Of a DNA stretch of 64,000 nt, positions 1-64,000 are shown one piece after another; positions within the stretch are counted from its first letter, which is position 1; each line of letters starts with the position of its first letter. The translations under genes were made by a program, and so were the position numbers. The notes beneath the pieces are model-generated. The model worked only from the letters and a program-made list of their open reading frames with translations, was not told where the DNA came from and made no database searches. Source of the DNA: Verrucomicrobiota bacterium (lineage in GTDB: Bacteria; Verrucomicrobiota; Verrucomicrobiia; CAIQCK01); the NCBI GenBank assembly GCA_026397915.1, contig JAPLTX010000020.1, forward strand, positions 3,299-67,298, read 5' to 3'.

Positions 1-952
1 TCGCAAATGGCTCGGCTCGGTTGTCCCCTACACCGACAACTACTTCGCCGCGCTGAACGCTGCCGTTTTTAGCGACGGGTCGTTCTGCTACATCCCCAAG
101 GGCGTGCGCTGCCCGGTGGAGTTGTCCACCTACTTCCGCATCAATGCCATTAACACCGGCCAGTTCGAGCGGACGCTGATCGTCGCCGACGAGGGCGCTT
201 ACGTCAGCTATCTCGAAGGCTGCACCGCCCCGATGCGCGACGAGAACCAGCTCCATGCCGCCGTCGTCGAACTGGTCGCGCTCGACAACGCCCAGATCAA
301 ATACTCCACCGTCCAAAACTGGTATCCCGGCGACAAGGACGGCAAGGGCGGCATCTACAACTTCGTCACCAAGCGCGGCAAATGCGCCGGCGTCAACTCG
401 AAGATCTCGTGGACGCAAGTCGAGACCGGCTCGGCGATCACTTGGAAATATCCGAGCTGCATCCTGCTCGGCGACAATTCCATTGGCGAGTTCTACTCCG
501 TGGCGCTCACGAATAATTGCCAGCAGGCCGACACTGGCACCAAGATGATCCACATCGGCAAGAATACCCGCAGCACGATCGTCTCAAAAGGCATCTCGGC
601 TGGCCGCGGCCAGAACAGCTATCGCGGCTTGGTGAAGATCATGAAGGGCGCGACCGGCGCCCGCAACTTCTCGCAGTGCGACTCGCTGCTCATCGGCGAC
701 AAGTGCGGCGCTCACACGTTCCCCTACATTGAGGTGAACAACAAGACCGCCACGGTGGAGCACGAGGCTTCGACATCAAAGGTCGGCGAAGACCAGGTTT
801 TCTATCTCAACCAGCGCGGACTTTCCACGCAGGACGCCGTCTCAATGATTGTGAACGGTTTCTCGAAGGAAGTTTTCAAACAACTGCCAATGGAATTTGC
901 CGTGGAAGCGCAGAAGCTCCTCGGCGTCAGTCTCGAAGGCAGCGTCGGTTAA
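1..952 (+). CDS. sufB: Fe-S cluster assembly protein SufB, 5'-truncated by the window edge
   Basis: Open frame runs from the window start. The translation carries SufB C-terminal hallmarks (…[27 protein letters not shown]…[15 protein letters not shown]…) and sufC follows 18 nt downstream. Confidence 0.9.
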
Positions 953-970
953 ACCTCAAGGGCGAAACAC

Positions 971-1729
971 ATGGCACTACTCGAAATCCGAAACCTGAAC
1001 GCAGGCATCGCGGGCAAGCACATCCTCAAGGGCATCAACCTCTCCATCAACGCCGGCGAGGTCCACGCCATCATGGGACCGAACGGCAGCGGCAAGAGCA
1101 CGCTCTCGCAGGTGCTCGCCGGTCGCAAGACCTTCAATGTCATCAGCGGCGAAGTAACTTACAACGGCAAGAACCTCCTCGAACTGGAGCCGGAGGAACG
1201 CGCCCACGAGGGCATTTTCCTCGCGTTCCAGTATCCGGTCGAGATTCCTGGCGTCAACAACACCTACTTCCTCAAGGCGGCCTACAACGAAATCCGCAAG
1301 CACCGCGGTGAGCCGGAACTGGACGCAATGGACTTCCTCGCGCTCGTGAAGGAGAAGATGAAACTGCTTCATCTGGAGCAGGATTTGCTGAACCGGCCGC
1401 TCAACGAAGGTTTCTCCGGCGGCGAGAAGAAGCGGAACGAGATTTTCCAGATGGCGGTGCTCGACCCGAAGCTGGCGATCCTCGACGAGACCGACTCCGG
1501 CCTCGACATTGACGCGCTCCGCGATGTCGCCGACGGCGTGAACAAACTGCGCCGGCCCGACAACGCCGCGCTCGTCATCACGCACTACCAGCGGCTGTTG
1601 AACTACGTCGTTCCGGATTTCGTTCACGTGCTGTTGAACGGTTGCATCGTCAAGTCCGGCGGCAAGGAACTGGCGCTGGAGTTGGAGGAAAAGGGTTACG
1701 ATTGGCTCGCCTGCCAGCCGTGTCTCTAA
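971..1729 (+). CDS. sufC: Fe-S cluster assembly ATPase SufC
   Basis: Walker A GPNGSGKST, ABC signature FSGGEKKR and Walker B LAILDETDSGLD; 252 aa; position in the suf operon. Confidence 0.92.
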   Translation: MALLEIRNLNAGIAGKHILKGINLSINAGEVHAIMGPNGSGKSTLSQVLAGRKTFNVISGEVTYNGKNLLELEPEERAHEGIFLAFQYPVEIPGVNNTYFLKAAYNEIRKHRGEPELDAMDFLALVKEKMKLLHLEQDLLNRPLNEGFSGGEKKRNEIFQMAVLDPKLAILDETDSGLDIDALRDVADGVNKLRRPDNAALVITHYQRLLNYVVPDFVHVLLNGCIVKSGGKELALELEEKGYDWLACQPCL

Positions 1730-1753
1730 CCGTCATCCGATCCGAAAAGAAAG

Positions 1754-3121
1754 ATGACCACAACGACTCAACAATCCAAACCCGCCCCGGCTGACAACGC
1801 GCAGGCGCATCTGGCTGCGTTCGACACGTTCGAGAAGGGCGGTGCGCGCCGCTTCCCAGCGTGGGTGAACGAACTGCGGCGGGCCGGCATCTCGCGTTTC
1901 ACCGCGCTCGGCTTTCCAACGCGGCGACTGGAAGATTGGAAATACACGAACGTCGCGCCGATCTCGCAGTTGCCGTTCAAGCCGGCAGTAAATCCTATGC
2001 CGGTCGCATTGTCGGCGGCGGACCTGGCACGCTTTGCGTTTGCTGGACTCGACGGCAGCCGGCTCGTTTTCGTCAACGGCCACTTCGTGCCAGGACTTTC
2101 CGCGATCTCCAAACTTTCGGTCGGCGTCAAGCTCGGCAGCCTTGCGGCGGCGATGAGCAGCGACGGTGATATCGTCAAGCAGCACCTTGGCCGCTACGCT
2201 AGCGCGACCGACCACGCTTTCCGCGCGCTCAACGTTGCGTTCTTCGCCGACGGCGCGTTCATCTACGTGCCGAAAGGCGTGGTCGTCGAGGAGCCGATTC
2301 ATCTGCTGTTTGTCGCCGTGGCCGGCGAGGACGGCACGGCGGCGCATCCGCGGAACTTGATCGTCGCGGAGGCCGGCAGCCGGCTCAAGGTCGTCGAGAG
2401 CTACGTCAGCGTCGGCAGCGCAGCTGGTTTCACTAACGCAGTAACGGAGATCGCCGTCGGCGAAGGCGCCAACGTCGAGCACTGCAAGTTTCAGGACGAA
2501 AGCCTCGGTGCGTTCCACGTCGCCACGATCCAGTCCAGCCTCGCGCGCAACAGCCGGTTCACGTCACACTCAATTTCCGTCGGCGCACAGATCGCGCGGC
2601 ACGACATCAACGCCGTCATGACCGGCGAGGGCGTCGAGTGCGTGCTCAACGGCCTCTACGTGGCCAGCGGCAGCCAGCTCGTGGACCATCACATGGTCGT
2701 GGATCACGCGCAGCCGCGTTGCGCCAGTCACGAGTTTTTCCACGGCATTCTCGGCGGCAAGTCGCGCGGCGTGTTCAACGGCAAGATTTTCGTCCGGCCC
2801 GGTGCGCAGCAGACCGATGCCAAGCAAACCAACCGCAACCTATTGCTCACTGACGATGCGACGGTGGACACGAAGCCGCAGTTGGAGATCTTCGCCGACG
2901 ATGTGAAGTGCATGCATGGCGCGACCGTCGGCCGACTTGATGAGGACGCCATTTTCTACCTGCGCAGCCGCGGCATCCCACACAACGCCGCGCGCCGGAT
3001 GCTGACACAGGCGTTCGCCAGCAACATCCTCGCCCGCATTGGCATTGAGCCGGTGCGCAAACAACTCGACGAGTTTCTGCAGAGCCACCTCGACGCGGAA
3101 ATCCGGGCGGTGGAGGGCTGA
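1754..3121 (+). CDS. sufD: Fe-S cluster assembly protein SufD
   Basis: 455 aa between sufC and sufU. The C-terminal beta-helix region is SufB/D-like (…DDATVDTKPQLEIFADDVKCMHGATVGRLDEDAIFYLRSRGI…). Confidence 0.88.
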   Translation: MTTTTQQSKPAPADNAQAHLAAFDTFEKGGARRFPAWVNELRRAGISRFTALGFPTRRLEDWKYTNVAPISQLPFKPAVNPMPVALSAADLARFAFAGLDGSRLVFVNGHFVPGLSAISKLSVGVKLGSLAAAMSSDGDIVKQHLGRYASATDHAFRALNVAFFADGAFIYVPKGVVVEEPIHLLFVAVAGEDGTAAHPRNLIVAEAGSRLKVVESYVSVGSAAGFTNAVTEIAVGEGANVEHCKFQDESLGAFHVATIQSSLARNSRFTSHSISVGAQIARHDINAVMTGEGVECVLNGLYVASGSQLVDHHMVVDHAQPRCASHEFFHGILGGKSRGVFNGKIFVRPGAQQTDAKQTNRNLLLTDDATVDTKPQLEIFADDVKCMHGATVGRLDEDAIFYLRSRGIPHNAARRMLTQAFASNILARIGIEPVRKQLDEFLQSHLDAEIRAVEG

Positions 3122-3123
3122 CC

Positions 3124-3594
3124 ATGTTTGAAGACCTCAACGATCTCTACCAGCAGGTCATCCTCGACCACAGCCGCAGCCCGCGGAATTTCAAGAAACT
3201 CGACGGCGCCAACCGCGTCGCGCACGGCCACAACCCGCTCTGCGGCGACCGCATCACCGTTTACCTGCATCTCGACGGCGACGTGATCAGTGACATCAGC
3301 TTCGAAGGCTCCGGCTGCGCCATCTCCAAAGCCTCTGCGTCCGTGATGACCACCACGCTGAAGGGCAAGACCATTGCCGAGGCGCAGAAGATGTTCGCCC
3401 AGTTCCGCCAGTTGGTCACGACCGACAAACCCGACGGCGAGGATATCGGCAAGCTTGCCGTGTTTGCCGGTGTGCACAAGTTTCCGGCGCGCGTGAAGTG
3501 CGCCATCCTCGCGTGGCACGCGCTCGTATCGGCGCTCGAAGGCCGGCCGTGCATGGTGACGACCGAGGAAAACCCAACCGCTCCCAAATCATGA
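3124..3594 (+). CDS. sufU: SUF-system NifU-family Fe-S scaffold / sulfur acceptor (SufU-like)
   Basis: Motifs NPLCGD and GSGCAISKASASVMT are typical of SufU/IscU-type proteins; 156 aa. Confidence 0.85.
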   Translation: MFEDLNDLYQQVILDHSRSPRNFKKLDGANRVAHGHNPLCGDRITVYLHLDGDVISDISFEGSGCAISKASASVMTTTLKGKTIAEAQKMFAQFRQLVTTDKPDGEDIGKLAVFAGVHKFPARVKCAILAWHALVSALEGRPCMVTTEENPTAPKS

Positions 3595-4142
3595 GTGCTA
3601 CAGACCCCACGGTGACTTTGACGCGCGACTGCGAGGCGGTGATGGTGCCGTCCGGCGCGACGGTGACACTGCAAAAAGGCGGACAGGTCGTCATCACCCA
3701 GTCGCTCGGCGGCACGTTCACGGTCGTGGTGAACGGCAACATGTTCCGCATCGCCGGCAAGGACGCCGACGCCATCGGCCGCGAGTCGCCCGCTGCGCCC
3801 GCTCAGACCGCGTCCGCGCCCGGTGGCCCCGTGGACGAGAAGTTGCTCTGGGCGCAGATGAAGACTTGTTTCGACCCGGAGATTCCCGTCAACGTCGTGG
3901 ATCTCGGCCTCATCTACGACTGCAAGGTTTCGCCGCTGCCCGCCGGCGGTAACCGCGTGGACGTGAAGATGACGCTCACCGCGCCCGGCTGCCCGATGGC
4001 CGGATCGATGGCCGCCGACGTGAAGACGAAACTCGAAACCGTTCCCGGCGTCACCGAAGTGAACGTGGACGTCGTCTGGGAGCCGCCGTGGAACCAGCAG
4101 ATGATGACCGAGGCGGCGAAACTGCAGCTCGGTTTGATGTGA
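3591..4142 (+). CDS. DUF59/MIP18-family Fe-S assembly protein (SufT-like) with an ~80-aa N-terminal extension
   Basis: ATG at 3591 overlaps the sufU stop (ATGA). The C-terminal half (CFDPEIPVNVVDLGLIYDC…TLTAPGCPMAG…) is DUF59-like. The listed ORF start at 3498 lies in another gene's 3' end and is less likely. Confidence 0.7.
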   Translation: MSATDPTVTLTRDCEAVMVPSGATVTLQKGGQVVITQSLGGTFTVVVNGNMFRIAGKDADAIGRESPAAPAQTASAPGGPVDEKLLWAQMKTCFDPEIPVNVVDLGLIYDCKVSPLPAGGNRVDVKMTLTAPGCPMAGSMAADVKTKLETVPGVTEVNVDVVWEPPWNQQMMTEAAKLQLGLM

Positions 4143-4153
4143 ACCGCCGAACC

Positions 4154-5407
4154 ATGAGCACCGCCAAACACCATCACACGCTCGACTGGGCCGCCATCCG
4201 CGCCGATTTCCCGATTCTCAATCAAAAGGTCCACGGCAAGCCGCTGGTGTATCTCGACAACGCTGCCACGAGCCAGAAACCGCTCGCGGTGATGGACGCG
4301 CTGCGCCACTACTACGAGCGCGACAACAGCAACGTCCACCGTGGCATCCACGAGCTGAGCAACCGTGCTACCGCCGGCTTCGAGGCCGCGCGCGAGCGGA
4401 CCGCCCGCTTTCTAAACGCTCGCGCCGCCGAGGAGATCGTCTTCACGCGCGGCACTACCGAGAGCATCAACCTTGTCGCCCATTCGTGGGCCGGCACGCA
4501 TCTCAAGGCCGGCGACAAGATTTTGCTCACCGAGATGGAGCACCACAGCAACATCGTCCCGTGGCAGCTCATTGCCGAGCGCGTCGGCGCGAAGCTCCTT
4601 TACGTGCCAGTCACCGGCGACGAGGGCTTGCTCGACCTGTCGCGTTTTGACAAATTGCTGAAGGACGGCGTCAAGCTCTTTGCCGTCACGCACATCTCCA
4701 ACACGCTCGGCACGGTCAACCCGGTTGCCGACCTCTGCCGGCGCGCGCGCGAACGCGGCATCGTTACACTCGTGGACGCGGCGCAAAGCGCGGGCCATTG
4801 CCCGGTGGACGTGCAGACGATCGGCTGCGACTTCCTCGCTATGTCCGGCCACAAGATTTGCGGACCGACCGGCATTGGCGTGCTCTACGGTCGCAGGGAT
4901 CGGCTGGAAGAAATGGCGCCTTACCAAGGCGGCGGTGAGATGATCTCCCACGTCGGCTTTTTCAAAACCGAGTGGAACGTCATCCCGCACAAGTTCGAAG
5001 CCGGCACGCCGGATATCTCCGGCGCGATCGGCTTGCACGCGGCGATGGACTACCTCGATAAGATCGGCCGTGCCGCGATTTTCGAGCACGACTGCGAGCT
5101 GGCTGCCTACGCTTACGAACGGCTCGCATCGCTCGGCGGCATCCGACTCTTCGGTCCTAAGACCAACCACGCCGGCCTCGTGAGCTTCCTGCTCGACGAC
5201 GTTCACGCACATGACGTGGTCACCTTCGCCGACCGGCTCGGCGTCGCGTTGCGCGGCGGCCACCATTGCAACCAGCCGCTCATGCACAAGCTCGGCGTCG
5301 AGTCCACCGCGCGCGCCAGTTTCTACTTCTACAACACCCGGGCCGAAGTGGATCGCCTGATCGAAGTCATCGGCGAAATCCGGAAGTTCTTCAGCCCAAA
5401 GACCTGA
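4154..5407 (+). CDS. sufS: Cysteine desulfurase SufS (class II aminotransferase)
   Basis: Lysine of the SGHK motif (AMSGHKICGPTG), HELSN… and the RGGHHC motif; ~417 aa. Start chosen at MSTAKHH, because the upstream in-frame extension overlaps the previous gene. Confidence 0.9.
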   Translation: MSTAKHHHTLDWAAIRADFPILNQKVHGKPLVYLDNAATSQKPLAVMDALRHYYERDNSNVHRGIHELSNRATAGFEAARERTARFLNARAAEEIVFTRGTTESINLVAHSWAGTHLKAGDKILLTEMEHHSNIVPWQLIAERVGAKLLYVPVTGDEGLLDLSRFDKLLKDGVKLFAVTHISNTLGTVNPVADLCRRARERGIVTLVDAAQSAGHCPVDVQTIGCDFLAMSGHKICGPTGIGVLYGRRDRLEEMAPYQGGGEMISHVGFFKTEWNVIPHKFEAGTPDISGAIGLHAAMDYLDKIGRAAIFEHDCELAAYAYERLASLGGIRLFGPKTNHAGLVSFLLDDVHAHDVVTFADRLGVALRGGHHCNQPLMHKLGVESTARASFYFYNTRAEVDRLIEVIGEIRKFFSPKT

Positions 5408-5409
5408 CC

Positions 5410-5889
5410 ATGCCACGAGCAGCGCAAAAACCAGAACGTAGCGGCCTCGGCCAGGTGTTGCACGAGCGCGGCCGGCGCATGACCCGCCAGCGTCAGGCCG
5501 TGTTCGACGCCGTCGTCGCCGCGGGTGGCCATCCGTGCGCCGATCAGGTGTTTGCGCGCGTGCGCCGGCGACTGCCGCATGTGAGCCTCGCCACCGTCTA
5601 TAACGCGCTGGAGGCGCTCGTGGGCTGCGGCCAGCTCTCCAAGATTCCCCGCACCGACCGCGGTCCCGCCCGTTACGACCCGCGGCGCGACGTCCACCAT
5701 CACGCCCGCTGTGTCGCGTGCAGCAAGGTCTGGGACATAGACGACAAAGCCATCGTCGTCCGCACGGTTTCCGCCCCGCGCCGTTTCAAGCCTGTTGGCT
5801 ACAAAGTGGAAATGCTCGTCGAATGCCCCGCCGACTGCCCCGGCGACGCCCGTATTTGCGTTGCCACCGTTGGCGCGAAAAGGTCCTGA
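5410..5889 (+). CDS. Fur-family transcriptional regulator (Fur/Zur/PerR-like)
   Basis: MTRQRQAVFDAV… winged-helix region, HHHARCVACSKVWD and C-terminal CPADCP metal-site motifs; begins 3 nt after the sufS stop. Confidence 0.8.
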   Translation: MPRAAQKPERSGLGQVLHERGRRMTRQRQAVFDAVVAAGGHPCADQVFARVRRRLPHVSLATVYNALEALVGCGQLSKIPRTDRGPARYDPRRDVHHHARCVACSKVWDIDDKAIVVRTVSAPRRFKPVGYKVEMLVECPADCPGDARICVATVGAKRS

Positions 5890-6095
5890 CCTGGTGTTTT
5901 CGTCCGGTTTAGGATGCTCCGGTGTGACCTGTCGCAGAAGGTTTCTGTGGCGAGTTTGTGACCGGTTCGGGATGAGTTCGTGGTTGCACAATCTGCCGAA
6001 AACCATATAGTCGCCGGCCAATTTCTCTTGTTGGATTGAGCCAACACGCGCCGTTGCGGTGCGAGTGGCTCAAGAAGGATGATCGGATTTTACTG

Positions 6096-8657
6096 ATGAA
6101 GAACATTCGCACATACAATGTTGTCAGCACGCTGCCCGAGGAGTTGCGCGGGTTGCAGACGCTGGCTAACAATCTTTGGTGGTCTTGGGACGCGGAAGCG
6201 ACCGCGCTGTTCGAGCAACTCGACCCGGCGCTCTGGCAGTCGGTCTATCACAATCCGATCCTGCTGCTGGCGAAAATTGACTACAAACACTTCAAGGCTG
6301 CCAAGGCGGACCGCGGCTTTATGGACCGGCTGAAACGCATCGTGGGCCGGCTGGAGCGTTACATGACGGAGCCGGCGTGGTTTCAGCGAAAATACGACGG
6401 CAGCGGTGCGCCTTGTTACGCTTATTTTTCGTTGGAGTTCGGCCTCCACGAATGCCTGCCGATTTACTCCGGCGGCCTCGGCGTGCTGGCGGGCGATCAT
6501 CTCAAGAGCGCCAGCGATCTCGGTGTGCCGCTGGTCGGCGTCGGGTTGATCTACCGGCGAGGTTATTTTCACCAGTATCTCAACGCCGACGGCTGGCAGC
6601 AGGAGTTTTATCCGGATAACGATTTCTCCGCCATGCCACTCTCTCTCGTCCGTGACGCCGGGAACAAGCCGGTCATCATCTCCGTGGACATGCCGGACCG
6701 CAAGGTCCATGCCCAGATTTGGAAGGTGCAGGTCGGGCGCGTGCCGCTTTATTTGCTCGACTCGAACATCGAATTGAACGCGCCCGCAGATCGCGAAATC
6801 ACGGCGACGCTTTACGGCGGCGACCACGACATGCGGATGCGGCAGGAAATCCTGCTCGGCATCGGCGGGGTGCGTGCGTTGCAGGCGCTCGGCATCCGGC
6901 CGACGGTGTGCCACATGAACGAGGGCCACTCGGCGTTTCTCGGCTTGGAACGTATCCGGATCATGATGAAGGAGCAGGGGGTGTCGTTCGCCGAGGCGCG
7001 CGAGGCGATCTCGGCGGGCACGGCGTTCACGACGCACACGCCGGTGCCGGCGGGCATTGACGTGTTTCACGCGGACATGGTCGAACACTACTTCCACGGT
7101 TTCCGCGGCGAGCTGGGCCTGGAGCGCCACGATTTTCTCGCGCTGGGCCGGCACAATCCGCACGACCATCACGAAGGGTTCAACATGGCCGTGCTTTGCA
7201 TCCACCTCTCGGCCAAGCGTAACGGCGTCAGCCAGCTTCATGGCAGCGTCTCGCGCAAAATGTGGAACCGTCTCTGGCCTGAGGTGCCGACGCAGGAGGT
7301 GCCCATTGAGGCGATTACCAACGGTGTCCACACACAGACCTGGCTCTCGCGCGACATCGCGGCGTTGCTGGATACCTACATGGGTGAGCGTTGGCGCAAG
7401 GACCTCACCGATCAGGTTGCTTGGCAGGCCATCAGCAAAGTTCCCGACGCCGAACTGTGGAAGACGCACCAGCAGCGGCGCGAGAAGCTTGTCGCTTATG
7501 CGCGGGTCCGGTTGCATCAGCAGCTCACACGCCGCTCAGCGCCGCCGGCCGAGCTGGCCGTCGCCGCCGAGGCGCTCGATCCGAACGTGCTCACCATCGG
7601 TTTTGCGCGGCGCTTCGCCACCTACAAGCGCGCCACGCTCCTGCTGCGCGACCCGGAACGGTTGAAGAAGCTCGTCAACAACCCCGACCGGCCGGTGCAG
7701 ATCATCATCGCCGGCAAGGCCCATCCCCACGACGGTCCCGGCAAGGAACTGATGCGCCAGATCGTCCGGTTCATCCGCCAGCCGGAGTTTGCGAAGCGCA
7801 TCATTTTCATCGAGGACTACGACGTCAACGTGGCCCGCTACATGACCCAAGGCTGCGACGTGTGGCTCAACAACCCGCGCCGGCCGCTCGAAGCCAGTGG
7901 CACCAGCGGCATGAAGGCCGCCGTCAACGGCGTCCTCAACGTCAGCATCCTTGACGGCTGGTGGTGCGAGGCTGATTGCGCCAACGCCGAGAACGGCTGG
8001 GCCATCGGCAACGGCGAGGAACACGCCGACCCCGGGTATCAGGATGAGGTCGAGGGCCGCGCTCTCTATGACCTGCTGGAGAGGGAAATCGTCCCGGCGT
8101 TCTATGAGCGCGACAAGCACCAGTTGCCGTCGCAATGGGTTGCCCGGATGAAAAACTCCATCCGCACCCTCGGCCCGGCCTTCAACACCGACCGCATGCT
8201 CCAGCAATACGCCGACCAGTGCTACGTGCCGCTCGGCCAGCGTTACGAGCGGCTCACGGCCAACCGGCTCGAAGCCACGCGCCACCTGTTGGAGCGCAAG
8301 CGCCACATGGCCGCGCACTGGAATCGCATCCAGCTCGCTGCGGTGGAAACGGCGAACACCGACACGTTCTCCATTTTTTCGGAGATGCCCGTCGCCATTA
8401 CGTTGCGGCTGGACGGTCTCAGCCCCGAACAGGTGACCGTGCAAGTTTGCTACGGCCCCGTCGGAGCCGAAGGCAAACTCGAACACATCTCCCACGCCCC
8501 GATGAAGCTGGAGCAGTCCTATCCCGACGGCGCGCACCGGTATGTCGGCACCGTCCCGTGTCAGGAGACCGGTCGCCACGGCTTTGCCATCCGTGTCCTG
8601 CCGCACCATCCTGACCTCGGCAATCCCTTCGACACCGGGTTGGTGTTCTGGGGATAG
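6096..8657 (+). CDS. glgP: Alpha-glucan (glycogen/maltodextrin) phosphorylase, GT35 family
   Basis: Pyridoxal-phosphate-site motif EASGTSGMK. The N-terminus NLWWSWD…LDP.LW and the ~850-aa length are typical of the alpha-glucan phosphorylase subfamily. Confidence 0.9.
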   Translation: MKNIRTYNVVSTLPEELRGLQTLANNLWWSWDAEATALFEQLDPALWQSVYHNPILLLAKIDYKHFKAAKADRGFMDRLKRIVGRLERYMTEPAWFQRKYDGSGAPCYAYFSLEFGLHECLPIYSGGLGVLAGDHLKSASDLGVPLVGVGLIYRRGYFHQYLNADGWQQEFYPDNDFSAMPLSLVRDAGNKPVIISVDMPDRKVHAQIWKVQVGRVPLYLLDSNIELNAPADREITATLYGGDHDMRMRQEILLGIGGVRALQALGIRPTVCHMNEGHSAFLGLERIRIMMKEQGVSFAEAREAISAGTAFTTHTPVPAGIDVFHADMVEHYFHGFRGELGLERHDFLALGRHNPHDHHEGFNMAVLCIHLSAKRNGVSQLHGSVSRKMWNRLWPEVPTQEVPIEAITNGVHTQTWLSRDIAALLDTYMGERWRKDLTDQVAWQAISKVPDAELWKTHQQRREKLVAYARVRLHQQLTRRSAPPAELAVAAEALDPNVLTIGFARRFATYKRATLLLRDPERLKKLVNNPDRPVQIIIAGKAHPHDGPGKELMRQIVRFIRQPEFAKRIIFIEDYDVNVARYMTQGCDVWLNNPRRPLEASGTSGMKAAVNGVLNVSILDGWWCEADCANAENGWAIGNGEEHADPGYQDEVEGRALYDLLEREIVPAFYERDKHQLPSQWVARMKNSIRTLGPAFNTDRMLQQYADQCYVPLGQRYERLTANRLEATRHLLERKRHMAAHWNRIQLAAVETANTDTFSIFSEMPVAITLRLDGLSPEQVTVQVCYGPVGAEGKLEHISHAPMKLEQSYPDGAHRYVGTVPCQETGRHGFAIRVLPHHPDLGNPFDTGLVFWG

Positions 8658-8777
8658 TCAGAGTGGTGTCGTAGCAGGTTCGGTTCCGTGACCGAGCGAC
8701 GATTGCCGCGGGCAGAGCCGTTCCGACGCTGGAAGCTTTGCTTGACGCGGCGGCGCGGGTTCGGGAATCTCCTGAGC

Positions 8778-10058
8778 ATGAGCCATCACCAGGCGCGCAC
8801 TTTCATCTTCCCGCAAGCTTTGTTTCCACGACTCGTGCTCGTGGTGTTGATGGCTGTTGTTGTGTGGGGATACGCGATGGCGGCGGAGCCGTGGTGGCCG
8901 GTGTTCCATGGGCCGAACCGAGACAACCGCTCGCGCGACACCGGGCTGCTGAAGGAGTGGCCGAAGGACGGGCCGAAGTTGCTCTGGAAATTCACCGACT
9001 GCGGCCGGGGCTTCGCGTGCGTCTCGATTGCCGAGGGATTGATGTTCACGACAGGCGATTTCGACGACGATCTGATGGTGATGGCGGTGGACTTGAACGG
9101 GCGGCTGAAGTGGAAAGCGCCGAACGGCAAGGCGTGGAAGGGCGCGCAGCCCGGCGCGCGCACGACCCCCACCTACAACGACGGCGTCGTCTATCAGATG
9201 AACGCCCACGGGCTGCTGTCGGCGTTCACTGCAACGACCGGCAAGCCGCTCTGGTCGTTGGACCTCAAGGAGCGGTTCGAGGCGCAGTCCGGCGGTTGGG
9301 GCTTCACGGAGAATGTCATCATCGAGGGCGACATGCTGCTGTGCGCGCCGGGCGGGACGAAGGGCCGCGTGGTGGCGCTCAACAAGAAAACCGGCGCGAC
9401 GATCTGGGCCAACACCGACATCACCGACCGCATCGCCTATGCGTCGCCGATCATCGTGACGCACGGCGGTGTGCGACAGTTCATCACGCTAACCCATGAA
9501 ACCATCCTGAGCGTGGACGTGCGCACGGGCAAGCTGCTCTGGAGCCACAAGCATCCGAGCACCTGCGATCAGAACGTCACCTCGCCGATCTACCACGACG
9601 GCGCGGTTTACGTGACGAGCGGCCACAAGGCCGGCGGGCGCATGGTGAAGATCAACGCCGACGGCCGGAGCGTGACGGAAGCATGGTTCGGCACCGATCA
9701 GGACAACTGTCACGGCGGCGTGATGTTGCTCGACGGCTATCTCTACGGCAGCGGCTGCCGGCTCTACAAGAAGGGCCTCGTCTGCTTGGAGTTCGCCACC
9801 GGCAAGACGATGTATAACGCCCGCGAGATCGGCAAAACCTCGGTCAGCTACGCCGACGGGCGGCTCTACTGCCTCGGCAATGATTGCTCCATGTCGCTGG
9901 TGGATGTGATGCCGGAGCGCGCGACGGTCGTCAGCCGCTTCATGCCGCCGTGGGAGAACAAGCCGCCGTGCCTCTCGCATCCGGTGATCTGTGGCGGCCG
10001 GCTTTACATCCGGCACTTGAACGAACTGTTCGCCTATGACGTGCGCGCTGGACATTAA
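8778..10058 (+). CDS. Secreted PQQ-repeat beta-propeller protein (BamB/PQQ-enzyme-repeat like)
   Basis: Signal peptide LVLVVLMAVVVWGYAMAAEP and repeated Gx(L/V)(L/Y)xxDxxTGKxLW propeller motifs. Start taken at the internal Met that precedes the signal peptide. Confidence 0.75.
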   Translation: MSHHQARTFIFPQALFPRLVLVVLMAVVVWGYAMAAEPWWPVFHGPNRDNRSRDTGLLKEWPKDGPKLLWKFTDCGRGFACVSIAEGLMFTTGDFDDDLMVMAVDLNGRLKWKAPNGKAWKGAQPGARTTPTYNDGVVYQMNAHGLLSAFTATTGKPLWSLDLKERFEAQSGGWGFTENVIIEGDMLLCAPGGTKGRVVALNKKTGATIWANTDITDRIAYASPIIVTHGGVRQFITLTHETILSVDVRTGKLLWSHKHPSTCDQNVTSPIYHDGAVYVTSGHKAGGRMVKINADGRSVTEAWFGTDQDNCHGGVMLLDGYLYGSGCRLYKKGLVCLEFATGKTMYNAREIGKTSVSYADGRLYCLGNDCSMSLVDVMPERATVVSRFMPPWENKPPCLSHPVICGGRLYIRHLNELFAYDVRAGH

Positions 10059-10079
10059 CTTGCGCCCGCCAGACAAATC

Positions 10080-11117
10080 ATGAAAGCGCTGGTTCTCAAA
10101 GCTTACAAACAACTTGTCGTTGAAGACGCGCCAGCGCCGGAGTTCGGGCCGGACGAGGTGCTCATCGCCGTAAAGGCGTGCGGCATCTGCGGCAGCGACG
10201 TGCATGGCATGGATGGCAGCACGGGCCGACGCCTGCCGCCGATCATCATGGGCCACGAAGCGGCAGGCGTGATCGCGAAGGCGGGCAGCGCGGTGACGAA
10301 CTGGAAGCCCGGCGACCGCGTGACGTTCGACTCGACCATCTATTGCGGCCAGTGCGACTTCTGCCACGTGGGTCGGATCAACCTTTGCAGCAACCGCCGC
10401 GTGCTCGGCGTTTCGTGCGACGAATACCGCCAGCACGGCGCGTTCGCGGAGTTCGTCGCCGTGCCGGCGCGTATCCTCCATCGTCTGCCGGACGCGTTGC
10501 CGTTTGAGCACGCTGCCTTGGTGGAACCGTTGTCCATCGCGCTTCACGCCGCGCGGCTCGCGCAGGTGTCGCGCGGCGAGGCAGCCGTGGTGATCGGCGC
10601 GGGCATCATCGGCTTGATGTTGGTTCAAGCGCTGCGCGTGGCGGGTTGTGAACAGATCATTGTGGTGGATGTTACGCCGGATCGGCTGGCTGTGGCGGCG
10701 CAACTCGGCGCGACTGCCACCATCAACTCCGCCAACGCCGACGCCCTTGCGGAGATCCTCTGGCTCACCAACAAGCGCGGCGCGGACCATGCTTTCGAGG
10801 CCGTCGGTGTCACGGCGACGGTGGACCTCGCTGTGCGCGGCGTGCGCAAAGGCGGCGCGGTGACGCTCGTGGGCAACGTCACGCCGAAGGTGGATCTGCC
10901 ACTGCAAATCGCCGTGGCGCGCGAGCTGACAATCCGCGGCTCTTGCGCGTCGAGCGGCGAGTATGGCGATTGCCTCGACCTGCTGGGGCGCGGCGAGGTG
11001 CAGGCGGCGCCTCTTATCAGCGCGGTCACGCCACTTGCGGAAGGCGCGGCGTGGTTCGACCGGCTCTACCGCAAGGAGCCGGGCTTGATGAAAGTCATCT
11101 TGAAGCCGACTGAATAA
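10080..11117 (+). CDS. Zn-dependent alcohol/polyol dehydrogenase (MDR family)
   Basis: GICGSDVHG catalytic-Zn motif, structural-Zn Cys cluster C..C..C….C and GAGIIGL Rossmann motif; 345 aa. Confidence 0.88.
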   Translation: MKALVLKAYKQLVVEDAPAPEFGPDEVLIAVKACGICGSDVHGMDGSTGRRLPPIIMGHEAAGVIAKAGSAVTNWKPGDRVTFDSTIYCGQCDFCHVGRINLCSNRRVLGVSCDEYRQHGAFAEFVAVPARILHRLPDALPFEHAALVEPLSIALHAARLAQVSRGEAAVVIGAGIIGLMLVQALRVAGCEQIIVVDVTPDRLAVAAQLGATATINSANADALAEILWLTNKRGADHAFEAVGVTATVDLAVRGVRKGGAVTLVGNVTPKVDLPLQIAVARELTIRGSCASSGEYGDCLDLLGRGEVQAAPLISAVTPLAEGAAWFDRLYRKEPGLMKVILKPTE

Positions 11118-11122
11118 CAACC

Positions 11123-11914
11123 ATGAACACCAACCTCTTCGATCTCACCGGCCGCGTTGCCATGGTCACCGGCACGAGCCGCGGACTGGGCCAATATCTC
11201 GGCCGCGCGCTCGCCCGCGCCGGCGCGGACCTCGTCATCACCAGCCGCGATGCGGCGACGCTCCCGCCGTTTCAGCGAGAGATCGAATCGCTTGGCCGCA
11301 AGGCGTTGCCATTGCCGCTCGATGTGCGCGACCACAACAGCATCCAGCGGGCAGTGGCGGCGGCGGTCGCACACTACGGGAAGATTGACATCCTGGTGAA
11401 CAACGCCGGCTGCAACGTCCGCAAGCCGGCGCTCGACGTGACTTGGGACGACTGGAACCTCGTGCTCGACACCAACCTGCGCGGGACGTTCTTCGTCGCG
11501 CAGGCCGTGGCGCGGCACATGATCGAGCGGAAATACGGTCGCATCATCAACATCGGCTCCGTGACATGCGTCGCCGGCTATGCGGGCCTCGCCCCTTACG
11601 GCGCGAGCCGCGGCGGCGTGAAGCAACTCACCATGAGCCTCGCCGACGATTGGGGCGTCCACGGCGTCACCGTGAACTGCCTCGCGCCTGGCTGGTTCAA
11701 GACCGCGCAGAACGCGGTGATGTATGAGAACCAGGAGTGGGTCGAGTATCTCTGCGACCGCATCCCGCTGAAGCGCCCCGGCCAGCCGCAGGACCTTGAC
11801 GGCGCGGTGGTATTCCTAGCGTCGGAGGCGAGCGGCTATGTCACCGGCCAGACGTTGCTGGTGGACGGCGGCATTTCCACCGGCGCGACACGCGCGATGC
11901 CGAAGAAGAAGTAG
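11123..11914 (+). CDS. SDR-family oxidoreductase (gluconate 5-dehydrogenase / KduD-like)
   Basis: TGTSRGLG cofactor motif, NNAG, and Y…K catalytic dyad region (YGASRGGVKQLT); 263 aa. Confidence 0.85.
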   Translation: MNTNLFDLTGRVAMVTGTSRGLGQYLGRALARAGADLVITSRDAATLPPFQREIESLGRKALPLPLDVRDHNSIQRAVAAAVAHYGKIDILVNNAGCNVRKPALDVTWDDWNLVLDTNLRGTFFVAQAVARHMIERKYGRIINIGSVTCVAGYAGLAPYGASRGGVKQLTMSLADDWGVHGVTVNCLAPGWFKTAQNAVMYENQEWVEYLCDRIPLKRPGQPQDLDGAVVFLASEASGYVTGQTLLVDGGISTGATRAMPKKK

Positions 11915-11952
11915 TTGCTGCGGATAACAAGAAGCCAATCATCGTCACGACC

Positions 11953-13152
11953 ATGAACGACCGGGAACGATTCATCGCCACGATGCACTACCAGCCGCGC
12001 GACCGTGCGCCGCTCTACGACTTCAGTTTCTGGGAAGAGACGCTGACGGAATGGCAGAAGCAGGGGTTGCCGAGCAGCGTGACGCGGCAGAATGTCGCCG
12101 ACTGTTTCGGGTTCGATGTGAGCCTGTTCGGCGGCGATCTGGCGTGGCACACCGGCTGTAACGTCGGGCTGTCTCCGGCGTTTGAGTTGAAGGTGCTGGA
12201 GGATCGCGGTGAGTCTGAAGTCCTCCAGCAGCCCGACGGCGCGCGCGTGGTGAAGAAGAAAGTGATGAGTTCGATTCCGATGCACGAGGGGCATCTGCTC
12301 GTGGACCGGCAGAGTTGGCGCGAGCACTACAAATGGCGTCTCGACCCGTCGCATCCCGACCGTTTTCCCAAGGCCGAGCCGCAACTCCGCTACGGCACCG
12401 CCGGCGTCGTCGCGATGCTCGACAACACGTGCAAATGTTGGGACGAGCGCGTGGCGTTCTGGCGCGACCCGCAGCGCACGCACCCGATCATCCTGCCCGG
12501 CGGCAGCCTCTACGGTTGGATTCGCAACTGGATGGGCGTCGAGAACGTTTCGATGGTCGTCTATGACGACCCGGCGTGGTTCGAGGAGATGGTCGAGACA
12601 CTCGCCGAATGCATCATCGGCGTGCTCCAACGCATTCTCAGCACCGGCGCACAGTTCGAGGCGTGCGCGGTGTGGGAGGACATGTGTTACAACACCGGCC
12701 CGCTCCTCGGCCCGGAACACTTCAAGCGGTTCCTTGTGCCACACTACAAACGCATCACCAGCCTCCTGCGCCGCCACGGCGTGGACGTTTGCTGGGTGGA
12801 CTGCGACGGCAAGATAGACGCGCTCGCGCCGCTCTGGCTCGACGCCGGCGTGAACTGCATGTTCCCCATCGAGGTCGGCACGTGGAACGGCGACGCCGTC
12901 GCGTTCCGCCGCGAATACGGCAAGGAAATGCTCATCATCGGCAGCGTGGACAAGCACATGCTCGCGCGCACCAAAGCCGACATCACCCGCGAGATGGCCC
13001 GACTCACGCCGCTGGTGGAGGAAGGCGGCTTCATTCCCACGCCTGACCACCGCGTTCCTCCCGACGTGTCGCTGGAGAACTATTTTTTCTACTGCGAAGA
13101 GGCGCGGAGGATTTGGGGCGGGGGCGTGAACCTCAAGCCGATGCGGCGATGA
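11953..13152 (+). CDS. Uroporphyrinogen-decarboxylase (URO-D) family protein
   Basis: N-terminal …YQPRDRAPLYDF… and C-terminal …GGFIPTPDHRVPPDVSLENY… resemble URO-D/MtaA-family TIM-barrel proteins; 399 aa. Confidence 0.6.
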   Translation: MNDRERFIATMHYQPRDRAPLYDFSFWEETLTEWQKQGLPSSVTRQNVADCFGFDVSLFGGDLAWHTGCNVGLSPAFELKVLEDRGESEVLQQPDGARVVKKKVMSSIPMHEGHLLVDRQSWREHYKWRLDPSHPDRFPKAEPQLRYGTAGVVAMLDNTCKCWDERVAFWRDPQRTHPIILPGGSLYGWIRNWMGVENVSMVVYDDPAWFEEMVETLAECIIGVLQRILSTGAQFEACAVWEDMCYNTGPLLGPEHFKRFLVPHYKRITSLLRRHGVDVCWVDCDGKIDALAPLWLDAGVNCMFPIEVGTWNGDAVAFRREYGKEMLIIGSVDKHMLARTKADITREMARLTPLVEEGGFIPTPDHRVPPDVSLENYFFYCEEARRIWGGGVNLKPMRR

Positions 13153-13223
13153 TGGTGGACCGACGCCCGTCTTGTTGCAGATTTCCTGTAACAAATTCTC
13201 GGTTTCGCTTCTGAGGTAGGTGT

Positions 13224-16200
13224 ATGAATACGTCTCAAGCGAATCCGGCCATGCCAAGCGGAAACAAATGTCCTCAATGCGGCGCTGCGTTGCCGGCGGG
13301 AGCGCTGGCGGGGCTTTGCCCGGCCTGCCTGCTCAAGCAAGGCGCTGCTGCTGACACCGCCCCGCCGCCCGGAGCTGCGCCGTTCACGCCACCGACGGTC
13401 GCCGAACTGGCGAAACTTTTCCCGCAGATCGAAATCCTCTCGCTCATCGGCCAGGGCGGCATGGGCGCGGTCTATAAAGCGCGCCAGAAACAGCTCGACC
13501 GGATCGTCGCGCTGAAAATCCTGCCGCCCGCCGTCAGCCACGATCCGAAGTTCGCCGAGCGATTCGCGCGCGAGGCCAGGGCGCTGGCCAGGCTCAACCA
13601 TCCGAACATCGTCACGCTTTACGAGTTCGGGCAGGCCGACGGGTTGTTTTATTTCCTGATGGAATTCATGGACGGCATGAACCTGCGGCAGTTGCTCAAC
13701 GCAGGCCGCGTCACGCCGAAAGAGGCGCTCGCCATCGTTCCGCCCATCTGCGACGCGCTCCAGTTCGCGCACGACCGCGGCATCGTCCACCGTGACATCA
13801 AGCCGGAGAACATCCTGCTCAGCAAAGAAGGCCAGGTGAAGATTGCCGATTTCGGCGTGGCCAAGATTGTCGCGAGCGAGCCGGCAACAACTGCTGCCAG
13901 CGGGACCGTTGCGCCTCTTTCCTCGCAGACCGACGCAGGCTTGGTGATGGGCACGCCGCAATACATGGCCCCGGAGCAAACGGAACACCCGTCGGAAGTG
14001 GATCACCGGGCCGACATCTACTCGCTGGGCGTCGTGTTTTACCAGATGCTCACCGGCGAACTGCCCAAGGGCAAGTTCGAGGCGCCTTCGAAGAAGGTGG
14101 TCATTGACGTGCGCCTCGATGAAGTGGTGCTGCGCGCGTTGGAAAAGGAACCGGAGCGGCGTTACCAGCAAGTCAGCGAAGTCAAAACACAGGTCGAGAC
14201 CATCGCCAACACGCCGGCAGTTGTTGGTGTCCCGGCTTCAGCCGGTCCGCAATCACCAACGCCCGTCCCGGCACAGCCGCAGCAGCCTCGCGTGCGTCTT
14301 GAAATCGCGGGAGCCGGCATCGCGTCCATCTTCTTCCTCGACCTCCTGTTCTGGATTGGGGCCTTCTGCTTACCGACGGCCCCGGCGGAGCCGTTCACAA
14401 CGCTCGCTTCGTTGGGCCTGCCCTTTGCTCTGTTGGCGCCAGTGATTACCCCACTGTTCGGTTGGTTGGCCGTCTCGAAAATCCGCTGTTCGGCAGGCCC
14501 GGATCGCGGTCTCGGCTTGGCCGTATTCGACGGACTGCTGTTTCCATTGCTGGCGCTCGACTGGGTGATTGGGTTACTTTCAGTCTTTTCGGCGGGGTTA
14601 GTGGCCGGACTCAGGGGACTTCGCGGTTCGCTGTTCGATCACATGCCGGAATTGGCGGCTTGGCTGCTGCTCACAATCGGCTTGATTGCGTGGTTGGATT
14701 ACTTGATCGTTCGCAGCGTCTGGCGCGCGGTAAGCAAGCCGCTTGGCAGTGATCGATCGCCCAGAGTGTCCGCAACAATTTCTCCCGCAGGCGCGCAGCC
14801 AGCGGCGGCAACCGAAGAGATTCGGCGGCAGGTCAAAGGTCCGGCGATTGGCCTGTTGGTGACCGGTATTCTTAACTGGATTCTCATCTCGGCGATTGCG
14901 TTGTTCATGTTGTATTATCTCTCCAGCCTATCGGCCGTTTTCGGTGGGACTCCCAGTATCGTTCAATTGCGGTCGCCAGAAACGACCGTGCCATTGGCGG
15001 CTGTCCCGATTGCCGCCTTGGTGCTCAGCAGCCTGATGATCTTCAGCGCGTTGAAGATGAAGCGGCTGGAGGGCTACGGTTGGGCGGTTGCCGCCGCCAT
15101 CCTCGCCATCCTCGTCTCGCCCGGCAACATCATCGGTCTGCCACTCGGCATCTGGGCGCTGGTCGTGCTGGCGCGACCGGAAGTGCGAGCGGCGTTTCGG
15201 CAGAGTGAAAAAGGCGGTGGCGTTGCGCCGCCAAGCAGGCTGAGCGCTGCGAATGCAGCCGACGCCAAGGCGCAGACCGGCGGTTGGTGGCGCGTGACGT
15301 TGAGCGTGGTGGCGCAGGTCGCGGCGATGGTGCCGTTGCTGGCGTTCGCGACCTACATCGTTCCGAAGTCTGAGACGCTCGCCAGAGATTTTGGCGCAGG
15401 ATTGCCGGGCGCGACGATTCGGATCGTGCACGCGATGCATTTTTTGCAGGGCTGGTCTTTTTGGGCGTTGGTAGCGGCCATATTGTTGAGTTGGGCGATG
15501 TATCGTTGGGGTGGACGCAAATTGCTCTGGCGCTGGACGGTCGGAGTCGCCGCGGGCTTGTTTGCGTTGTTTGTCGTGACGGTAGCGGCGGTAATCATTC
15601 CGATCTTGTGTTACGCGCCGCAGGTGATTCAGCGGAATCCGGCGCGCACTGAGAAAACGACGACGCCGCCTCGCGTGCCGCCTGAAACCACCGGCGGGCC
15701 GGCAATCGCGCAGGTAAAAGTTGAACGCAACCAGGTCGTCATCGAGGGCCGCGGCGCGCCGGATGCGAAGTTCGTTTTTCAGGTCGGCAAAGGCTCTTGG
15801 AACTGCAATTTTCTTAACGATTCGCCGTTCACCGCCACCATCGAGCGCGCGTGGTGGGGAGGGGAACTGATCTACGACGTCAGGGATTCACGCGGCAACG
15901 TGCTCAGCACTATTCGCGGCGGCAGGGTTGGCCCCATGACTGAGCACCAGCGGGGCCAGATCGTCTTCCGCAAAGGCACGCTGTCGCCCGAATCGGACAA
16001 CTCGTATGTCATCGGCGAGTTTCGGGCTGAAACCGGCCAGCCATTTCCAATCAGCGTGCGGTTGGAGACATTGAGCAAGCAGACCGTTTCGCCTGCCGAC
16101 GCGAAGCCCACGCCGCGCCTGCAATTCCGCCTTGTCGCCGCTGCCAACGACACCGCGCCCACCGACACGCTCGCCGATCCGGGCAGCAAGGAACCGTTGC

Positions 16201-17042
16201 GCATTCGCAAGGAAGTCCTGCTCGACGAATCCGCCGTGGCTCGCGCCTCTATAGTGGTCTCGCCGGAGCGCGGCGTGTCGGTGGAGGTTGAATTTAACGA
16301 GGCCGGTGCGACACGGTTTGCCCAGATCACCGGCGCGAACATCGGCAAGCGGTTGGCGGTGGTTTTCGACGGCAAGGTGCTCTCTGCGCCGACGATCATG
16401 TCCGTGATTCACGACAAGGCCGTCATCACCGGCAACTTCACTGCCGTCGAGGTGGCCGAGGCGATTGCGAACGCGCTCAATGCGGCCAAAGCAAAGCCGC
16501 CGCTCCTTGGGGCCGACCTGACGCAGGATGTGGTGAAGGATCTCCAGTTGGATGGGACAATCCGGTTCAAGACGAGCGTTACGCAGCGCAACACGGGCGG
16601 CGAGTCGCTGAAGACGCTCCGCTTCGCCAACTCCGACTTCATCCACGTGGACGCACTCATGGATGCGCATGGGCGCGCGATGTCGTTTGCTGTTAAACGC
16701 ACGGGCAAGATGACCTTGAATTATGAAGCCACGCTGGCCGAGCCGGTGAAGCCGGGCGCGGAATACACCTACGTCATGGCGGGAACGGAAACCGGCTTGG
16801 TGAAGCATCTGCCGCAGTCGGGTGAGTTTGAATACGTTATGCGCCACTGGCCGGGATCGGGCCGCACACGCCGAATCGAGCGCCATCTGTTGCCCGTCAG
16901 CGCGCGGTTGCTCAGCAAGACGCCTGCCGATTTGGCCGAGCGCATTCGTGACAGCCGCGTCGAGTTGTTCATTGACCGCCTGATTCCGAGCGGCGACAGC
17001 TTGGAAGTCCGCTACACTTATCGTCTGCCAACCAAACCATGA
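13224..17042 (+). CDS. Multi-domain membrane Ser/Thr protein kinase: N-terminal zinc ribbon, Hanks kinase domain, ~10 TM helices and a large C-terminal non-cytoplasmic domain
   Basis: CPQCGA…CPAC ribbon; kinase motifs GQGGMGAVYKA, HRDIKPENILL, DFG, GTPQYMAPE. A long run of hydrophobic helices spans aa ~370-830. The C-terminal region contains a SecD-P1-head-like segment (KRLAVVFDGKVLSAPTIMSVIHDKAVITGNFTAVEVAEAIANAL). Confidence 0.85.
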   Translation: MNTSQANPAMPSGNKCPQCGAALPAGALAGLCPACLLKQGAAADTAPPPGAAPFTPPTVAELAKLFPQIEILSLIGQGGMGAVYKARQKQLDRIVALKILPPAVSHDPKFAERFAREARALARLNHPNIVTLYEFGQADGLFYFLMEFMDGMNLRQLLNAGRVTPKEALAIVPPICDALQFAHDRGIVHRDIKPENILLSKEGQVKIADFGVAKIVASEPATTAASGTVAPLSSQTDAGLVMGTPQYMAPEQTEHPSEVDHRADIYSLGVVFYQMLTGELPKGKFEAPSKKVVIDVRLDEVVLRALEKEPERRYQQVSEVKTQVETIANTPAVVGVPASAGPQSPTPVPAQPQQPRVRLEIAGAGIASIFFLDLLFWIGAFCLPTAPAEPFTTLASLGLPFALLAPVITPLFGWLAVSKIRCSAGPDRGLGLAVFDGLLFPLLALDWVIGLLSVFSAGLVAGLRGLRGSLFDHMPELAAWLLLTIGLIAWLDYLIVRSVWRAVSKPLGSDRSPRVSATISPAGAQPAAATEEIRRQVKGPAIGLLVTGILNWILISAIALFMLYYLSSLSAVFGGTPSIVQLRSPETTVPLAAVPIAALVLSSLMIFSALKMKRLEGYGWAVAAAILAILVSPGNIIGLPLGIWALVVLARPEVRAAFRQSEKGGGVAPPSRLSAANAADAKAQTGGWWRVTLSVVAQVAAMVPLLAFATYIVPKSETLARDFGAGLPGATIRIVHAMHFLQGWSFWALVAAILLSWAMYRWGGRKLLWRWTVGVAAGLFALFVVTVAAVIIPILCYAPQVIQRNPARTEKTTTPPRVPPETTGGPAIAQVKVERNQVVIEGRGAPDAKFVFQVGKGSWNCNFLNDSPFTATIERAWWGGELIYDVRDSRGNVLSTIRGGRVGPMTEHQRGQIVFRKGTLSPESDNSYVIGEFRAETGQPFPISVRLETLSKQTVSPADAKPTPRLQFRLVAAANDTAPTDTLADPGSKEPLRIRKEVLLDESAVARASIVVSPERGVSVEVEFNEAGATRFAQITGANIGKRLAVVFDGKVLSAPTIMSVIHDKAVITGNFTAVEVAEAIANALNAAKAKPPLLGADLTQDVVKDLQLDGTIRFKTSVTQRNTGGESLKTLRFANSDFIHVDALMDAHGRAMSFAVKRTGKMTLNYEATLAEPVKPGAEYTYVMAGTETGLVKHLPQSGEFEYVMRHWPGSGRTRRIERHLLPVSARLLSKTPADLAERIRDSRVELFIDRLIPSGDSLEVRYTYRLPTKP

Positions 17043-17056
17043 AAGGAGAACCACTC

Positions 17057-17818
17057 ATGAAGAACATCATCACAACTCTGCTAACCGCGACGGCTCTGAT
17101 CGGCGTCTCACTAGCCGCTGATGATAAACCCGTCTCTCTGCAAAAAGCCGAGGCCGCGCCTTCCGCGCCTGCCGAGGCGTCAGTCCCGCTGGTGCTGGCA
17201 ATCTCGTTGCAGGAGGAAACTTTCTCGCTGCCAATCGCCGACGCGTCGGCGCTGCTGCGAAAGTTTCCCTCCGACGCCGAGCGCTACAAGGAGCTGGTGC
17301 GCCGCGCGGATGCCAAACAGGCGCGCTTGGAAAGGTTGGTTGTCTTGCGCACGATCTCCGGCCAACAGGCAAAGGTGGAGGCGATCAACGAGCTGACTTT
17401 TCCGTCGGAATCGGCTCGCGCCGTCGGCGCCGCCTCCGGCAAGCGCGCGCAGGGCAAGGCTTCGGTCGCCCTCCAAACCCGCAACCTTGGCGACACGCTG
17501 AACCTCACGCCCCTGTTAAGTCCCGACGGGAGCATCATTAACGTCACGCTGATTCCCGAAGGGTCGTTCCTCGCCGGCTATAATATAAGGGCCGAGCCAG
17601 GAAACATGGGCGCGCCTGCCGATCCTGGGCACGGCGCGGTTGACCACCTCGGTCATCCTCAAGGTGGGCGAGCCGTTTCTGCTCGGCACGTTCAGCCCAC
17701 CGTTCAACAACGGCATCGCGCCGCAGCAACGCGAGCATCGCGTCTGGCTGGAGTTTATCACAGGCACGCCCGTTGCCGGTGGAAAATAGCGGCGCATTCG
17801 TCCGGCATCGCTCCGTGA
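17057..17818 (+). CDS. Secreted hypothetical protein, apparently frameshifted near 17590-17610
   Basis: AAGGAG Shine-Dalgarno 8 nt upstream of ATG 17057, then signal peptide MKNIITTLLTATALIGVSLAADD. After ~17600 the annotated frame turns Arg/His-rich and low-complexity. The +1 frame (17589..17789) encodes a protein-like tail (…ARLPILGTARLTTSVILKVGEPFLLGTFSPPFNNG…). Confidence 0.55.
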   Translation: MKNIITTLLTATALIGVSLAADDKPVSLQKAEAAPSAPAEASVPLVLAISLQEETFSLPIADASALLRKFPSDAERYKELVRRADAKQARLERLVVLRTISGQQAKVEAINELTFPSESARAVGAASGKRAQGKASVALQTRNLGDTLNLTPLLSPDGSIINVTLIPEGSFLAGYNIRAEPGNMGAPADPGHGAVDHLGHPQGGRAVSARHVQPTVQQRHRAAATRASRLAGVYHRHARCRWKIAAHSSGIAP

Positions 17819-17831
17819 CGCGAACATCATC

Positions 17832-18377
17832 ATGACCATTTCCACGTCACAGAGTGACGCAGAACTCCAAACCCGCCACTTCGGCAAACGCGTCTCCAAA
17901 TCAAAAGCCAACGACCCTGCCGGGCACGAACAAGAAATGAAAACAACCATCGTTCCGTATTCAGATAACGCGCATCGCAGCCAAGTTGTGGCCTTGTGGG
18001 AGATCGTTTTCGGCTATGACGCACCGCACAACAAACCGAGCATTGTGATTGATAAGAAGATCGCCTCGATGGATCAGCTCTTCTTTGTCGCGCTCGCTGG
18101 TGATGCGGTTGTCGGCACTATCATGGCTGGATATGACGGACATCGCGGCTGGATTTATTCCGTTGCTGTGTCTTCGTCATGCCGTCGTCAAGGGGTCGGC
18201 TCTCGCCTCATGGCTGTTGCCGAGGAGTCCTTGATCGGCATGGGTTGCGTGAAGATCAATCTGCAGATTCTGCAAGGCAACGAGAGTGTTACGGTCTTTT
18301 ATTCGTCGCTCGGTTATTCCGTTGAGCAGCGGATTAGCATGGGCAAACGAATCCATGAAAACATACCCGCCGCCTGA
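17832..18377 (+). CDS. GNAT-family N-acetyltransferase
   Basis: Acetyl-CoA-binding motif region CRRQGVGSRLM and overall GNAT fold pattern. An alternative start at Met 17938 would give a 146-aa GNAT core. Confidence 0.7.
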   Translation: MTISTSQSDAELQTRHFGKRVSKSKANDPAGHEQEMKTTIVPYSDNAHRSQVVALWEIVFGYDAPHNKPSIVIDKKIASMDQLFFVALAGDAVVGTIMAGYDGHRGWIYSVAVSSSCRRQGVGSRLMAVAEESLIGMGCVKINLQILQGNESVTVFYSSLGYSVEQRISMGKRIHENIPAA

Positions 18378-19344
18378 CTTGGTCGTTATGCCTCATCATC
18401 GCAAACAAGCCGCGGTTTTTCTCCTCCTGACCTTTGGCATCAGTTGGACACTGATTTTTGCCTACTTCGCAACGGGTGGGCGCATCTATTCGGCATCGTG
18501 GTTCGTCGTCGCGATCCTCTTTATGTTCACTCCGATGATTGCAGCGATCATCGTCCAGAAAACCGTTTATCGGGAGGCGGTGATAGGACCCTTGGGTGTT
18601 TCCTTTCGGTTTAACCGATGGATGGTGATCGGCTGGTTGTTTCCGGCGCTGCTAGCGGTGACGGCCACTGGCGTCAGTCTGCTGTTCCCCGGTATCCACT
18701 TTACCCGCGACCCGGTATCGGCGAATGCCTTCCAGTTTTTTGGCGCAGCCCTGTCGGAAACCCAAATTGACGAACTGAAGCAAAAGCTGGTGGAACTTCC
18801 CCTGCATCCGTTTTTGCTCTCCATTTTGGGAGGCTCCCTGGCGGGCTTAACGATCAACGCCGTGGCTGGGTTCGGGGAGGAGTTGGGCTGGCGCAGTTTG
18901 TTGCAGCGGGAGTGGGCGGGACTTGGTTTCTGGAAGTCTTCGTGGTGTATCGGTTTCGTTTGGGGTATCTGGCACACGCCGTTCATTCTGCACGGTTATA
19001 ACTATCCCGGTCACCCCATTGCTGGCGTCGTGGCCATGACGCTCTGGACCATGTTGTTCAGCCCGTTGATTGCGTATGTGCGAATTCGCTCCGGTTCGGT
19101 GATCGGGGCCGCTATCATGCATGGGGCGTTGAATGGCACCGCCATCGCTCCGGCGTTAGTGATTCACGGAGGCGATAGCCTCACCGTCGGCGTCATCGGC
19201 GCCGCCGGTTGTCTGGTTCTCCTGCTTTGCAATGGCCTGCTGTTTTGGTTCGGCAAAAAGGACGGCTGGCATATCAAATCACTGGAGACGCTCCGCGCGC
19301 TGCCGCAAGTTGAGGGCCGCGGCGACACTGCGCCCACACCATGA
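18355..19344 (+). CDS. CPBP-family (CAAX/Abi, PF02517-like) intramembrane metalloprotease
   Basis: Multi-pass membrane protein with EELGWR (EExxxR), FxxxH (IWHTPF) and HGALN (HxxxN) motifs. Start chosen at MKTYPPPD, overlapping the GNAT gene end. Confidence 0.75.
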   Translation: MKTYPPPDLVVMPHHRKQAAVFLLLTFGISWTLIFAYFATGGRIYSASWFVVAILFMFTPMIAAIIVQKTVYREAVIGPLGVSFRFNRWMVIGWLFPALLAVTATGVSLLFPGIHFTRDPVSANAFQFFGAALSETQIDELKQKLVELPLHPFLLSILGGSLAGLTINAVAGFGEELGWRSLLQREWAGLGFWKSSWCIGFVWGIWHTPFILHGYNYPGHPIAGVVAMTLWTMLFSPLIAYVRIRSGSVIGAAIMHGALNGTAIAPALVIHGGDSLTVGVIGAAGCLVLLLCNGLLFWFGKKDGWHIKSLETLRALPQVEGRGDTAPTP

Positions 19345-19649
19345 ACATCATCATTGCCCGATTCAGGCAGCCAGATGCGGAGTTTTCTTATGTCATGGAG
19401 GGAACGGAGACAGGCTTAGTGAAGCGCCTCCCGCAACCGGGCGAGTTTGAATACACCATGCGCCACTGGCCGGGCACGATCCGCACGCGCCGCATCGAGC
19501 GCCACCTGCTGCCGACCGGCGCGCGGTTGCTCAGCAAGACGCCCGCCGATTTGACCGAGCGCACACGCGACGGACGCATTGAGTTGTTCATTGAACGTGT
19601 GATTCCCGGCGGCGACAGCTTGGAGATCAGCTACCGTTGGGCGCAATAA
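19341..19649 (+). pseudogene. Orphan duplicated copy of the 3' end of the Ser/Thr kinase gene (last ~95 codons)
   Basis: 19372..19649 is ~85% nucleotide-identical to 16775..17042 and the predicted peptides match closely (YVMAGTETGLVKHLPQSGEFEYVMRHWPG… vs YVMEGTETGLVKRLPQPGEFEYTMRHWPG…). It has a short unrelated N-terminus and no kinase or other upstream domains. Confidence 0.6.
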
Positions 19650-19664
19650 GGAGACCAGCACGAC

Positions 19665-19913
19665 ATGCCAGCAGAACACCGCTTCCTCAAATTCATCCTC
19701 CCGGCCAAGGCGTTCGCCGCGGTCAAGGCAGGAACCAAGGAGTGGCTTGCGGAGTGCCCCTGTGGCCACAAGCGCGACATCTGGGATTCTGGCGGCGTGC
19801 GCTACAAGGCGGCGGGAGAACCCAGGTGCCTCGGCTATTGCCCCGCCTGTCGCAAGAACACGATGCACAAGATTCGAAAGAAGACGGAAGCCGAGAAACG
19901 AGAGATTCCATGA
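19665..19913 (+). CDS. Small zinc-ribbon protein (hypothetical)
   Basis: 82 aa with Cys clusters ECPCGH and CLGYCPAC followed by a basic C-terminal tail. It sits between the orphan fragment and the S41 protease gene. Confidence 0.45.
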   Translation: MPAEHRFLKFILPAKAFAAVKAGTKEWLAECPCGHKRDIWDSGGVRYKAAGEPRCLGYCPACRKNTMHKIRKKTEAEKREIP

Positions 19914-19999
19914 GGAATCCCATGAACAAGGCGCCGCGCTCCACGGCGGAACCCGCCTGTTTCGGCGGCACCGACGGCAATAACCGTTGGGGGCCGCGT

Positions 20000-21559
20000 A
20001 TGAAAACGCGCGCAGCAATAGTGTTGTTCGTAACGGCGCTCGCCGTCGTCGCATGTGCTGCCGATGGAACAAACACTGCGGTGACTCTTCCTGAGGCGAA
20101 CATCTTTCTAACGGGAAACGAACAGGCCATCATCAATCGGTTCCTGAAGCAGCCGGCCGCACCGGATCCCAAGCGGTTCTCAAACAGCCTGGATCACGCT
20201 ATCGCGGTGTTGGTCGTCAGGGCGGAGCCAAAGCCGGAGGTCATGCGTCTGGCGCGGGCAGCGGTGATTGCGCTCTGCGCAGAATTTGAACGGCAGACGG
20301 GCGGCAAGATCAGCGCGGCTCAGCAGGACACATGGGTCTCCGATTTCTCCCGGACGAAGAGTTTTGATACCGTCGTGAAACGTCTGACGGAACTTGATCC
20401 AAAACCGGCTGACAGGCCCCGGCTGATCAACGCAGGACTCGACGGGATGCTCCGGGCCTCGGGGTGGGACGCTGCGTGCGTTCTTCCTCAGCCCGTCGCG
20501 GACGAGTTGAAAAGAACGCTAAGAGTCCGTGAAACGCCTGCGGAGGAGCGGGGCGTTGTCGGACTGAAACTGGACCGGTGGCCCATGGTGGAGGTTGTGC
20601 CTGCATCCCCGGCTGCCGAGGCTGGGTTGAAAACCGGCGATGCCATTGTCGCGGTCAATGGGAAGGATGTGTCCGATGTCAAAACGATGGCTGATGGGTT
20701 TAAAATCCTTCGAGGTCTTCCGGGCGAAGTTGTGAAACTTGCGGTGCAACGCGAGGACAGGAGATTGGCCTTCGAGGTGACTCGGATCTCCGTCGCCGCG
20801 GCCACGGTGCATGCGCGCGAAGCAGCGCCGGGCGTGCTGCTCATTACAATTCCCACCTTCGAAGGTTCTGGCATAGCAACAAAGGTCAAGAACGTCGTTC
20901 ACACACGGGCTGCAAATCGAACGTCGGTCGTTATCCTTGATCTGCGGGACAACGGAGGAGGACGACCGGAAGAGGCAAACGGTGTCGCGGATGTTTTCCT
21001 GGATGGCAACCTGCTCCAAGTATTGGAGTTCCGAGACGGTGTTCGTGTCGGCTTCAAATCCCATTCGGGCGTCCGGGTCATGCCGCGGCTGATTCTCTTA
21101 ATGAACCGAAACACGGCAAGCGGGGCGGAGATGCTGGCCATGTCGCTGCGGAATAATTCCGCAGCGACTATTGTTGGCGAGAACACGGCTGGAATGCTCT
21201 TCGGCAAAGACGGAGTGGAGTTGACGGGCGGCCAGACCATCGTTTTCCGCAGCCAACCGACGGTGCTCTCGATCACGGGACGCGATTATTCAATGACGGG
21301 AATCCCACCAGACACTCGCATCCGCGACGATAGAAGCGGAGGGAAGGATGACATCCTGCTTCGGGCACTGGCACTGGCAAAACAACCACCCATCACTGTC
21401 CCGAACGAAGCCGATCGCTTGCCGGCCAAACAAGGAGCGGCGGCTACTACCGATGCCACGCTCGCGCCGGTCACTGCCAAAACGGTTGGAGAAGAGGCCG
21501 AAGCCATGAAGAAGTCTTATTGGCCGCGTTACATCCCGCCACCGCTCGCGCCTCTGTGA
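20000..21559 (+). CDS. S41-family C-terminal processing peptidase with PDZ domain (secreted)
   Basis: Signal peptide MKTRAAIVLFVTALAVVACA; PDZ region GLKTGDAIVAVNGKDV; S41 catalytic region ILDLRDNGGG…NRNTASGAEMLA. The longer listed ORF start at 19637 overlaps the zinc-ribbon gene and would bury the signal peptide. Confidence 0.8.
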   Translation: MKTRAAIVLFVTALAVVACAADGTNTAVTLPEANIFLTGNEQAIINRFLKQPAAPDPKRFSNSLDHAIAVLVVRAEPKPEVMRLARAAVIALCAEFERQTGGKISAAQQDTWVSDFSRTKSFDTVVKRLTELDPKPADRPRLINAGLDGMLRASGWDAACVLPQPVADELKRTLRVRETPAEERGVVGLKLDRWPMVEVVPASPAAEAGLKTGDAIVAVNGKDVSDVKTMADGFKILRGLPGEVVKLAVQREDRRLAFEVTRISVAAATVHAREAAPGVLLITIPTFEGSGIATKVKNVVHTRAANRTSVVILDLRDNGGGRPEEANGVADVFLDGNLLQVLEFRDGVRVGFKSHSGVRVMPRLILLMNRNTASGAEMLAMSLRNNSAATIVGENTAGMLFGKDGVELTGGQTIVFRSQPTVLSITGRDYSMTGIPPDTRIRDDRSGGKDDILLRALALAKQPPITVPNEADRLPAKQGAAATTDATLAPVTAKTVGEEAEAMKKSYWPRYIPPPLAPL

Positions 21560-21561
21560 AC

Positions 21562-22044
21562 ATGAAATCATCCAATCTCATCATCAAATATGTTCCCCGC
21601 GTTGTGGCCTTGCTCATGGCATCAACGATTTACGCCGGGGACGATCCCCTCGCCAAGCCGTTCACTGGCCATTGGGAGGGCAGCGCCCAGATCGCTGCAA
21701 ATTGGTGCAAGCAGCGGCAACTGGCCGTGGCGATTGACATTCATCCCGATGGCAGCGTCACCGGCAAGGTCGGCGATGCCACGCTTGCCAATGCGCGCTT
21801 CAGCAGCAATCGCAGCTGGCTCGGCCGCGCGTTGGGTCTTTTCAGCGATTACATCGTCCGGGGCGACTTGAACGGCCCCATCGTGGTGGCGGACAAGGTC
21901 ACGCGTGTCGGCGTGACCATCCCGCTGGATGTTGACGGCGATAGTTTCGTCGGCGCCGTCCACTCCAGCGGCTCAAAAGCGGCTGCCGCCATCGAGGATC
22001 GAAGGCTGACCGCCTTGTCGTTGAAGCTCGTCCGCAAGCAATGA
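21562..22044 (+). CDS. Secreted hypothetical protein
   Basis: Begins 3 nt after the S41 stop; N-terminal hydrophobic signal region (VVALLMASTIYAGDD); 160 aa; no recognisable domain. Confidence 0.55.
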   Translation: MKSSNLIIKYVPRVVALLMASTIYAGDDPLAKPFTGHWEGSAQIAANWCKQRQLAVAIDIHPDGSVTGKVGDATLANARFSSNRSWLGRALGLFSDYIVRGDLNGPIVVADKVTRVGVTIPLDVDGDSFVGAVHSSGSKAAAAIEDRRLTALSLKLVRKQ

Positions 22045-22058
22045 AAGGAGACCCGCAC

Positions 22059-22475
22059 ATGAGAACCCTGACCGCAGCCCTGCTCACCGTGACGATGTTC
22101 ACCGCCGTCGCGCAGGCCGCTGAAGACAAACCCGTCACTGTTGAGAGTATGCCGCCGTCGGTGATGAAGACCGTGCCGCAAGCCGGTGACACGGCGGTAG
22201 ACCCGGCTTTGAAGGAAATCAGCGTCACGTTCAGCAAAGACATGATGACGAACCGAATGTGGGCCATCTGCCAGATTTCGGACGAGATGTTTCCTGGAAA
22301 AGGCGCGGGTGAGATTCACTATCTTGCCGACAAGAGGTCGTGCGTGTTCCCCGTGAAACTCCAGCCGGGAAAGACCTACGTGCTCTGGTTCAATCGCGGC
22401 AAGTTCAACAGCTTTCGCGACACCAATAACAACCCGGCCGTGCCTTACCAACTCGTGTTCCAGACCAGGAAGTGA
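22059..22475 (+). CDS. Small secreted hypothetical protein (paralogous start to the 17057 gene)
   Basis: AAGGAG Shine-Dalgarno 8 nt upstream of ATG 22059 and signal peptide MRTLTAALLTVTMFTAVAQAAEDKP. The start context is nearly identical to 17039-17060. Confidence 0.6.
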   Translation: MRTLTAALLTVTMFTAVAQAAEDKPVTVESMPPSVMKTVPQAGDTAVDPALKEISVTFSKDMMTNRMWAICQISDEMFPGKGAGEIHYLADKRSCVFPVKLQPGKTYVLWFNRGKFNSFRDTNNNPAVPYQLVFQTRK

Positions 22476-23218
22476 GCGACGCCGAAACCAAACCAACGCC
22501 GCTCGCCGTGGACGCGGGCTTTGTCACCACGCGGTGGACTCATGTGCTTGCGGCGGGGCGCAAGAGTTCGCCGCAGGCCGATGTTGCGTTGGAGGAACTC
22601 TGCCGCATCTACTGGTATCCGCTCTACGCCTACGTCCGCCGGCACGGCCACTCGAAGGAGGACGCCGAGGACCTCACACAGGCGTTTTTCGAGCGGTTTC
22701 TCCAGAAGAACTACCTCGAAGGGCTGAGCAGCGAACGCGGCCGGTTTCGCGCGTTCCTGCTGGCGGCGCTGAAACATTTCCTCGCCAACGAATGGGACCG
22801 CGCCGGCCGCCAGAAGCGAGGCGCGCACGCCACGCATCTCTCGCTCGACTGGCGCGACGCCGACACGCGCTACCAGCTTGACCTCCGCGACGACGTCAGC
22901 CCCGACAAGCTCTACGATCGCGCGTGGGCGGTGGCGTTGCTGGAGCGCGTTGTGGGCCGGCTCCGCGACGAGTGCGTCGCCGAAGGGAAGGCGGAATTGT
23001 TCGCGCAACTGAAACCGATGCTGATGGCGGACAAGTCGGCGATCTCCTATCCGCAAGCCGCCGCCACGCTGGGCATCTCAGAGGAAGCGGCGCGTGTGAC
23101 AGTGCATCGCCTGCGCCGGCGCTACCGCGCCCTGTTGCGCGAGGAGATCGCCCAGACGCTCGCCGAGCCGGCGCGGGTCGAGGAGGAAATGCGGACGCTG
23201 TTTGCGGCGTTCGAGTAG
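22472..23218 (+). CDS. ECF-type RNA polymerase sigma factor (Planctomycetes/Verrucomicrobia-type sigma-70 ECF subfamily)
   Basis: GTG start overlapping the upstream stop; region-2-like DLTQAFFERFL and a region-4 HTH (AISYPQAAATLGISEEAARVTVHRLRRRYR); 248 aa. Confidence 0.8.
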   Translation: MSDAETKPTPLAVDAGFVTTRWTHVLAAGRKSSPQADVALEELCRIYWYPLYAYVRRHGHSKEDAEDLTQAFFERFLQKNYLEGLSSERGRFRAFLLAALKHFLANEWDRAGRQKRGAHATHLSLDWRDADTRYQLDLRDDVSPDKLYDRAWAVALLERVVGRLRDECVAEGKAELFAQLKPMLMADKSAISYPQAAATLGISEEAARVTVHRLRRRYRALLREEIAQTLAEPARVEEEMRTLFAAFE

Positions 23219-23329
23219 GTGGAGTGAGACTCCGTCGAGCCATGCTTGTCAAGGAATGCGAAGGCTCGACCGAGTCTCGCGTCATCGTTATGCTGGCTTT
23301 GGTTCAGAAGTGACTGAAAGGAAAACCGT

Positions 23330-24241
23330 ATGAGAATCGGGTTGTTTGTCGTATTGGGTGGTTTGGCTGTGATTGCTCTCGCTCTCTCGCTGCACTTAAT
23401 CATGGTCAAGCCGGTCGCTGCGCCTGCTCCCGCGCCTGAGCCGGCTCGCACGGCACCCGCGGCGCTGCATCCTGCCAAGCTACAGCACGTGATCGCGCAG
23501 CAGAGCAATGAAATCCGGCGGTTGAAGAAAGAGAAGTCGGCGCTGCTTTCCGAGATCGAGCAGCAAGTCACGGATTTGGCCAAGCCTGAGCCGCGGCCCG
23601 CCCGCGCTGGCGACCAAACTGCTGCGCCGCGACCAGCCGGCATGGGCAAGATGATCGCCGTTGCGGTCCGGCAGCAGGCCGAGATGAAGATGGCCGCGCT
23701 GAAATCCCGCCTGCACCTGACCGACGAGCAAGCCGCCGCCGTTCAGGAATTACTGAAGAAGCAAACCGACCAAAGCGTGGAGATGGCCTCGAAGATGTTC
23801 GAGGGCAAGCTGACCGCAGAGGACATGAGTTCGCGACCAAAGCTCGACTTCGATGGTCAGCTCAAGCAGATGCTCAACGCCGACCAGTGGACAGGGTATC
23901 AACAATACAAGACCGAGGAGCAGCAGCGGCAAGTCCAGATGGCGAGCCAGGCGGAGGTGATGCAGATCTCGTCTATGCTCCAACTCAGCGCACAACAACA
24001 GGAACAGGTTACTAGCGTTCTCCACCAGCAATACCAGCAAATGATGGCCCAGCAGCCCGACGCCGGTTTGCCGACACCCGATTCCATCCAACTGGTAGAA
24101 CAAATGTTCAACGCCAAGAAGGAGGCACTTCGTGCCGTGTTGACGCCGGAACAAATGCAGAGCTACGAGAAGTTTGTCGAGAGCCAGCGCGAGATGGTCA
24201 AGTCCATGATACCGCAGAGCCAGACATCACCCGCGCCGTGA
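23330..24241 (+). CDS. Membrane-anchored coiled-coil protein with LTXXQ motifs (Spy/CpxP-like)
   Basis: N-terminal TM helix, two LTxEQ motifs (LTDEQAAAVQELLKK, LTPEQMQSYEKFVE), and a Q/E-rich helical remainder. Confidence 0.55.
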   Translation: MRIGLFVVLGGLAVIALALSLHLIMVKPVAAPAPAPEPARTAPAALHPAKLQHVIAQQSNEIRRLKKEKSALLSEIEQQVTDLAKPEPRPARAGDQTAAPRPAGMGKMIAVAVRQQAEMKMAALKSRLHLTDEQAAAVQELLKKQTDQSVEMASKMFEGKLTAEDMSSRPKLDFDGQLKQMLNADQWTGYQQYKTEEQQRQVQMASQAEVMQISSMLQLSAQQQEQVTSVLHQQYQQMMAQQPDAGLPTPDSIQLVEQMFNAKKEALRAVLTPEQMQSYEKFVESQREMVKSMIPQSQTSPAP

Positions 24242-24339
24242 TGCCGGCCGGCGATAACGATTGCGTTGTTTCTGGCGCCGGGAACGCGCGTGAAGTTCCT
24301 TGAACTCTGTCCGCCGATGGAAACAATCTCCCGAAAGCC

Positions 24340-25650
24340 ATGATCACTCCGGAAAGCACCGTCATCGCCAACCTCGGTTCCCGAAACATTCCATCGCCGC
24401 TGCGACTTGTGGCACATCGCGGCGAAGGCGTCGGGCTGTTCGTGCCTGACGACGCGCGCGTTCGTTATCAGGTCGAGTGCGGGACCGGCGATGATCTGCC
24501 CGACAACATTTTCTTCGAGAAGGCCGGGCCGCGGGAGAAGTTGTTCTTCGATCCGAAGGAAACCCGTGCCGCCATCGTCACCTGCGGCGGCATTTGCCCG
24601 GGGCTGAACAACGTCATCCGCTCGGCGTTCCTCGAACTCCATTACAACTACGGTGTGAAAAAAGTCCTGGGCATCCGCTATGGCTACGCCGGGCTGAACC
24701 CGAAGGTCGGCCTGCCGCCAACCGAACTGACGCCGGAGATGGTTTCCAGCATTCATGAGGACGGTGGCACGATGCTCGGCTCGTCGCGCGGGCCGCAGCC
24801 CACGGATGTCATCGTGGATTTTCTCGTCGCGCAGAAGATCAACATCCTGCTCTGCACCGGTGGCGACGGCACGCTACGCGGCGCGCGCGACATTGCGGCG
24901 GAGGCGCAGAAGCGCGAGTTGCCCATAGCGGTGGTGGGCATTCCCAAGACCATTGACAACGACGTGATGTATATCACCCGCACCTTCGGCGTGGTGACGG
25001 CCGTCGAAAAAGCGCGCGCCGTTCTGGACTGCGCGCACCACGAGGCGCACAGCGCGTTCAACGGCGTTGGCCTCGTGAAAGTCATGGGACGCGACGCGGG
25101 CTTCATTGCCGCCGGGGCCACGCTCGCCAGCCAGGACGTCAACTTCTGCCTCATTCCCGAAGTGCCCTTCGCGCTCGAAGGACCGGGCGGTTTTCTCGAG
25201 GCGCTTCGCCGTTACCTCGCCAGCAGCCGCCACGCGGTCGTCGTCGTTGCCGAAGGCGCCGGGCAGGAACTGCTCAAGAATCTGCCGGCGGAAAAGGACG
25301 CGTCGGGCAACAAGCGTCACGCCGACATCGGTCCGTTCCTGAAAGACCAGATCACGGCGTGGTTCAAGCAGATCAACATGCCGGTGGATGTGAAGTATTT
25401 CGACCCCAGTTACTACATCCGCAGCGCCCCGGCGAACTGCGACGACGCGGTGTTGTGCGACCAACTGGCGCGCAAGGCCGTCCATGCCGCGATGGCAGGC
25501 AAGACCAACATGGTCGTCGGCTTCTGGAACGGGACGTTGACGCACCTGCCGATTTCGCTGGCTGTCAGTCGGAAGAAGCAGGTGGACCCCGAGGGCGTCG
25601 TCTGGACCAGCGTGCTCGCTGCCACAGGACAGCCGCGACGATTTGTTTGA
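24340..25650 (+). CDS. pfkA: 6-phosphofructokinase (long ~430-aa PFK-A family member)
   Basis: CGGICPGLNNVI, TGGDGTLRGA and IPKTIDND motifs of the PFK-A family. Confidence 0.88.
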   Translation: MITPESTVIANLGSRNIPSPLRLVAHRGEGVGLFVPDDARVRYQVECGTGDDLPDNIFFEKAGPREKLFFDPKETRAAIVTCGGICPGLNNVIRSAFLELHYNYGVKKVLGIRYGYAGLNPKVGLPPTELTPEMVSSIHEDGGTMLGSSRGPQPTDVIVDFLVAQKINILLCTGGDGTLRGARDIAAEAQKRELPIAVVGIPKTIDNDVMYITRTFGVVTAVEKARAVLDCAHHEAHSAFNGVGLVKVMGRDAGFIAAGATLASQDVNFCLIPEVPFALEGPGGFLEALRRYLASSRHAVVVVAEGAGQELLKNLPAEKDASGNKRHADIGPFLKDQITAWFKQINMPVDVKYFDPSYYIRSAPANCDDAVLCDQLARKAVHAAMAGKTNMVVGFWNGTLTHLPISLAVSRKKQVDPEGVVWTSVLAATGQPRRFV

Positions 25651-25919
25651 ACTTTCCGACGGCCACCGCTAGCAATCAACAACACCGGGCGGTTCGTTCC
25701 TGCAACGAGTGTTTCGTCTATCACGAGATCAACGTCACGCACCTTGCGCGCTACTGGCAATTGGCTGGCCGTCGCGCGGCGCGACCTCGTGCTGGCGAGC
25801 GGGCCATATCATCCGAACAACACCGAGCCGGACGGAGTGCCGGCGAAGTCACACATCGTGTTGAGTGCCGAGGCGAAGGGGAAACGATAACCGGTTCTGG
25901 TTCGTGGATGCGCTTCACC

Positions 25920-28900
25920 TTATCGTTTGAGGGTGCCAAAGCACGCTACTTGGCCACCTTCGAGGGTGATGATGATGCGGCCGTCGCGGTTGATGGCGAG
26001 ACCCCACGGCACCGGTGGCGCTTGCAGCGGTTGGGTCCAGAGAACTTTGCCGTCCTGCAAATCATGCGCGACCAGTTCTGACGGTTTCGCAATCACGACG
26101 GCGTTCGGGGCGACGGCAAGGGCGATGATGTCTTTGCACTTGTTTGCCCAGAGCGGCGCGAGGGCGGGGAGTCTCGGATTGCCCCAAGATGAGAGAATCT
26201 TTTCGGTGATGGTCGGCAGATCATTGCGCGCAAAGCCCATCAGCGCGGAACTGTTCACCCAGGCGATAGCGCGGTCGCCCGCCGCCGCCAGCAAGGTTTT
26301 GTTCACGACGGTGTTGTCATAGACCGCGTATTTCGGGTGGGCGTAGAGAGGTTTGCCGCCGACTCTCACTTCGTTACCGAGCCGATACAACTCGCTGCCG
26401 CGCGGGCTGACAGAGCCGGGCACGTTGTTCTTTGACACCTGATGCATCACCGCCGGGTTGTTGAGACAGCGGCCGTCGGCGATGTCGTAGATGGCAGGTG
26501 AGACGGCGTTGCCGCCGGCGAGGTAGAGCTTGCCGGCAACCACCATCATGTGGCCCTGCGCGCTGACGCCGGTGCGCGCTTCGGCGTCGAGATGGCCGGA
26601 GGTGTTGTTTTGCCATTTGATGCGGCCCGTAGCGGCATCGAGCGCATAGACGTGCGTGCCGTCGTAGTTGACGATGCCAGCCGCGACGTAGGCGACGCCG
26701 TCAACCACGAGCACGCCGCTGGCGACGGGCCAGGTGGATTGCAGGGAGCCATAGACGGGAATGCGTCGCTCCACCGGCGCGGCGCGGAACCGCCATAGCG
26801 GCCGGCCCATCGCCGCATCGAAGCAGTAAACGTAGCCGTCGCCGGAACCGACAAACGCGCGGCCCTGCCAGATCGTCGGCGGATAGCGCACGTCGCCACA
26901 AGTATAACCTTTCCAGCGCAGCTTTCCTGTAGTGGCGCTGAGCGCGCGGACGATACCGTCGGACCCACCGTAGAACACTAGGTCACCCGCCGTGGTTGGC
27001 GCGGTCGGTGTGAACGGCGCGGCCGGATCGTCCTGCCATTTGCAGTGCGGCGCGGTGGGGATCGTTGCGCTGGTCGTCACCGTGGCGGAGTTGTTCGCGC
27101 GAAACGCGGGCCAGTCGTCGGGCGATTCGTCGAAGGCCGCGAATTTGTCGTCGCTGGCGCTGAACCGCTCCAGTCGCTCCGACTCGACGGCCTTGCGGTT
27201 GAAGTCGAAGTTGCCCGCCGGGCCGAGGCAGGTGATGCCATACAACGTCAGGTTGCAATCGCATGTGGACGGCCACCAGTAGAGCAGGCCGTTGCCGATG
27301 GTCACGCCGTCGTGACACTGCGCGCGCATCGGTGAGATGAGTTGCGGGTGGTTGCTGGCGCGGTCGAGCCGCGTCGAACCTTCGCCGGCGCGGCAGAAGA
27401 TGGCGTCCGCCGAGCCGGTGACGCGTGAACACGCCCGCCGACCCAGCGGAATCTCGGCGAGGATCTTGCCCGTCAGCAGATCGAATTTCCGCGTCGGATC
27501 CTGGTCAATCTGTCCGCTCAAGCCGTAGAGGCCGTCGTCGCAGATCACGAGTTGGTAGTTGTTGTAAGGATGCTCCCACAACATGCTGCCGTCCTCGGCC
27601 GACACGGCGAGGAGCCTGCTGACCGGTGGCCCGGCGAAGTAGAGCGCCTTGTCGCTGCACCGGAGGTAAGCCGTCGTGCGCCAGTTCGTGCGCCAGTCCT
27701 GGCGCGGCAGGTATTCGCCCAGCGCGTTGAACAGCGCGGTCGCATTGTCTTTCGTCTTCCGCCACTGTTCCTTGCCGGTCTTCGCATCGAGGCACGTCAG
27801 ATACGAACCGAAGCGAAACGCAAAGATGCGCCCGCTCTTCATGCAAAGCGCGCGGCTGTCCATCGGCTCCGTTTCGCGATGCCGCCACAACACCTTCTTC
27901 GTCTTCGGGTCAATCGCCAACAGCGTCTGCCCGAAGCCCCACGAGTGCTCCGGTTTGTTGTAGCCCGGCGACAACGGATTCCATGGCCAGCCGTGCGTCT
28001 CGCGCTTGGCGCGGATGACCGGGTCGCGCTCCTCCTGCTCGCCGATCAGCGCATAGAGCACGCCGCCTTCCAGCGCCATCCATTTCCAAAACGTGCCGCC
28101 GGCCGTCTTGGCGGGAGGCGCAATCTCGCCACGCAACTTGCCTGTCGCTGCGTCGAGGATTTTGCACGACTTGTCGTCGCCGAAGTAAACGACCGTTGGC
28201 GTAGCAATGAGTGTGCTGCGATGCACCATCAGCGCCGGTGGAATCTCACGCCGCCACAGCAGCGTGCCGTTGTAGCCGTTGAACGCTGCGAGCGTGTCGA
28301 GCCACGGCTCCTCGCGCTCTTTGAAGGCAATGTGGCCGAACGCCTTGAACACACGCCCCCCCGACGCCACCGCCACCTGCGGCAACGGCGCGTAGCGCGG
28401 CTCAGCCAGAAACTGCGTGAGATACGGCGCGCGGGCGACGGTGTCGCGCGAGAGCGGGTTGTTGTCCGGGCTGTGGTAGTAGTGGCTCCAATCATCCACG
28501 CCGGCCGGAACCGGCTTCACCAGCTTTTTGCCGCCGAGCCGCGCCACCGCCTGTGGACGCAGGACGCGAAGCGCCTCGGTTTCCGGCATCGCAGCGGCAT
28601 CACCGACAGCTACCAGCGCGTCGGCGATGTTGTCGGCAAGATGCAGCTTCGCGATCGGCCCACTCTCGACGAGAACGCGCGTCCCACAAAGGCCCGCTGC
28701 GTCCACCCGCCACCGCGCCCGCTCCGCCACGCCGGCGTCCGGCAACTGGACATAGACCAGCAGTTCTGTTTGCTTTGCCAGCTTAATGGCTAGATCGCAC
28801 TTCGGATCACCCAGCACCACGCAAATACCGCGAGTGACGCCGACGTCGGGAGGTTTTTCCACAGGTGGTGCGGCGGTAGATGAGTGGAGGCAAAACGCAA

Positions 28901-28940
28901 AGGCGACTGGCAGGAGCGACCATGTTAAAGGCTTCATAGC
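25920..28940 (-). CDS. Large secreted PQQ-repeat beta-propeller protein
   Basis: Signal peptide MKPLTWSLLPVAFAFCLHSS, then ~1000 aa with many TGKxLW / YxxDxxTG propeller repeats. Confidence 0.75.
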   Translation of the reverse strand, partial: AMKPLTWSLLPVAFAFCLHSSTAAPPVEKPPDVGVTRGICVVLGDPKCDLAIKLAKQTELLVYVQLPDAGVAERARWRVDAAGLCGTRVLVESGPIAKLHLADNIADALVAVGDAAAMPETEALRVLRPQAVARLGGKKLVKPVPAGVDDWSHYYHSPDNNPLSRDTVARAPYLTQFLAEPRYAPLPQVAVASGGRVFKAFGHIAFKEREEPWLDTLAAFNGYNGTLLWRREIPPALMVHRSTLIATPTVVYFGDDKSCKILDAATGKLRGEIAPPAKTAGGTFWKWMALEGGVLYALIGEQEERDPVIRAKRETHGWPWNPLSPGYNKPEHSWGFGQTLLAIDPKTKKVLWRHRETEPMDSRALCMKSGRIFAFRFGSYLTCLDAKTGKEQWRKTKDNATALFNALGEYLPRQDWRTNWRTTAYLRCSDKALYFAGPPVSRLLAVSAEDGSMLWEHPYNNYQLVICDDGLYGLSGQIDQDPTRKFDLLTGKILAEIPLGRRACSRVTGSADAIFCRAGEGSTRLDRASNHPQLISPMRAQCHDGVTIGNGLLYWWPSTCDCNLTLYGITCLGPAGNFDFNRKAVESERLERFSASDDKFAAFDESPDDWPAFRANNSATVTTSATIPTAPHCKWQDDPAAPFTPTAPTTAGDLVFYGGSDGIVRALSATTGKLRWKGYTCGDVRYPPTIWQGRAFVGSGDGYVYCFDAAMGRPLWRFRAAPVERRIPVYGSLQSTWPVASGVLVVDGVAYVAAGIVNYDGTHVYALDAATGRIKWQNNTSGHLDAEARTGVSAQGHMMVVAGKLYLAGGNAVSPAIYDIADGRCLNNPAVMHQVSKNNVPGSVSPRGSELYRLGNEVRVGGKPLYAHPKYAVYDNTVVNKTLLAAAGDRAIAWVNSSALMGFARNDLPTITEKILSSWGNPRLPALAPLWANKCKDIIALAVAPNAVVIAKPSELVAHDLQDGKVLWTQPLQAPPVPWGLAINRDGRIIITLEGGQVACFGTLKR

Positions 28941-29009
28941 TCTTTCTCCGTGACGACGGTTTATACCAGCGCGCCGCACCAGTAGCGAGAATTTACACGA
29001 CCGACCCGA

Positions 29010-31388
29010 TCAACGACCGGCGTCAGACGCAGCCAGCGCGCTCATCGCCTCCAGCATCTCTGCGCGAACACGGTCGGCTGCCGTGCGATCCTTCGGCTCG
29101 GCCCACATCAGCTTGTCGGCGTCGGGCGCGTTGAGGACGCGGTCGGCGGCGGTGGCAAGCAGTTTCTTCGCGCGCTCGACGGCGGAACTCTTCTTGCCGG
29201 CTTTTTCCGCGGCGGCGATGCGGTCGCGCAGCGTGACGAAATACTCGTAGTCCTCGGCGCTCTCGCGAATGGCTTCCATCTGTTTGCTGCCGGTGACGGC
29301 GGTGGGTTCGAGAAAGAGCGGCGTGTAGCAGGTCGAGTGCGTCATGGCGTATTCGTTCCACGACGAGCCGCCGCCGGAGTCGCTGAACGCCCAGAAGAAC
29401 GACGCCTTGGCGCCGTATTGCCACGCAGTCCACGCTTGCAGCCGGAAATACGAATACGGATCGGCCAAGCGCGCTCCGATGTTGCAGGAGTAGAACGCCA
29501 GCTCCGTGCCGGCGGCATGGCGTTGCGCGTAGTAGTCGCGGAACTTTTGGTTGCCCGCCAGAAACATCGGGCGATTCGGACAGAGCACGTGGCAGAGCGC
29601 CATCATCTCCTGGTTCGCGGCGGCTGGATCGCTATGCGTCGGGTCTTCCCAAATCTTCACGCCGGTGTTGGCCGCGCGGACCGCCTTTGCCCACGGCAGG
29701 ATGACGTTGTCGCGCTTTGCCTCGGCGGGTTCGTCCACCAACAGGATGCAGAGTTGCTCCGGCTTCAGCCCGCGCTTCTTCGCGTGGTCCGCCCAGAATG
29801 TGATCCACTCGCGAACCTTCGCGTCAAACTCCGGCGTGCCCATCTTCGCCCGGCCGATCTGCTCGCCCACCGAGGCGAACACGCAATACTGCCGCGCGCT
29901 GGGCCAGAGCTGGAGCCATTCGTCGAAGCGGATCGTGTCGAGGCTGAACGGAAGCACAGCGCCTGTCGCCCACGGCGAATCCGCAAAATGTGCGCGCAGT
30001 TGGCGGATGAACGCGTCGCGGTTTTCCGGTGTGACGTCGCGGCCCTTGACAGCGTCGCTGTAATCCCATCCGCCCAAGTGGAGCGACGGCTGGTCGGGAA
30101 ACCGCAGCGGATACACGCGCAACGTCAGCGGGACGCGCAGCTTCGTCTTGCCGTTGGCCAACGAGATCGTGCCGCGATGCGTGCCCGGCTTGATGTCGGT
30201 CAGGTGGAACGTGAGCCAGACCTGCCGCGTCATGCCCGACGGCACGTTGATGATGAACGCATCGCCGTCGCGCCGCGCCTCCGGCAACGCCGCCGCCACG
30301 GCGATACCTTTGCGCGTGTCGGTCCAAGCGACCTCATGCACAGCGACATACGACGGGTTCGTTCCGCCGGGGAGACCGGTGATCTGTAAACGCAACTCGG
30401 CGGCGCTCTCGCCCGAGTTGCTGATGTTGAGCGCGCCGGCGCGGTATTCGTTCTGCATCATTGCCACGCTGACGCCGCCGGCTCCGCGCGGTGGCGCGCC
30501 AGTGATGTCGAGAGGGTCCCACAGATTTGCCGACGATACGGTGAGCGTCGCGGCCTTTTGAGCACGCCAGACCATCGCTTGTGCTCGGAAGACGCGCTCG
30601 TGGGTCGGATTCAGCGGCAGCGTGACGCGCGCCTTCGGGTCGTGACGCCGCGGCATGGACGACAACTCGCGCTCGACGGCGTCGAGTTCGGCCAGAATCT
30701 TCTTCGACGCTTCGCCTTTGAGCTTTGCGGCGGTCTCGCGCACGGCGAGCAGGTCTTTGCGGATGCGCTGCTCGAACGCGGCATGCAGTTGGTAGGCTTT
30801 CGCGTCGGTCACGCCTTCGCCGCTGAACGGCACCTTTAGCCAGTCCGGCTCACCACGGTAGATCTCGATCTCGTCCACGAACGTGTAAGACCCGCCCGGC
30901 GCCACCAGGAAGGACACGAAGCGGCCGTGCGTGCGCAACTCGCCGGTCCAGTAGCGATGGATGGCGTAGTCGGCCGGCGCGGCGCCGTGCTTCATGCCCA
31001 GATTAATCAACTCGCCGGCCGGGTAGAAGCTCTTGCCGTCGTCGCTGACGAGGACGACGATGCCCACTGGCCACGCCACGCCCGCGCGGCCCGCCGCGGT
31101 GTTGAACGACGCGCCGCGAATCGGCTGCACGGAGCCGAGGTCCACGGTGATCGTGACGCCGCCGACGCTTTGCCAGCCCACGGTGCTCTTCTGCGTCCAG
31201 AAGTAGCCTTTGGTGTAAACGCCGTCCGTGAGCTGTGTCTTGTCGCCGAGGTCGGTGCAGTAACCGTAGTTTGGCCGCGGATCGAACGTGTAGGATTTGC
31301 CGAGCGCGATATTTTCGCCAGGTCGGTCGGTTTGATCGGTGGCGGTGACTTGTGCGATCGTGAGGAGGAAGGCGAGTTGGTATTTCAT
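29010..31388 (-). CDS. Secreted protein with N-terminal discoidin (F5/8 type C)-like carbohydrate-binding domain and glycoside-hydrolase-like body
   Basis: Signal peptide MKYQLAFLLTIAQVTA and a discoidin-like N-terminal block. The remainder is large with no clear family. Its stop overlaps the start of the next minus-strand gene. Confidence 0.6.
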   Translation of the reverse strand: MKYQLAFLLTIAQVTATDQTDRPGENIALGKSYTFDPRPNYGYCTDLGDKTQLTDGVYTKGYFWTQKSTVGWQSVGGVTITVDLGSVQPIRGASFNTAAGRAGVAWPVGIVVLVSDDGKSFYPAGELINLGMKHGAAPADYAIHRYWTGELRTHGRFVSFLVAPGGSYTFVDEIEIYRGEPDWLKVPFSGEGVTDAKAYQLHAAFEQRIRKDLLAVRETAAKLKGEASKKILAELDAVERELSSMPRRHDPKARVTLPLNPTHERVFRAQAMVWRAQKAATLTVSSANLWDPLDITGAPPRGAGGVSVAMMQNEYRAGALNISNSGESAAELRLQITGLPGGTNPSYVAVHEVAWTDTRKGIAVAAALPEARRDGDAFIINVPSGMTRQVWLTFHLTDIKPGTHRGTISLANGKTKLRVPLTLRVYPLRFPDQPSLHLGGWDYSDAVKGRDVTPENRDAFIRQLRAHFADSPWATGAVLPFSLDTIRFDEWLQLWPSARQYCVFASVGEQIGRAKMGTPEFDAKVREWITFWADHAKKRGLKPEQLCILLVDEPAEAKRDNVILPWAKAVRAANTGVKIWEDPTHSDPAAANQEMMALCHVLCPNRPMFLAGNQKFRDYYAQRHAAGTELAFYSCNIGARLADPYSYFRLQAWTAWQYGAKASFFWAFSDSGGGSSWNEYAMTHSTCYTPLFLEPTAVTGSKQMEAIRESAEDYEYFVTLRDRIAAAEKAGKKSSAVERAKKLLATAADRVLNAPDADKLMWAEPKDRTAADRVRAEMLEAMSALAASDAGR

Positions 31389-32392
31389 GGCTCAAGAAAC
31401 CGGTTTGCCGGTTGGCGGAGAAGTTGCCAGATGCGCGTGAAGGTTTCCACTGGAAAACCCATCGCGCGCTTGAGTTGATAGTCGCGCTCTAGCGGATTCG
31501 GCTCGCGCTCCAAACGGCGAAATGTCCTCCAGTTCACCAGCCCGCGCATCCACGCCCAGTGGCCCATTACCGGCACGGGGAAGTCGCTGCCGTGCAGAAG
31601 CCGATGGACGAGCGGTTCGTGTAGACAGGCACGAAGGTGTTGGCTGCGGAAGGGAATGTTCAACGCACTGAGGTCGCCGTAGAGGCGTGGATAGCGGCGG
31701 GTCATTCCAACAAACGCGCCGAAGTAGTCGTGGTCGAACACGCTACCTTTGCCGGCGACGTGTGCGGCAATGACGGTGACGCCACACTGCAACGGCCGTT
31801 CCAGCACGCGTGGGTCAGCCCATTCCTGCCGGATGATCGGCACGGTGTGTTCACCGCCGGTATGCGCGAGCAGCGGCAACCTCGATTCCGCCAGCCGCTC
31901 CCAGAACCGCGTATAACGCCGGTCGTTGAAATCAATGTTCTGCGAGTTCGGTAGCAGCTTCATCATCACCGCGCCTGCCGCCAGACAGCGTTCGAGTTCC
32001 TCCATTGCGTCGGGGCGTGCTGAATGAATCGAGACCGCCGGCAGAAACTCCGGATGCCGGCGCGCGAGGGCTAGCACGTAGTCGTTTGGCACGTAGAGCG
32101 ATCCGATGCCCTCCATCCGGTGGCCGCGTTCGTCATACACGTCGTCGTGCGCGAGGATCACAGCCGCGCCCAGCGAGGACGTGCGCAGGAAGTTCAGCAG
32201 CGTCTCGACGTAGAGACGGTCGAGATCGCCGGCGAGCGCGTTTTGCGGCAGACCGTTGTGATGGAGCATGAACGCCGCCAGCAGCCGGTGCAGACCGCGA
32301 GGTCGCACCCAACAGCCGCTGCAGCTGGAGCCGTTGCCTACGATATGAACGTGCATGTCCACTGGTCTCATTGCCATTAACGGAATTTGCAT
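31385..32392 (-). CDS. Amidohydrolase-family metal-dependent hydrolase (TIM barrel)
   Basis: HVHIVGNG near the N-terminus (HxH metal motif) and later …AHTGGEH…, …HGSDFP… metal-ligand-like motifs; 335 aa. Confidence 0.65.
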   Translation of the reverse strand: MQIPLMAMRPVDMHVHIVGNGSSCSGCWVRPRGLHRLLAAFMLHHNGLPQNALAGDLDRLYVETLLNFLRTSSLGAAVILAHDDVYDERGHRMEGIGSLYVPNDYVLALARRHPEFLPAVSIHSARPDAMEELERCLAAGAVMMKLLPNSQNIDFNDRRYTRFWERLAESRLPLLAHTGGEHTVPIIRQEWADPRVLERPLQCGVTVIAAHVAGKGSVFDHDYFGAFVGMTRRYPRLYGDLSALNIPFRSQHLRACLHEPLVHRLLHGSDFPVPVMGHWAWMRGLVNWRTFRRLEREPNPLERDYQLKRAMGFPVETFTRIWQLLRQPANRFLEP

Positions 32393-32502
32393 GAGGGTTC
32401 AGGCGCGGCAAACAAGAAGATATCACAGCCGGTTTTCTCCTTTTCACCCGACGTGAGTTTTTTGTTTGCCTTCCACAGAAGTAGTCCGCACTTTGTCCGG
32501 CC

Positions 32503-33183
32503 ATGCAATTGCTCGCGGCAACACGCAACCGGCACAAGCTTGGCGAACTCCGCGCTATTCTCGGCGCGAGCTTTGAGGTGATCGGCCTCGACGCTGTGCC
32601 CACCGCAGCCGATGTCGTCGAAGATGAGCCGACGTTTGCCGGCAACGCGGCCAAGAAAGCGGTTTGGGCCGTGCAACTCGCGCCGCGTGACATGCTCGCG
32701 CTCGCCGACGATTCCGGCCTCGAAGTGGACGCTCTCGACGGTGCGCCGGGTGTGGTGTCGGCGCGTTACGCGCAGGAGACCGCCGGTCCGCGGCCCACCG
32801 ACCAGCAGAACGACGTGAAACTCCTGTGCGCACTGGCCGACGTGCCGGCGGAGAAACGCACAGCGCGTTTTCAGTGTGTCATCGCAATCGCGGGTGTGTC
32901 ACCCATGCTGGCGGTGGTGGCGAAACAAGCCGGTGCGCCGTGCGCACGACGCGGCGACTGGACGGTGGCGTTATGTGCCGGGACGTGCGAAGGCCGCATC
33001 CTGTTTGAGCCGCGCGGCGCGGGCGGATTTGGCTACGATCCGCTTTTCGTGCCGGTGGGCTATGATGCGACGTTTGCCGAGCTGGGCGAGGATGTGAAGA
33101 ACAGCATCAGCCATCGCGCGCGCGCGATGAGCCGGGCGAAGGCGTTGCTGGATGCGATAGGCTCGCGCGGGTTGACGCGATGA
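32503..33183 (+). CDS. rdgB: Non-canonical purine NTP pyrophosphatase (RdgB/HAM1 family)
   Basis: LLAATRNRHKLGEL…, DDSGLEVDALDGAPGVVSARYA and FGYDPLF motifs. Confidence 0.85.
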   Translation: MQLLAATRNRHKLGELRAILGASFEVIGLDAVPTAADVVEDEPTFAGNAAKKAVWAVQLAPRDMLALADDSGLEVDALDGAPGVVSARYAQETAGPRPTDQQNDVKLLCALADVPAEKRTARFQCVIAIAGVSPMLAVVAKQAGAPCARRGDWTVALCAGTCEGRILFEPRGAGGFGYDPLFVPVGYDATFAELGEDVKNSISHRARAMSRAKALLDAIGSRGLTR

Positions 33184-33570
33184 GATGGAGTGAGGCGCGG
33201 GGTTTACCGTGCGCAGCCTGAAAAAAGTTCCACTTGCAATTCTGTTTGAAGAGACCATTTTCTGTTGTCGTCGAACAAATTGATGTGCGACAGAGTTATT
33301 TGATATCCGGTTTTTGTGGGAGGTGATTCCTCAGGCGATCAACCGACTCGGCGGTCTGGTCGTTCCCCCTGGCATCAGGGGGCCTCCCACTATTTTTTCA
33401 CCGCGTCAGGAAAAAAAGCTGGCGCGTGAAACGACGGCGGGCGTAATCGGCCTGCAATCGTCCACGCGCCAGCTTCCTTTTTGCGGCTTGCGCTCTTGTT
33501 CTTGTAGCGGTTCCACCGCCGGTCGGTATTCTGCCTTGCGACAGCGGGGCGCGGCTCTTATCTTCGTAGC

Positions 33571-34671
33571 ATGGTCATTGGCGTTCCTCGCGAAATCAAG
33601 AACCACGAGTATCGGGTTGGCTTGCTACCGGTGCATGCGCATGTTTTGCGCGAGGCAGGACATCGGGTGTTGGTGCAGCGCAACGCGGGTGCCGGTAGCG
33701 GCGCGTGCGATAAGGATTATCGCGAGGCCGGCGCGACGGTAGTCGGCTCGGCACGGGAGGTTTATGCGCGGGCGGGCATGATCGTGAAGGTGAAGGAGCC
33801 GCAAGCGGGGGAATTTCGGCGGTTGCGGCCGAGGCAGATTGTCTTCACGTATTTCCATTTTGCGGCCAGCCGGGCGCTGGTGGAGGCGGTGATCGAGTCG
33901 CGCATTGTGGCGATTGCTTATGAGACGGTGCAGGCGGCGGACGGTTCATTGCCGTTGCTGGTGCCAATGAGCGAGATCGCGGGCCGGATGGCGGTGCATG
34001 AGGGTGCGAAGTATTTGGAGGAGCCGTTCAAGGGACGTGGGTTGTTGCTGGCGGGTGTGCCGGGCGTGGCACCGGCCAGGGTGGTTGTCATCGGAGGTGG
34101 TATCGTCGGTGCCAACGCGGCGAAGATGGCGGCGGGACTGGGGGCGGACGTGACCATACTGGATGTGTCACTGCCGCGGTTGCGCTATCTCGACGACGTG
34201 ATGCCGAAGAACGTCACAACGTTGATGAGCAATGCCTACAACATTCGTGATGCGGTGCGGCATGCCGACCTGCTCATTGGCGCGGTGCTGGTGACGGGGG
34301 CGAAAGCGCCGGTGTTGGTGAGCGAGGCTTTGGTGAAGCAAATGAAACGCGGCGCGGTGATCGTGGACGTGGCGATTGACCAAGGCGGCAGCATCGCTAC
34401 GTCGCGGCCTACGACGCACGGCGCGCCGACGTTCATCAAGCACGGCGTCGTTCATTACTGCGTGACGAACATGCCGGGGGCGGTGGCGCGCACCTCGACC
34501 TCTGCGTTGACCAACGCGACATTTCCTTACGTGCTGGAGATTGCCAACAAGGGTTGGCGCCGCGCGGTGGAGGAGAATGCCGTGATTCGGTCAGGCCTCA
34601 ACATTGTCGAAGGCGGCGTCGCTTTCGGCAAGATCGCCGAGCAGTTTCGGCTGCCGCTGCGCCAGTCATGA
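33571..34671 (+). CDS. ald: Alanine dehydrogenase
   Basis: N-terminal VPREIKNHEYRVGL, Rossmann VIGGGIVGANAA, 366 aa; AlaDH/PNT family. Confidence 0.88.
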   Translation: MVIGVPREIKNHEYRVGLLPVHAHVLREAGHRVLVQRNAGAGSGACDKDYREAGATVVGSAREVYARAGMIVKVKEPQAGEFRRLRPRQIVFTYFHFAASRALVEAVIESRIVAIAYETVQAADGSLPLLVPMSEIAGRMAVHEGAKYLEEPFKGRGLLLAGVPGVAPARVVVIGGGIVGANAAKMAAGLGADVTILDVSLPRLRYLDDVMPKNVTTLMSNAYNIRDAVRHADLLIGAVLVTGAKAPVLVSEALVKQMKRGAVIVDVAIDQGGSIATSRPTTHGAPTFIKHGVVHYCVTNMPGAVARTSTSALTNATFPYVLEIANKGWRRAVEENAVIRSGLNIVEGGVAFGKIAEQFRLPLRQS

Positions 34672-34750
34672 GTCGCGATAACTTTCATGCTTGCCGGCGG
34701 CCAGCCGCGCGCGTTGCTTTGGTCCGGAAGCTTTGCTACAAGGCGGTGGG

Positions 34751-35683
34751 ATGAACCCGTTTCGTTCAACGACACCTTGGGATTACGAAAGCGCATGGGT
34801 TCAGACGATGATTTTCATGGCAATCTTCGTCCTGGGCGGCGCGTGGCTGGTGTGGATCTGGCGGTCTCGCGGATCGGGGAAGAACCACTATATTTACGCG
34901 TCGGTGGCCATCGGGCTGGCTGCGCTCTTGCCGTTGGAACAACTCCTCGGCCCTTGGTTGTCCGCAAATCAGGTTTACCGGCTGACGCGGCTGACTCACT
35001 ACGGGCGCTACGTGTGCAGCGGTGCAGCGGTGTTGCTGGCGATGATCGGATTCATCCGGATTTATTTTCCAGGTCGCCGCCGAACCGTTGGCGGCCATCT
35101 GGCCGGCGCGATCGGGCTGGTGCTCGGCGCGCTGGTGGGCATTTTTACCTATACGCAACAGCTCTGGAAGATCGAGAACCCGCCGGATGTTCGCGAGATT
35201 CCCGACCACCCGGCCGCCCGCGGCGGACGTTATTTCATCAGCCAGGAGTGGAGGTTTGGTTTCATCGTGCCCGCGCGTGAGTGGTTGGAAGATCTGCCTG
35301 CTGTTCGTCCGAAAGACACCGTGGCTGTGTTGAACCAGCACACTTTGCGCGCTCACACCCGTGTTTATGTCGAGCGGGGAACGCCGTCGCTGCTGGCGTT
35401 GCGTGACCGCTGCTTGGCTGACCTGCGCGCGCTGAACCCTGACGTTGTGGTTGAGAAGGAAGAGAAGATGACCATCAACAACCTCGAAGCCATGCGGCTG
35501 GAAGCCCGAGCCACGCAGGATGGGACCGAGCGGCGATACTATTGCACCGTTTACATCGGTAAAGAAAATGAATGCGCCTATCGTGTCATCTCGTGGGCAC
35601 CCACCGCTGTTTATTCGCAAGTGCAGTCCGACATCGAATTCATTCACAAGACATTCCAACTGCTGGTTCGTCAGCAGAAGTGA
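34751..35683 (+). CDS. Integral membrane hypothetical protein
   Basis: Four predicted TM helices in the N-terminal half and a soluble C-terminal domain; no recognisable motif. Confidence 0.5.
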   Translation: MNPFRSTTPWDYESAWVQTMIFMAIFVLGGAWLVWIWRSRGSGKNHYIYASVAIGLAALLPLEQLLGPWLSANQVYRLTRLTHYGRYVCSGAAVLLAMIGFIRIYFPGRRRTVGGHLAGAIGLVLGALVGIFTYTQQLWKIENPPDVREIPDHPAARGGRYFISQEWRFGFIVPAREWLEDLPAVRPKDTVAVLNQHTLRAHTRVYVERGTPSLLALRDRCLADLRALNPDVVVEKEEKMTINNLEAMRLEARATQDGTERRYYCTVYIGKENECAYRVISWAPTAVYSQVQSDIEFIHKTFQLLVRQQK

Positions 35684-35902
35684 ACGCCCGTCCGTGCGAG
35701 GCTGGCACTGACAGGCCTGTTGCTGTGTTTAACCCGTCGGGCAGAGCGAGGGACCACCGTAAAGTGGCACGCAGTTCTCCGATGGTGTTTTTGTCCTCCG
35801 CAGTTCATCACGGCTTTCGCTCGTTTGGTCTTGGGAAGAAAAGCTTTCGTCCCGGTGCCGTTGTCTGGCGGCGGCGGCGGTTTTAGTCTTTGTGCGCATC
35901 GG

Positions 35903-37144
35903 ATGGGAAGGTTTATGATGCCAAACGTGCTCAAACACCGGAGCAAAATCTTGATCGTGTGCGGCGCGTGCCTGGCGTTCTGGACATTGCTGACGCTGGC
36001 GATGGCCGGCTATTTTGTTCTCGCCGCCGGGTTCGGCTGGGAACAGGCGCTGCGGATTTCCGTGCGCGACTGGGCGCCGTGGGCGTTGTTATCACCTTTG
36101 GTCGTTTGGTTGGCGCGGTGGTTGCCGTTCGAACGGAAGATGCTGCCTCTGAGCGTGCCCGGGCACATTGCCGGCTGCGCGCTGGCGGTGGCGGCTTGCA
36201 GTTGGATCGCGGATTGGATGCTGCCGCCGACGCCATGGTGGAGCGACTGGCAGCAGCGACGCCAACAATCTTCCAGCGGCACGAATGCGCCTTCGTTCTC
36301 CATCGAGGAACGTCCAGAGCCGAGAGCCGAGCGGTCGCGCGGCTGGTCGGCGGACCGTCGCGGTCGCAGGCCGTCGCCCAGCTCGTGGTTCTGGCTGCGG
36401 GCGCGGTCCCATGTTCCGGTTTACTGGGTGATCGTTTGCGCCGTTTACGCGTTGACCTACTATCGCAGATCGCAGGAGCGCGAACGGAAGGCGCTGGAGC
36501 TGTCCGCGAGCCTGGCGCAGGTGAGGTTGCAGGCACTGAAGATGCAACTGCACCCGCACTTCCTCTTCAACGCGCTGAACGCCATCGCGACGCTGCTCCA
36601 CAAGGATCCGCACGCCGCCGACGACATGATCGCCAACCTGAGCAACCTGTTGCGGCTGGCGCTCGATTGTTCAGAATTGCAGGAGGTGTCGTTGCGGAAA
36701 GAACTGGAGTTTTTGGATTGCTACCTGGACATCGAGCAGATGCGGCTGGGCGACAGGTTGCGCGTGGAGAAAAAGATCGAACCGGCCGCGATAAACGCCC
36801 AAGTGCCGGTCATGATTTTGCAACCGCTGGCGGAGAACGCCATTCGGCACGGTATCGAGCCGATGCGCAATCCCGGCGTCGTTACGATTCGCGCCGAACG
36901 CGAAGGCATGTTTCTGAACCTGACCGTCAGCAACACCGGCACGGGCGTGTTTGGTGCGGCTCCTGCCGCCAACCGACCCGGCATCGGTCTGGCCAACACT
37001 CGCGCGCGGCTTCAGGAGCTTTACGGGGCCAACGCGCAACTGGTCATGCAGCCCGCGGCGGACGGTAGTTTTTCCGTCAGCCTGCAAATTCCCCTTCGTT
37101 TTGAACCTCTCAACCCCGAACCGGAATGGAAGGACGCCACGTGA
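35903..37144 (+). CDS. LytS/YehU-type sensor histidine kinase
   Basis: Multi-TM N-terminus; His_kinase (PF06580-like) motif LHPHFLFNALNAI and HATPase region QPLAENAIRHGIEP…GIGLAN. Confidence 0.82.
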   Translation: MGRFMMPNVLKHRSKILIVCGACLAFWTLLTLAMAGYFVLAAGFGWEQALRISVRDWAPWALLSPLVVWLARWLPFERKMLPLSVPGHIAGCALAVAACSWIADWMLPPTPWWSDWQQRRQQSSSGTNAPSFSIEERPEPRAERSRGWSADRRGRRPSPSSWFWLRARSHVPVYWVIVCAVYALTYYRRSQERERKALELSASLAQVRLQALKMQLHPHFLFNALNAIATLLHKDPHAADDMIANLSNLLRLALDCSELQEVSLRKELEFLDCYLDIEQMRLGDRLRVEKKIEPAAINAQVPVMILQPLAENAIRHGIEPMRNPGVVTIRAEREGMFLNLTVSNTGTGVFGAAPAANRPGIGLANTRARLQELYGANAQLVMQPAADGSFSVSLQIPLRFEPLNPEPEWKDAT

Positions 37145-37902
37145 AAATAAAGGCGCTCATTGTGGATGACGAGCCGCTCGCTCGCGAGCGCATCCGGACC
37201 CTGCTCGCGAAGGAGCCGGACATTGAGGTCGTTGGCGAGTGCGCCAACGGCGACGAGGCGCTCGCGGCCATGAAGAAACAGCCGGTGGACCTGCTGTTCC
37301 TTGACGTGCAGATGCCGGAGATGGACGGCTTCGAATTGTTGAGCCGGCTTGGAAAGGATGCATTGCCGGCGGTCATTTTCGTGACGGCTTACGACCAGCA
37401 CGCCGTGAGGGCGTTTGAGATCCACGCGCTGGATTATTTGCTCAAGCCGTTCAAACAATCGCGTTTCAAGGAGGCGGTGCAGCGGGTGCGGGGCCAGATC
37501 GGGCGCCGGCAGACCGACGAGGTCTCCCAGCGGTTGCTCCAATTGCTGAGCGAACGCAAACCGGCGGCGGTTTATCTCAACCGGCTGACGGTGAGGGAGA
37601 ACGACCGCGTGCTGCTGGTGAAAGCCAGCCAGATCGAGTGGATCGAGTCGGCGGGTAACTACGTCGTGTTACATGTCGGCAAGCAGAACCACATTCTGCG
37701 TGAAACGCTTGCCGCGCTCGAAGCGCAACTCGACCCAAAACTGTTCCTGCGCGTCAGTCGCTCCGCGCTGGTCAATCTCGATCAGGTCCGGGAACTGCAA
37801 CCGCTCTTCAAGGGCGAGTATGTCGTGGTTCTGCTCAACGGACAGCAATTGCCGATGACCCGTGGCATCCGCGAGCTGGAGGAAAAACTGCGGTTTTCGT
37901 GA
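37126..37902 (+). CDS. LytR/AlgR-family response regulator (receiver + LytTR DNA-binding domain)
   Basis: Receiver region ALIVDDEPLARE…DLLFLDVQMPEMDGFEL. The C-terminal LytTR region is (…VKASQIEWIESAGNYVVLH…). The gene overlaps the kinase gene end. Confidence 0.85.
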   Translation: MEGRHVKIKALIVDDEPLARERIRTLLAKEPDIEVVGECANGDEALAAMKKQPVDLLFLDVQMPEMDGFELLSRLGKDALPAVIFVTAYDQHAVRAFEIHALDYLLKPFKQSRFKEAVQRVRGQIGRRQTDEVSQRLLQLLSERKPAAVYLNRLTVRENDRVLLVKASQIEWIESAGNYVVLHVGKQNHILRETLAALEAQLDPKLFLRVSRSALVNLDQVRELQPLFKGEYVVVLLNGQQLPMTRGIRELEEKLRFS

Positions 37903-38047
37903 CCAAGTTTTCGTCGTAGTTCTTTACAAGTCCGTCCCGTAAAAAGAGCGGTTCGTCCCAAATGTGTCGTGGAACATGGGATGGAGGACGGATGCTGCGC
38001 GCAACAAGGTTCTTTGGCCGCAATACCCAGCACGGAGGAAGCTGAAT

Positions 38048-38800
38048 ATGAAACTGTCACAAACTCTTATTGTCGGATTGGCGCTCGCGTTTTTCGCATC
38101 GTCCGGTTTCAGCCAGACGAAAACCGCCACGCCCGCGCAGCCCAAGCCGCAACCGAAGCGAGTCACCAACACCGCCGCCACGGTAAACAAGGCGCCCCAG
38201 AAATGGATCGGCGTGCGCGTCATGCCGCTGATGGGCACCACGCGGGCGCATCTGAAGAAGTATTTGCAGGGCATGCCCGAAGACGCCGGGTTGGTGGTTA
38301 CGGAGGTTTCCAATGAAAGCCCCGCTGCGGTGGCTGGCATCGAACGCTACGATGTCCTGCTCCGCGCTGACGGCCAGCCGCTGACGAAGGTGGAAACACT
38401 CCAGGAGCTTTTGGACAAGCGAAACTTTGCCACGACCGCGCGATTGGAGATCATCCACGAAGGCATGCCCAAGACCGTCTATGCGTTGGTCTTGGAAAAA
38501 CCCGATGGCGAGCCGGGTCTGGCGGGCGGTTTCCGCGGTGGCCCCGGTGGACGCGGCGGTCCCGGCGGACGCGGACGCGGTCCCTTTGGCGGCGGAACCT
38601 CAACGCTCACCTATACGGACGCGGACGGCAAGGAACAGAAAGTCACCGGTGATCAGGTGGGCGAGTTCTTCCGCAAGATGCGCGAGGACGAGAAGCTCCG
38701 CGAGGTCGTCAGCAAGCAAGGCTTCACCATCAACATCAAACCCGGCCCGCCGCCGTCGCAGCCCGGTGCCGACGCGCCACCGCCCCCGGCCAACCCATAG
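38048..38800 (+). CDS. Secreted PDZ-domain protein with Gly/Arg-rich and Pro-rich low-complexity C-terminal region
   Basis: GGAGGA Shine-Dalgarno upstream; signal peptide MKLSQTLIVGLALAFFASSGFSQ; PDZ-like GLVVTEVSNESPAAVAGIERYDVLLRADGQPL. Confidence 0.6.
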   Translation: MKLSQTLIVGLALAFFASSGFSQTKTATPAQPKPQPKRVTNTAATVNKAPQKWIGVRVMPLMGTTRAHLKKYLQGMPEDAGLVVTEVSNESPAAVAGIERYDVLLRADGQPLTKVETLQELLDKRNFATTARLEIIHEGMPKTVYALVLEKPDGEPGLAGGFRGGPGGRGGPGGRGRGPFGGGTSTLTYTDADGKEQKVTGDQVGEFFRKMREDEKLREVVSKQGFTINIKPGPPPSQPGADAPPPPANP

Positions 38801-38915
38801 TCTCATCGCAGCCGTTTCCGCAGGCAGGACTGTTCTACCGGATGGTTGGGGAGTCATGACGGCTTCCGTTGCAGACTATTGTGTTTGCTCGGACTCGCTT
38901 TTTCCGAAAAACGCT

Positions 38916-38944
38916 TGCGCGACTCCTGATGCGCGCCTATAGTC
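38916..38944 (+). promoter_or_regulatory. Candidate sigma-70 promoter of the atp operon (TTGCGC-17 nt-TATAGT)
   Basis: Near-consensus -35/-10 hexamers with 17-nt spacing lie ~25 nt upstream of the atpB start. They overlap an 8-bp inverted repeat (GCGCGACT…AGTCGCGC). Confidence 0.35.
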
Positions 38945-38967
38945 GCGCGCTTTTCCGGTCATTTTCG

Positions 38968-39774
38968 ATGACAGCAGAACACGCTATACCAACGTTCGCG
39001 GAGCCGTTGTTTCACATCGGCCCGTTGCCGGTCACCAACTCGATGGTGGTGGCTTGGATCGTCGCGCTTGGGCTGATCGCGCTGGTGCAGGCTGGCACGC
39101 GGAAGGTTCAACTATTGCCGGGCGGGTTGCAGAACTTCCTGGAGTTCGTCGTCGAGGGGCTGCACGACTTGTTGGAGGGCATCATCGGGCCGGAGTTCGT
39201 CAAGCGGACATTCCCGTTCCTGGCGACGGTGTTCATCTTCATCCTGGCGTGCAACTGGACGGGGCTGATTCCCGGTTTTGCCACGATCGGCTGGGGACAC
39301 GCGACGGAGCACGGGTTCAAGGTAACAACGCCGTTGCTGCGGCCGGCCAACGCCGACGTGAACATGACCGGCGCGATGGCGCTGACGTTCACGGTGCTCT
39401 GGTGCGTCTGGTATTACCAGGCGCACGGCGCGGGCGGCGCGATCAACCATCTGTTCGGCACCAAGGGCGGGATGAAAGGCGCGGCGTGGTGGATGCTGCT
39501 GCCGTTTTTCATCTTCGTGGGGTTACTGGAACTGGTTTCGATTTTCTTCGTGAGGCCGCTGGGCCTGACGATCCGTTTGTATGGTAACATCTACGCCGGC
39601 GACAATCTGCTGGAGGCGATGGCCGGTGTCATCCCGGCGCCGTTCTCGGCGATCACGATGTTGCCGTTTTATTTTCTGGAGCTGATTGTCGGCGTCGTGC
39701 AGGCGCTGGTGTTTATGTTACTGTGCGCCGCGTTCACGACGGCGGCAATCATGCACGAGGAAGAAGGCCACTGA
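38968..39774 (+). CDS. atpB: F0F1 ATP synthase subunit a
   Basis: Multi-TM protein; conserved IRLYGNIYAGD (essential Arg) and LACNWTGLIPG motifs. Confidence 0.88.
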   Translation: MTAEHAIPTFAEPLFHIGPLPVTNSMVVAWIVALGLIALVQAGTRKVQLLPGGLQNFLEFVVEGLHDLLEGIIGPEFVKRTFPFLATVFIFILACNWTGLIPGFATIGWGHATEHGFKVTTPLLRPANADVNMTGAMALTFTVLWCVWYYQAHGAGGAINHLFGTKGGMKGAAWWMLLPFFIFVGLLELVSIFFVRPLGLTIRLYGNIYAGDNLLEAMAGVIPAPFSAITMLPFYFLELIVGVVQALVFMLLCAAFTTAAIMHEEEGH

Positions 39775-39873
39775 ACGGCCTGAAACGAGAAAAGTTTTCG
39801 TGGTTGGAACGTCGCGCGGCCGGTGCTGCAGCGATGGCCGCGAAGTGAAATGTAGTTGAGAAAGGAAGCAAGA

Positions 39874-40107
39874 ATGATTAGCGAGTTGGCAGTTTTGGCG
39901 CAGGCGGCTGCGCCCGTGTTCAACGCGAAGTTTGCCGTGGCTATCGCCGGTTTCGGCGCGGCCATCGGCGTCGGTCTGGTCGGCTGGGGCGCGACAAACG
40001 CCATCGGCCGCAATCCAGGCGCCTTCGGCAAGATCCTGGTGATGGGCATTCTCGGCATGGCGTTCGCCGAGGCCATCGCATTCTACGCGTTGTTCCTGGG
40101 CAACTGA
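39874..40107 (+). CDS. atpE: F0F1 ATP synthase subunit c
   Basis: ~78-aa hairpin proteolipid (GLVGWGATNAIGRNP…MAFAEAIAFYALF) with a AAAGGAAG Shine-Dalgarno upstream. Confidence 0.88.
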   Translation: MISELAVLAQAAAPVFNAKFAVAIAGFGAAIGVGLVGWGATNAIGRNPGAFGKILVMGILGMAFAEAIAFYALFLGN

Positions 40108-40179
40108 GCGGCCCGCCACCACCATCGCGACGCGCGGGTCTTCTGACCGCGCGTTGTTTGACGGGTCACGGGCACATTT

Positions 40180-40716
40180 ATGATCCCGATAATTCTGGCA
40201 ACGGAAACGCACGCGCCGACCGGCTTTTTTGAGCAGTTCGGCGTGGATTGGCCGCACTTCATCGCGCAGCTCCTGACGATGCTGGTGGTGTTGTGGGTGC
40301 TGAACCGCTACGCCTACAAGCCGCTGCTCGACCTGCTGGAGGAACGCCGCCGCCGCATCGCGGAGTCCATGGCGCAAGCTGAGCAGGTGAAGCAGGAGTT
40401 GGCCAAGGCACAGGAGGCGCGCGAGAAGATCATTGCCGACGCGGGCAAGCAGGCGCAGCAGTTGATTGACGAGGCGCGCGCCGCGGCGCAACGCCAGGGC
40501 GACCAGCAGTTGCAGCAGGCCATCGCTCAAGCCGAGGCGCTCATCGCCAAGGCGCGCGAGGCGACCGACCTCGATCGCCAGCGCATGTTGACCGAGCTGA
40601 AACGCGAAGTCGGCCGGCTGGTGGTTGAGACCACCGCCAAGGTCACCGGCAAGGTGTTGACGCCGGACGATCAGCGGCGTCTAGCCGAGGAAACTTCAAA
40701 GCAACTGGCGGCGTAA
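40180..40716 (+). CDS. atpF: F0F1 ATP synthase subunit b
   Basis: Single N-terminal TM helix and a long A/E/Q/R-rich helix; sits between atpE and atpH. Confidence 0.82.
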   Translation: MIPIILATETHAPTGFFEQFGVDWPHFIAQLLTMLVVLWVLNRYAYKPLLDLLEERRRRIAESMAQAEQVKQELAKAQEAREKIIADAGKQAQQLIDEARAAAQRQGDQQLQQAIAQAEALIAKAREATDLDRQRMLTELKREVGRLVVETTAKVTGKVLTPDDQRRLAEETSKQLAA

Positions 40717-40732
40717 CGCGTCACGAATCTCG

Positions 40733-41125
40733 ATGAAAGTCTCCAAGGAAGCTCGTCATGTCGCCCGGTCGCTTTATCGCGACAGCCTGACGGACGGGCG
40801 GCTTGACGAAACGAAGGTCCGCACGATCGTGAGCGGGCTTTGCGCGGCCAAGCCGCGCGAGTTGATCCCGATCCTGAAGACCTACGAGCGGCTGGTGCGG
40901 TTGGAGATTGAGCGCAACACCGCGCGCGTCGAGAGTGCCGCCGCGCTGGACACGGCGATGCAGCAGCAGATTACCGGCCAGTTGCAGCAGATTTACCGGC
41001 GGCCCATCGCCGCCGAATTTGGAGTGAACCCGGAGTTGATCGGCGGCGTGCGCGTCCGCGTCGGCAGCGACGTGTGGGACGGCAGCGTGGCCAACCGGCT
41101 GCGGGAGTTGGGCGCAGCGTTGTAA
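40733..41125 (+). CDS. atpH: F0F1 ATP synthase subunit delta (OSCP), short form
   Basis: C-terminal OSCP-like motif (…[30 protein letters not shown]…); operon position. Confidence 0.78.
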
Positions 41126-41141
41126 GCAGGAAACCGTTTTT

Positions 41142-42674
41142 ATGGCGAACATCCTTCAAGAAATCGAACAACAGATCGCCGGCGCCAAGCGCGGCGTCGC
41201 CAAGCAGAACGTCGGCACCGTCCGAGAAATCGGCGACGGCGTGGCCAAGATCGAGGGCCTCACCGATGCGATGCTGAACGAGATGATAGATTTCGGCAAC
41301 GACATCTACGGCATCGCGCTCAACCTCGAAGAGACCGAGGTCGGCGCGATCATCCTCGGCGAATACACGCACATCAAGGAAGGCATGGAATGCCGCACCA
41401 CCGGCCGGCTCCTTAGCGTGCCCGTCGGCAAGGGTCTGCTCGGCCGCGTCGTCAACTCCATCGGCATGCCGCTCGACGGCAAAGGCCCGGTCAAGTCCGA
41501 CACGCTTTATCCCGTCGAGAAAATCGCCCCCGGCATCATCAAGCGCCGCTCGGTCAGTCAGCCCGTGCAGACCGGCATCATGGCCGTGGACGCGATGATC
41601 CCGATCGGCCGCGGCCAGCGCGAGTTGATCATCGGCGACCGCTCCACCGGCAAGACGACCATCGGCATTGACACGATCATCAACCAAGCCCGCCTGAACC
41701 GCGCCGCGGAGCAGGCCGGCGACAAGAGCGTTCGGCCGCTCTACTGCATCTACGTCGCCATCGGCCAGAAGCAGTCCAACATCGTCCGCGTCACCAACGT
41801 CCTCGAAGAGCAGGGCGCGATGCCTTACACCATCGTCGTCGCGGCGTCCGCCGCCGACACGGCCACCAACCAGTATCTCGCGCCGTTCGCCGGCGCGGCG
41901 ATGGGTGAGTGGTTCATGGACAATGGCATGGACGCGCTGATCATCTTCGACGACCTCTCCAAGCACGCCGTCGCTTATCGGCAGGTGTCGCTGGTGTTGC
42001 GCCGTCCGTCCGGCCGCGAGGCGTATCCGGGCGACGTGTTTTATCTGCACAGCCGCTTGCTGGAACGTTCCGCGCGTCTGAGCGAGAAGGCAGGCAACGG
42101 CTCGCTCACCGCGCTGCCGATCATCGAGACGCAGCTCGGCGACGTGTCCGCTTACATCCCGACGAACGTCATCTCCATTACCGACGGCCAGATTTATCTG
42201 GAAACCGATTTGTTCTACCAGGGCATCCGCCCCGCCATCTCGGTCGGCTTGTCGGTGTCGCGCGTCGGTTCCGCCGCGCAGGTCAAGGCGATGAAGCAGG
42301 TCGCCGGCCGCATCAAGGGCGAACTGGCCCAGTTCCGCGAGCTGGCGGCGTTCGCGCAGTTCGGCAGCGATCTCGATGCCAAGACGCAGGCGCAGCTCGA
42401 ACGCGGCAAGCGCATCGTGGAGGTCTTCAAGCAGCCGCAATACAACCCGGTGCCGGTTGAGGTGCAGGTCGGCGTCCTCTGGGCCGTTCAGAACGGCTTC
42501 TTCGACGATGTCTCCGTGGACAAGCTCAAAGATTGCCAGGCTAAGATGACCGACTACCTCACGTCCCGGAAGTCGGCGCTGATGGCGAAGATTTTGAAAG
42601 AAAAGGCGCTCAACGACGCGTTGATCGCCGAGCTGAAGGCCGCCGTCACAGAGTTCAAACAGACGTATCGGTAA
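41142..42674 (+). CDS. atpA: F0F1 ATP synthase subunit alpha
   Basis: P-loop GDRSTGKTT and typical alpha-subunit sequence throughout; 510 aa. Confidence 0.95.
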
Positions 42675-42733
42675 ACCTGGCGAAACGAAGACTTGAAGTC
42701 GCAATTTGCGACTTCAAGTTCCAAGACCAAGAT

Positions 42734-43330
42734 ATGGACTACGTAACAGCAATCAAACGCAAGGAGAGGATCGAGAACCTCATCCTGACCGTTCGTGGTC
42801 AGCGGGTGATGCTGGATTCGGATTTGGCCAAGATTTACAGAGTGACGACGAAGCAGCTTAATCAACAGTTGAAACGCAATCAGAGTCGTTTCCCAAAGGA
42901 CTTCGCGTTTCAACTTACGCGGCAAGAAGTTATGATCTTGAGGTCACAGATTGTGACCTCAAGTTTGCATGGTGGCCGGCGGTATCTCCCCTGGGTCTTC
43001 ACCGAGCACGGCGCGATCATGCTCGCCACCGTCCTGAACAGCCCTGTGGCGGTTGAGGCCAGTGTCCGCGTCGTCCGGGCCTTCGTCTATATGCGCGAGC
43101 AACTGGCGAAGCTCGGCAAGATAAGCTCGGCCGACGTGATGAAGAAGCTCGCCGAACTGGAAGGCCGCGTCGGCGAACACGACGAAGCCATCCGTCTCAT
43201 TTTCACGGCGCTCAGGCAGATGCTTGAACCAGCCGCGCCCGCCGAGGAAGCGCCGAAGCGGGAAATCGGTTTTCACGTGAGAGAAGCCCGCGGACGCTAC
43301 GTCGTCCGAACCAAGCGCAAACGATTTTAG
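42734..43330 (+). CDS. ORF6N/KilA-N-domain DNA-binding protein (phage antirepressor-like), inserted between atpA and atpG
   Basis: N-terminal …IRGQRVMLDSDLAKIY.V…K.LNQQ.KRN..RFP.DF.FQLT…E is the ORF6N (PF10543) signature. The 5' half has lower GC than the flanking atp genes. Confidence 0.75.
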   Translation: MDYVTAIKRKERIENLILTVRGQRVMLDSDLAKIYRVTTKQLNQQLKRNQSRFPKDFAFQLTRQEVMILRSQIVTSSLHGGRRYLPWVFTEHGAIMLATVLNSPVAVEASVRVVRAFVYMREQLAKLGKISSADVMKKLAELEGRVGEHDEAIRLIFTALRQMLEPAAPAEEAPKREIGFHVREARGRYVVRTKRKRF

Positions 43331-43333
43331 ACC

Positions 43334-44212
43334 ATGGCCAGCCCCCGCGATTTACGCCGACGCATCAAGTCGGTCAAGAACACGTCGCAGATCACCAAAG
43401 CGATGCAGATGGTGGCTGCCTCGAAGATGCGCAAGGCGCAGCAAGGCGCGCTCGCGGGCCGGCCTTATGCCGCGCTCATGAACACCGTGCTCGCTGAGGT
43501 CACCGCCAACATCGGCGACTTCAAGCATCCGCTGCTGGAGAAGCACCACACCGGCAAGCGCGCCGTGATCCTCATCAGCACCGACCGCGGCCTCTGCGGC
43601 GCGCTCAACAGCAACCTGATGCGTGAGGCGGCCAAGCTCGACAAGGCGACGACGCTCTACATCTGCGCCGGCCGTAAAGGCTCGCAGTTCATCGCCCGCA
43701 CCAAGCGCCAGCTCGCGGCGGAGTTCACCTACAAGGACACGCCGCAGTTTAGCGAGGCGCGCGCCATCGCGAAGTTTGCGCAGGACCTTTTCACCAAGGG
43801 CGAAGTGGACGGTGTGGACGTGCTCTACACGCGGTTCGTCTCGACGCTGAACCAGAAGCATGAACTCCGCCCGCTGCTGCCGGTTGGCGAACTGCAGGCC
43901 GTCGAGGCGGGCATGAACGGCGACCGCACAGGCGCGACGCTGGAGCGGACCGGCGTCGAGTATCTGTTCGAGCCGTCGTCTGGCGAGGTGCTCGGCACGC
44001 TGCTGCCGCACTACGTGAACTATCTCGTTTTCCAGATGCTGCTCGAAGCGCGCGCCAGCGAGCATAGCGCCCGCATGGTGGCGATGAAGAACGCCACCGA
44101 CAACGCCGCGCAGCTCATCAAGGACCTGACGATCGAATACAACAAGATGCGCCAGGCCAGCATCACAAATGAACTCTTGGAGATTGCATCCGCCCAAATG
44201 GCGACGGCTTAA
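43334..44212 (+). CDS. atpG: F0F1 ATP synthase subunit gamma
   Basis: N-terminal RRRIKSVKNTSQITKAMQMVAASKMRKAQ and C-terminal NELLEIASAQMA motifs. Confidence 0.92.
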   Translation: MASPRDLRRRIKSVKNTSQITKAMQMVAASKMRKAQQGALAGRPYAALMNTVLAEVTANIGDFKHPLLEKHHTGKRAVILISTDRGLCGALNSNLMREAAKLDKATTLYICAGRKGSQFIARTKRQLAAEFTYKDTPQFSEARAIAKFAQDLFTKGEVDGVDVLYTRFVSTLNQKHELRPLLPVGELQAVEAGMNGDRTGATLERTGVEYLFEPSSGEVLGTLLPHYVNYLVFQMLLEARASEHSARMVAMKNATDNAAQLIKDLTIEYNKMRQASITNELLEIASAQMATA

Positions 44213-44221
44213 GGTTAGTGA

Positions 44222-45631
<1,410 letters not shown>

Positions 45632-45668
45632 TGCGGAATGCGGAATGCGGAATTGCGAATGATGTAAC

Positions 45669-46115
45669 ATGGCCTCAACGCTCAAACTCGAAATCGTCAC
45701 GCCGGAAGCCGTCGCCTACTCCGAGACGGTGGACATGGTCGTCCTGCCCGGCGCGGCGGGCGAACTCGGCGTGCTGGCCGGTCACGAGCCGCTCATGACC
45801 ACCGTCGTGCCCGGCGAGTTGCGCGTCATCCGGGGCAGCGAGGAAACCGTCATGGCCATCGGCTCCGGTTTCGCCGAGATCACGGGCGAGACCGTGCGCG
45901 TCCTGGCGGACATGGCTCTCCGCGCCGAGGAAATTGACGAAGCCGCCGCCATCGAGGCCCGCAAACGCGCCGAGCAGAGACTGGCCGAGAAACTGAGCGA
46001 CGAGGAAATCGTCACCGTCGAGGCGTCGTTGCAGAAGGCGCTGATCCAACTCGAAGTCAAACGCCGCTACCGCGGCCAGCCCACCGCCCACGGCCAGCAC
46101 TCACATCAGAAGTAG
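45669..46115 (+). CDS. atpC: F0F1 ATP synthase subunit epsilon
   Basis: N-terminal beta-sandwich (LKLEIVTPE…VVLPGAAGELGVLAGHEPLMT) and a C-terminal helical hairpin; end of the atp operon. Confidence 0.85.
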   Translation: MASTLKLEIVTPEAVAYSETVDMVVLPGAAGELGVLAGHEPLMTTVVPGELRVIRGSEETVMAIGSGFAEITGETVRVLADMALRAEEIDEAAAIEARKRAEQRLAEKLSDEEIVTVEASLQKALIQLEVKRRYRGQPTAHGQHSHQK

Positions 46116-46161
46116 CCGCCGAGGCTTGGCGGGATATTGATCGGGGTGTCTGTTAGCAATG

Positions 46162-46908
46162 CTAAGGTTGGAGTTCGTTGGCATTGACCACATTGCTTGC
46201 CACTACTCGCTGGTCGAACTCGTGGATCAAGTTTGTAATCGCAACACGTGCTTTCTGAAGCACGTCATGGTCAAGTTGAATCTTCTGGTCCACTGTCGCG
46301 CCGAAGGCTGGAAACGAATCACAAAATGCCTGATCAGCTTTCCCATCCGCGTGAATTAAAAGATGCCTTATCTCTAAATAAGGAAGCGCGGCGTCAATGG
46401 TTGCTTGCCGAACACCCAGATTAAGTTTTGTATTCATCTTTTGGAGTAAACTTTTCGTGCTCTTTTCGTTTTCGAGCTTCCTGAATACAGACTTTGAAAC
46501 CAACTTTACTACGTTGTTCCATGTCCCGGCAGTAAGGATGTCATTTGCTTCGAACTCTACCTTATGTTCGCCAATCAGGCGGTTTGGATCGATCCCCTTT
46601 CTCGCCGCTGCCTCCAGAAGTTCAGCCATATACTGGACCATATCTTCGTAAATGTCCTTGATATAGGATGCACACAACGTCGCCTTCAAATGATTCGCTG
46701 CAAGTTCTCGGTTGTTCGGTGTCTTGCCCCGCGCCGCAAGTCGAGGGTGTAAATGGGGGTCAACAGCATCGAAAATATGCGCAGCTCCTCTGGAGCTTAG
46801 CGCCCCTTGTGTGATAGCGATCTTCAGAACATCAGCAAGTTCGATGTCCGCCTCAAAATGGGCAGCACGATTAAGAAAACGAACGAGGAATTTGGTCTTC
46901 ATGGGCAT
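46162..46908 (-). CDS. HEPN-like protein (Rx4H motif), candidate abortive-infection/toxin RNase; second gene of a low-GC two-gene module
   Basis: 248 aa with LEIRHLLIHADG (R-x4-H) near the C-terminus, as in HEPN nucleases. Local GC is ~45% against ~65% in the flanks. It follows 55 nt after the 46964..47521 gene. Confidence 0.55.
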   Translation of the reverse strand: MPMKTKFLVRFLNRAAHFEADIELADVLKIAITQGALSSRGAAHIFDAVDPHLHPRLAARGKTPNNRELAANHLKATLCASYIKDIYEDMVQYMAELLEAAARKGIDPNRLIGEHKVEFEANDILTAGTWNNVVKLVSKSVFRKLENEKSTKSLLQKMNTKLNLGVRQATIDAALPYLEIRHLLIHADGKADQAFCDSFPAFGATVDQKIQLDHDVLQKARVAITNLIHEFDQRVVASNVVNANELQP

Positions 46909-46963
46909 GGGGCATTCCTTTTATAGGGAAATCTCTCGCGAATTATGCAACCTTTCAGCGCAA

Positions 46964-47521
46964 TCATTCGATTGGGTTCTCGAAAAGAGGGAACTTCATT
47001 TCATAGCTGTGCCCAAGATGTCTTCGCGCATCAGCATTATTGGATGCGTTTCTAAAAGCATTACCTAACTTTTCTCGAAGAGTCATGCTCTTGATTAAAC
47101 CCAGAAAGAACTCATTCTCCAACACCAATTCGTGCGCAGCCAATTCAGTCAGGTCTTCATCCGCCACCTTCACCCATTGACCACATTTGATGAAACCATC
47201 TCCACCGGGGAGAATCTCAAGTTTGGCACGATTCTCTATTAGCCAATGAGTAATTGCCATTCGTGCAATGATTTTCTGGATATCGAACAAGCTACGTCCG
47301 GCTATTTTTTCGACAGTCATCGGGTAACCAGACTCTCTCCCGACGCGATGCAACAACTTACCATGGTAATCGAATAGCCATATGAACCGGCTGATCATCT
47401 TTACTTCAACGGGACCGCCTAGACTGCAAACTTTGGATGATTCTTCCAGTAATAGAAACGCAGTCCCAATGTCTGGAGATAACTCACACGCTGATATCTC
47501 GTGAAAAAAGGGTTTGTTCAT
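46964..47521 (-). CDS. Hypothetical protein, first gene of the low-GC two-gene module
   Basis: 185-aa intact ORF with low GC; co-oriented with and immediately upstream of the HEPN-like gene. No recognisable motif. Confidence 0.5.
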   Translation of the reverse strand: MNKPFFHEISACELSPDIGTAFLLLEESSKVCSLGGPVEVKMISRFIWLFDYHGKLLHRVGRESGYPMTVEKIAGRSLFDIQKIIARMAITHWLIENRAKLEILPGGDGFIKCGQWVKVADEDLTELAAHELVLENEFFLGLIKSMTLREKLGNAFRNASNNADARRHLGHSYEMKFPLFENPIE

Positions 47522-47548
47522 TGTTAGTTCCAGTCTTGTCTTTATGAA

Positions 47549-47580
47549 CGCCCCGGCGGGCTTTGACTCCCGCCGGGGCG
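47549..47580 (-). terminator. GC-rich hairpin (12-bp stem) downstream of the 47605..48306 gene
   Basis: CGCCCCGGCGGG-cttgact-CCCGCCGGGGCG perfect inverted repeat sits between convergent/tandem minus-strand genes. It has no strong U-tract. Confidence 0.4.
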
Positions 47581-47604
47581 CGTTGATTCTTCGTTGCTAC
47601 TCGC

Positions 47605-48306
47605 CTACGCGACTCTGCACTGGGCGATGTCGCTCCAGGGGCTCCAGCCGTTGGGGCCGAAGGCGGCGAAGCGGAAGTAAACAACCTGGCCGGGCGTGAG
47701 GCCGCCTTGGGTGAAGCTGCTCTTGGTGCCTTCGTAGCCGAGTTGCCACGGGCCGTCGCGGTTGACGGCGTATTCACCCTTGTAGTTGTGGGCACCGGCC
47801 ACTTTGTGGCACTGGCCATCCACGGCACCTTCGGCGTCGCTGCGGGTGACGGAGAAGTCCGCGGGCGCGGGCAGGTCGCCGACCGGCTCGGGGGCGCCCT
47901 TGAGGGGCATCAGGCTGGAGCCGAGCAGGACGGGGTCGCGGGTGACTTTCTCGCAATCCTGCTTCGCTCCGGTCAGCTCGGCCTTGATGGCCTCGACGGC
48001 CGTGTCCACGGCGTCGTCGGCGGTCGTCTGGGCGGCTGCGGCCGTGGCTTGGTTGGTCACGGCGGTATCGTAGGCGGCAATGGTGGTTCCCAACGCCGTG
48101 ACACGCGCAGTGGTGTTCGGGAAGTTGGGGTTGTTGGTGAGGCCCGCTTTGGCATCCACCGCCAGTTGGCGGATGTCAGCGGGAGTTTTCTTTCCGAACT
48201 TGAACGCGATCTCGGCCATTCGTCCTTTCTGTCCGCCCCCCGATGGCGCGCCGGCCGCCTCGTAATAATCTTCCCCGTAGACGGCTTCACCATAGATGTT
48301 GGCCAT
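47605..48306 (-). CDS. Hypothetical protein with Ala/Thr-rich middle and beta-rich (FN3/Ig-like?) C-terminus
   Basis: 233-aa ORF with genome-typical GC; no secretion signal and no known motif. It lies next to phage-like repeat-protein and repeat-array features. Confidence 0.5.
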   Translation of the reverse strand: MANIYGEAVYGEDYYEAAGAPSGGGQKGRMAEIAFKFGKKTPADIRQLAVDAKAGLTNNPNFPNTTARVTALGTTIAAYDTAVTNQATAAAAQTTADDAVDTAVEAIKAELTGAKQDCEKVTRDPVLLGSSLMPLKGAPEPVGDLPAPADFSVTRSDAEGAVDGQCHKVAGAHNYKGEYAVNRDGPWQLGYEGTKSSFTQGGLTPGQVVYFRFAAFGPNGWSPWSDIAQCRVA

Positions 48307-48427
48307 AAGAAGAGGGAGTGTTGTGTGGGCGCATCATGCGCCTTTGACCCTTTGGCGCAACGATAATCTTTGGGTTTCTTCCGGCAGCGTGTCGGCGGCG
48401 GCATGGTCGTGTGACAGGAGCGCGATG

Positions 48428-48725
48428 TCATGTGACGGCGATCAAAAAGCATGTGCTGCCGGCCAAAGAACATGTGTCGGACAAGAGAAGGCATGTGTCG
48501 AAATCAAAATGGTATGTGCTGTCGGCCGGAAAGCATGTGTCCGATGAAAAAAAGCATGTATCGAAACCCAAACGGCATGTGCCGCCGGCCGGAAAGTATG
48601 TGTCGGACGAGAGAAGGCATGTATCGAAAACCAAACGGTATGTGCTGCCGGCCAGAAAGCATGTGCCGGATGAAAAAAAGCATGTATCGAAATCAAAACG
48701 ACACATGCTTTTTCTCGTCCGATAC
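48428..48725. repeat. Array of ~13 tandem 21-bp repeats with a (g/a)CATGT core, organised as 4 copies of a 63-bp super-repeat (three 21-bp variants A/B/C)
   Basis: CATGT cores recur at 48451, 48472, 48493, 48514, 48535, … 48682 with exact 21-bp spacing. The variants cycle as gcatgtgctgccggccRgaaa / gcatgtgtcggaYgaRaRaag / gcatgtatcgaaaWcaaaMgg. All six frames stay open across the array. Confidence 0.85.
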
Positions 48726-48901
48726 ATGACGAAACGCCGCCGTGAGTGACTTTTTCGGGCTGGGAATGGATGTTTTTTGCTCCAACACACGATCAACGAG
48801 CGATTTGCGCGACTTTTCCCAAAAAACAGCTTGTTTGGTCAAAAAACGACACTACTCTCCGCCTAGGACTCCGAACCCATCATTCCAACCGAGGAACCCA
48901 C

Positions 48902-49330
48902 ATGTCCTTCCATGCCGACCTGCCCGTGAACGGCACCAAGACCGACGCCAACCTCCTGCGCGAGAACTTCAACGCGCTCAAAGATGAGATAGACGCCGCG
49001 CCCACCACCCAGCAAGTCACCGACGCCATCAACAGCGCCGTCGCCGACAAACCGACGACCGGGGCGATGAACACCGCGATCAACAATGCCGTGGCCGACA
49101 AACCGACCACGCAACAAGTCACCGACGCCATCAACGGCGCCGTGGCTGACCGGCCGACCAACGACGCGATGACCCTCGCCGTCAGCGACGCCATCAACGG
49201 CACGCCGCGCAACGTGGACAGCATCGGCACGCTCGACATCGTCATGAGCGACCCGCCCACGCAGGGCGAAGTCCAGCTCCTCCTCGACAACTACAACAAC
49301 CTCGTCCGGGCGTTGCGGAGAAATATCTGA
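48902..49330 (+). CDS. Repeat-containing protein, phage tail-fibre-like (tandem ~19-aa QQVTDAINxAVADKPTT repeats)
   Basis: ATG with a GAGGAA Shine-Dalgarno-like upstream; three direct peptide repeats; begins ~180 nt after the repeat array. Confidence 0.55.
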   Translation: MSFHADLPVNGTKTDANLLRENFNALKDEIDAAPTTQQVTDAINSAVADKPTTGAMNTAINNAVADKPTTQQVTDAINGAVADRPTNDAMTLAVSDAINGTPRNVDSIGTLDIVMSDPPTQGEVQLLLDNYNNLVRALRRNI

Positions 49331-49343
49331 GGCAGCGAATGCG

Positions 49344-49438
49344 TTGTAGTGTCGGCCGTCTCGGCCGACGGGACTCGTCTGCTGCGAAACAGGATTCAAA
49401 CTCTGCTGCGGCTCGGCCGAGACGGCCGATACTACACA
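49344..49438. repeat. Long inverted repeat (24-bp arms, 1 mismatch, 42-nt loop) immediately downstream of the repeat-protein gene
   Basis: TGTAGTGTCGGCCGTCTCGGCCGA … TCGGCCGAGACGGCCGATACTACA. Each arm also contains the internal palindrome CGGCCGTCTCGGCCG. Confidence 0.7.
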
Positions 49439-49523
49439 TGGCGAAGAAAAGGTGGAGCGCGACCTCCGGGCGCGCTAATCTTCGCCGACGCCAAGGCTGC
49501 GGATGAACGCGGAAGGGAAGCTT

Positions 49524-49859
49524 ATGAAAACAACCGATGAAACGAAACCCGCTAAAGATCTGTCGGACTACATGCTCAAGGTGCTGATCGGGAAGCTGGA
49601 GGAAACTCGTTCGCCGAAGTTTTGGATGCTAAGCAAGCTGCCCGGCTATGCTTGGAGTCTGTTGTTGATTCTGCCCTTTATGATCTTCGGCGTCATTTCG
49701 GGGCCGTTGGCTACCATTCCGCTCGTCGTCATCGCCGCCATCGCACTCACTGATTTCGACAATTACCGCATCGCAGACCGGCAGTTGGAACTCATTGTCC
49801 AATTGATGGAGGAGATGCGGAAGGCCAGGAATAATCCGGCCGCCGAACGCAAGATGTAG
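49524..49859 (+). CDS. Small membrane protein (hypothetical)
   Basis: Two predicted TM helices (WSLLLILPFMIFGVISGPLATIPLVVIAAIAL), 111-118 aa depending on start. Confidence 0.45.
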   Translation: MKTTDETKPAKDLSDYMLKVLIGKLEETRSPKFWMLSKLPGYAWSLLLILPFMIFGVISGPLATIPLVVIAAIALTDFDNYRIADRQLELIVQLMEEMRKARNNPAAERKM

Positions 49860-49950
49860 GCTGCGTCTTCGACGCGGCGGAATGATCTGTTTTCAAATCG
49901 AATATTGCAACCGATGAAGCTGGTGGTTAACACTTCGCGCAGGACACACC

Positions 49951-50835
49951 ATGAACACTCGCCTTGTCAGGTTTCGGATACTCCTCGCCTGTTTGCTGAT
50001 TGAAATGTCGCCCGCCTTCTCGCCCGGTGCTGAAGAGCCATTAACGCCTGCGGCGGCGGTTCAGTTCAAGACCAGTTGGGCTGTATCGGCAAAGCGCAGA
50101 TATGATCAAACCAATAGTCTCGCGTCTCAACAATACCTGCGCGAACTGGATGCGGCTCTTAAGGTGGCGATGCAGTCCGGCCTTCTCGAAGACGCCAATG
50201 CTCTGAATGCGATTCGGAGGCAAGTCATGGCAGGTGAGCCGCTAGATGGCCATGTCACCATGCCCGCCGCACGCACAGCCACTACCCGCTATCTGCAAAG
50301 CCTCGCCGGCAGCAAGCAGCAATACGTGCGCGATTTGACGACGGCGCTGAAATGGGCAATGGCCAGCGCCAATATTGATGAAGCAAATGCAATCAATGTG
50401 ACGAAGAAACAAGTGGAAGAAGAACTGAAGGATGCCGAGCTTTCCGGCAAGGGTGATTCCGGCTTGTTGCTGACAATTGACCGCGAAAAGCAAATATGGA
50501 AGAACACCAAGGTCAGTGTTCCGAGTAAGGAAACACCCGTTAGCTTCAGCGGGTATCTGATCCTTCCCTCGAATGTGAAATCACTGAAGCTGCGCACAGC
50601 GGCAGCCTACGGCAGCGAACGGTTTCGGTTTACCATTAACGGACACACACTCGAATTTGAATCTGAGAAACTTCATCGTTTCGTCACGCTGAAACTCCCC
50701 GCCGGGGCGCAGCAGCTCCGACTTGAAATTGGAAAGTCTATTGGAGTCCACGAAGGGGAGTGGGGGCCGCTACAGTGGTCCGTTAATGGCGGCCAATGGA
50801 AAGACGTGCCAACTAACAGCCTCATATCCAGGTGA
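49951..50835 (+). CDS. Secreted hypothetical protein with an internal ~45-aa duplication
   Basis: Signal peptide LACLLIEMSPAFSPGAEEP. Repeated blocks are YLRELDAALKVAMQSGLLEDANALNAIRRQV and YVRDLTTALKWAMASANIDEANAINVTKKQV. GC is ~52%. Confidence 0.55.
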   Translation: MNTRLVRFRILLACLLIEMSPAFSPGAEEPLTPAAAVQFKTSWAVSAKRRYDQTNSLASQQYLRELDAALKVAMQSGLLEDANALNAIRRQVMAGEPLDGHVTMPAARTATTRYLQSLAGSKQQYVRDLTTALKWAMASANIDEANAINVTKKQVEEELKDAELSGKGDSGLLLTIDREKQIWKNTKVSVPSKETPVSFSGYLILPSNVKSLKLRTAAAYGSERFRFTINGHTLEFESEKLHRFVTLKLPAGAQQLRLEIGKSIGVHEGEWGPLQWSVNGGQWKDVPTNSLISR

Positions 50836-50879
50836 CTTGTTATCTCCGTCATGCGCTTGGGAAAAACATCTGATCTGAA

Positions 50880-51101
50880 ATGACTGACGTTCTATTGATT
50901 TTTGCCCGATGGTTTCTGTGGGTCATTGTTGCCACGCTGTTCTGGGTGGTGATGTTCCCGGTGGTGTGGATTGTTTCAGTTCCCTTTATTCTGGTCATAG
51001 CCTTGTTCAGGGAAAGACCGTATTGGCGAGCCGTGGTGGAGATGTTGGCAACCGTGCATGGTTTCTGGAGCGATTGCTTTCATTGGTTTTCTTGGCCGTG
51101 A
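50880..51101 (+). CDS. Small 2-TM membrane protein (hypothetical)
   Basis: 73 aa, two strongly hydrophobic helices. It is preferred over the overlapping N-terminal extension of the next ORF, which lacks protein-like character. Confidence 0.4.
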   Translation: MTDVLLIFARWFLWVIVATLFWVVMFPVVWIVSVPFILVIALFRERPYWRAVVEMLATVHGFWSDCFHWFSWP

Positions 51102-51142
51102 CCGCGCTTGACAAGCACAGCGGCGGTCGTTACAAGGCGGCC

Positions 51143-52045
51143 ATGAAAGCGCCCTTTCTCCGAGCAGGGACAGCGCTCTTCTGCGTTGTCACATTGGCAG
51201 CCGGTCAATTCCGTCCCACGCCTCCCCGAACGCCTGCGGCTCCGCCGGCACCGGCGCCCGGCGCAGGCGCGGCGTTTGCCGAGAAGTCCTGGGACCAACT
51301 CAGCGACAAGACGTTGGCGGATTGGGGCAAGCAGGCGATGGCCGGCGCGAAATGGCGGCACGGCGAAAGCGAGCACATGGTCATCCATTACCAGAAGCTG
51401 GCCGAAGCGCAGCGGGCTGCGCGCGAGGCGGAGGCGTATTACGACTACATCACGAAGGACTTGGGGCTGACGAAGGATTACCGCACGGGCAAGAGCCACC
51501 TGTTCATCTTCGCGAAAGGCAATGATTGGTCCACCTTTTGCGCGGAGATTGGCAAGGGACGAATCTTTTGCACCTCCAAAGGCAGCGAGATGTTCATCGA
51601 AGCGCCCGCCAACAACGCGACCTTCAGCCAGCACCTGGCCTTTCCCGTGACTTCCTGCGTGTTGTATCGCTTTTTTCCCAAGCGGGTGCCGCTTTGGGTC
51701 TACCAGGGGGTCTCGTATTTTGAGGAAGGCAACGCCTACAAGAAAAACAAAGGCATCGCCGGCGGCGAGCGCGGTAGCGAACGTCGCGGCACCGCCACGT
51801 ATTCGCTCGTTGATCTGCTGAACGTCACCAAATGGCCGACTGATCCGAGCGAGCGGCGCGAGTATGACCGGACCTGCGAGAAGCTGGTGCGTTTTTTGTT
51901 GACGCAGCTGGACCGGCGACAGTTTGCGCCACTGGTGTTGAAGCTGGGTGACGGCGTGACCTTTCAACAGGCAGTGGTGGAGGTTTACCCGGACAAGTTT
52001 AAGACCTACAAAGAGTTCCAAACGGCCTACAATTCTCTTCAATAG
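51143..52045 (+). CDS. Secreted hypothetical protein
   Basis: Signal peptide MKAPFLRAGTALFCVVTLAAG followed by a Pro-rich linker; 300 aa. The start is chosen at the Met preceding the signal peptide. Confidence 0.55.
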   Translation: MKAPFLRAGTALFCVVTLAAGQFRPTPPRTPAAPPAPAPGAGAAFAEKSWDQLSDKTLADWGKQAMAGAKWRHGESEHMVIHYQKLAEAQRAAREAEAYYDYITKDLGLTKDYRTGKSHLFIFAKGNDWSTFCAEIGKGRIFCTSKGSEMFIEAPANNATFSQHLAFPVTSCVLYRFFPKRVPLWVYQGVSYFEEGNAYKKNKGIAGGERGSERRGTATYSLVDLLNVTKWPTDPSERREYDRTCEKLVRFLLTQLDRRQFAPLVLKLGDGVTFQQAVVEVYPDKFKTYKEFQTAYNSLQ

Positions 52046-52215
52046 CGCTGTCGGGGCCGCGCGCCAGCCTTCGCCGACGACAACGGTCGTAGATGGGAGT
52101 AATCCGTGTGCCGAAGCAGTTTGAGGAAAGAGCGAGGCAACTGCTCTCGTCGCTCCCATTTCAAAGCCTGTGACGTGGCGGCACATTCCAAGCTGTTTTT
52201 TAGCGGAAACAATCG

Positions 52216-52244
52216 TTGATTTGCGGCGGGAGCCTACCTATAGT
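52216..52244 (+). promoter_or_regulatory. Candidate sigma-70 promoter upstream of hisG (TTGATT-17 nt-TATAGT)
   Basis: Good -35/-10 hexamers with a 17-nt spacer. The predicted TSS lies only ~6 nt from the candidate GTG start, so the mRNA may be leaderless. Confidence 0.3.
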
Positions 52245-52256
52245 TCGCCGCTCATT

Positions 52257-53156
52257 GTGAAGGAAACGAAGAATTATACACCGAAGGTGCTGCGACTGGG
52301 GCTGCCGAAGGGCAGTCTGCAGGAGTCGGCTTTTGCCTTGATGGCGAAGGCGGGCTTTGTGGTCAACGTCAGCAGCCGCTCGTATGTGCCGCGAATCAAC
52401 GATGCCGAGATGGAGATCCGCCTCATCCGCGCGCAGGAAATCAGCCGTTACGTGGAGCTGGGGTCGCTCGACGCCGGGCTGACGGGCAAGGACTGGATCG
52501 AGGAGAACGCCAGCGATGTGCATGCGGTGGCGGAGATCGCGTTCTCGAAGCAGACGTTGATGCCGGCGCGCTGGGTGCTGGCGGTGCCGAATGATTCGCC
52601 GATCAAGAGCGCAAAGGATTTGCAGGGCAAGCGGATCGCGACAGAGGTGGTGAACCTCACGCGCCGCTGGCTGAAGAAGCACGGCGTGGAGGCGGATGTG
52701 GAGTTTTCCTGGGGCGCGACCGAGGTGAAGGCCGCGGACCGGCTGGTGGACGCGATAGTGGAGTTGACGGAGACCGGTTCGTCGCTGAAGGCGAACAATC
52801 TTCGCATCGTGGACACGCTGACGACCTCCTATCCGCAGCTCATCGCCAACCGCAAGGCGTGGGCGGACGATTGGAAGCGCCGCAAGATCGAGGTGCTGGT
52901 GATGCTCCTCAAGGGCGCGCTGGCGGCGCAGGAGAAGGTCGGCCTGAAGATGAACATCCAGCGCAAGCAGTTGCCGAAGTTGCTGAAAGAGCTGCCCGCG
53001 CTGCGCAACCCGACGGTCAGCACGTTGAGCCAGCGCGGCTGGGTGGCCGTCGAGACGGTCATTGACGAGTGCATCGTGCGGGAGATCATTCCGCAGCTCA
53101 AAGCGGTCGGCGCCGAGGGCATCATCGAGTATCCGCTGAACAAAGTGGTGGCGTAA
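52257..53156 (+). CDS. hisG: ATP phosphoribosyltransferase, long form (with C-terminal regulatory domain)
   Basis: [11 protein letters not shown]-terminus, DLVSTG-type motif ([14 protein letters not shown]) and the C-terminal regulatory domain. The start is uncertain (GTG 52257 vs ATG 52170). Confidence 0.8.
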
Positions 53157-53200
53157 GCCGCATAACCCGTTTTTTCGAACACTGTCTGAAGGAATAGTCC

Positions 53201-53302
53201 ATGGGATCCATTAAGAAACGTCGCAAAGCGAAAATGAACAAGCACAAGCGACGGAAGCGTTCAAAGGCGCACCGTCACATGAAACGCACGTGGCAGAAGT
53301 AG
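53201..53302 (+). CDS. Ribosomal protein bS22 (AURKAIP1/COX24-like small basic protein), 33 aa
   Basis: MGSIKKRRKAKMNKHKRRKRSKAHRHMKRTWQK closely resembles actinobacterial/Bacteroidetes bS22 (MGSVIKKRRKRM.KKKHRKLL…). An AAGGAA Shine-Dalgarno sits 7 nt upstream. It is below the 60-aa ORF-track cutoff. Confidence 0.7.
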   Translation: MGSIKKRRKAKMNKHKRRKRSKAHRHMKRTWQK

Positions 53303-53366
53303 GCCGCGCCGGCACACGGCCGGAACGGTAGCCACGGATGCGCGCGCCGGCAGATGCCGGCGCGCA

Positions 53367-55193
53367 TTGCGGGAAAGATTGCTTGTGTTGAAGAACCGAC
53401 AAGGTTTCCGACGCGCAGCCGGCCGGCTGGCGCGAGCGGGCGTGTGTGGTTTGATGCTGGCTGGCGGCGTGTGGTGCAACGGCGCCGCGCCCACCCCGCC
53501 GGCGAAACCGAAGCAGCCGCCAGCGACGAAGACCATCAAGCGCGCCCCAAGCCGTGACAGCCTCCAACTCTCGCCCGACGCGCAGGCTCGCGCCGAGGCG
53601 ATGGCGCACTACGCCGTGGGCCAGCTCTACGAGTTGCGGCGGGAACCGGAGCGTGCCATCGCCGAATACGAGGCCGCGCTGAAGCTTGATCCGGGCCAGG
53701 TGGAACTGGCCGCCAAGATGGGCGCGGAGTATTTGCGGCGCAAGCAGAATGACAAGGCGCTCGCGGTGCTGACCAAGGCGGCGGCGGCGAATCCCAAGCG
53801 TTACGAAATCCAACTGCTGCTCGGCATCGCCTATCAGACCGTTGACAAGAAGGACAAAGCCGCCGCTGCTTACACCGCCGCCAGCAAGCTCGACCCGCTC
53901 CAGATCGGGCCGTATCAATCGCTCGTCGGGTGTTATCTCCGGAGCCAGAAGGTCGCCGATTCCATCAAAACGCTGGAGCGCGCCTTCGCCCAGAAGAGCG
54001 AGGACGCCCGCTACTGGGCGACGCTCGGCGACCTCTACGCGCTGACGATGCGCGGCCCAGACGCCGAAAAGGCCGCGAAGAACATTTACAAGACCAAACC
54101 CAAGACCGACCGCGCCGTTGAGTGCTACGAGAAAGCACAGAAGTTGGCCGCGGAGGATTTGACCGTCCCGTTTCGGCTCGCGGGCTATTACGTCATGACC
54201 GGCCGTCCCGACCAAGGCATCGCCATCTATAAGAAACTGTTGGAGAAGCGGCCCGACGCGTTGGATGTCCACGAGCGGCTCGCCTATGCCTACGCCGCAA
54301 AAAAGGAGTTCATGCAGGGCGCTGCGCAGATTGAGGAGGTGGTCAAACGCCAGCCGTTGAACTGGCAGGTCTATCGGCTGCTCGGAAGTTTCTACGAAGA
54401 CAGCAAGATGCTCGACCGCGCCCAGTCAAATTACGAGCAGGCGCTGATCCTGAATCCGAAGGAACTTGAGCTTTACCTGCGCGTGGCCCGGCTACAGGTG
54501 GCGCAGAAGCACCCCAAGGAAGCGCTCCAGACTTTGCAGCGCGCCAAAGATCGTTTCCCCGTCAGCGCACGCGTGCCTTACTTCCACGGGCTGATCTACA
54601 GCAACATGAAGGATTACCCGAAGGCCGTGGAGGCGTTTGCGCAAGCGGAGGCGATGGCCAAGGCACGCAAAGAAGACAAGGAGCTGATGGACAGTGCCTT
54701 CTATTTTTATTATGGCGCCGCCACCGAACGCGCCGGGAAATTTGACCTCGCCACCGGCCTTTTCCGCCAATCCATCAAGCTGAATCCGGAGAATGACGAA
54801 GCCTGCAACTATCTCGGTTACATGTTCGCCGATAAGAACATCAACCTGAAGGAAGCCGAGGACCTGGTCAAACGCGCGCTGAAGATGCAGCCGAAGAGCG
54901 GCGCGTTCCTCGACAGCCTCGGTTGGGTTTATTACCGCAAGGGCGATTACCGCAAGGCACTTGAATGCGTTGGCGAAGCAGCCAAGAGTGACGCGGCCAA
55001 GGAAGACGCCACCGTCTTCGATCATCTCGCCGACATCTACCTCAAGCTTGGCAAGAAGGACCTCGCCCGCGAGCAACTCCGCAAAGGGCTTGAGGTCGAG
55101 CCGAAGAACAAATCGGTCGCTGAAAAACTGAAGGCGCTTGGCGATACTCCGCAAAAGAAACCCGTGCCCTCCGCCGCTCCGCGCAAGCCGTGA
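53367..55193 (+). CDS. Secreted tetratricopeptide-repeat (TPR) protein
   Basis: N-terminal hydrophobic signal/anchor, then >10 TPR-like units (…AIAEYEAALKLDP…, …NYEQALILNP…, …ALKMQPKSG…). Confidence 0.75.
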   Translation: MRERLLVLKNRQGFRRAAGRLARAGVCGLMLAGGVWCNGAAPTPPAKPKQPPATKTIKRAPSRDSLQLSPDAQARAEAMAHYAVGQLYELRREPERAIAEYEAALKLDPGQVELAAKMGAEYLRRKQNDKALAVLTKAAAANPKRYEIQLLLGIAYQTVDKKDKAAAAYTAASKLDPLQIGPYQSLVGCYLRSQKVADSIKTLERAFAQKSEDARYWATLGDLYALTMRGPDAEKAAKNIYKTKPKTDRAVECYEKAQKLAAEDLTVPFRLAGYYVMTGRPDQGIAIYKKLLEKRPDALDVHERLAYAYAAKKEFMQGAAQIEEVVKRQPLNWQVYRLLGSFYEDSKMLDRAQSNYEQALILNPKELELYLRVARLQVAQKHPKEALQTLQRAKDRFPVSARVPYFHGLIYSNMKDYPKAVEAFAQAEAMAKARKEDKELMDSAFYFYYGAATERAGKFDLATGLFRQSIKLNPENDEACNYLGYMFADKNINLKEAEDLVKRALKMQPKSGAFLDSLGWVYYRKGDYRKALECVGEAAKSDAAKEDATVFDHLADIYLKLGKKDLAREQLRKGLEVEPKNKSVAEKLKALGDTPQKKPVPSAAPRKP

Positions 55194-55264
55194 CCGTTGG
55201 AAAAGCGAACGGCGCGCCGACTGCCGTCAACGCGCCGTTGCGCCACATCTTTTTGGAAATTCGG

Positions 55265-56227
55265 TCACTCGATCTTGATAACGTCCTTGCCGGTGAAGCC
55301 CGTGCCGGCCACGGGCTTGGCGACTGAAAACTTGTCCGACACCTCCACCACCTCGATCTGACCGTATTTCGTGGTCTTACCGCCCAAGTTCAAGCCAGTC
55401 TCCGGATCAATCAGCGCCTCACCTGGATGATAGCAGGCGAACCGGTCGCCCGGCCTCACGCCAAAGTTCGCGCCGGCGTTGATGAAAATCTTGTCGGCGT
55501 CAGCTTTCACGATCCGGCCCTGCCACGGCACCTGTTCCAGCCGCGAGGAAATTGCCGCCACCGCCTGATTGAGTGCGTCAACCACCGCGTCGCCCAGCGG
55601 CGTCTTTTGCAGACCGCCCATGCCGCCGCGGAAGTCGCCGGAGGCAAAGCCAAACGACATTCCCGACTTGCGGGCGATGCCTTTGATCTGCTGTGAATCG
55701 AGGACCTGGCCGCTGGTGGTGTCAATGATCCGCAGCGCGATCAAGACCTCCGCCTTGCCGCCGCTGGCACCGATATTGAATCCCTTGAAACCGAACGCCG
55801 CGCCACCATCGGATGTGCGCGTGTCCACACTCAGGATGCTGCCGGTGATCTGGATTTGCGCCGTCAGCAGTTGACCGATCTTCGGTGCGTTGGCCGTCTC
55901 CACCGTGCGCCCGCTTTGCGCGAAGTCCTGCTCCTTCATCACGGTCTGGATTTCTGCGCGCTCCACGACGATGAACCGGCCGCACTTGATCAGCGCGTCG
56001 GCCAGCGAGTCGGCGAAGCCGGTGCCGAGTTCGACCTGGCCCTGCCAGTTGGACTTGTTGTCGAAGTGCGTGACGGCGATCCGTTTCTTCAGCATCGGCC
56101 CAGCCATCTGCGGCCCGACGGGAATCGCGCGGACGACTTGCGGTTCTTGGGCGTGGACCAACACCGCCGCAACTATCAGGCTCGCTACAATGGTCAAAGT
56201 TCTCATAACGATTCGTTTCCTTCCCAC
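55265..56227 (-). CDS. CsgG/HfaB-family lipoprotein (curli-type secretion channel component-like)
   Basis: Signal peptide then …VMKEQDFAQSGR… and …IALRIIDTTSGQVL… motifs characteristic of CsgG-family proteins; 313-320 aa. Confidence 0.65.
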   Translation of the reverse strand: MGRKRIVMRTLTIVASLIVAAVLVHAQEPQVVRAIPVGPQMAGPMLKKRIAVTHFDNKSNWQGQVELGTGFADSLADALIKCGRFIVVERAEIQTVMKEQDFAQSGRTVETANAPKIGQLLTAQIQITGSILSVDTRTSDGGAAFGFKGFNIGASGGKAEVLIALRIIDTTSGQVLDSQQIKGIARKSGMSFGFASGDFRGGMGGLQKTPLGDAVVDALNQAVAAISSRLEQVPWQGRIVKADADKIFINAGANFGVRPGDRFACYHPGEALIDPETGLNLGGKTTKYGQIEVVEVSDKFSVAKPVAGTGFTGKDVIKIE

Positions 56228-56288
56228 AAAATGATGCTTCTTCAGACGCGCCAGACTGTAGTTTCTTCAAAACCTTCTGGCAACCAAA

Positions 56289-56621
56289 TCATTGTCCCGA
56301 CAGGCTGTCGTCAATCCATTGCAGGTAGTCCGCTTGCCCGGCGACCAGCGGCAGTGCGATGATTTCCGGCACCTGGTAACTGTGAAGCTCCTTTACCGCT
56401 CGCTCCACGGCGCGGAAACGGTTGCGGCGTGTCTTCATCACCAGCAGCCACTCGCGCGCGTGGTCAATCTTCCCTTTCCACCAGTAGTGCGATTCCACGC
56501 CGGGCACGATGTTGGCGCAGGCCACCAGCCGCTGCTCCAGCAGCGCCCGCGCGATCCGGCGCGCTTCCGGCCGCGAGCCGGCGGTGACAAAGACCACACA
56601 GTAAGCATTGGCAGCACTCAT
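56289..56621 (-). CDS. cutA: Divalent-cation tolerance protein CutA
   Basis: …HSYQVPEIIALPLVAGQADYLQWI… C-terminal CutA1 signature; its start overlaps the stop of the upstream HAD gene (ATGA). Confidence 0.8.
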   Translation of the reverse strand: MSAANAYCVVFVTAGSRPEARRIARALLEQRLVACANIVPGVESHYWWKGKIDHAREWLLVMKTRRNRFRAVERAVKELHSYQVPEIIALPLVAGQADYLQWIDDSLSGQ

Positions 56622-57193
56622 GGAATCCTTTCGATCACGGCCGGTAATTCGCTGAGGTCGTGGATGACGAAATCCGCCTCGTGCGCCCACTCCGGCACCT
56701 TGTCATTGATGAGCAACACGGCGCGCGCGCCAGCGTTGTGGGCGCAACGCAGGTCATAGACGTAATCGCCGACCGCCAGCACCTCCGCCGGCGGGAGGTT
56801 CCATCGCCGCGCCAAAGCCAGCACCGGTTCCGGCGACGGTTTGTGCGGCCCGTCTTCGCGCGTCAGCGTGGCGTCAAAGCGCAGGCTGAACTTTGCCAGC
56901 ACCGTCTCGACCGACTTGCGCGAGTTGCGTGTCAGCAGGCCGAGCTTGATGCCGCGCGCCCGGAGCAAGTCGAGCAACTCCGCTGCGCCGGGCTGCAACG
57001 TGGCGTTCACGGCGGCGTCTTCCTCGATACGGTGCAGAATGCTCTCCAGCCGCCGCCGCTCGGCGTCATCCACGGACTTCAGGTGGTCCACGATGTCGCC
57101 CACCATCACACCCAGCTCGCGCCGCAGCGATTGGAAGTCAATGTGCGGTTCCGTCAGCGTGCCGTCCATGTCGAAGATGATGCCGCGAATCAT
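56618..57193 (-). CDS. HAD-superfamily hydrolase (phosphoglycolate-phosphatase-like)
   Basis: Motif I FDMDGTL at the N-terminus, and motifs III/IV (K…GDYVYD). Confidence 0.82.
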   Translation of the reverse strand: MIRGIIFDMDGTLTEPHIDFQSLRRELGVMVGDIVDHLKSVDDAERRRLESILHRIEEDAAVNATLQPGAAELLDLLRARGIKLGLLTRNSRKSVETVLAKFSLRFDATLTREDGPHKPSPEPVLALARRWNLPPAEVLAVGDYVYDLRCAHNAGARAVLLINDKVPEWAHEADFVIHDLSELPAVIERIP

Positions 57194-58293
57194 GTGAGTT
57201 GGGAGTTGGAAGCTTCGGCCAGTTTGGTTTGGGCAATCCAGCCGCCGCCGAGCATCAGGTCGCCGTCGTAAAACACCGCCGCTTGCCCCGGCGTTACGGC
57301 GCGTTCCGGCTCGGCAAACCGCACGCGAACGCGCGCGCCGGCGTCGAACGGCTCAAGGGTCGCGGCGGAGCCTTTGTGCTGGCTGCGAATCTTGACGCTC
57401 GCCTCGCGTGGCCGATCCGGCGCGGCGATGGAAACCCAGTTGCAGCGCTCGACGAGGCACTCTGCGCTCGCCAGCGCAGTGCCGTCGCCGACGATGACGC
57501 GGTTGTTCGGCGCGTCGAGCGCGATGACATACAGCGGCCGGCCGGTAGCGACGCCCAGCCCGCGCCGCTGGCCGACAGTGAAAAACTCGATGCCCGGATG
57601 CTGCCCGATCACTTGGCCAGTGGTATCCACAATGTCGCCCGTGTGCTCCGCCACACCTGCGGCGCGCAAAAAGCGCCGGTAATCGTCGGCGACGAAACAG
57701 ATTTCCTGGCTTTCCTCTTTCGTCGCGACCTTCAGGCCGAGTTGTGCGGCGATGGCGCGTGTCTCCGGTTTTGTCACGTCGCCCATCGGGAACAGCGCGT
57801 GCATCAGTTGTTGCTGGCTGAGCGAGAAGAGAAAATAGGACTGGTCCTTCTTTTCATCGCGCCCCTTGCGAACGCGCATCCGGTCGCCGCGTTCAAGGAT
57901 GGCGTAATGGCCGGTGGCGACGCACTCGGCACCAAGCGAGCGGGCCTTGTCGAGCAGTGTGCCGAACTTCAGCCCCTCGTTGCAGAGCACGCACGGGTTC
58001 GGCGTGCGGCCGGCGCGATACTCGGCCACGAAGTAATCGATCACCTGTTTTTGGAACTGCGTCTGCTCGTCCACGACATAGTGGGGGATGCCGAGCTGCT
58101 GCGCCACCGCCCGCGCATCCGCCACGGCCTGCGGGCCGCAGCATTTTTCCTCGACACGGTTCTGGCACGCCTCCGGCCAGAGCTTCATCGTGATGCCGAT
58201 GACCTCATAGCCCTGCTGGAGCAGGCGGCTGGCAACAACGCTGGAGTCCACGCCGCCGCTCATGCCAACAACCACGCGGATCTTTTTGTTCAT
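57190..58293 (-). CDS. mnmA: tRNA-specific 2-thiouridylase MnmA
   Basis: PP-loop VVGMSGGVDSSV, then CNEGLKFG… and the C-terminal domain; 367 aa. Confidence 0.9.
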   Translation of the reverse strand: MNKKIRVVVGMSGGVDSSVVASRLLQQGYEVIGITMKLWPEACQNRVEEKCCGPQAVADARAVAQQLGIPHYVVDEQTQFQKQVIDYFVAEYRAGRTPNPCVLCNEGLKFGTLLDKARSLGAECVATGHYAILERGDRMRVRKGRDEKKDQSYFLFSLSQQQLMHALFPMGDVTKPETRAIAAQLGLKVATKEESQEICFVADDYRRFLRAAGVAEHTGDIVDTTGQVIGQHPGIEFFTVGQRRGLGVATGRPLYVIALDAPNNRVIVGDGTALASAECLVERCNWVSIAAPDRPREASVKIRSQHKGSAATLEPFDAGARVRVRFAEPERAVTPGQAAVFYDGDLMLGGGWIAQTKLAEASNSQLT

Positions 58294-58419
58294 TCAGAGT
58301 CCCGGCCCGGCAACGCGCCGAAGCCAGTTTCGGTCGCCCACTCTAACGCCGCCCGCCGTGCTGTAAAGTGAGGAAAAACGCTTGACCGTGTTTCGCGCGC
58401 CCGTGAGAGTCGCAGATTA

Positions 58420-59976
58420 GTGAGGTTCTCTTGGCGCACAATCGGATTGGTGATTGCGGCGGCAGCTCTTGTCGCGGCGGCGGTCTGGTTTTGGCCGCGC
58501 CGGGTGATGAGTGGCGCTGACTTCTTGCCGGCCACCACGCCGATCTTTGCGCAAGTCTCCAACGTCACCGCCACGACCGCACGCTGGGCGCAGACGCCGG
58601 CGGCAGCGGCGGTGGCGAAACTGCGGGAAAGCTCCTCCGCCAAGGGAGCGGGCGGGTTGATGACGAAACGCTGGAGCAACCTCCTCGATGTGGTTGTAGG
58701 CGGGGCGGCGCAGTTGGCGGATGGCGAGGTTTTCATGGCGCTCACCGGCCTGCAAACCTCGCCTCGGATCGCGCCACAGTTGGTGGTCGGCATCCAGTTC
58801 GGCGCTCGCGGCTCGCAGACGCGGGAGTGGGTCGGCCAACTCAAGCGTCAGTTGAAACGCGAGTTTCCGGCCACGGAATTCAGCGACCAGCGGTATTTCA
58901 AGACCGACTACCAGCAATGGAGGTTGGAGCCGGGCTTGGAAATCTGTGTCGCCATGCTGGGCGACCGCCTCATCCTCGCGCTTGGTGTTGCGCCGATGAT
59001 GGAGGTGATTGACCGTTACCGCGATTCTTCGCGCGAAACGTTGACCCGCAGCGGACCATTCCGCGCGATGCGCGCGCGACTGCCGGAGCGCGCCGACTGG
59101 ATGCTGGTGGCACAAACGGGGCCGCTGACGCGGGCGCTCGATCCGTTTTTGCAGTGGATGCCGCAACTGCAAACGCTCGCGAAGCCGCTGGCACAACTCG
59201 ACGCCATTGGCGCGGCGCAGGTTTTTGATGGCAACCAGATCTGGGACTCCGTAACGGTGGCGCACAAAGTTCCCGCCAACCAACCGCTCAGTCATTTCAA
59301 GCCGGCGCTGCTGGAGCGTTTGCCGGCGTCTTGCGTCACCTGCGCGATGGCCGACGTGCCAGCCGGCGAAGTCTATAACTTCATCATTCGGACGGCGCTC
59401 GCATTAGGCCATCGGGAATGGATGAAGGTGCTGACGCTTTTCGAAACCGGCTGGACTGTGCAACAAACCGATTTTGCCCACGATGTGCTCGGCACGCTCG
59501 GCACGCCGACCGCAGTGGCGTTGGATTGGCCGGAGGGCCAGCGCCGGTTGGCCGTGCTGTTCGGCGCGCCGTTGCAGAAACCCGGTCATCTGGCCGATGT
59601 CATGCGTCGGTTTAATAACGCGCAGCAACTGCCGCCGCTCCGCTGGCGTGTTGTCAATGGCTGGTTGTGGTTGTCGTCCTCGACGGAGTCGCTGGATCGC
59701 ATCAGCCAGACCGCGCAAGGCACCGCGCCGGCGTTGCGGGCTGGGATGCAAGGGCAGGCAGCTCTTGCGACGAACGGCGGATGGTGGTGGTTCTTTGCGG
59801 ACACCGCGCGGTTGACGGCGACGTTCGGCATTTCAGCGGCGAAGCAACCGTTGCTGACCAGTGTAGTCCGCCGTGGCCGTTTTGACGAAGCCACAGCTGT
59901 CTCACCATTGGGCAGCATCGTAAGCGCCTGGCTCGCCTTCGAGGCGACGGATCGCCCGCCTGAGGTAAAAAAATAA
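58420..59976 (+). CDS. Membrane-anchored hypothetical protein
   Basis: N-terminal TM helix (IGLVIAAAALVAAAVWFW), then a 490-aa soluble region with no recognisable motif. Confidence 0.5.
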   Translation: MRFSWRTIGLVIAAAALVAAAVWFWPRRVMSGADFLPATTPIFAQVSNVTATTARWAQTPAAAAVAKLRESSSAKGAGGLMTKRWSNLLDVVVGGAAQLADGEVFMALTGLQTSPRIAPQLVVGIQFGARGSQTREWVGQLKRQLKREFPATEFSDQRYFKTDYQQWRLEPGLEICVAMLGDRLILALGVAPMMEVIDRYRDSSRETLTRSGPFRAMRARLPERADWMLVAQTGPLTRALDPFLQWMPQLQTLAKPLAQLDAIGAAQVFDGNQIWDSVTVAHKVPANQPLSHFKPALLERLPASCVTCAMADVPAGEVYNFIIRTALALGHREWMKVLTLFETGWTVQQTDFAHDVLGTLGTPTAVALDWPEGQRRLAVLFGAPLQKPGHLADVMRRFNNAQQLPPLRWRVVNGWLWLSSSTESLDRISQTAQGTAPALRAGMQGQAALATNGGWWWFFADTARLTATFGISAAKQPLLTSVVRRGRFDEATAVSPLGSIVSAWLAFEATDRPPEVKK

Positions 59977-59987
59977 TCTGCGAGCAG

Positions 59988-60533
59988 CTACCGCACCACG
60001 AGCAGGCTTTCCCGGCCGCTGCTTTCGGTGCCTACCTTGCGGCGGAGGAAATCGAGAATTTCGGTTTCCAGCCGGCTACAGGAGATGCTCCAGTTTTTCC
60101 TGCCGGTGAGAAGCTTTACACAGGGGCGCAGGCCGGTGAATTGGATGAACCGGGCAGGGTGACCGCGCAAGTCGCTCACGGTCTTTTCCAACTCCTTGAA
60201 AAACACCAGCTCGAAACCGTAGCCCGCCTGCACGGCAAGTTTGCGCAGGTCGGCTGAAAACGCCGCCGGCTTGTCGCTGTCAATGACCTCGCAGCAGCAC
60301 TCCAGCACGCGCTCGAGCACCTCGTTGAGCGCCGCTTCGTCCACGACGTCGCGGTCGAGGTCGGTGTGAAAGTAGTGCATCACCGCGTGGGCGATTTGTC
60401 GCGCCACCCACAGTTCGATCTTGCCGATGGTCGGGTGCCCGGTGATCTGATGGGCGAGTTGTTCCAGCGTCAGCGGCTCGCATTGGCCGCTTGCCCGCAC
60501 TATAAAAATGACATCTTCCCGCACGTCAATCAT
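59988..60533 (-). CDS. Hypothetical protein downstream of nrdR
   Basis: 181-aa intact ORF co-oriented with nrdR (34-nt gap); no recognisable motif. Confidence 0.45.
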   Translation of the reverse strand: MIDVREDVIFIVRASGQCEPLTLEQLAHQITGHPTIGKIELWVARQIAHAVMHYFHTDLDRDVVDEAALNEVLERVLECCCEVIDSDKPAAFSADLRKLAVQAGYGFELVFFKELEKTVSDLRGHPARFIQFTGLRPCVKLLTGRKNWSISCSRLETEILDFLRRKVGTESSGRESLLVVR

Positions 60534-60566
60534 GTTCGTCTCCTACCGCTCGCCTCGGCTCGCGGC

Positions 60567-61022
60567 TTAAGCTTTGTTGCTCATCTCTTGGATCGTGTGC
60601 ACAAACTCATTGATGTCGCGGAACTGGCGATAGACCGACGCAAACCGCACGTAAGCCACCTCGTCCAGATCGCTCAAGTGCTTCATCACTGCCTCGCCAA
60701 TGGCCGTTGCCGGCACTTCGCGGTCGTATTTGTTGCCGAGTTCCTCGACGATCTCCTCAACCGTCCGGTCAATCTGCTCGACGCTGACCGGCCGTTTCTC
60801 GCACGCTTTCAGGAGGCCGGCCGCAAGCTTCCGTCGGTCGAAATCTTCCCGCCGGCCGTCGCGCTTAACCACCAGCAACGTGGCGCGTTCTGTTTCTTCG
60901 TAAGTGGTAAAACGATGGCCGCAGCCCAGACACTCCCGCCGACGTCGGATCACGGCTCCGTCGCGCGACATCCTGGAGTCTATGACCTTGTCATCTACGT
61001 GCCGGCATTTAGGGCAGAGCAT
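60567..61022 (-). CDS. nrdR: Transcriptional repressor NrdR
   Basis: N-terminal zinc ribbon MLCPKCRHVDDKVIDSR…CLGCGHRFTTYE followed by an ATP-cone domain; 151 aa. Confidence 0.92.
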   Translation of the reverse strand: MLCPKCRHVDDKVIDSRMSRDGAVIRRRRECLGCGHRFTTYEETERATLLVVKRDGRREDFDRRKLAAGLLKACEKRPVSVEQIDRTVEEIVEELGNKYDREVPATAIGEAVMKHLSDLDEVAYVRFASVYRQFRDINEFVHTIQEMSNKA

Positions 61023-61120
61023 TAGTTAAACCTCTACGGGCTGTGGCTGTCCCGTGGCTAACATACAATCCGTTGGGCTGTCAAGGCTCTTTCCTATATT
61101 CCCGTGCTGTGCGGGGGCCA

Positions 61121-63853
61121 TCACCAGCCGCCGGTTTCTCCAGCAAACGCATACCACGCCACATACGCCCAGTCGCCGCCGTTGTTGCGTAGCATGACTC
61201 GGTGGCGGCCGGGCGGGACGGCAAACTCGAAGGTTTTGTCGTATTCGCGGGCCGAACTGTCGTTTTTGCCGTCGAGGTCGGGGAAGTCAACCGTTTGCGT
61301 GAGCGTGCCGTCCATGAGGCATTCGAGCTTCGCGCCGAGCGTGGCGACGGCGCGGACATGGACGTTGAGCTTGCCACCACGCGGCATGTTCACGAGGAAC
61401 GTCGGCGGCTCGCGCAACGCGGCGTGGAGGTTGCCTTGCAGAAATGCCGGCAACGCCCACGCGTCGCGAACTGTGCCGTCCCGTTCGACTACGAATTCGC
61501 TTCGTTCCGGACGACCCCACTGTGCGGTGGGCACGGTTCGCAGACTGGCGATCTTCACTTCCGGCAACGCATCGTAGTCGAGAATGGCGACCGCATAGGC
61601 GTCAAGCGACGGCAGCGTAACAACAACACGGCCGTTTTTGATGCGCGTTTCACCTTGCTGCTCCCCGTCCCAGTCGGGCGAGACGATGCGGACAGCTTTG
61701 GGTGCGTTCGCCGTCGGCAGTGTGATCTCAACATTCGCGCGTCGGACCGGTTTCGTGTCTTTTGCCTGGCGATTGATGACGTGCAGCAGCAGTGCGGGCG
61801 GACCATCGCGCCGCCACAGTGCCGTGCTCAACAGCGGCGCGTTCGTTTCAATCGGCTCAAAACCGAGCAGCCGTGCGTCGAGGTAAAGCGCCTTGTTTCG
61901 TTGGTAAAACGCTGTCTGGCGCGCGACCTCGTGGATGGTGCCGTCGCGCAACGCGTCGTTGCCCATCGGCCCGTGCACGGGAAACGCGAAGAACGCGCCC
62001 GCCGCGTAGATCTCCGCGCCGCGCACGCGTATCCACAGTTCGCGGTTGGGTGGCGGGACTTCCATCCACGGAAAGCCGTTGAACCCCCAGTCGTGGAAGA
62101 AAACCACCGGGACGCGCTTGCCGGCCAACGCGCGGCCCGCGGCAACGGTCGAGGCCCAGTCGATGATCTGGTTCTCGGAGAGGTCCACTGCGCCGTCCTT
62201 CACGCGCCACAAGCCCCAGACGCCGAGCACCTGCAGGTCCACGTAGCGGGCGAGACCGTTGCCGCTGATGAGCACGCACCGGCCTTTGCTCGCGGCGTAA
62301 GAGCGGATGGCATCGGTCAGCCACTTCCACGCGCGGTCGTCGCGGTCGCGCCGGAACGCGTGCCATTCCACGGGCGGTTTTCCCGGCGCAGGCGGCTTGA
62401 AGCTGAGGCCGCGTTTTTCCAGCCAGGCGCGGTAATCGCGCAGCGAGTAATCGTCGAAGCCTTCGTTTGCTTGGAGCGCGGCGTTAATCTCGTCCATGAA
62501 CAGATAATCCGCGCCCGCGTCAATCTGCCGGCGGCACCACGAGAGCAGGTATTCAAGATAGGCGGGGTTCGACAGCGTGCCGTGGCGGCAGTTGCGTTCG
62601 GCCCAGGCGTCCACGAGCTTGCCATCCGGTCCGCGCGTGGCCATGTCGAGCACCTGCGTCTCGGTCAGGCCGTTCTCGCCGTGGTAAAGCGCGCTGCACG
62701 TGATGCCACCGCCGAAGAGCGCGCCGAGCGCGTGAGCTTTCGGCACGAGATGCGCCATCGCCGCATAGTCGCGCGCTTGGTTCCACTTGAACCACGCGCG
62801 AATCCAGCAATCCGATCCAGCCTTCGCGCCTGCGCGGATGCCGTAGTCGGCGTCCATCGTTTCGTGGACCGTATAGACGACTGCATCGCGGATGTCGGTG
62901 ACGGGTTGCTGCCGTCGCAGTGCCGCCGGGAAATTCGGCGCCGGCTTCAGCCATCGCGGGTCCGGCTCCGGCGCGACCGGGCGGAACTCGCGACGAAGCT
63001 CCTCACCGCGCGCGACAAGTCGCTCGACCTTGGCGGCCATCTGCGCCGGCTCGCTTTCAGTGAATGGTGCGAGCCACGCCCAGAGACCATTTGCTGTGGC
63101 GCGCGCTGGCGCGATAGCCGGGTAGAGAAACAAGCTTGTCGGTGTGTGACGCTGGACGAACGAACTGACGGGCTGCCAGTCCTCGGCGTAGCGAAGGAAG
63201 ACGACGCCGACGCCCGTGCCTGCGCCGGCTGCTCGTGCGATCACCGCTGGATGCCGGCGGCTGAGTCGTGCTGCCGTATCGCCGCGTTGTCCCCAAGCAG
63301 ACGCGCCGGCGAAGGCGTCGTTCCGGCCGAGCTTGGCAATCGTGCCGCCGCGAAACTCGTCCGGCTCGCGCCAGAAGGCGTAAGCGTTGAAGAGCGGCTC
63401 GTCGAGCGGCAGTCGAGGCATTGCCCAGCATCGGGCTTTGTCGGAAACAACCTTGCCGTCGAGCGCGAATCGGACGAGCACGCCTTCGTCCGCACAAATG
63501 AAGTGAAGCTGGAGAATCTGCCGCGGCTCAGGCGAGATCACGACCGTCATGCCAACGACGACGGCGTCACCACGGATAGTGTGTTCGACTCGCGCGAGAA
63601 GGCCGGCCGTCGTTTGCAGGCCGACGTCGTCCAGGACGGCAAACTCCGGCTCGGCAAACTTCCTCGCCACGCGCCGCCACGCGCCTTTGGCGTCGCGCAG
63701 TTCCAAATCGAACTCGCTGTTGTGGCGCTGGAACTTGGCGCGATAGCCCGGCGCGGTCACGCGCAGGTCCACCGGCGTTTGCTCGATTGACGGCGCGGCG
63801 CAGACGGCGGCCGCCAAGGCGGGTGCAACGACAAGCGAAGCTATCAGGCGCAT
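61121..63853 (-). CDS. Large secreted hypothetical protein, possibly glycoside-hydrolase-like
   Basis: Signal peptide MRLIASLVVAPALAAAVCAAPS; 910 aa; no confidently recognised catalytic motif. Confidence 0.55.
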   Translation of the reverse strand: MRLIASLVVAPALAAAVCAAPSIEQTPVDLRVTAPGYRAKFQRHNSEFDLELRDAKGAWRRVARKFAEPEFAVLDDVGLQTTAGLLARVEHTIRGDAVVVGMTVVISPEPRQILQLHFICADEGVLVRFALDGKVVSDKARCWAMPRLPLDEPLFNAYAFWREPDEFRGGTIAKLGRNDAFAGASAWGQRGDTAARLSRRHPAVIARAAGAGTGVGVVFLRYAEDWQPVSSFVQRHTPTSLFLYPAIAPARATANGLWAWLAPFTESEPAQMAAKVERLVARGEELRREFRPVAPEPDPRWLKPAPNFPAALRRQQPVTDIRDAVVYTVHETMDADYGIRAGAKAGSDCWIRAWFKWNQARDYAAMAHLVPKAHALGALFGGGITCSALYHGENGLTETQVLDMATRGPDGKLVDAWAERNCRHGTLSNPAYLEYLLSWCRRQIDAGADYLFMDEINAALQANEGFDDYSLRDYRAWLEKRGLSFKPPAPGKPPVEWHAFRRDRDDRAWKWLTDAIRSYAASKGRCVLISGNGLARYVDLQVLGVWGLWRVKDGAVDLSENQIIDWASTVAAGRALAGKRVPVVFFHDWGFNGFPWMEVPPPNRELWIRVRGAEIYAAGAFFAFPVHGPMGNDALRDGTIHEVARQTAFYQRNKALYLDARLLGFEPIETNAPLLSTALWRRDGPPALLLHVINRQAKDTKPVRRANVEITLPTANAPKAVRIVSPDWDGEQQGETRIKNGRVVVTLPSLDAYAVAILDYDALPEVKIASLRTVPTAQWGRPERSEFVVERDGTVRDAWALPAFLQGNLHAALREPPTFLVNMPRGGKLNVHVRAVATLGAKLECLMDGTLTQTVDFPDLDGKNDSSAREYDKTFEFAVPPGRHRVMLRNNGGDWAYVAWYAFAGETGGW

Positions 63854-64000
63854 GGGAGCATCATGCGACGGCGGTGACGCGCCGTCAAACCCGCTCGCGG
63901 TCGTGCTGGTGGCGAAAAAACCGCGCGCGTTGCTTTACACACCGCCTGCGTTCATATACGATGCCGCGCACTCCGGCGACGGAGTAACATTTTGGGTTTT

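Follow-up and report, generated by a model that had tools for sequence, protein, structure and literature searches.

A displaced kinase gene end in an uncultured Verrucomicrobium as the probable scar of homology-anchored insertion and replacement

A 64,000-nucleotide stretch of DNA from a Verrucomicrobiota bacterium (the window) carries the end of a Ser/Thr protein kinase gene twice, once on the kinase gene itself and once, 2.6 kb further on and in direct orientation, in an orphan open reading frame of its own. How did the second copy arise, and is it still a gene? A preliminary description had read the arrangement as a duplication of the kinase gene 3' end, bracketing an acquired cassette. 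The repeat lies very nearly where that description put it: repeat finding returned 266 nt at 81% identity (16750-17015 against 19369-19634), self-blastn of the 64-kb window gave 82.5% (16770-17015 against 19389-19634, E 2e-66), and a codon alignment over the two intervals in Table 1 is gap-free for 273 nt, or 91 codons, at 79.5% nucleotide and 75% amino acid identity. The copies begin about 25 nt upstream of where they were first placed, and the identity of about 85% first assigned to them comes down to 80-82%. They are about 80% identical over their whole length, share a longest identical run of about 25 nt, and are separated by 2.35 kb. The terminal 21-27 nt of the two ORFs are non-homologous, the kinase ending in VRYTYRLPTKP and the orphan in ISYRWAQ before the stop. 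A profile of the kinase C-terminal domain found only these two matches, kinase and orphan, in a six-frame translation of the window, and a tblastx comparison of the whole window with itself returned noise only. The second copy does form an intact orphan ORF of the kinase end, as had been described.

Table 1. Features of the locus, in window coordinates.
Feature	Position	Strand	Basis
Ser/Thr protein kinase gene, 1272 aa	13224..17042	+	ORF list, Pfam, NCBIfam, hydropathy
C-terminal ~172-residue all-beta domain (predicted), aa ~1099-1272	16518..17039	+	cluster matches, AlphaFold2, Foldseek
Repeat copy 1: last 91 aligned kinase codons, present functional tail	16749..17021	+	repeat finding, self-blastn, alignment
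A-type block: last ~90 kinase nt, stop, Shine-Dalgarno (SD) site, Big_5-type signal-peptide leader	16949..17145	+	identity, blastn
Leader repeat copy 1: SD and Big_5 signal peptide, fused to secretin-like gene body	17033..17137	+	alignment
Small secretin-domain gene (PF00263 family of ~220-270 aa) with Big_5-type leader	17057..17818	+	homologues, tblastn
GNAT acetyltransferase gene, likely start 17937	17832..18377	+	Pfam Acetyltransf_1 2e-15
CPBP/Rce1-like intramembrane protease gene	18388..19344	+	Pfam PF02517 7e-13
Junction stretch: CPBP 3' end and orphan codons 1-9	19290..19367	+	blastn limits
Orphan ORF, 102 aa, intact	19341..19649	+	ORF list
Repeat copy 2: probable displaced resident B-type kinase tail, orthologous to L005 kinase 3' end	19368..19640	+	comparison with L005
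82-aa CxC...CxxC protein gene	19665..19913	+	97.6% aa identity in L004, L005, L009
Leader repeat copy 2: SD and signal peptide of intact Big_5 gene (22059-22475)	22035..22139	+	alignment

From its N terminus, the kinase carries a CxxC motif, a Pkinase domain (Pfam, 2e-52), about ten hydrophobic segments, a SecDF_P1_head-like domain (aa 987-1087; 5e-22) and the C-terminal region that concerns us here. Pfam and NCBIfam find the two named domains only; the C-terminal region has no Pfam match above threshold and no PDB sequence match. It is matched by 228 representative clusters (50% identity), nearly all of the 150 listed at query positions ~10-180, and AlphaFold2 models it with 14 strands (pLDDT 95.1, pTM 0.88). 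With a 183-residue query, Foldseek returned the N-domains of LTA4H/M1 aminopeptidases and ribophorin I/OST1 at probability 1.00 (TMq 0.67-0.74), in alignments of ~195-215 columns, gaps included, and one member of the C-terminal-domain family gives a sub-threshold Ribophorin_I match. However, sequence identity between these domains and the kinase domain is 8-15%, and here the fold instead follows a SecDF P1-head-like domain as part of a bacterial kinase. The structural model argues that the kinase C-terminal region is a single beta-sandwich domain and the repeated piece its second half. The kinase aligns to positions 8-182 of the domain profile, the full ~172-residue unit, whereas the orphan encodes and aligns to positions ~86-177 only and therefore fails as a complete member of the domain family. 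The displaced piece is accordingly half of a domain, where a whole module or domain had been supposed. These comparisons define a ~172-residue beta-sandwich domain, as yet unnamed, present in the large multidomain proteins that the examined related loci encode.

The locus in related genomes suggests what was there before. In L005, the closest syntenic relative, the up399 neighbour (94% amino acid identity) is followed by one uninterrupted kinase and directly by the 82-aa gene, and neither cassette nor orphan is present at the locus. The window matches L005 at 86% nucleotide identity over 11901-14213 and at 88% over 19369-19978. The same B-type tail with the 82-aa gene directly after the kinase stop is found in L004 and L009. 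This comparison shows that the ancestral gene was a single one, reaching from the up399 neighbour up to the 82-aa gene as in present-day L005, and that in the window it is interrupted at the site corresponding to 19368/19369. The comparison also supports the earlier suggestion that a cassette insertion left the orphan 3' end behind.

The two copies have different affinities. Over the 273 nt, the orphan is 86.4% identical to L005 and 79.5% to copy 1, and a neighbor-joining tree places the orphan with L005 (bootstrap 90) and the kinase tail, with weak support, with L007/L008. Synonymous divergence (dS) is 0.62 between the window copies and 0.51 between orphan and L005. Over its last 73 nt (16949-17021) the kinase tail matches A-type L007/L008 at 90-92% identity and B-type loci at 73-77%; in the corresponding interval the orphan matches L005 at 90%. 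The first 200 nt of the repeat have a star-like pattern, every lineage being 80-86% identical to the others, so it is chiefly the last ~75-90 nt and the downstream context that carry the A/B assignment. That context is A-type as well: the block beginning with the last kinase nucleotides is collinear with loci that have a Big_5 gene directly after the kinase, with contiguous blastn matches to L008 (16543-17105) and L014 (16861-17144). The small downstream partners follow the tails, the 82-aa gene occurring after B-type tails only and the A-type tail preceding a secreted Big_5 protein or leader. Along the kinase tail the informative sites read BBBB and then AAAAAAAAAAA, with the switch at 16945-16955; sliding identity to L005 drops near 16520-16540, and A and B sites are mixed up to 16944.

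Between the copies lie the genes that had been described there, for a signal-peptide protein, a GNAT and a CPBP/Rce1-like protease. The first, taken for a secreted protein, does have a signal peptide, but its called 253-aa product is a frameshifted chimera, and the gene a pseudogene of normal GC. Its secretin-like homologues cover just 50-69% of that product, tblastn matches pass from frame +1 to frame +2, and a 1-nt frameshift at ~17584-17589 leaves the true frame running from 17589 to ~17788; Logan contigs also carry the called product (99.6-100% identical). The small-secretin family occurs elsewhere in unrelated contexts. A 253-aa gene beside the 82-aa gene on the P0003 contig was considered as a sign that the secretin-like gene is native and was rejected, since it is missing among the secretin-like homologues. 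The GNAT gene scores 165 bits against NCBIfam NF002959 (cut-off 124). The lower GC noted for the block holds for GNAT (52.4%, the region minimum) and mildly for CPBP (57.4%), both also lower in GC3, but not for the secretin-like gene (62-65%, as in the surroundings). L016 has a GNAT homologue (65% identical) close to a CPBP homologue, and the two genes co-occur elsewhere; of the 698 CPBP homologues, the best, 83-88% identical, stand in other contexts, as does this GNAT homologue. Nucleotide homology of the CPBP gene to its closest relatives (L015-L017, blastn) stops at 19271-19289, and homology of the orphan to all ten related loci starts sharply at 19369, placing the right-hand breakpoint at 19368/19369. 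A weak blastx homology 5' of the orphan ATG (19287-19367) was rejected, with a stop in frame and nucleotide homology from 19369 only. All three passenger genes are, on this evidence, foreign to the kinase locus. We found no donor with the order A-tail, Big_5 leader fused to secretin, GNAT and CPBP, and searching by exact protein with the orphan and the 82-aa product for a donor or pre-insertion allele returned the same strain only.

Taken together, we consider it likely that the orphan is the resident B-type end of the kinase gene, its last 91 codons, displaced by about 2.6 kb recombined in from a distinct but related haplotype. The incoming DNA would have been anchored by homology inside the region coding for the C-terminal domain, with the left crossover somewhere from ~16520 to 16950, and its other end joined illegitimately mid-way through the resident domain. 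The route could be homology-facilitated illegitimate recombination (HFIR) or, equivalently, Campbell-type integration of a circle with 273 nt of homology. That HFIR can leave 3' modules orphaned is documented (PMC5361080, PMC3240628); its product would have a homologous anchor at one end, a non-homologous joint at the other and replacement of the resident DNA in between. In the window the right joint is abrupt, at 19368/19369, the sequence on its left being unrelated, and the left side is homologous to relatives. Copy 2 is B-like throughout, as against the A-like left part expected of Campbell integration, which is uninformative unless the donor was B-like there. The kinase would have been left intact; it is now completed by an A-type tail end, stop, SD and leader, followed by the frameshifted secretin-like gene, GNAT and CPBP. 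The old half-domain would stay in the operon, co-transcribed and bearing the ribosome-binding site of the 82-aa gene, whose AAGGAG overlaps the orphan stop codon, and would probably yield no functional protein. The event would be recent, since the orphan shows no decay so far.

Other origins were weighed against this displacement. Duplication in place and subsequent divergence, whether of the kinase 3' end or of an entire paralogous kinase that has since been lost by deletion, would account for direct repeats 2.6 kb apart, and the copies do share a private T within the 25-nt identical run at ~16900-16925, perhaps a trace of gene conversion at a later stage. Yet the orphan is nearer to L005 than to copy 1, copy 1 is A-type at its end and in the leader that follows it, a single L005 kinase spans both flanks, and dS between the copies is 0.62; such an origin is highly improbable, and the claim that the duplication was made in this genome falls with it. 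An artefact, by collapse or by chimerism of two strains' alleles, might be suspected where one metagenome contains alleles of both the A and the B type, as does the sample that gave L008 and L009. But Logan contigs of SRR20698641, SRR25046533 and SRR25046532 span both junctions at 99.98-100% identity, and the junctions are situated within continuous ORFs. Since three independent assemblies agree in this way, the collapse that the preliminary description had wished to see checked is excluded, and any artefact is scarcely credible. Site-specific integration of a small mobile element is very unlikely, despite producing the same geometry of an intact gene with an element-borne 3' end and the native end at the far border. 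Prophages e14 and 21 in E. coli icd, and islands in tRNA genes, bring a replacement 3' end of this kind, leaving the target gene intact with a diverged substitute end and the original end as a pseudogene fragment at the border. Here, in contrast, the 2.35 kb is ordinary cargo in which Pfam and NCBIfam find no integrase, recombinase or transposase, the repeats diverge evenly along their length with no identical att core, and the supposed element starts with a Big_5 leader native to the locus family.

A further possibility concerns the present rather than the past: that displacement was followed by selection, and the orphan is a functional small gene, its 102-aa protein translationally coupled to CPBP. 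We regard this as unlikely, though the ORF is intact, starts with an ATG that overlaps the end of the CPBP gene (ATGA), and belongs to a closely spaced operon of same-strand genes in which a promoter and terminator scan found nothing above background. Its dN/dS to L005 is 0.13, and its private changes are 6 synonymous and 3 non-synonymous, with 7 of 9 at third positions; a 6:3 split has P about 0.008 under neutrality and 0.05 with a generous synonymous fraction. This pattern of purifying selection fits a recent event, and equally a constrained ORF. Against function, the ATG has no preceding SD, codons 1-9 are unrelated to the kinase and junction-derived, the neighbouring cassette gene is already a pseudogene, and the orphan occurs in a single lineage. 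Only four relatives turned up among 5.8 billion proteins, all fragments or short calls: P0002 and P0005, the latter matching L014, are truncated where their contigs end, P0003 overlaps a gene called upstream of it, and P0004 comes from a 986-nt contig. Searches of Pfam, NCBIfam, PADLOC and PDB sequences returned nothing for the orphan or the 82-aa protein. Since its product would comprise just the second half of one compact beta-sandwich, the orphan is most likely, judged from sequence, a non-functional relic left recently by homology-anchored insertion and replacement. Annotators should treat NT105_07070 and its copies as a gene fragment, not a protein family, and the 253-aa hypothetical protein nearby as a frameshifted chimera.

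Displacement of this kind has parallels in polymorphic toxin loci. HFIR (PMC3240628) is the proposed source of orphaned 3' modules in V. cholerae T6SS effector/immunity arrays and Rhs loci (PMC5361080), where, as proposed here, a segment anchored in a conserved 5' part brings a new 3' end and extra genes, and resident 3' sequence is pushed downstream and persists without its 5' part. Unlike those cases, the present locus has no recognised toxin or immunity gene, its tails are 75% identical versions of one fold, and half a domain has been displaced once, with no array. With CDI (CdiA-CT/CdiI) and Rhs orphan toxin-immunity modules (PMC3967940, PMC4927057) it shares the order of full-length gene, intervening genes, 5'-truncated copy of the gene end and small gene specific to the tail type, but the host gene is a membrane Ser/Thr kinase and its tails are homologues of each other instead of hypervariable sequences. 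Pfam, NCBIfam and a YD-motif regular expression detected no Rhs/YD or FHA repeats in the kinase, and VENN and PxxxxDPxGL boundary motifs are absent from it, the repeat boundary falling inside the beta-sandwich. PADLOC and toxin/immunity families gave no matches at the locus, and the 82-aa gene matches no known immunity family. With no divergent toxin tips, and no immunity pairs recognised in these searches, the CDI/Rhs resemblance first remarked on is geometric only.

The displaced kinase tail is a neat yet commonplace trace of genome evolution and involves no new mechanism. Its value lies in offering a clean, datable case from an uncultured Verrucomicrobium in which foreign genes would have been captured through homology on one side only, and the extracytoplasmic end of an ECF-sigma-linked Ser/Thr kinase remodelled without breaking the gene.

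One wider reading takes the kinase 3' end and Big_5 leader, within this family of Verrucomicrobial ECF-sigma/kinase loci, as a site of recurrent, homology-driven cassette capture, at which incoming genes would take over the resident SD and signal peptide, sensor-domain tails would be swapped between A (kinase then Big_5) and B (kinase then the 82-aa gene), and the displaced tail with its partner gene would be retained for switching back, as Rhs orphans are. We hold this to be quite improbable. It draws on the undecayed orphan, on the content between kinase and Big_5 gene, which differs in nearly every relative, and on L010, where a 100-nt stretch of the kinase/Big_5 junction has been independently duplicated around a GH16-like gene and a 163-aa gene. 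In the window the two leader copies are 71% identical, and we flag the kinase/Big_5 junction as a variable spot.

The last 91 aligned codons of the kinase gene (copy 1, 16749-17021) are found again, gap-free, at 19368-19640 (copy 2), within an intact orphan reading frame annotated NT105_07070. A repeat search of the window paired 266 nt of the two copies at 81%, self-blastn of the window paired 246 nt at 82.5% (E 2e-66), and codon alignment gave 79.5% nucleotide and 75% amino acid identity. The ~290-bp repeat reported in the preliminary description is therefore real and was placed nearly correctly, with a left edge ~25 nt off, but the copies agree at 80-82%, not ~85%. Searching the six-frame translation of the window with a C-terminal-domain profile gave matches at the two copies only. 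Their extreme ends are unlike (..VRYTYRLPTKP-stop in the kinase, ..ISYRWAQ-stop in the orphan). Orphan codons 1-9 have no relationship to the kinase, and the CPBP gene upstream ends in a stop codon that overlaps the orphan's ATG.

Genes at and around the two copies of the repeat
Feature	Coordinates	Strand	Description
Ser/Thr kinase gene, 1272 aa	13224-17042	+	Pkinase domain, ~10 hydrophobic segments, SecDF_P1_head-like domain, C-terminal region
253-aa "secreted protein" gene	17057-17818	+	First gene after kinase; small secretin-domain family
GNAT (acetyltransferase) gene	17832/17937-18377	+	NCBIfam NF002959, score above cut-off
CPBP/Rce1-like protease gene	18388-19344	+	Between GNAT and orphan
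Orphan, 102 aa	19341-19649	+	Houses copy 2
82-aa CxC...CxxC protein gene	19665-19913	+	Directly after orphan
S41/PDZ peptidase gene, then 160-aa protein gene		+	Between 82-aa gene and Big_5 gene
Secreted Big_5 protein gene	22059-22475	+	After 160-aa gene
ECF sigma factor, then 303-aa protein, then PFK			After Big_5, in this order

Ten related loci from other genomes and metagenomes were obtained and mapped to the window by blastx and blastn. In the closest syntenic relative, L005 from a groundwater Verrucomicrobia MAG (94% protein identity in up399, the gene upstream of the kinase), one kinase leads straight into the 82-aa gene, and both the orphan and the cassette of genes between the copies are absent. 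Window 11901-14213 matches L005 at 86% across up399 and the 5' end of the kinase, and 19369-19978 matches it at 88% across the kinase 3' end and the 82-aa gene. L004 and L009 are likewise B-type, with the tail ..ISYRWAKQGE-stop and then the 82-aa gene; L007, L008 and L014 are A-type, with the tail ..RYTYRLPTKP-stop and Big_5 directly next. The homology of every relative to the orphan starts exactly at 19369, and A-type loci align collinearly with the 3' end of the window kinase through the stop codon into the Big_5 leader (16543-17105 with L008, 16861-17144 with L014).

The 82-aa gene (in the window, L004, L005, L009 and the contig of P0003, a protein relative of the orphan) occurs downstream of B-type tails (..ISYRWAKQG.) only; A-type loci lack it, and Big_5 comes after the kinase there. 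Its product has no family match and is highly conserved (97.6% amino acid identity in L005), while the kinase is not. Compared with the window kinase, the orthologous or related kinases of L005 (4850-10537), L006 (4574-10552), L008, L009 and L010 range from ~800 to ~1990 aa, keeping the kinase domain and C-terminal beta-sandwich around a heavily reshuffled membrane and middle part. The window kinase has its SecDF_P1_head-like part in common with L005 only, where kinase region 812-961 is present twice.

A neighbour-joining tree of the 273 nt grouped the orphan with L005 (bootstrap 90) and the kinase tail, with weak support, with L007 and L008. The first 200 nt of the repeat are star-like, with 80-86% identity among all lineages. 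Within the final 73 nt, the kinase tail shares 90-92% of positions with A-types against 73-77% with B-types, and the orphan shares 90% with L005. At sites fixed between the types, the kinase reads BBBB and then AAAAAAAAAAA, with the changeover at 16945-16955, and the orphan reads B throughout. Synonymous divergence is greater between the copies (dS 0.62) than between the orphan and L005 (0.51). Because of the tree, the fixed sites, the terminal identities and dS, the copies do not appear to derive from each other in this genome; rather, these comparisons argue that the orphan is the former resident tail and the kinase's present tail an imported one.

Two simpler origins are disfavoured. Duplication of the kinase 3' end in situ, as first proposed, would run against both tree and synteny, given an orphan that groups with L005, a kinase end of A-type and the dS between the copies. 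As for an assembly artefact, independently assembled contigs from three other sequencing runs cross both junctions at 99.98-100%, and the layout is therefore not of that kind. We consider it likely that recombination of DNA from a related haplotype with the resident locus displaced the orphan tail. The donor DNA would have carried an A-type tail, a Big_5 leader already fused to the secretin-like gene, GNAT and CPBP; homology inside the domain-coding region would have anchored it at one end, and the opposite end would have been joined illegitimately at 19368/19369. This would leave the kinase intact but with a new end, add three passenger genes, and place the old 91 codons upstream of their former neighbour, the 82-aa gene. 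The same arrangement would also arise if a circular intermediate bearing the 273-nt homology integrated by one crossover. Both donor and left crossover are inferred; identity to L005 falls near 16520-16540, and A- and B-type sites are mixed as far as 16944. Homology-facilitated illegitimate recombination is expected to yield such an arrangement (PMC3240628) and has been put forward as the origin of orphaned 3' regions at T6SS and Rhs loci (PMC5361080). Both copies share an identical 25-nt run (~16900-16925 and ~19519-19544) and a private T (CGGTTGCTC) missing from all relatives, perhaps a sign of gene conversion over a short tract after displacement.

No decay was seen in the orphan. Its dN/dS against L005 is 0.13, and its private changes comprise six synonymous and three non-synonymous, with 7/9 at third positions; under neutrality this 6:3 split has P ~0.008, rising to 0.05 if the synonymous fraction is set generously. 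Such a pattern is compatible with recent displacement and constraint alike, and together with the lack of decay is what a functional small gene could claim. We nevertheless think a functional gene improbable and favour a recent relic, because the product is half a domain with a junction-derived N-terminus, lacks a Shine-Dalgarno sequence (SD) and stand-alone relatives, and adjoins a cassette in which one gene is already frameshifted. The 82-aa gene has its ribosome-binding site, AAGGAG, within the 3' end of the orphan, which may be why at least that end persists.

The kinase C-terminal region has no Pfam match and no PDB sequence match. Its last 183 residues matched 228 clusters in a representative library of 1.8 billion proteins; nearly all of the best 150 cover query positions ~10-180, and the shorter matches among those listed consist chiefly of the orphan and of products starting or ending at a protein terminus. 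An AlphaFold2 model from 31 aligned homologues (pLDDT 95.1, pTM 0.88) predicts a single 14-strand all-beta domain, which Foldseek likened to the N-terminal beta-sandwich of LTA4 hydrolase/M1 aminopeptidases and to ribophorin I/OST1 (TMq 0.67-0.74). The orphan spans domain positions 86-177 only, and on this model would be the second half of one sandwich, not the whole autonomous module it had been taken for. A search of 5.8 billion proteins yielded only four relatives, each of them a fragment or a short call. The contig end cuts off P0002 and P0005 (the latter corresponding to L014), P0003 overlaps the called gene upstream, and P0004 lies on a 986-nt contig.

The 253-aa protein belongs to a small secretin-domain family (PF00263, ~220-270 aa), yet its homologues reach over only its first 50-69%. 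By tblastn, a 1-nt insertion (..GGCTATAATATAAGGGCC..) shifts frame +1 to frame +2 at ~17584-17589, and the original reading frame resumes at 17589 and runs to ~17788. The product is also called, 99.6-100% identical, in three other assemblies, so the gene is genuinely a pseudogene or a truncated variant. The segment 17033-17137, comprising the gene's SD and first ~29 codons, is foreign to the family and forms a nested second direct repeat (105 nt, 71%) with 22035-22139, the SD and signal-peptide leader of the Big_5 gene. With the upstream copy fused in frame to the secretin-like body, the inserted gene appears to have adopted the resident Big_5 leader.

From the kinase through the ECF sigma factor the genes share the + strand, separated by tiny gaps, and a promoter and terminator scan of this stretch gave no signal above background. 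The lower GC ascribed to the whole block between the copies is confined to GNAT (52.4%, GC3 60) and, mildly, CPBP (57.4%, GC3 69); GC3 of most neighbours is 73-85, the S41 peptidase gene being the exception at 65. The nearest CPBP homologues (83-88% amino acid identity) sit in other contexts, one after a different ECF-kinase pair (L015) and another near a GNAT of 65% identity (L016), and nucleotide homology to CPBP relatives ends at 19271-19289, leaving ~80 nt ahead of the orphan. In L015 (2614-8972), a cluster of ECF sigma, Ser/Thr kinase, p167 and p403 ends with the closest CPBP homologue (88%), and a p160 homologue (56% amino acid identity) follows at a distance of 4 kb downstream. Circulation of the passenger genes among paralogous ECF-kinase loci is thus possible.

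A separate 100-nt duplication (73%) of the kinase/Big_5 junction occurs in the related locus L010 (10523-10622 and 11819-11918). It holds the kinase's last 27 nt (..RLPTKP-stop), the SD and the Big_5 leader, and flanks a GH16-like gene and a 163-aa gene with a product ending ..RPPTKP. L010 suggests that this junction may be a recurrent insertion point; that it is a recurrent hotspot of cassette capture and tail exchange, a reading prompted by this independent duplication and by cargo varying among relatives, seems very doubtful.

Orphan formation in Rhs, CDI and T6SS loci works like this layout, but the locus lies outside those families. The suggested likeness to CDI/Rhs does not extend to substance: at the locus we found neither Rhs nor FHA repeats, no boundary motif of the VENN or PxxxxDPxGL kind and no matches to toxin, immunity or defence families, and Rhs/CDI tails are hypervariable whereas these tails are homologous to each other. 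What holds of that interpretation is its outline, that cassette insertion together with a tail swap left an orphan tail behind. The layout also recalls prophages that insert into icd and supply a replacement 3' end, but the locus has no integrase and no identical core. It is a further instance of an already known kind of recombination scar, of value mainly for annotation and local evolutionary history.

Elsewhere in the window, an intergenic array at 48451-48700 holds four tandem copies of a 63-nt unit (80% matches), with a GCATGT-containing sub-motif every ~21 nt, just upstream of an ORF at 48746-49330. Within that ORF, a 51-nt coding tandem repeat (49004-49150, 2.9 copies) encodes ..TTQQVTDAINSAVADKP.. 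repeats.

What the first reader, a model, noticed from the sequence alone, without database searches (positions are those of the whole stretch)
42691..43330. ORF6N/KilA-N DNA-binding gene inserted between atpA and atpG, with two near-identical 27-bp palindromes
atpA is normally followed directly by atpG. Here a 198-aa ORF6N-domain gene, a family typical of phage antirepressors, splits them. ACTTGAAGTCGCAAtTTGCGACTTCAAGT (42691-42719) lies in the short gap before its start. A second copy of the same pattern, CTTGAGGTCACAgaTTGTGACCTCAAG (42937-42963), lies inside its coding region about 245 bp away. Consensus TTGARGTCRCA…TGYGACYTCAA looks like paired operator or recombination sites. The element may auto-regulate or be mobile within an essential operon.
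Basis: partly seen in the sequence, partly recalled or inferred. Interest (0 to 1): 0.6.

Follow-up and report, generated by a model that had tools for sequence, protein, structure and literature searches.

The report
Conserved coding palindrome in ORF6N gene
A small accessory gene wedged long ago into the ATP-synthase operon of a soil/freshwater bacterial lineage carries a perfect DNA palindrome inside its own coding sequence; nearly every sampled relative across many bacterial phyla and viral contigs keeps one at the same spot, even when this changes the protein, and what it does is unknown.

Summary
A 198-aa ORF6N gene (42734-43330) lies between atpA and atpG. One perfect palindrome is in its 59-nt leader (42691-42719) and one is in codons 69-77 (42937-42963). 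These are the only two copies in 64 kb.

The gene is not a recent or mobile insertion. The same arrangement occurs in 17 other Verrucomicrobiota loci. Those genes form one clade and co-diverge with AtpA, with dN/dS 0.31. One sister lineage lost the gene cleanly.

The palindromes are not private operators. They are a family-wide signature. Across 65 genes sampled by protein alignment, 11.2 of 12 arm pairs are kept. The same peptides with the genes' own codon usage would give 4.6. Compensating changes alter amino acids, and distant relatives with a different peptide still have a palindrome at that site. A third of loci carry extra copies just upstream.

Each copy keeps its own arms complementary, but copies within one locus do not track each other. 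There is no G·U bias. This points to DNA-level self-pairing, not base-specific reading by a dimer.

The protein matches PADLOC PDC-S05, a candidate phage-defence family. I found no published description of the palindrome. Its function remains inferred.

The parts
41142..42674 (+). atpA (F1 alpha), the upstream flank of the inserted unit
   Evidence: ORF listed; 98% identical to the L002 AtpA in tblastn.
42675..43330 (+). Inserted unit of 656 nt: a 59-nt leader plus the ORF6N gene. It occupies what is a 3-nt atpA-atpG spacer in the sister lineage.
   Evidence: The empty junction in L085 reads ...cggTAA-CGC-ATGgcc. The filled junction here reads ...cggTAA-[656 nt]-ACC-ATGgcc. There is no target-site duplication.
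42691..42719 (.). Leader palindrome: 14-bp arms with a 1-nt centre (25-nt core at 42693-42717). Its 25-nt core ends 16 nt before the ATG.
   Evidence: 47.5 bits; -14.6 kcal/mol, z -7.1. Equivalent leader copies occur in L002, L003, L016 and L083/84.
42734..43330 (+). ORF6N-family gene, 198 aa. It has an N-terminal ORF6N domain (residues 16-100) and a helical C-terminal part. It is a PADLOC PDC-S05-type protein.
   Evidence: Pfam E 9e-34; PADLOC PDC-S05 E 7e-52; PHROG 'anti-repressor' E 6e-23; dN/dS 0.31 against L002.
42937..42963 (.). Internal coding palindrome: 12-bp arms with a 3-nt centre (25-nt core at 42938-42962). It encodes I-L-R-S-Q-I-V-T-S-S (residues 68-77).
   Evidence: (11/12 pairs against 4.1 expected for this peptide, p < 0.0005).
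43334..44212 (+). atpG (F1 gamma). It starts 3 nt after the ORF6N stop codon.
   Evidence: No promoter-like site and no + strand terminator between 42300 and 43600.

Best explanation
What it is. A non-essential ORF6N / PDC-S05-type accessory gene, with its short leader, was inserted between atpA and atpG in an ancestor of a Verrucomicrobiota clade. It has since been inherited vertically, read through with the atp operon, and occasionally lost or truncated.

The two palindromes are copies of a family-wide DNA-level self-complementary element. One near-universal copy is written into the codons of the domain, at residues 69-77 here. About a third of genes also carry one or more copies just upstream of the start codon.

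Shown: each copy's two arms are kept complementary at the nucleotide level, against codon usage and at the price of amino-acid changes.

Inferred, most likely mechanism: the element works as a hairpin- or cruciform-forming DNA site with a conserved centre (CA-NNN-TG). This site is recognised by the ORF6N protein itself, through structure plus central bases and not by base-specific reading of the whole half-site. That would tie the protein to its own gene and let it set its own level and/or insulate itself inside the host operon. Replication template-switching probably helps keep the arms perfect.
For: Old and fixed:
- The same junction is occupied in 14 genome loci and in L082 and L083/84.
- All 15 atp-embedded proteins on the tree form one clade.
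- They co-diverge with AtpA, and dN/dS is 0.31 against 0.07-0.12 for the atp genes.
- L085, which lacks the gene, is nested among gene-bearing lineages, so its empty site is a loss.

Nucleotide-level selection:
- 65 sites sampled by protein alignment keep 11.2/12 pairs, against 4.55 for the same peptides with the genes' own codon usage. 63/65 have p <= 0.01.
- Leu is TTG in 60/65 sites (21% elsewhere). The second Ser is TCA in 57/65 (8% elsewhere).
- 95.1% of cells are paired, against 24-43% for slid registers. 8/12 pairs show two-sided changes. 64 compensated cells against 14.6 in shuffles, 0/500.
- Compensations change residues: S..A to F..E, C..G or Y..G; K/R..T to I..I; L..S to M..A.
- Distant viral relatives with unrelated peptides still have a 10-12/12 palindrome at the site.

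Tied to the gene:
- 143 hits in 590 kb against 0.8 in shuffles: 88 internal, 44 within 500 nt upstream, 7 downstream, 4 far.
- 27/81 loci have an upstream copy, usually ending 8-55 nt before the ATG.

Structure, not base reading:
- Outer arms differ between copies but stay complementary.
- Upstream copies are no closer to their own internal copy than to those of other loci (6.40 against 6.36, p 0.57).

DNA level, not sense RNA:
- A·C/C·A and G·T/T·G mismatches are equally frequent: 19 against 13 in internal copies and 12 against 13 in extra-genic copies.

Protein plausibly binds nucleic acid: weak winged-helix-type fold matches. The palindrome-encoded peptide sits at a helix end and in the one low-confidence loop, which is tolerant of change.
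Against: - There is no direct evidence that the protein binds the palindrome. The link is co-location only.
- In operon-embedded copies with no promoter of their own, a DNA-bound protein would act as a roadblock to atpGDC transcription. That seems costly, and an mRNA-level effect would fit this context better.
- The L083/84 lineage keeps both palindromes intact although half the protein is deleted. The palindromes may therefore persist without the protein.
- Some upstream copies lie in decayed duplicates of the coding sequence (L048). These need not be functional sites.
- Array spacings (27-60 nt) show no helical phasing.
- Self-binding does not explain why the site must sit at one fixed position inside the domain.
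Confidence: 0.4

Rival explanations
1. RNA hairpins. The palindromes act in the polycistronic mRNA. The leader hairpin sits next to the start codon and the internal hairpin lies about 200 nt into the ORF. Together they would throttle translation of the accessory gene and/or act as REP-like barriers that shape decay of the atp transcript.
For: Both are very stable stem-loops. The proximal upstream copy lies 8-55 nt before the start codon in most loci, 16 nt here. The gene has no promoter or terminator of its own and is embedded in operons (atp, nuo, cas), where an RNA-level control would not disturb the neighbours. Compensatory arm changes are the classic signature of a helix.
Against: G·U is not tolerated more than A·C on the sense strand, in either coding or extra-genic copies. 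No Rfam family matches. Stand-alone copies in phage contigs and copies downstream of genes have no consistent orientation or mRNA context. The leader palindrome has a 1-nt centre, so the top pairs cannot form in a hairpin.
Confidence: 0.2
2. Classical paired operators. A homodimer reads both half-sites base-specifically on duplex DNA. Binding at the leader site and the internal site, 245 bp apart, loops the DNA and represses transcription.
For: The protein is a predicted DNA-binding domain with a helical C-terminal part that could dimerise. Upstream plus internal site pairs about 240-330 bp apart recur in many loci. The motif residues R-S-Q are typical base-contacting residues (inference).
Against: Positions 5, 6, 8 and 9 of the half-site vary widely, yet remain symmetric within a copy and are not shared among copies of one locus. 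Outer arms of extra-genic copies are unrelated in sequence but complementary. Two thirds of genes have no upstream copy. There is no promoter to repress in the atp context.
Confidence: 0.15
3. Self-perpetuating palindrome without a function of its own. An ancestral inverted repeat in the domain is kept perfect by replication template-switching, which copies one arm onto the other. Extra-genic copies are what remains of decayed tandem or partial gene duplicates.
For: Template switching can create and maintain perfect stems in single events (PMC8794818). This model predicts independent self-correction of each copy, no strand or G·U bias, and multi-base paired changes, all of which are seen. The change in L002's leader copy, TTGAAG/CTTCAA to ATGCGG/CCGCAT, is an example. 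L048's upstream copies lie in fragments resembling coding sequence. Tandem ORF6N genes exist (L025, L048, L071). Both palindromes survive in the deleted L083 gene.
Against: Persistence across phyla and in relatives with unrelated peptides is hard to explain without selection. So is the extreme codon bias and the fixed position. Proximal copies cluster just before start codons. The same sequence was written into a tolerant segment of a phage helicase. The frameshifted L046 copy is already decaying, at 10/12.
Confidence: 0.15
4. Recombination or mobility site. The palindromes are ends or target sites that let the leader-plus-gene unit move as a cassette into intergenic spacers of operons.
For: The family is scattered among unrelated neighbourhoods in many phyla. 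It is often slotted tightly between co-directional genes: nuoEF|nuoG, cas1|cas2-3, before hsdM. The atp junction shows clean presence and absence.
Against: No transposase or integrase recurs among 107 neighbours. There is no target duplication, and only one of the two palindromes is at an end of the unit. The atp copies are monophyletic and co-diverge with the host. There are no near-identical copies at different sites. Most genes have only the internal copy.
Confidence: 0.07

Closest known systems
Coding palindromes in hairworm (Nematomorpha) mitochondrial genes (PMC6649704)
   Same: Perfect inverted repeats lie inside functional protein-coding sequence. Protein function and stem pairing are preserved together.
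   Different: Those are many long repeats (up to 284 bp) spread over the genes of a few genomes. Here there is one short (25-31 nt) palindrome at one fixed position of one protein domain. It is conserved across bacterial phyla and viral contigs and has satellite copies outside the gene.
REP/BIME repetitive extragenic palindromes
   Same: Short, stable, imperfect-to-perfect palindromes occur, sometimes in composite arrays between genes of an operon. Arms co-vary.
   Different: REPs are extragenic, dispersed in hundreds of copies per genome, and linked to RAYT transposases. This element has 2 copies in 64 kb, both at one gene. It is primarily intragenic and follows a protein family, not a genome.
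Auxiliary operators or binding sites inside coding sequence (lacO2 in lacZ, galOI in galE, ori-lambda iterons inside gene O; from general knowledge)
   Same: A cis site for a DNA-binding protein lies inside an ORF and is paired with an upstream site a few hundred bp away. In phage lambda the site is inside the binding protein's own gene.
   Different: Those sites are read base-specifically and are not maintained by compensatory arm changes. None is conserved at a fixed codon position across a whole protein family.
PADLOC candidate defence family PDC-S05 / RhuM-like proteins
   Same: The window protein matches three PDC-S05 profiles (E 7e-52 to 1e-35). One PDC-S05 representative reduced T7 and T5 plating about 1000-fold in E. 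coli (bioRxiv 10.1101/2024.09.26.614923).
   Different: The tested representative was annotated with a RhuM domain. The short 190-aa ORF6N form, its operon embedding and its palindrome were not examined. No mechanism is known.
Phage antirepressors with ORF6N / Bro-N domains (lactococcal P335-type phages)
   Same: The N-terminal domain is homologous. The lactococcal genes carry a near-palindrome, CTGGGGTCGCAA-A-TTACGACCTCAG (10/12), at the equivalent peptide.
   Different: Those genes sit in prophage lysis-lysogeny switch regions and carry extra C-terminal domains. The window gene sits in a housekeeping operon with no prophage context.
Free-standing homing-endonuclease genes between conserved phage genes (analogy, from general knowledge)
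   Same: A small accessory ORF is slotted precisely between highly conserved essential genes. Presence and absence vary among close relatives.
   Different: There is no nuclease domain here. The distribution is largely vertical, and there is no evidence of homing.

Membership tests
Pfam ORF6N domain family (PF10543) | Significant match to the family HMM above the gathering score | tested here: met
   116 bits against a cut-off of 27.8, E 9e-34, residues 16-100 covering profile positions 2-86 of 86.
PADLOC PDC-S05 candidate defence system | Match to the PDC-S05 protein profiles | tested here: met
   PDLC04869 E 7e-52, PDLC04856 E 2e-48, PDLC04849 E 1e-35.
PADLOC PDC-S05 candidate defence system | Confers phage resistance | not testable with these tools
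   Only a RhuM-annotated representative from another organism has been tested, in E. coli.
PADLOC PDC-S05 candidate defence system | Location in a defence island | tested here: not met
   The window gene lies in the atp operon. Among 107 neighbours of relatives, only 3 HsdM and one cas1/cas2-3 context were seen.
Phage antirepressor (Ant-type) | Encoded in a prophage immunity or early region next to repressor and cro genes | tested here: not met
   The flanks are atpA and atpG. The subfamily gives only 4 weak hits in 50,697 phage records.
Phage antirepressor (Ant-type) | Binds and inactivates a phage repressor | not testable with these tools
   The PHROG label 'anti-repressor' is annotation by homology only.
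REP / BIME elements | Extragenic, many dispersed copies per genome, associated RAYT | tested here: not met
   Two copies in 64 kb, both at the ORF6N gene, one of them intragenic. In 590 kb of other genomes, 139 of 143 copies lie in or within 500 nt of an ORF6N gene.
Intrinsic (rho-independent) terminator | GC-rich hairpin followed by a T-run on the transcribed strand | tested here: not met
   There is no + strand terminator-like site in 42300-43600. The leader hairpin is followed by GTTCCAAG.
Integron gene cassette (attC) | An imperfect attC palindrome of 57-141 nt at the 3' end of a promoterless ORF, with an IntI integrase nearby | tested here: not met
   The palindrome is 25-31 nt, perfect, and lies 5' of and inside the ORF. 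No integrase recurs among neighbours.
IS200/IS605-type or other hairpin-ended transposon | Subterminal hairpins at both ends plus a TnpA/TnpB gene | tested here: not met
   There is a hairpin near one end only. No transposase was found in the unit or recurrently among neighbours, and there is no target duplication.
Known structured RNA family (Rfam 15) | Covariance-model match | tested here: not met
   No match with E <= 1 in 41000-45000 on either strand.
Homodimer operator pair | Half-site bases shared among all sites served by one protein | tested here: not met
   Upstream copies are no closer to their own internal copy than to those of other loci (6.40 against 6.36, p 0.57). Outer arms differ between copies of one locus.
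Homodimer operator pair | Protein binds the duplex site | not testable with these tools
   Needs EMSA or footprinting.

The most novel reading that the evidence does not exclude
ORF6N/Bro-N-type genes carry an obligatory DNA hairpin/cruciform element written into their own domain-coding sequence. This would be a dual code in which DNA pairing dictates correlated amino-acid changes. The element would be the working part of a widespread defence or regulatory module, for example as the protein's self-recognition site or as a bait sensed when phage junction-cutting or hairpin-binding proteins appear. Such genes would exploit essential operons (atp, nuo) for constitutive expression and retention.
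Probability: 0.3. Interest if true: 0.85.

Novelty: new variant of a known kind. Interest (0 to 1): 0.7.

Why it matters
1. This would be a rare and very clean case in which a nucleic-acid pairing constraint sits inside a conserved protein motif and visibly drives amino-acid covariation across phyla. Part of what looks like a conserved peptide motif in the ORF6N domain would then be a DNA signal.

2. It gives a concrete, testable handle on an uncharacterised but very abundant family. More than 7,700 relatives were found at E <= 1e-10. The family matches PADLOC PDC-S05, for which antiphage activity has been reported. Synonymous recoding of 25 nt is a simple decisive experiment.

3. It shows that accessory, possibly defence-type genes can live for very long periods inside essential energy operons (atp, nuo), with clean loss in some lineages. 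This matters for operon evolution and for annotating 'insertions' in core operons.

4. For the original finding, it replaces 'mobile element with private operators' by 'ancient resident carrying a family-wide element'.

Tried and rejected
- Pseudogene fragment upstream. The leader reads NED-LKSQFATSS-SKTK, but similarity to the gene is limited to the 29-bp palindrome. Because the element is a palindrome, both strands give the same peptide, so the reading frame is not diagnostic.
- Other ORF6N copies or dispersed palindromes in the window: none.
- Known RNA families: none.
- Own promoter or terminator: none on the + strand.
- Partner genes or mobility genes: 158 Pfam families among 107 neighbours, with nothing recurrent.
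- Solved structures by sequence: only weak YTH-domain hits, E about 0.08-0.2. Not pursued.
- Fold search: no match with E <= 0.001. The best were Ski/Dachshund DHD, MarR and MerR, with TM about 0.3 relative to the query. The model is of moderate quality (pLDDT 67.7).
- Co-variation of upstream copies with their own internal copy: absent.
- Helical phasing of arrays: none apparent.
- Disrupted genes as a test of palindrome autonomy. The apparent stops in L044 and L064 are their true stop codons. Only L046 (frameshift, 10/12) and L083/84 (in-frame deletion, palindromes intact) are informative, and they point in opposite directions.
- Palindrome as an in-frame insertion in a phage SNF2 helicase: rejected. 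The segment is an in-place variable stretch.
- E. coli genomes: no copy.
- BRO-protein ssDNA binding, recalled from memory: I could not confirm it in the searchable library, so it is not used as evidence.
- Low-GC ORFs downstream of atpC: no Pfam or PADLOC hits.
Full report
**1. Observation**

The window carries a complete F1Fo operon on the + strand: atpB, E, F, H, then atpA (41142-42674), and atpG (43334-44212), atpD and atpC. Between atpA and atpG lies a 198-aa ORF (42734-43330). It matches Pfam ORF6N over residues 16-100 (E 9e-34).

A covariance model built from homologous sites of other genomes also finds only these two in the window. Both are strong hairpins as single strands, with z about -7.

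Two points were missed. The internal palindrome encodes the conserved ORF6N motif I-L-R-S-Q-I-V-T-S-S. The leader palindrome, read in frame, would spell L-K-S-Q-F-A-T-S-S. The similarity between the two copies is confined to the palindrome. The first half of the ORF is 47% GC, against about 64% for the operon.

**2. The gene is an old resident, not a recent insertion**

The host is a Verrucomicrobia MAG. A scan of one genome per species returned 80 loci with relatives of the protein. In 14 of them the gene lies between atpA and atpG. These come from MAGs labelled Chthoniobacterales, Chthoniobacter, Spartobacteria, Verrucomicrobiales and Verrucomicrobiia. AtpA identity is 73-98% (58% over the partial L009 fragment), and AtpG identity runs from 55% to 97%. 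Contigs of three further AtpG relatives show the same arrangement.

All 15 atp-embedded proteins on the tree form one clade in a tree of 79 family members. Their pairwise identities correlate with those of AtpA (Spearman 0.44, p 1e-5). Between the window and its closest relative L002, dN/dS is 0.31, against 0.07-0.12 for atpA, atpG and atpD.

In the Chthoniobacterales-type loci the ORF start overlaps the atpA stop codon (ATGA). Here the ORF ends 3 nt before the atpG start. No promoter-like site or + strand terminator is present. The simplest reading is co-transcription with the operon.

The gene is not universal.
- L085 (AtpG 90% identical) and a second contig (74%) have atpA directly followed by atpG.
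- On an AtpA+AtpD+AtpG tree, L085 is sister to the window+L002 pair and is nested among gene-bearing lineages. Its empty site is therefore a clean loss or an allelic replacement.
- Comparing empty and filled junctions defines the unit as 42675-43330, leader plus ORF, with no target duplication.
- L083/84, an abundant lake lineage, retains an in-frame deleted 105-aa version.

**3. The palindrome is a family-wide, nucleotide-level feature**

To avoid ascertainment bias, I took the site from every gene by protein alignment. Of 65 sites, 56 keep at least 11 of 12 possible pairs, and the mean is 11.2.

With each peptide held fixed and synonymous codons redrawn from the same gene's usage, the expectation is 4.55 pairs. 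63 of 65 sites have p <= 0.01. Leu is TTG in 60/65 sites (21% elsewhere in these genes). The second Ser is TCA in 57/65 (8% elsewhere).

The pair-count tool gives 95.1% paired cells, against 24-43% for slid registers. Eight of 12 pairs show two-sided changes. There are 64 compensated cells against 14.6 ± 3.0 in shuffles, and 0 of 500 shuffles reach that value.

The compensations change the protein:
- TCG/GCG (S..A) becomes TCA/GTG (S..V), TTT/GAA (F..E), TGC/GGT (C..G) or TAC/GGC (Y..G).
- AAG/ACT (K..T) becomes AGG/ACC (R..T), AGA/ATC (R..I) or AAA/ATT (K..I).
- TTG…TCA (L..S) becomes ATG…GCA (M..A).

Ten viral-contig relatives chosen by protein (38-55% identity) have quite different peptides at this position. 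Six of them still have a 10-12/12 palindrome there, for example AACTTATCACAGACTGTGATAAGTT encoding ELITDCDKF. Lactococcal P335-type phage antirepressors, which are Bro-N-like relatives, have CTGGGGTCGCAA-A-TTACGACCTCAG at the equivalent peptide. The conserved entity is therefore the DNA symmetry, not the peptide.

In the AlphaFold model the segment lies at the end of a helix and in the only low-confidence loop of the N-domain. This fits its tolerance of substitutions and of in-frame duplications of the motif (L010, L053, L035/45, L078).

**4. Extra copies**

A simple detector required at least 10/12 pairs with a CA-NNN-TG centre. It finds 143 copies in 590 kb of loci, against 0.8 in shuffles. 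Of these, 88 are inside ORF6N genes, 44 are within 500 nt upstream, 7 are within 500 nt downstream, and 4 are elsewhere.

27 of 81 loci have at least one upstream copy. The proximal copy usually ends 8-55 nt before the likely ATG; here the 25-nt core ends 16 nt before it.

In the atp clade, leader copies occur in the window, L002, L003, L016 and L083/84, with a degenerate one in L004. L002's copy, ATGCGGTCGCA-AAT-TGCGACCGCAT, differs from the window's at three outer positions. All three are compensated, in non-coding DNA.

Extra-genic copies share an inner core, GGTC(R)CA-AWT-TG(Y)GACC. Their outer arms vary (TTGAGG, ATGCGG, AGGTGG, ATCCGG, TCAAGG…) and remain complementary.

In L048 the upstream copies lie within 70-76-nt repeats that resemble a stretch of ORF6N coding sequence. 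Some extra copies are therefore decayed partial duplicates.

In IMG/VR the exact pattern occurs in 49 stretches, against about 0.2 expected by my own rough estimate. About half lie in ORF6N genes. The rest are stand-alone among ordinary phage genes. Four lie in frame in an SNF2/ResIII helicase. There the segment is an in-place variable stretch and not an insertion.

**5. What kind of element?**

Three tests discriminate between the models.
- (a) Within a locus, upstream copies are no more similar to their own internal copy than to the internal copies of other loci (6.40 against 6.36 ± 0.33, p 0.57). Yet each copy's arms match each other. A homodimer reading those bases would require all its sites to agree. 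Recent gene conversion would also make them agree. So the constraint is pairing within each copy.
- (b) On the sense strand, G·T/T·G mismatches are no commoner than A·C/C·A: 13 against 19 in internal copies and 13 against 12 in extra-genic copies. A selected RNA helix should tolerate G·U far better. A transition in duplex or cruciform DNA gives G·T on one strand and A·C on the other, which predicts the parity seen here.
- (c) Array spacings (27-60 nt) show no helical phasing.

Together these favour a DNA-level hairpin/cruciform-forming element with a conserved AT-rich centre. Replication template-switching is known to make and repair perfect stems in single events (PMC8794818). It probably contributes to arm homogenisation and is also the core of a no-function rival.

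**6. The protein and its contexts**

PADLOC profiles for PDC-S05 match at E 7e-52. PHROGs call the family 'anti-repressor'. NCBIfam has no model and the PDB has no sequence relative. The fold search gives only weak winged-helix-type hits. One PDC-S05 representative, annotated with a RhuM domain, reduced T7 and T5 plating about 1000-fold in E. coli (bioRxiv 10.1101/2024.09.26.614923). Transfer of that result to this short form is inference.

Neighbours of the non-atp relatives are extremely diverse: 158 Pfam families among 107 proteins. There is no recurrent partner and no mobility gene.

Several relatives are slotted tightly into other operons:
- between nuoEF and nuoG in L051 (gaps of 20 and 5 nt), and 5 nt after nuoEF in L066;
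- between cas1 and cas2-3 in L075;
- directly before hsdM in L040.

The subfamily is nearly absent from curated phage genomes and absent from E. coli.

**7. Most likely mechanism, and what is shown versus inferred**

Shown:
- The junction has been occupied for a long time and the gene is largely vertically inherited, under purifying selection, with occasional loss.
- A position-specific palindrome is maintained at the nucleotide level across the family.
- Satellite copies concentrate just upstream of the genes.
- Each copy is constrained by its own arm pairing.
- There is no RNA-type wobble bias.

Inferred (confidence about 0.4): the element is a structure-forming DNA site recognised by the ORF6N protein itself. 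Having one copy inside the gene and optional copies in the leader would give self-regulation or insulation of an accessory, possibly defence-type gene that rides on the atp operon's transcription.

Rivals:
- mRNA hairpins (0.2). These fit operon embedding and start-codon proximity better, but not the wobble test.
- Classical operator pair (0.15).
- Self-perpetuating palindrome with relic copies (0.15).
- Recombination or mobility site (0.07).

Two things argue against my preferred reading. A DNA roadblock would be costly inside an essential operon. And both palindromes survive in the half-deleted L083 gene.

**8. Novelty**

'ORF6N' occurs in 11 papers of the library. The two checked for this question do not mention a palindrome. 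A keyword search on KilA-N, palindrome, coding sequence and hairpin found nothing relevant to this family. Rfam has no such family.

The closest described phenomenon is the coding palindromes of hairworm mitochondria (PMC6649704). Those differ in scale, distribution and conservation.

I classify this as a new variant of a known kind: a cis-acting palindrome embedded in coding sequence. If the function proves to be what the novel case states, it would be considerably more interesting.

Noticed in passing
window 46100-47600: A low-GC segment (44-50% against about 64%) lies immediately downstream of atpC. It has two minus-strand ORFs (46162-46908, 248 aa; 46964-47521, 185 aa) with no Pfam or PADLOC match. 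It looks like foreign DNA next to the operon.
   Followed up: partly
window 48449-48700 and 49004-49150: Two tandem repeats. One has a 63-nt unit in 4 copies (80% matches), giving overlapping repetitive ORFs on both strands. The other has a 51-nt unit in 2.9 copies inside the ORF 48746-49330, giving a repeated ...TTQQVTDAINSAVADKP... peptide. There are no Pfam hits.
   Followed up: partly
L051:4001-4510 and L066:4001-4525: Other Verrucomicrobiota carry an ORF6N gene directly after a fused nuoEF gene. In L051 it lies between nuoEF and nuoG with gaps of 20 and 5 nt; in L066 only the upstream nuoEF flank (5-nt gap) was identified. This is a second essential energy operon hosting this family. The two proteins are not sisters in the tree.
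   Followed up: partly
L075:818-1330: In a Desulfobulbales MAG, an ORF6N gene is slotted between cas1 and cas2-3 of a type I-F CRISPR-Cas locus, with gaps of 2 and 20 nt.
   Followed up: no
L083/L084:2676-2993: This lineage carries an in-frame internal deletion of the atp-embedded gene (105 aa...GGRR|REIGFHV...). It was seen on 23 contigs. Both palindromes are kept intact, at 11/12 and 12/12.
   Followed up: partly
L096:997, L117:6499, L122:238, L124:1720: Phage-like contigs carry the palindrome in frame inside an SNF2/ResIII helicase of about 411 aa, where it reads LKSQFATSK or LKSHFATSK. In 120 homologs the segment is an in-place variable stretch, and many read (L/I)KSQFAT(S/T/L)K. Homolog DNA was not examined for palindromy.
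   Followed up: partly
L113:4389-4525; L106:9000-9046; L104:10889: Stand-alone palindromes and small arrays (three copies 53-59 nt apart in L113) occur in viral contigs, with no detectable ORF6N gene within 1.5 kb. Some are among T4-like genes such as Gp23, UvsY and dUTPase.
   Followed up: partly
L048:1979-2048, 3686-3755, 6862-6931: A 70-nt composite repeat occurs three times: a TTGA...TCAA palindrome, about 10 nt, then an AGGNGG...CCNCCT palindrome. It resembles ORF6N coding sequence. The same locus has an unrelated REP-like palindrome family, CAATTCTCTCACGGCCCGTGAGAGAATTG, in 5 copies.
   Followed up: partly
L025:1346-3376: Three ORF6N genes lie in tandem in a Nitrospiria genome, 45-54% identical to the query, each with its own palindrome variant. 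L048, L047 and L071 also have two copies.
   Followed up: no
L135:812-836; L136:3000-3024: Lactococcus phages 50902 and proPhi1 (35% GC) have a 10/12 near-palindrome with the same GGTCGCAAATT.CGACC core. It lies in the antirepressor gene of the early lytic operon, at the peptide KLGSQITTSG.
   Followed up: partly
window 42734-43327 (protein residues 43-98): The only PDB sequence hits are weak but consistent matches to YTH domains (10 of 14 hits, E 0.08-0.23) over the region that includes the motif. The fold search did not recover YTH.
   Followed up: no
L002:3963-3987 and L056:3881-3905: An identical 25-mer, ATGCGGTCGCAAATTGCGACCGCAT, occurs as the leader copy in a Verrucomicrobia atp locus and in an Elusimicrobia locus. 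Outer-arm variants seem to fall into a few recurrent types and are not random.
   Followed up: no
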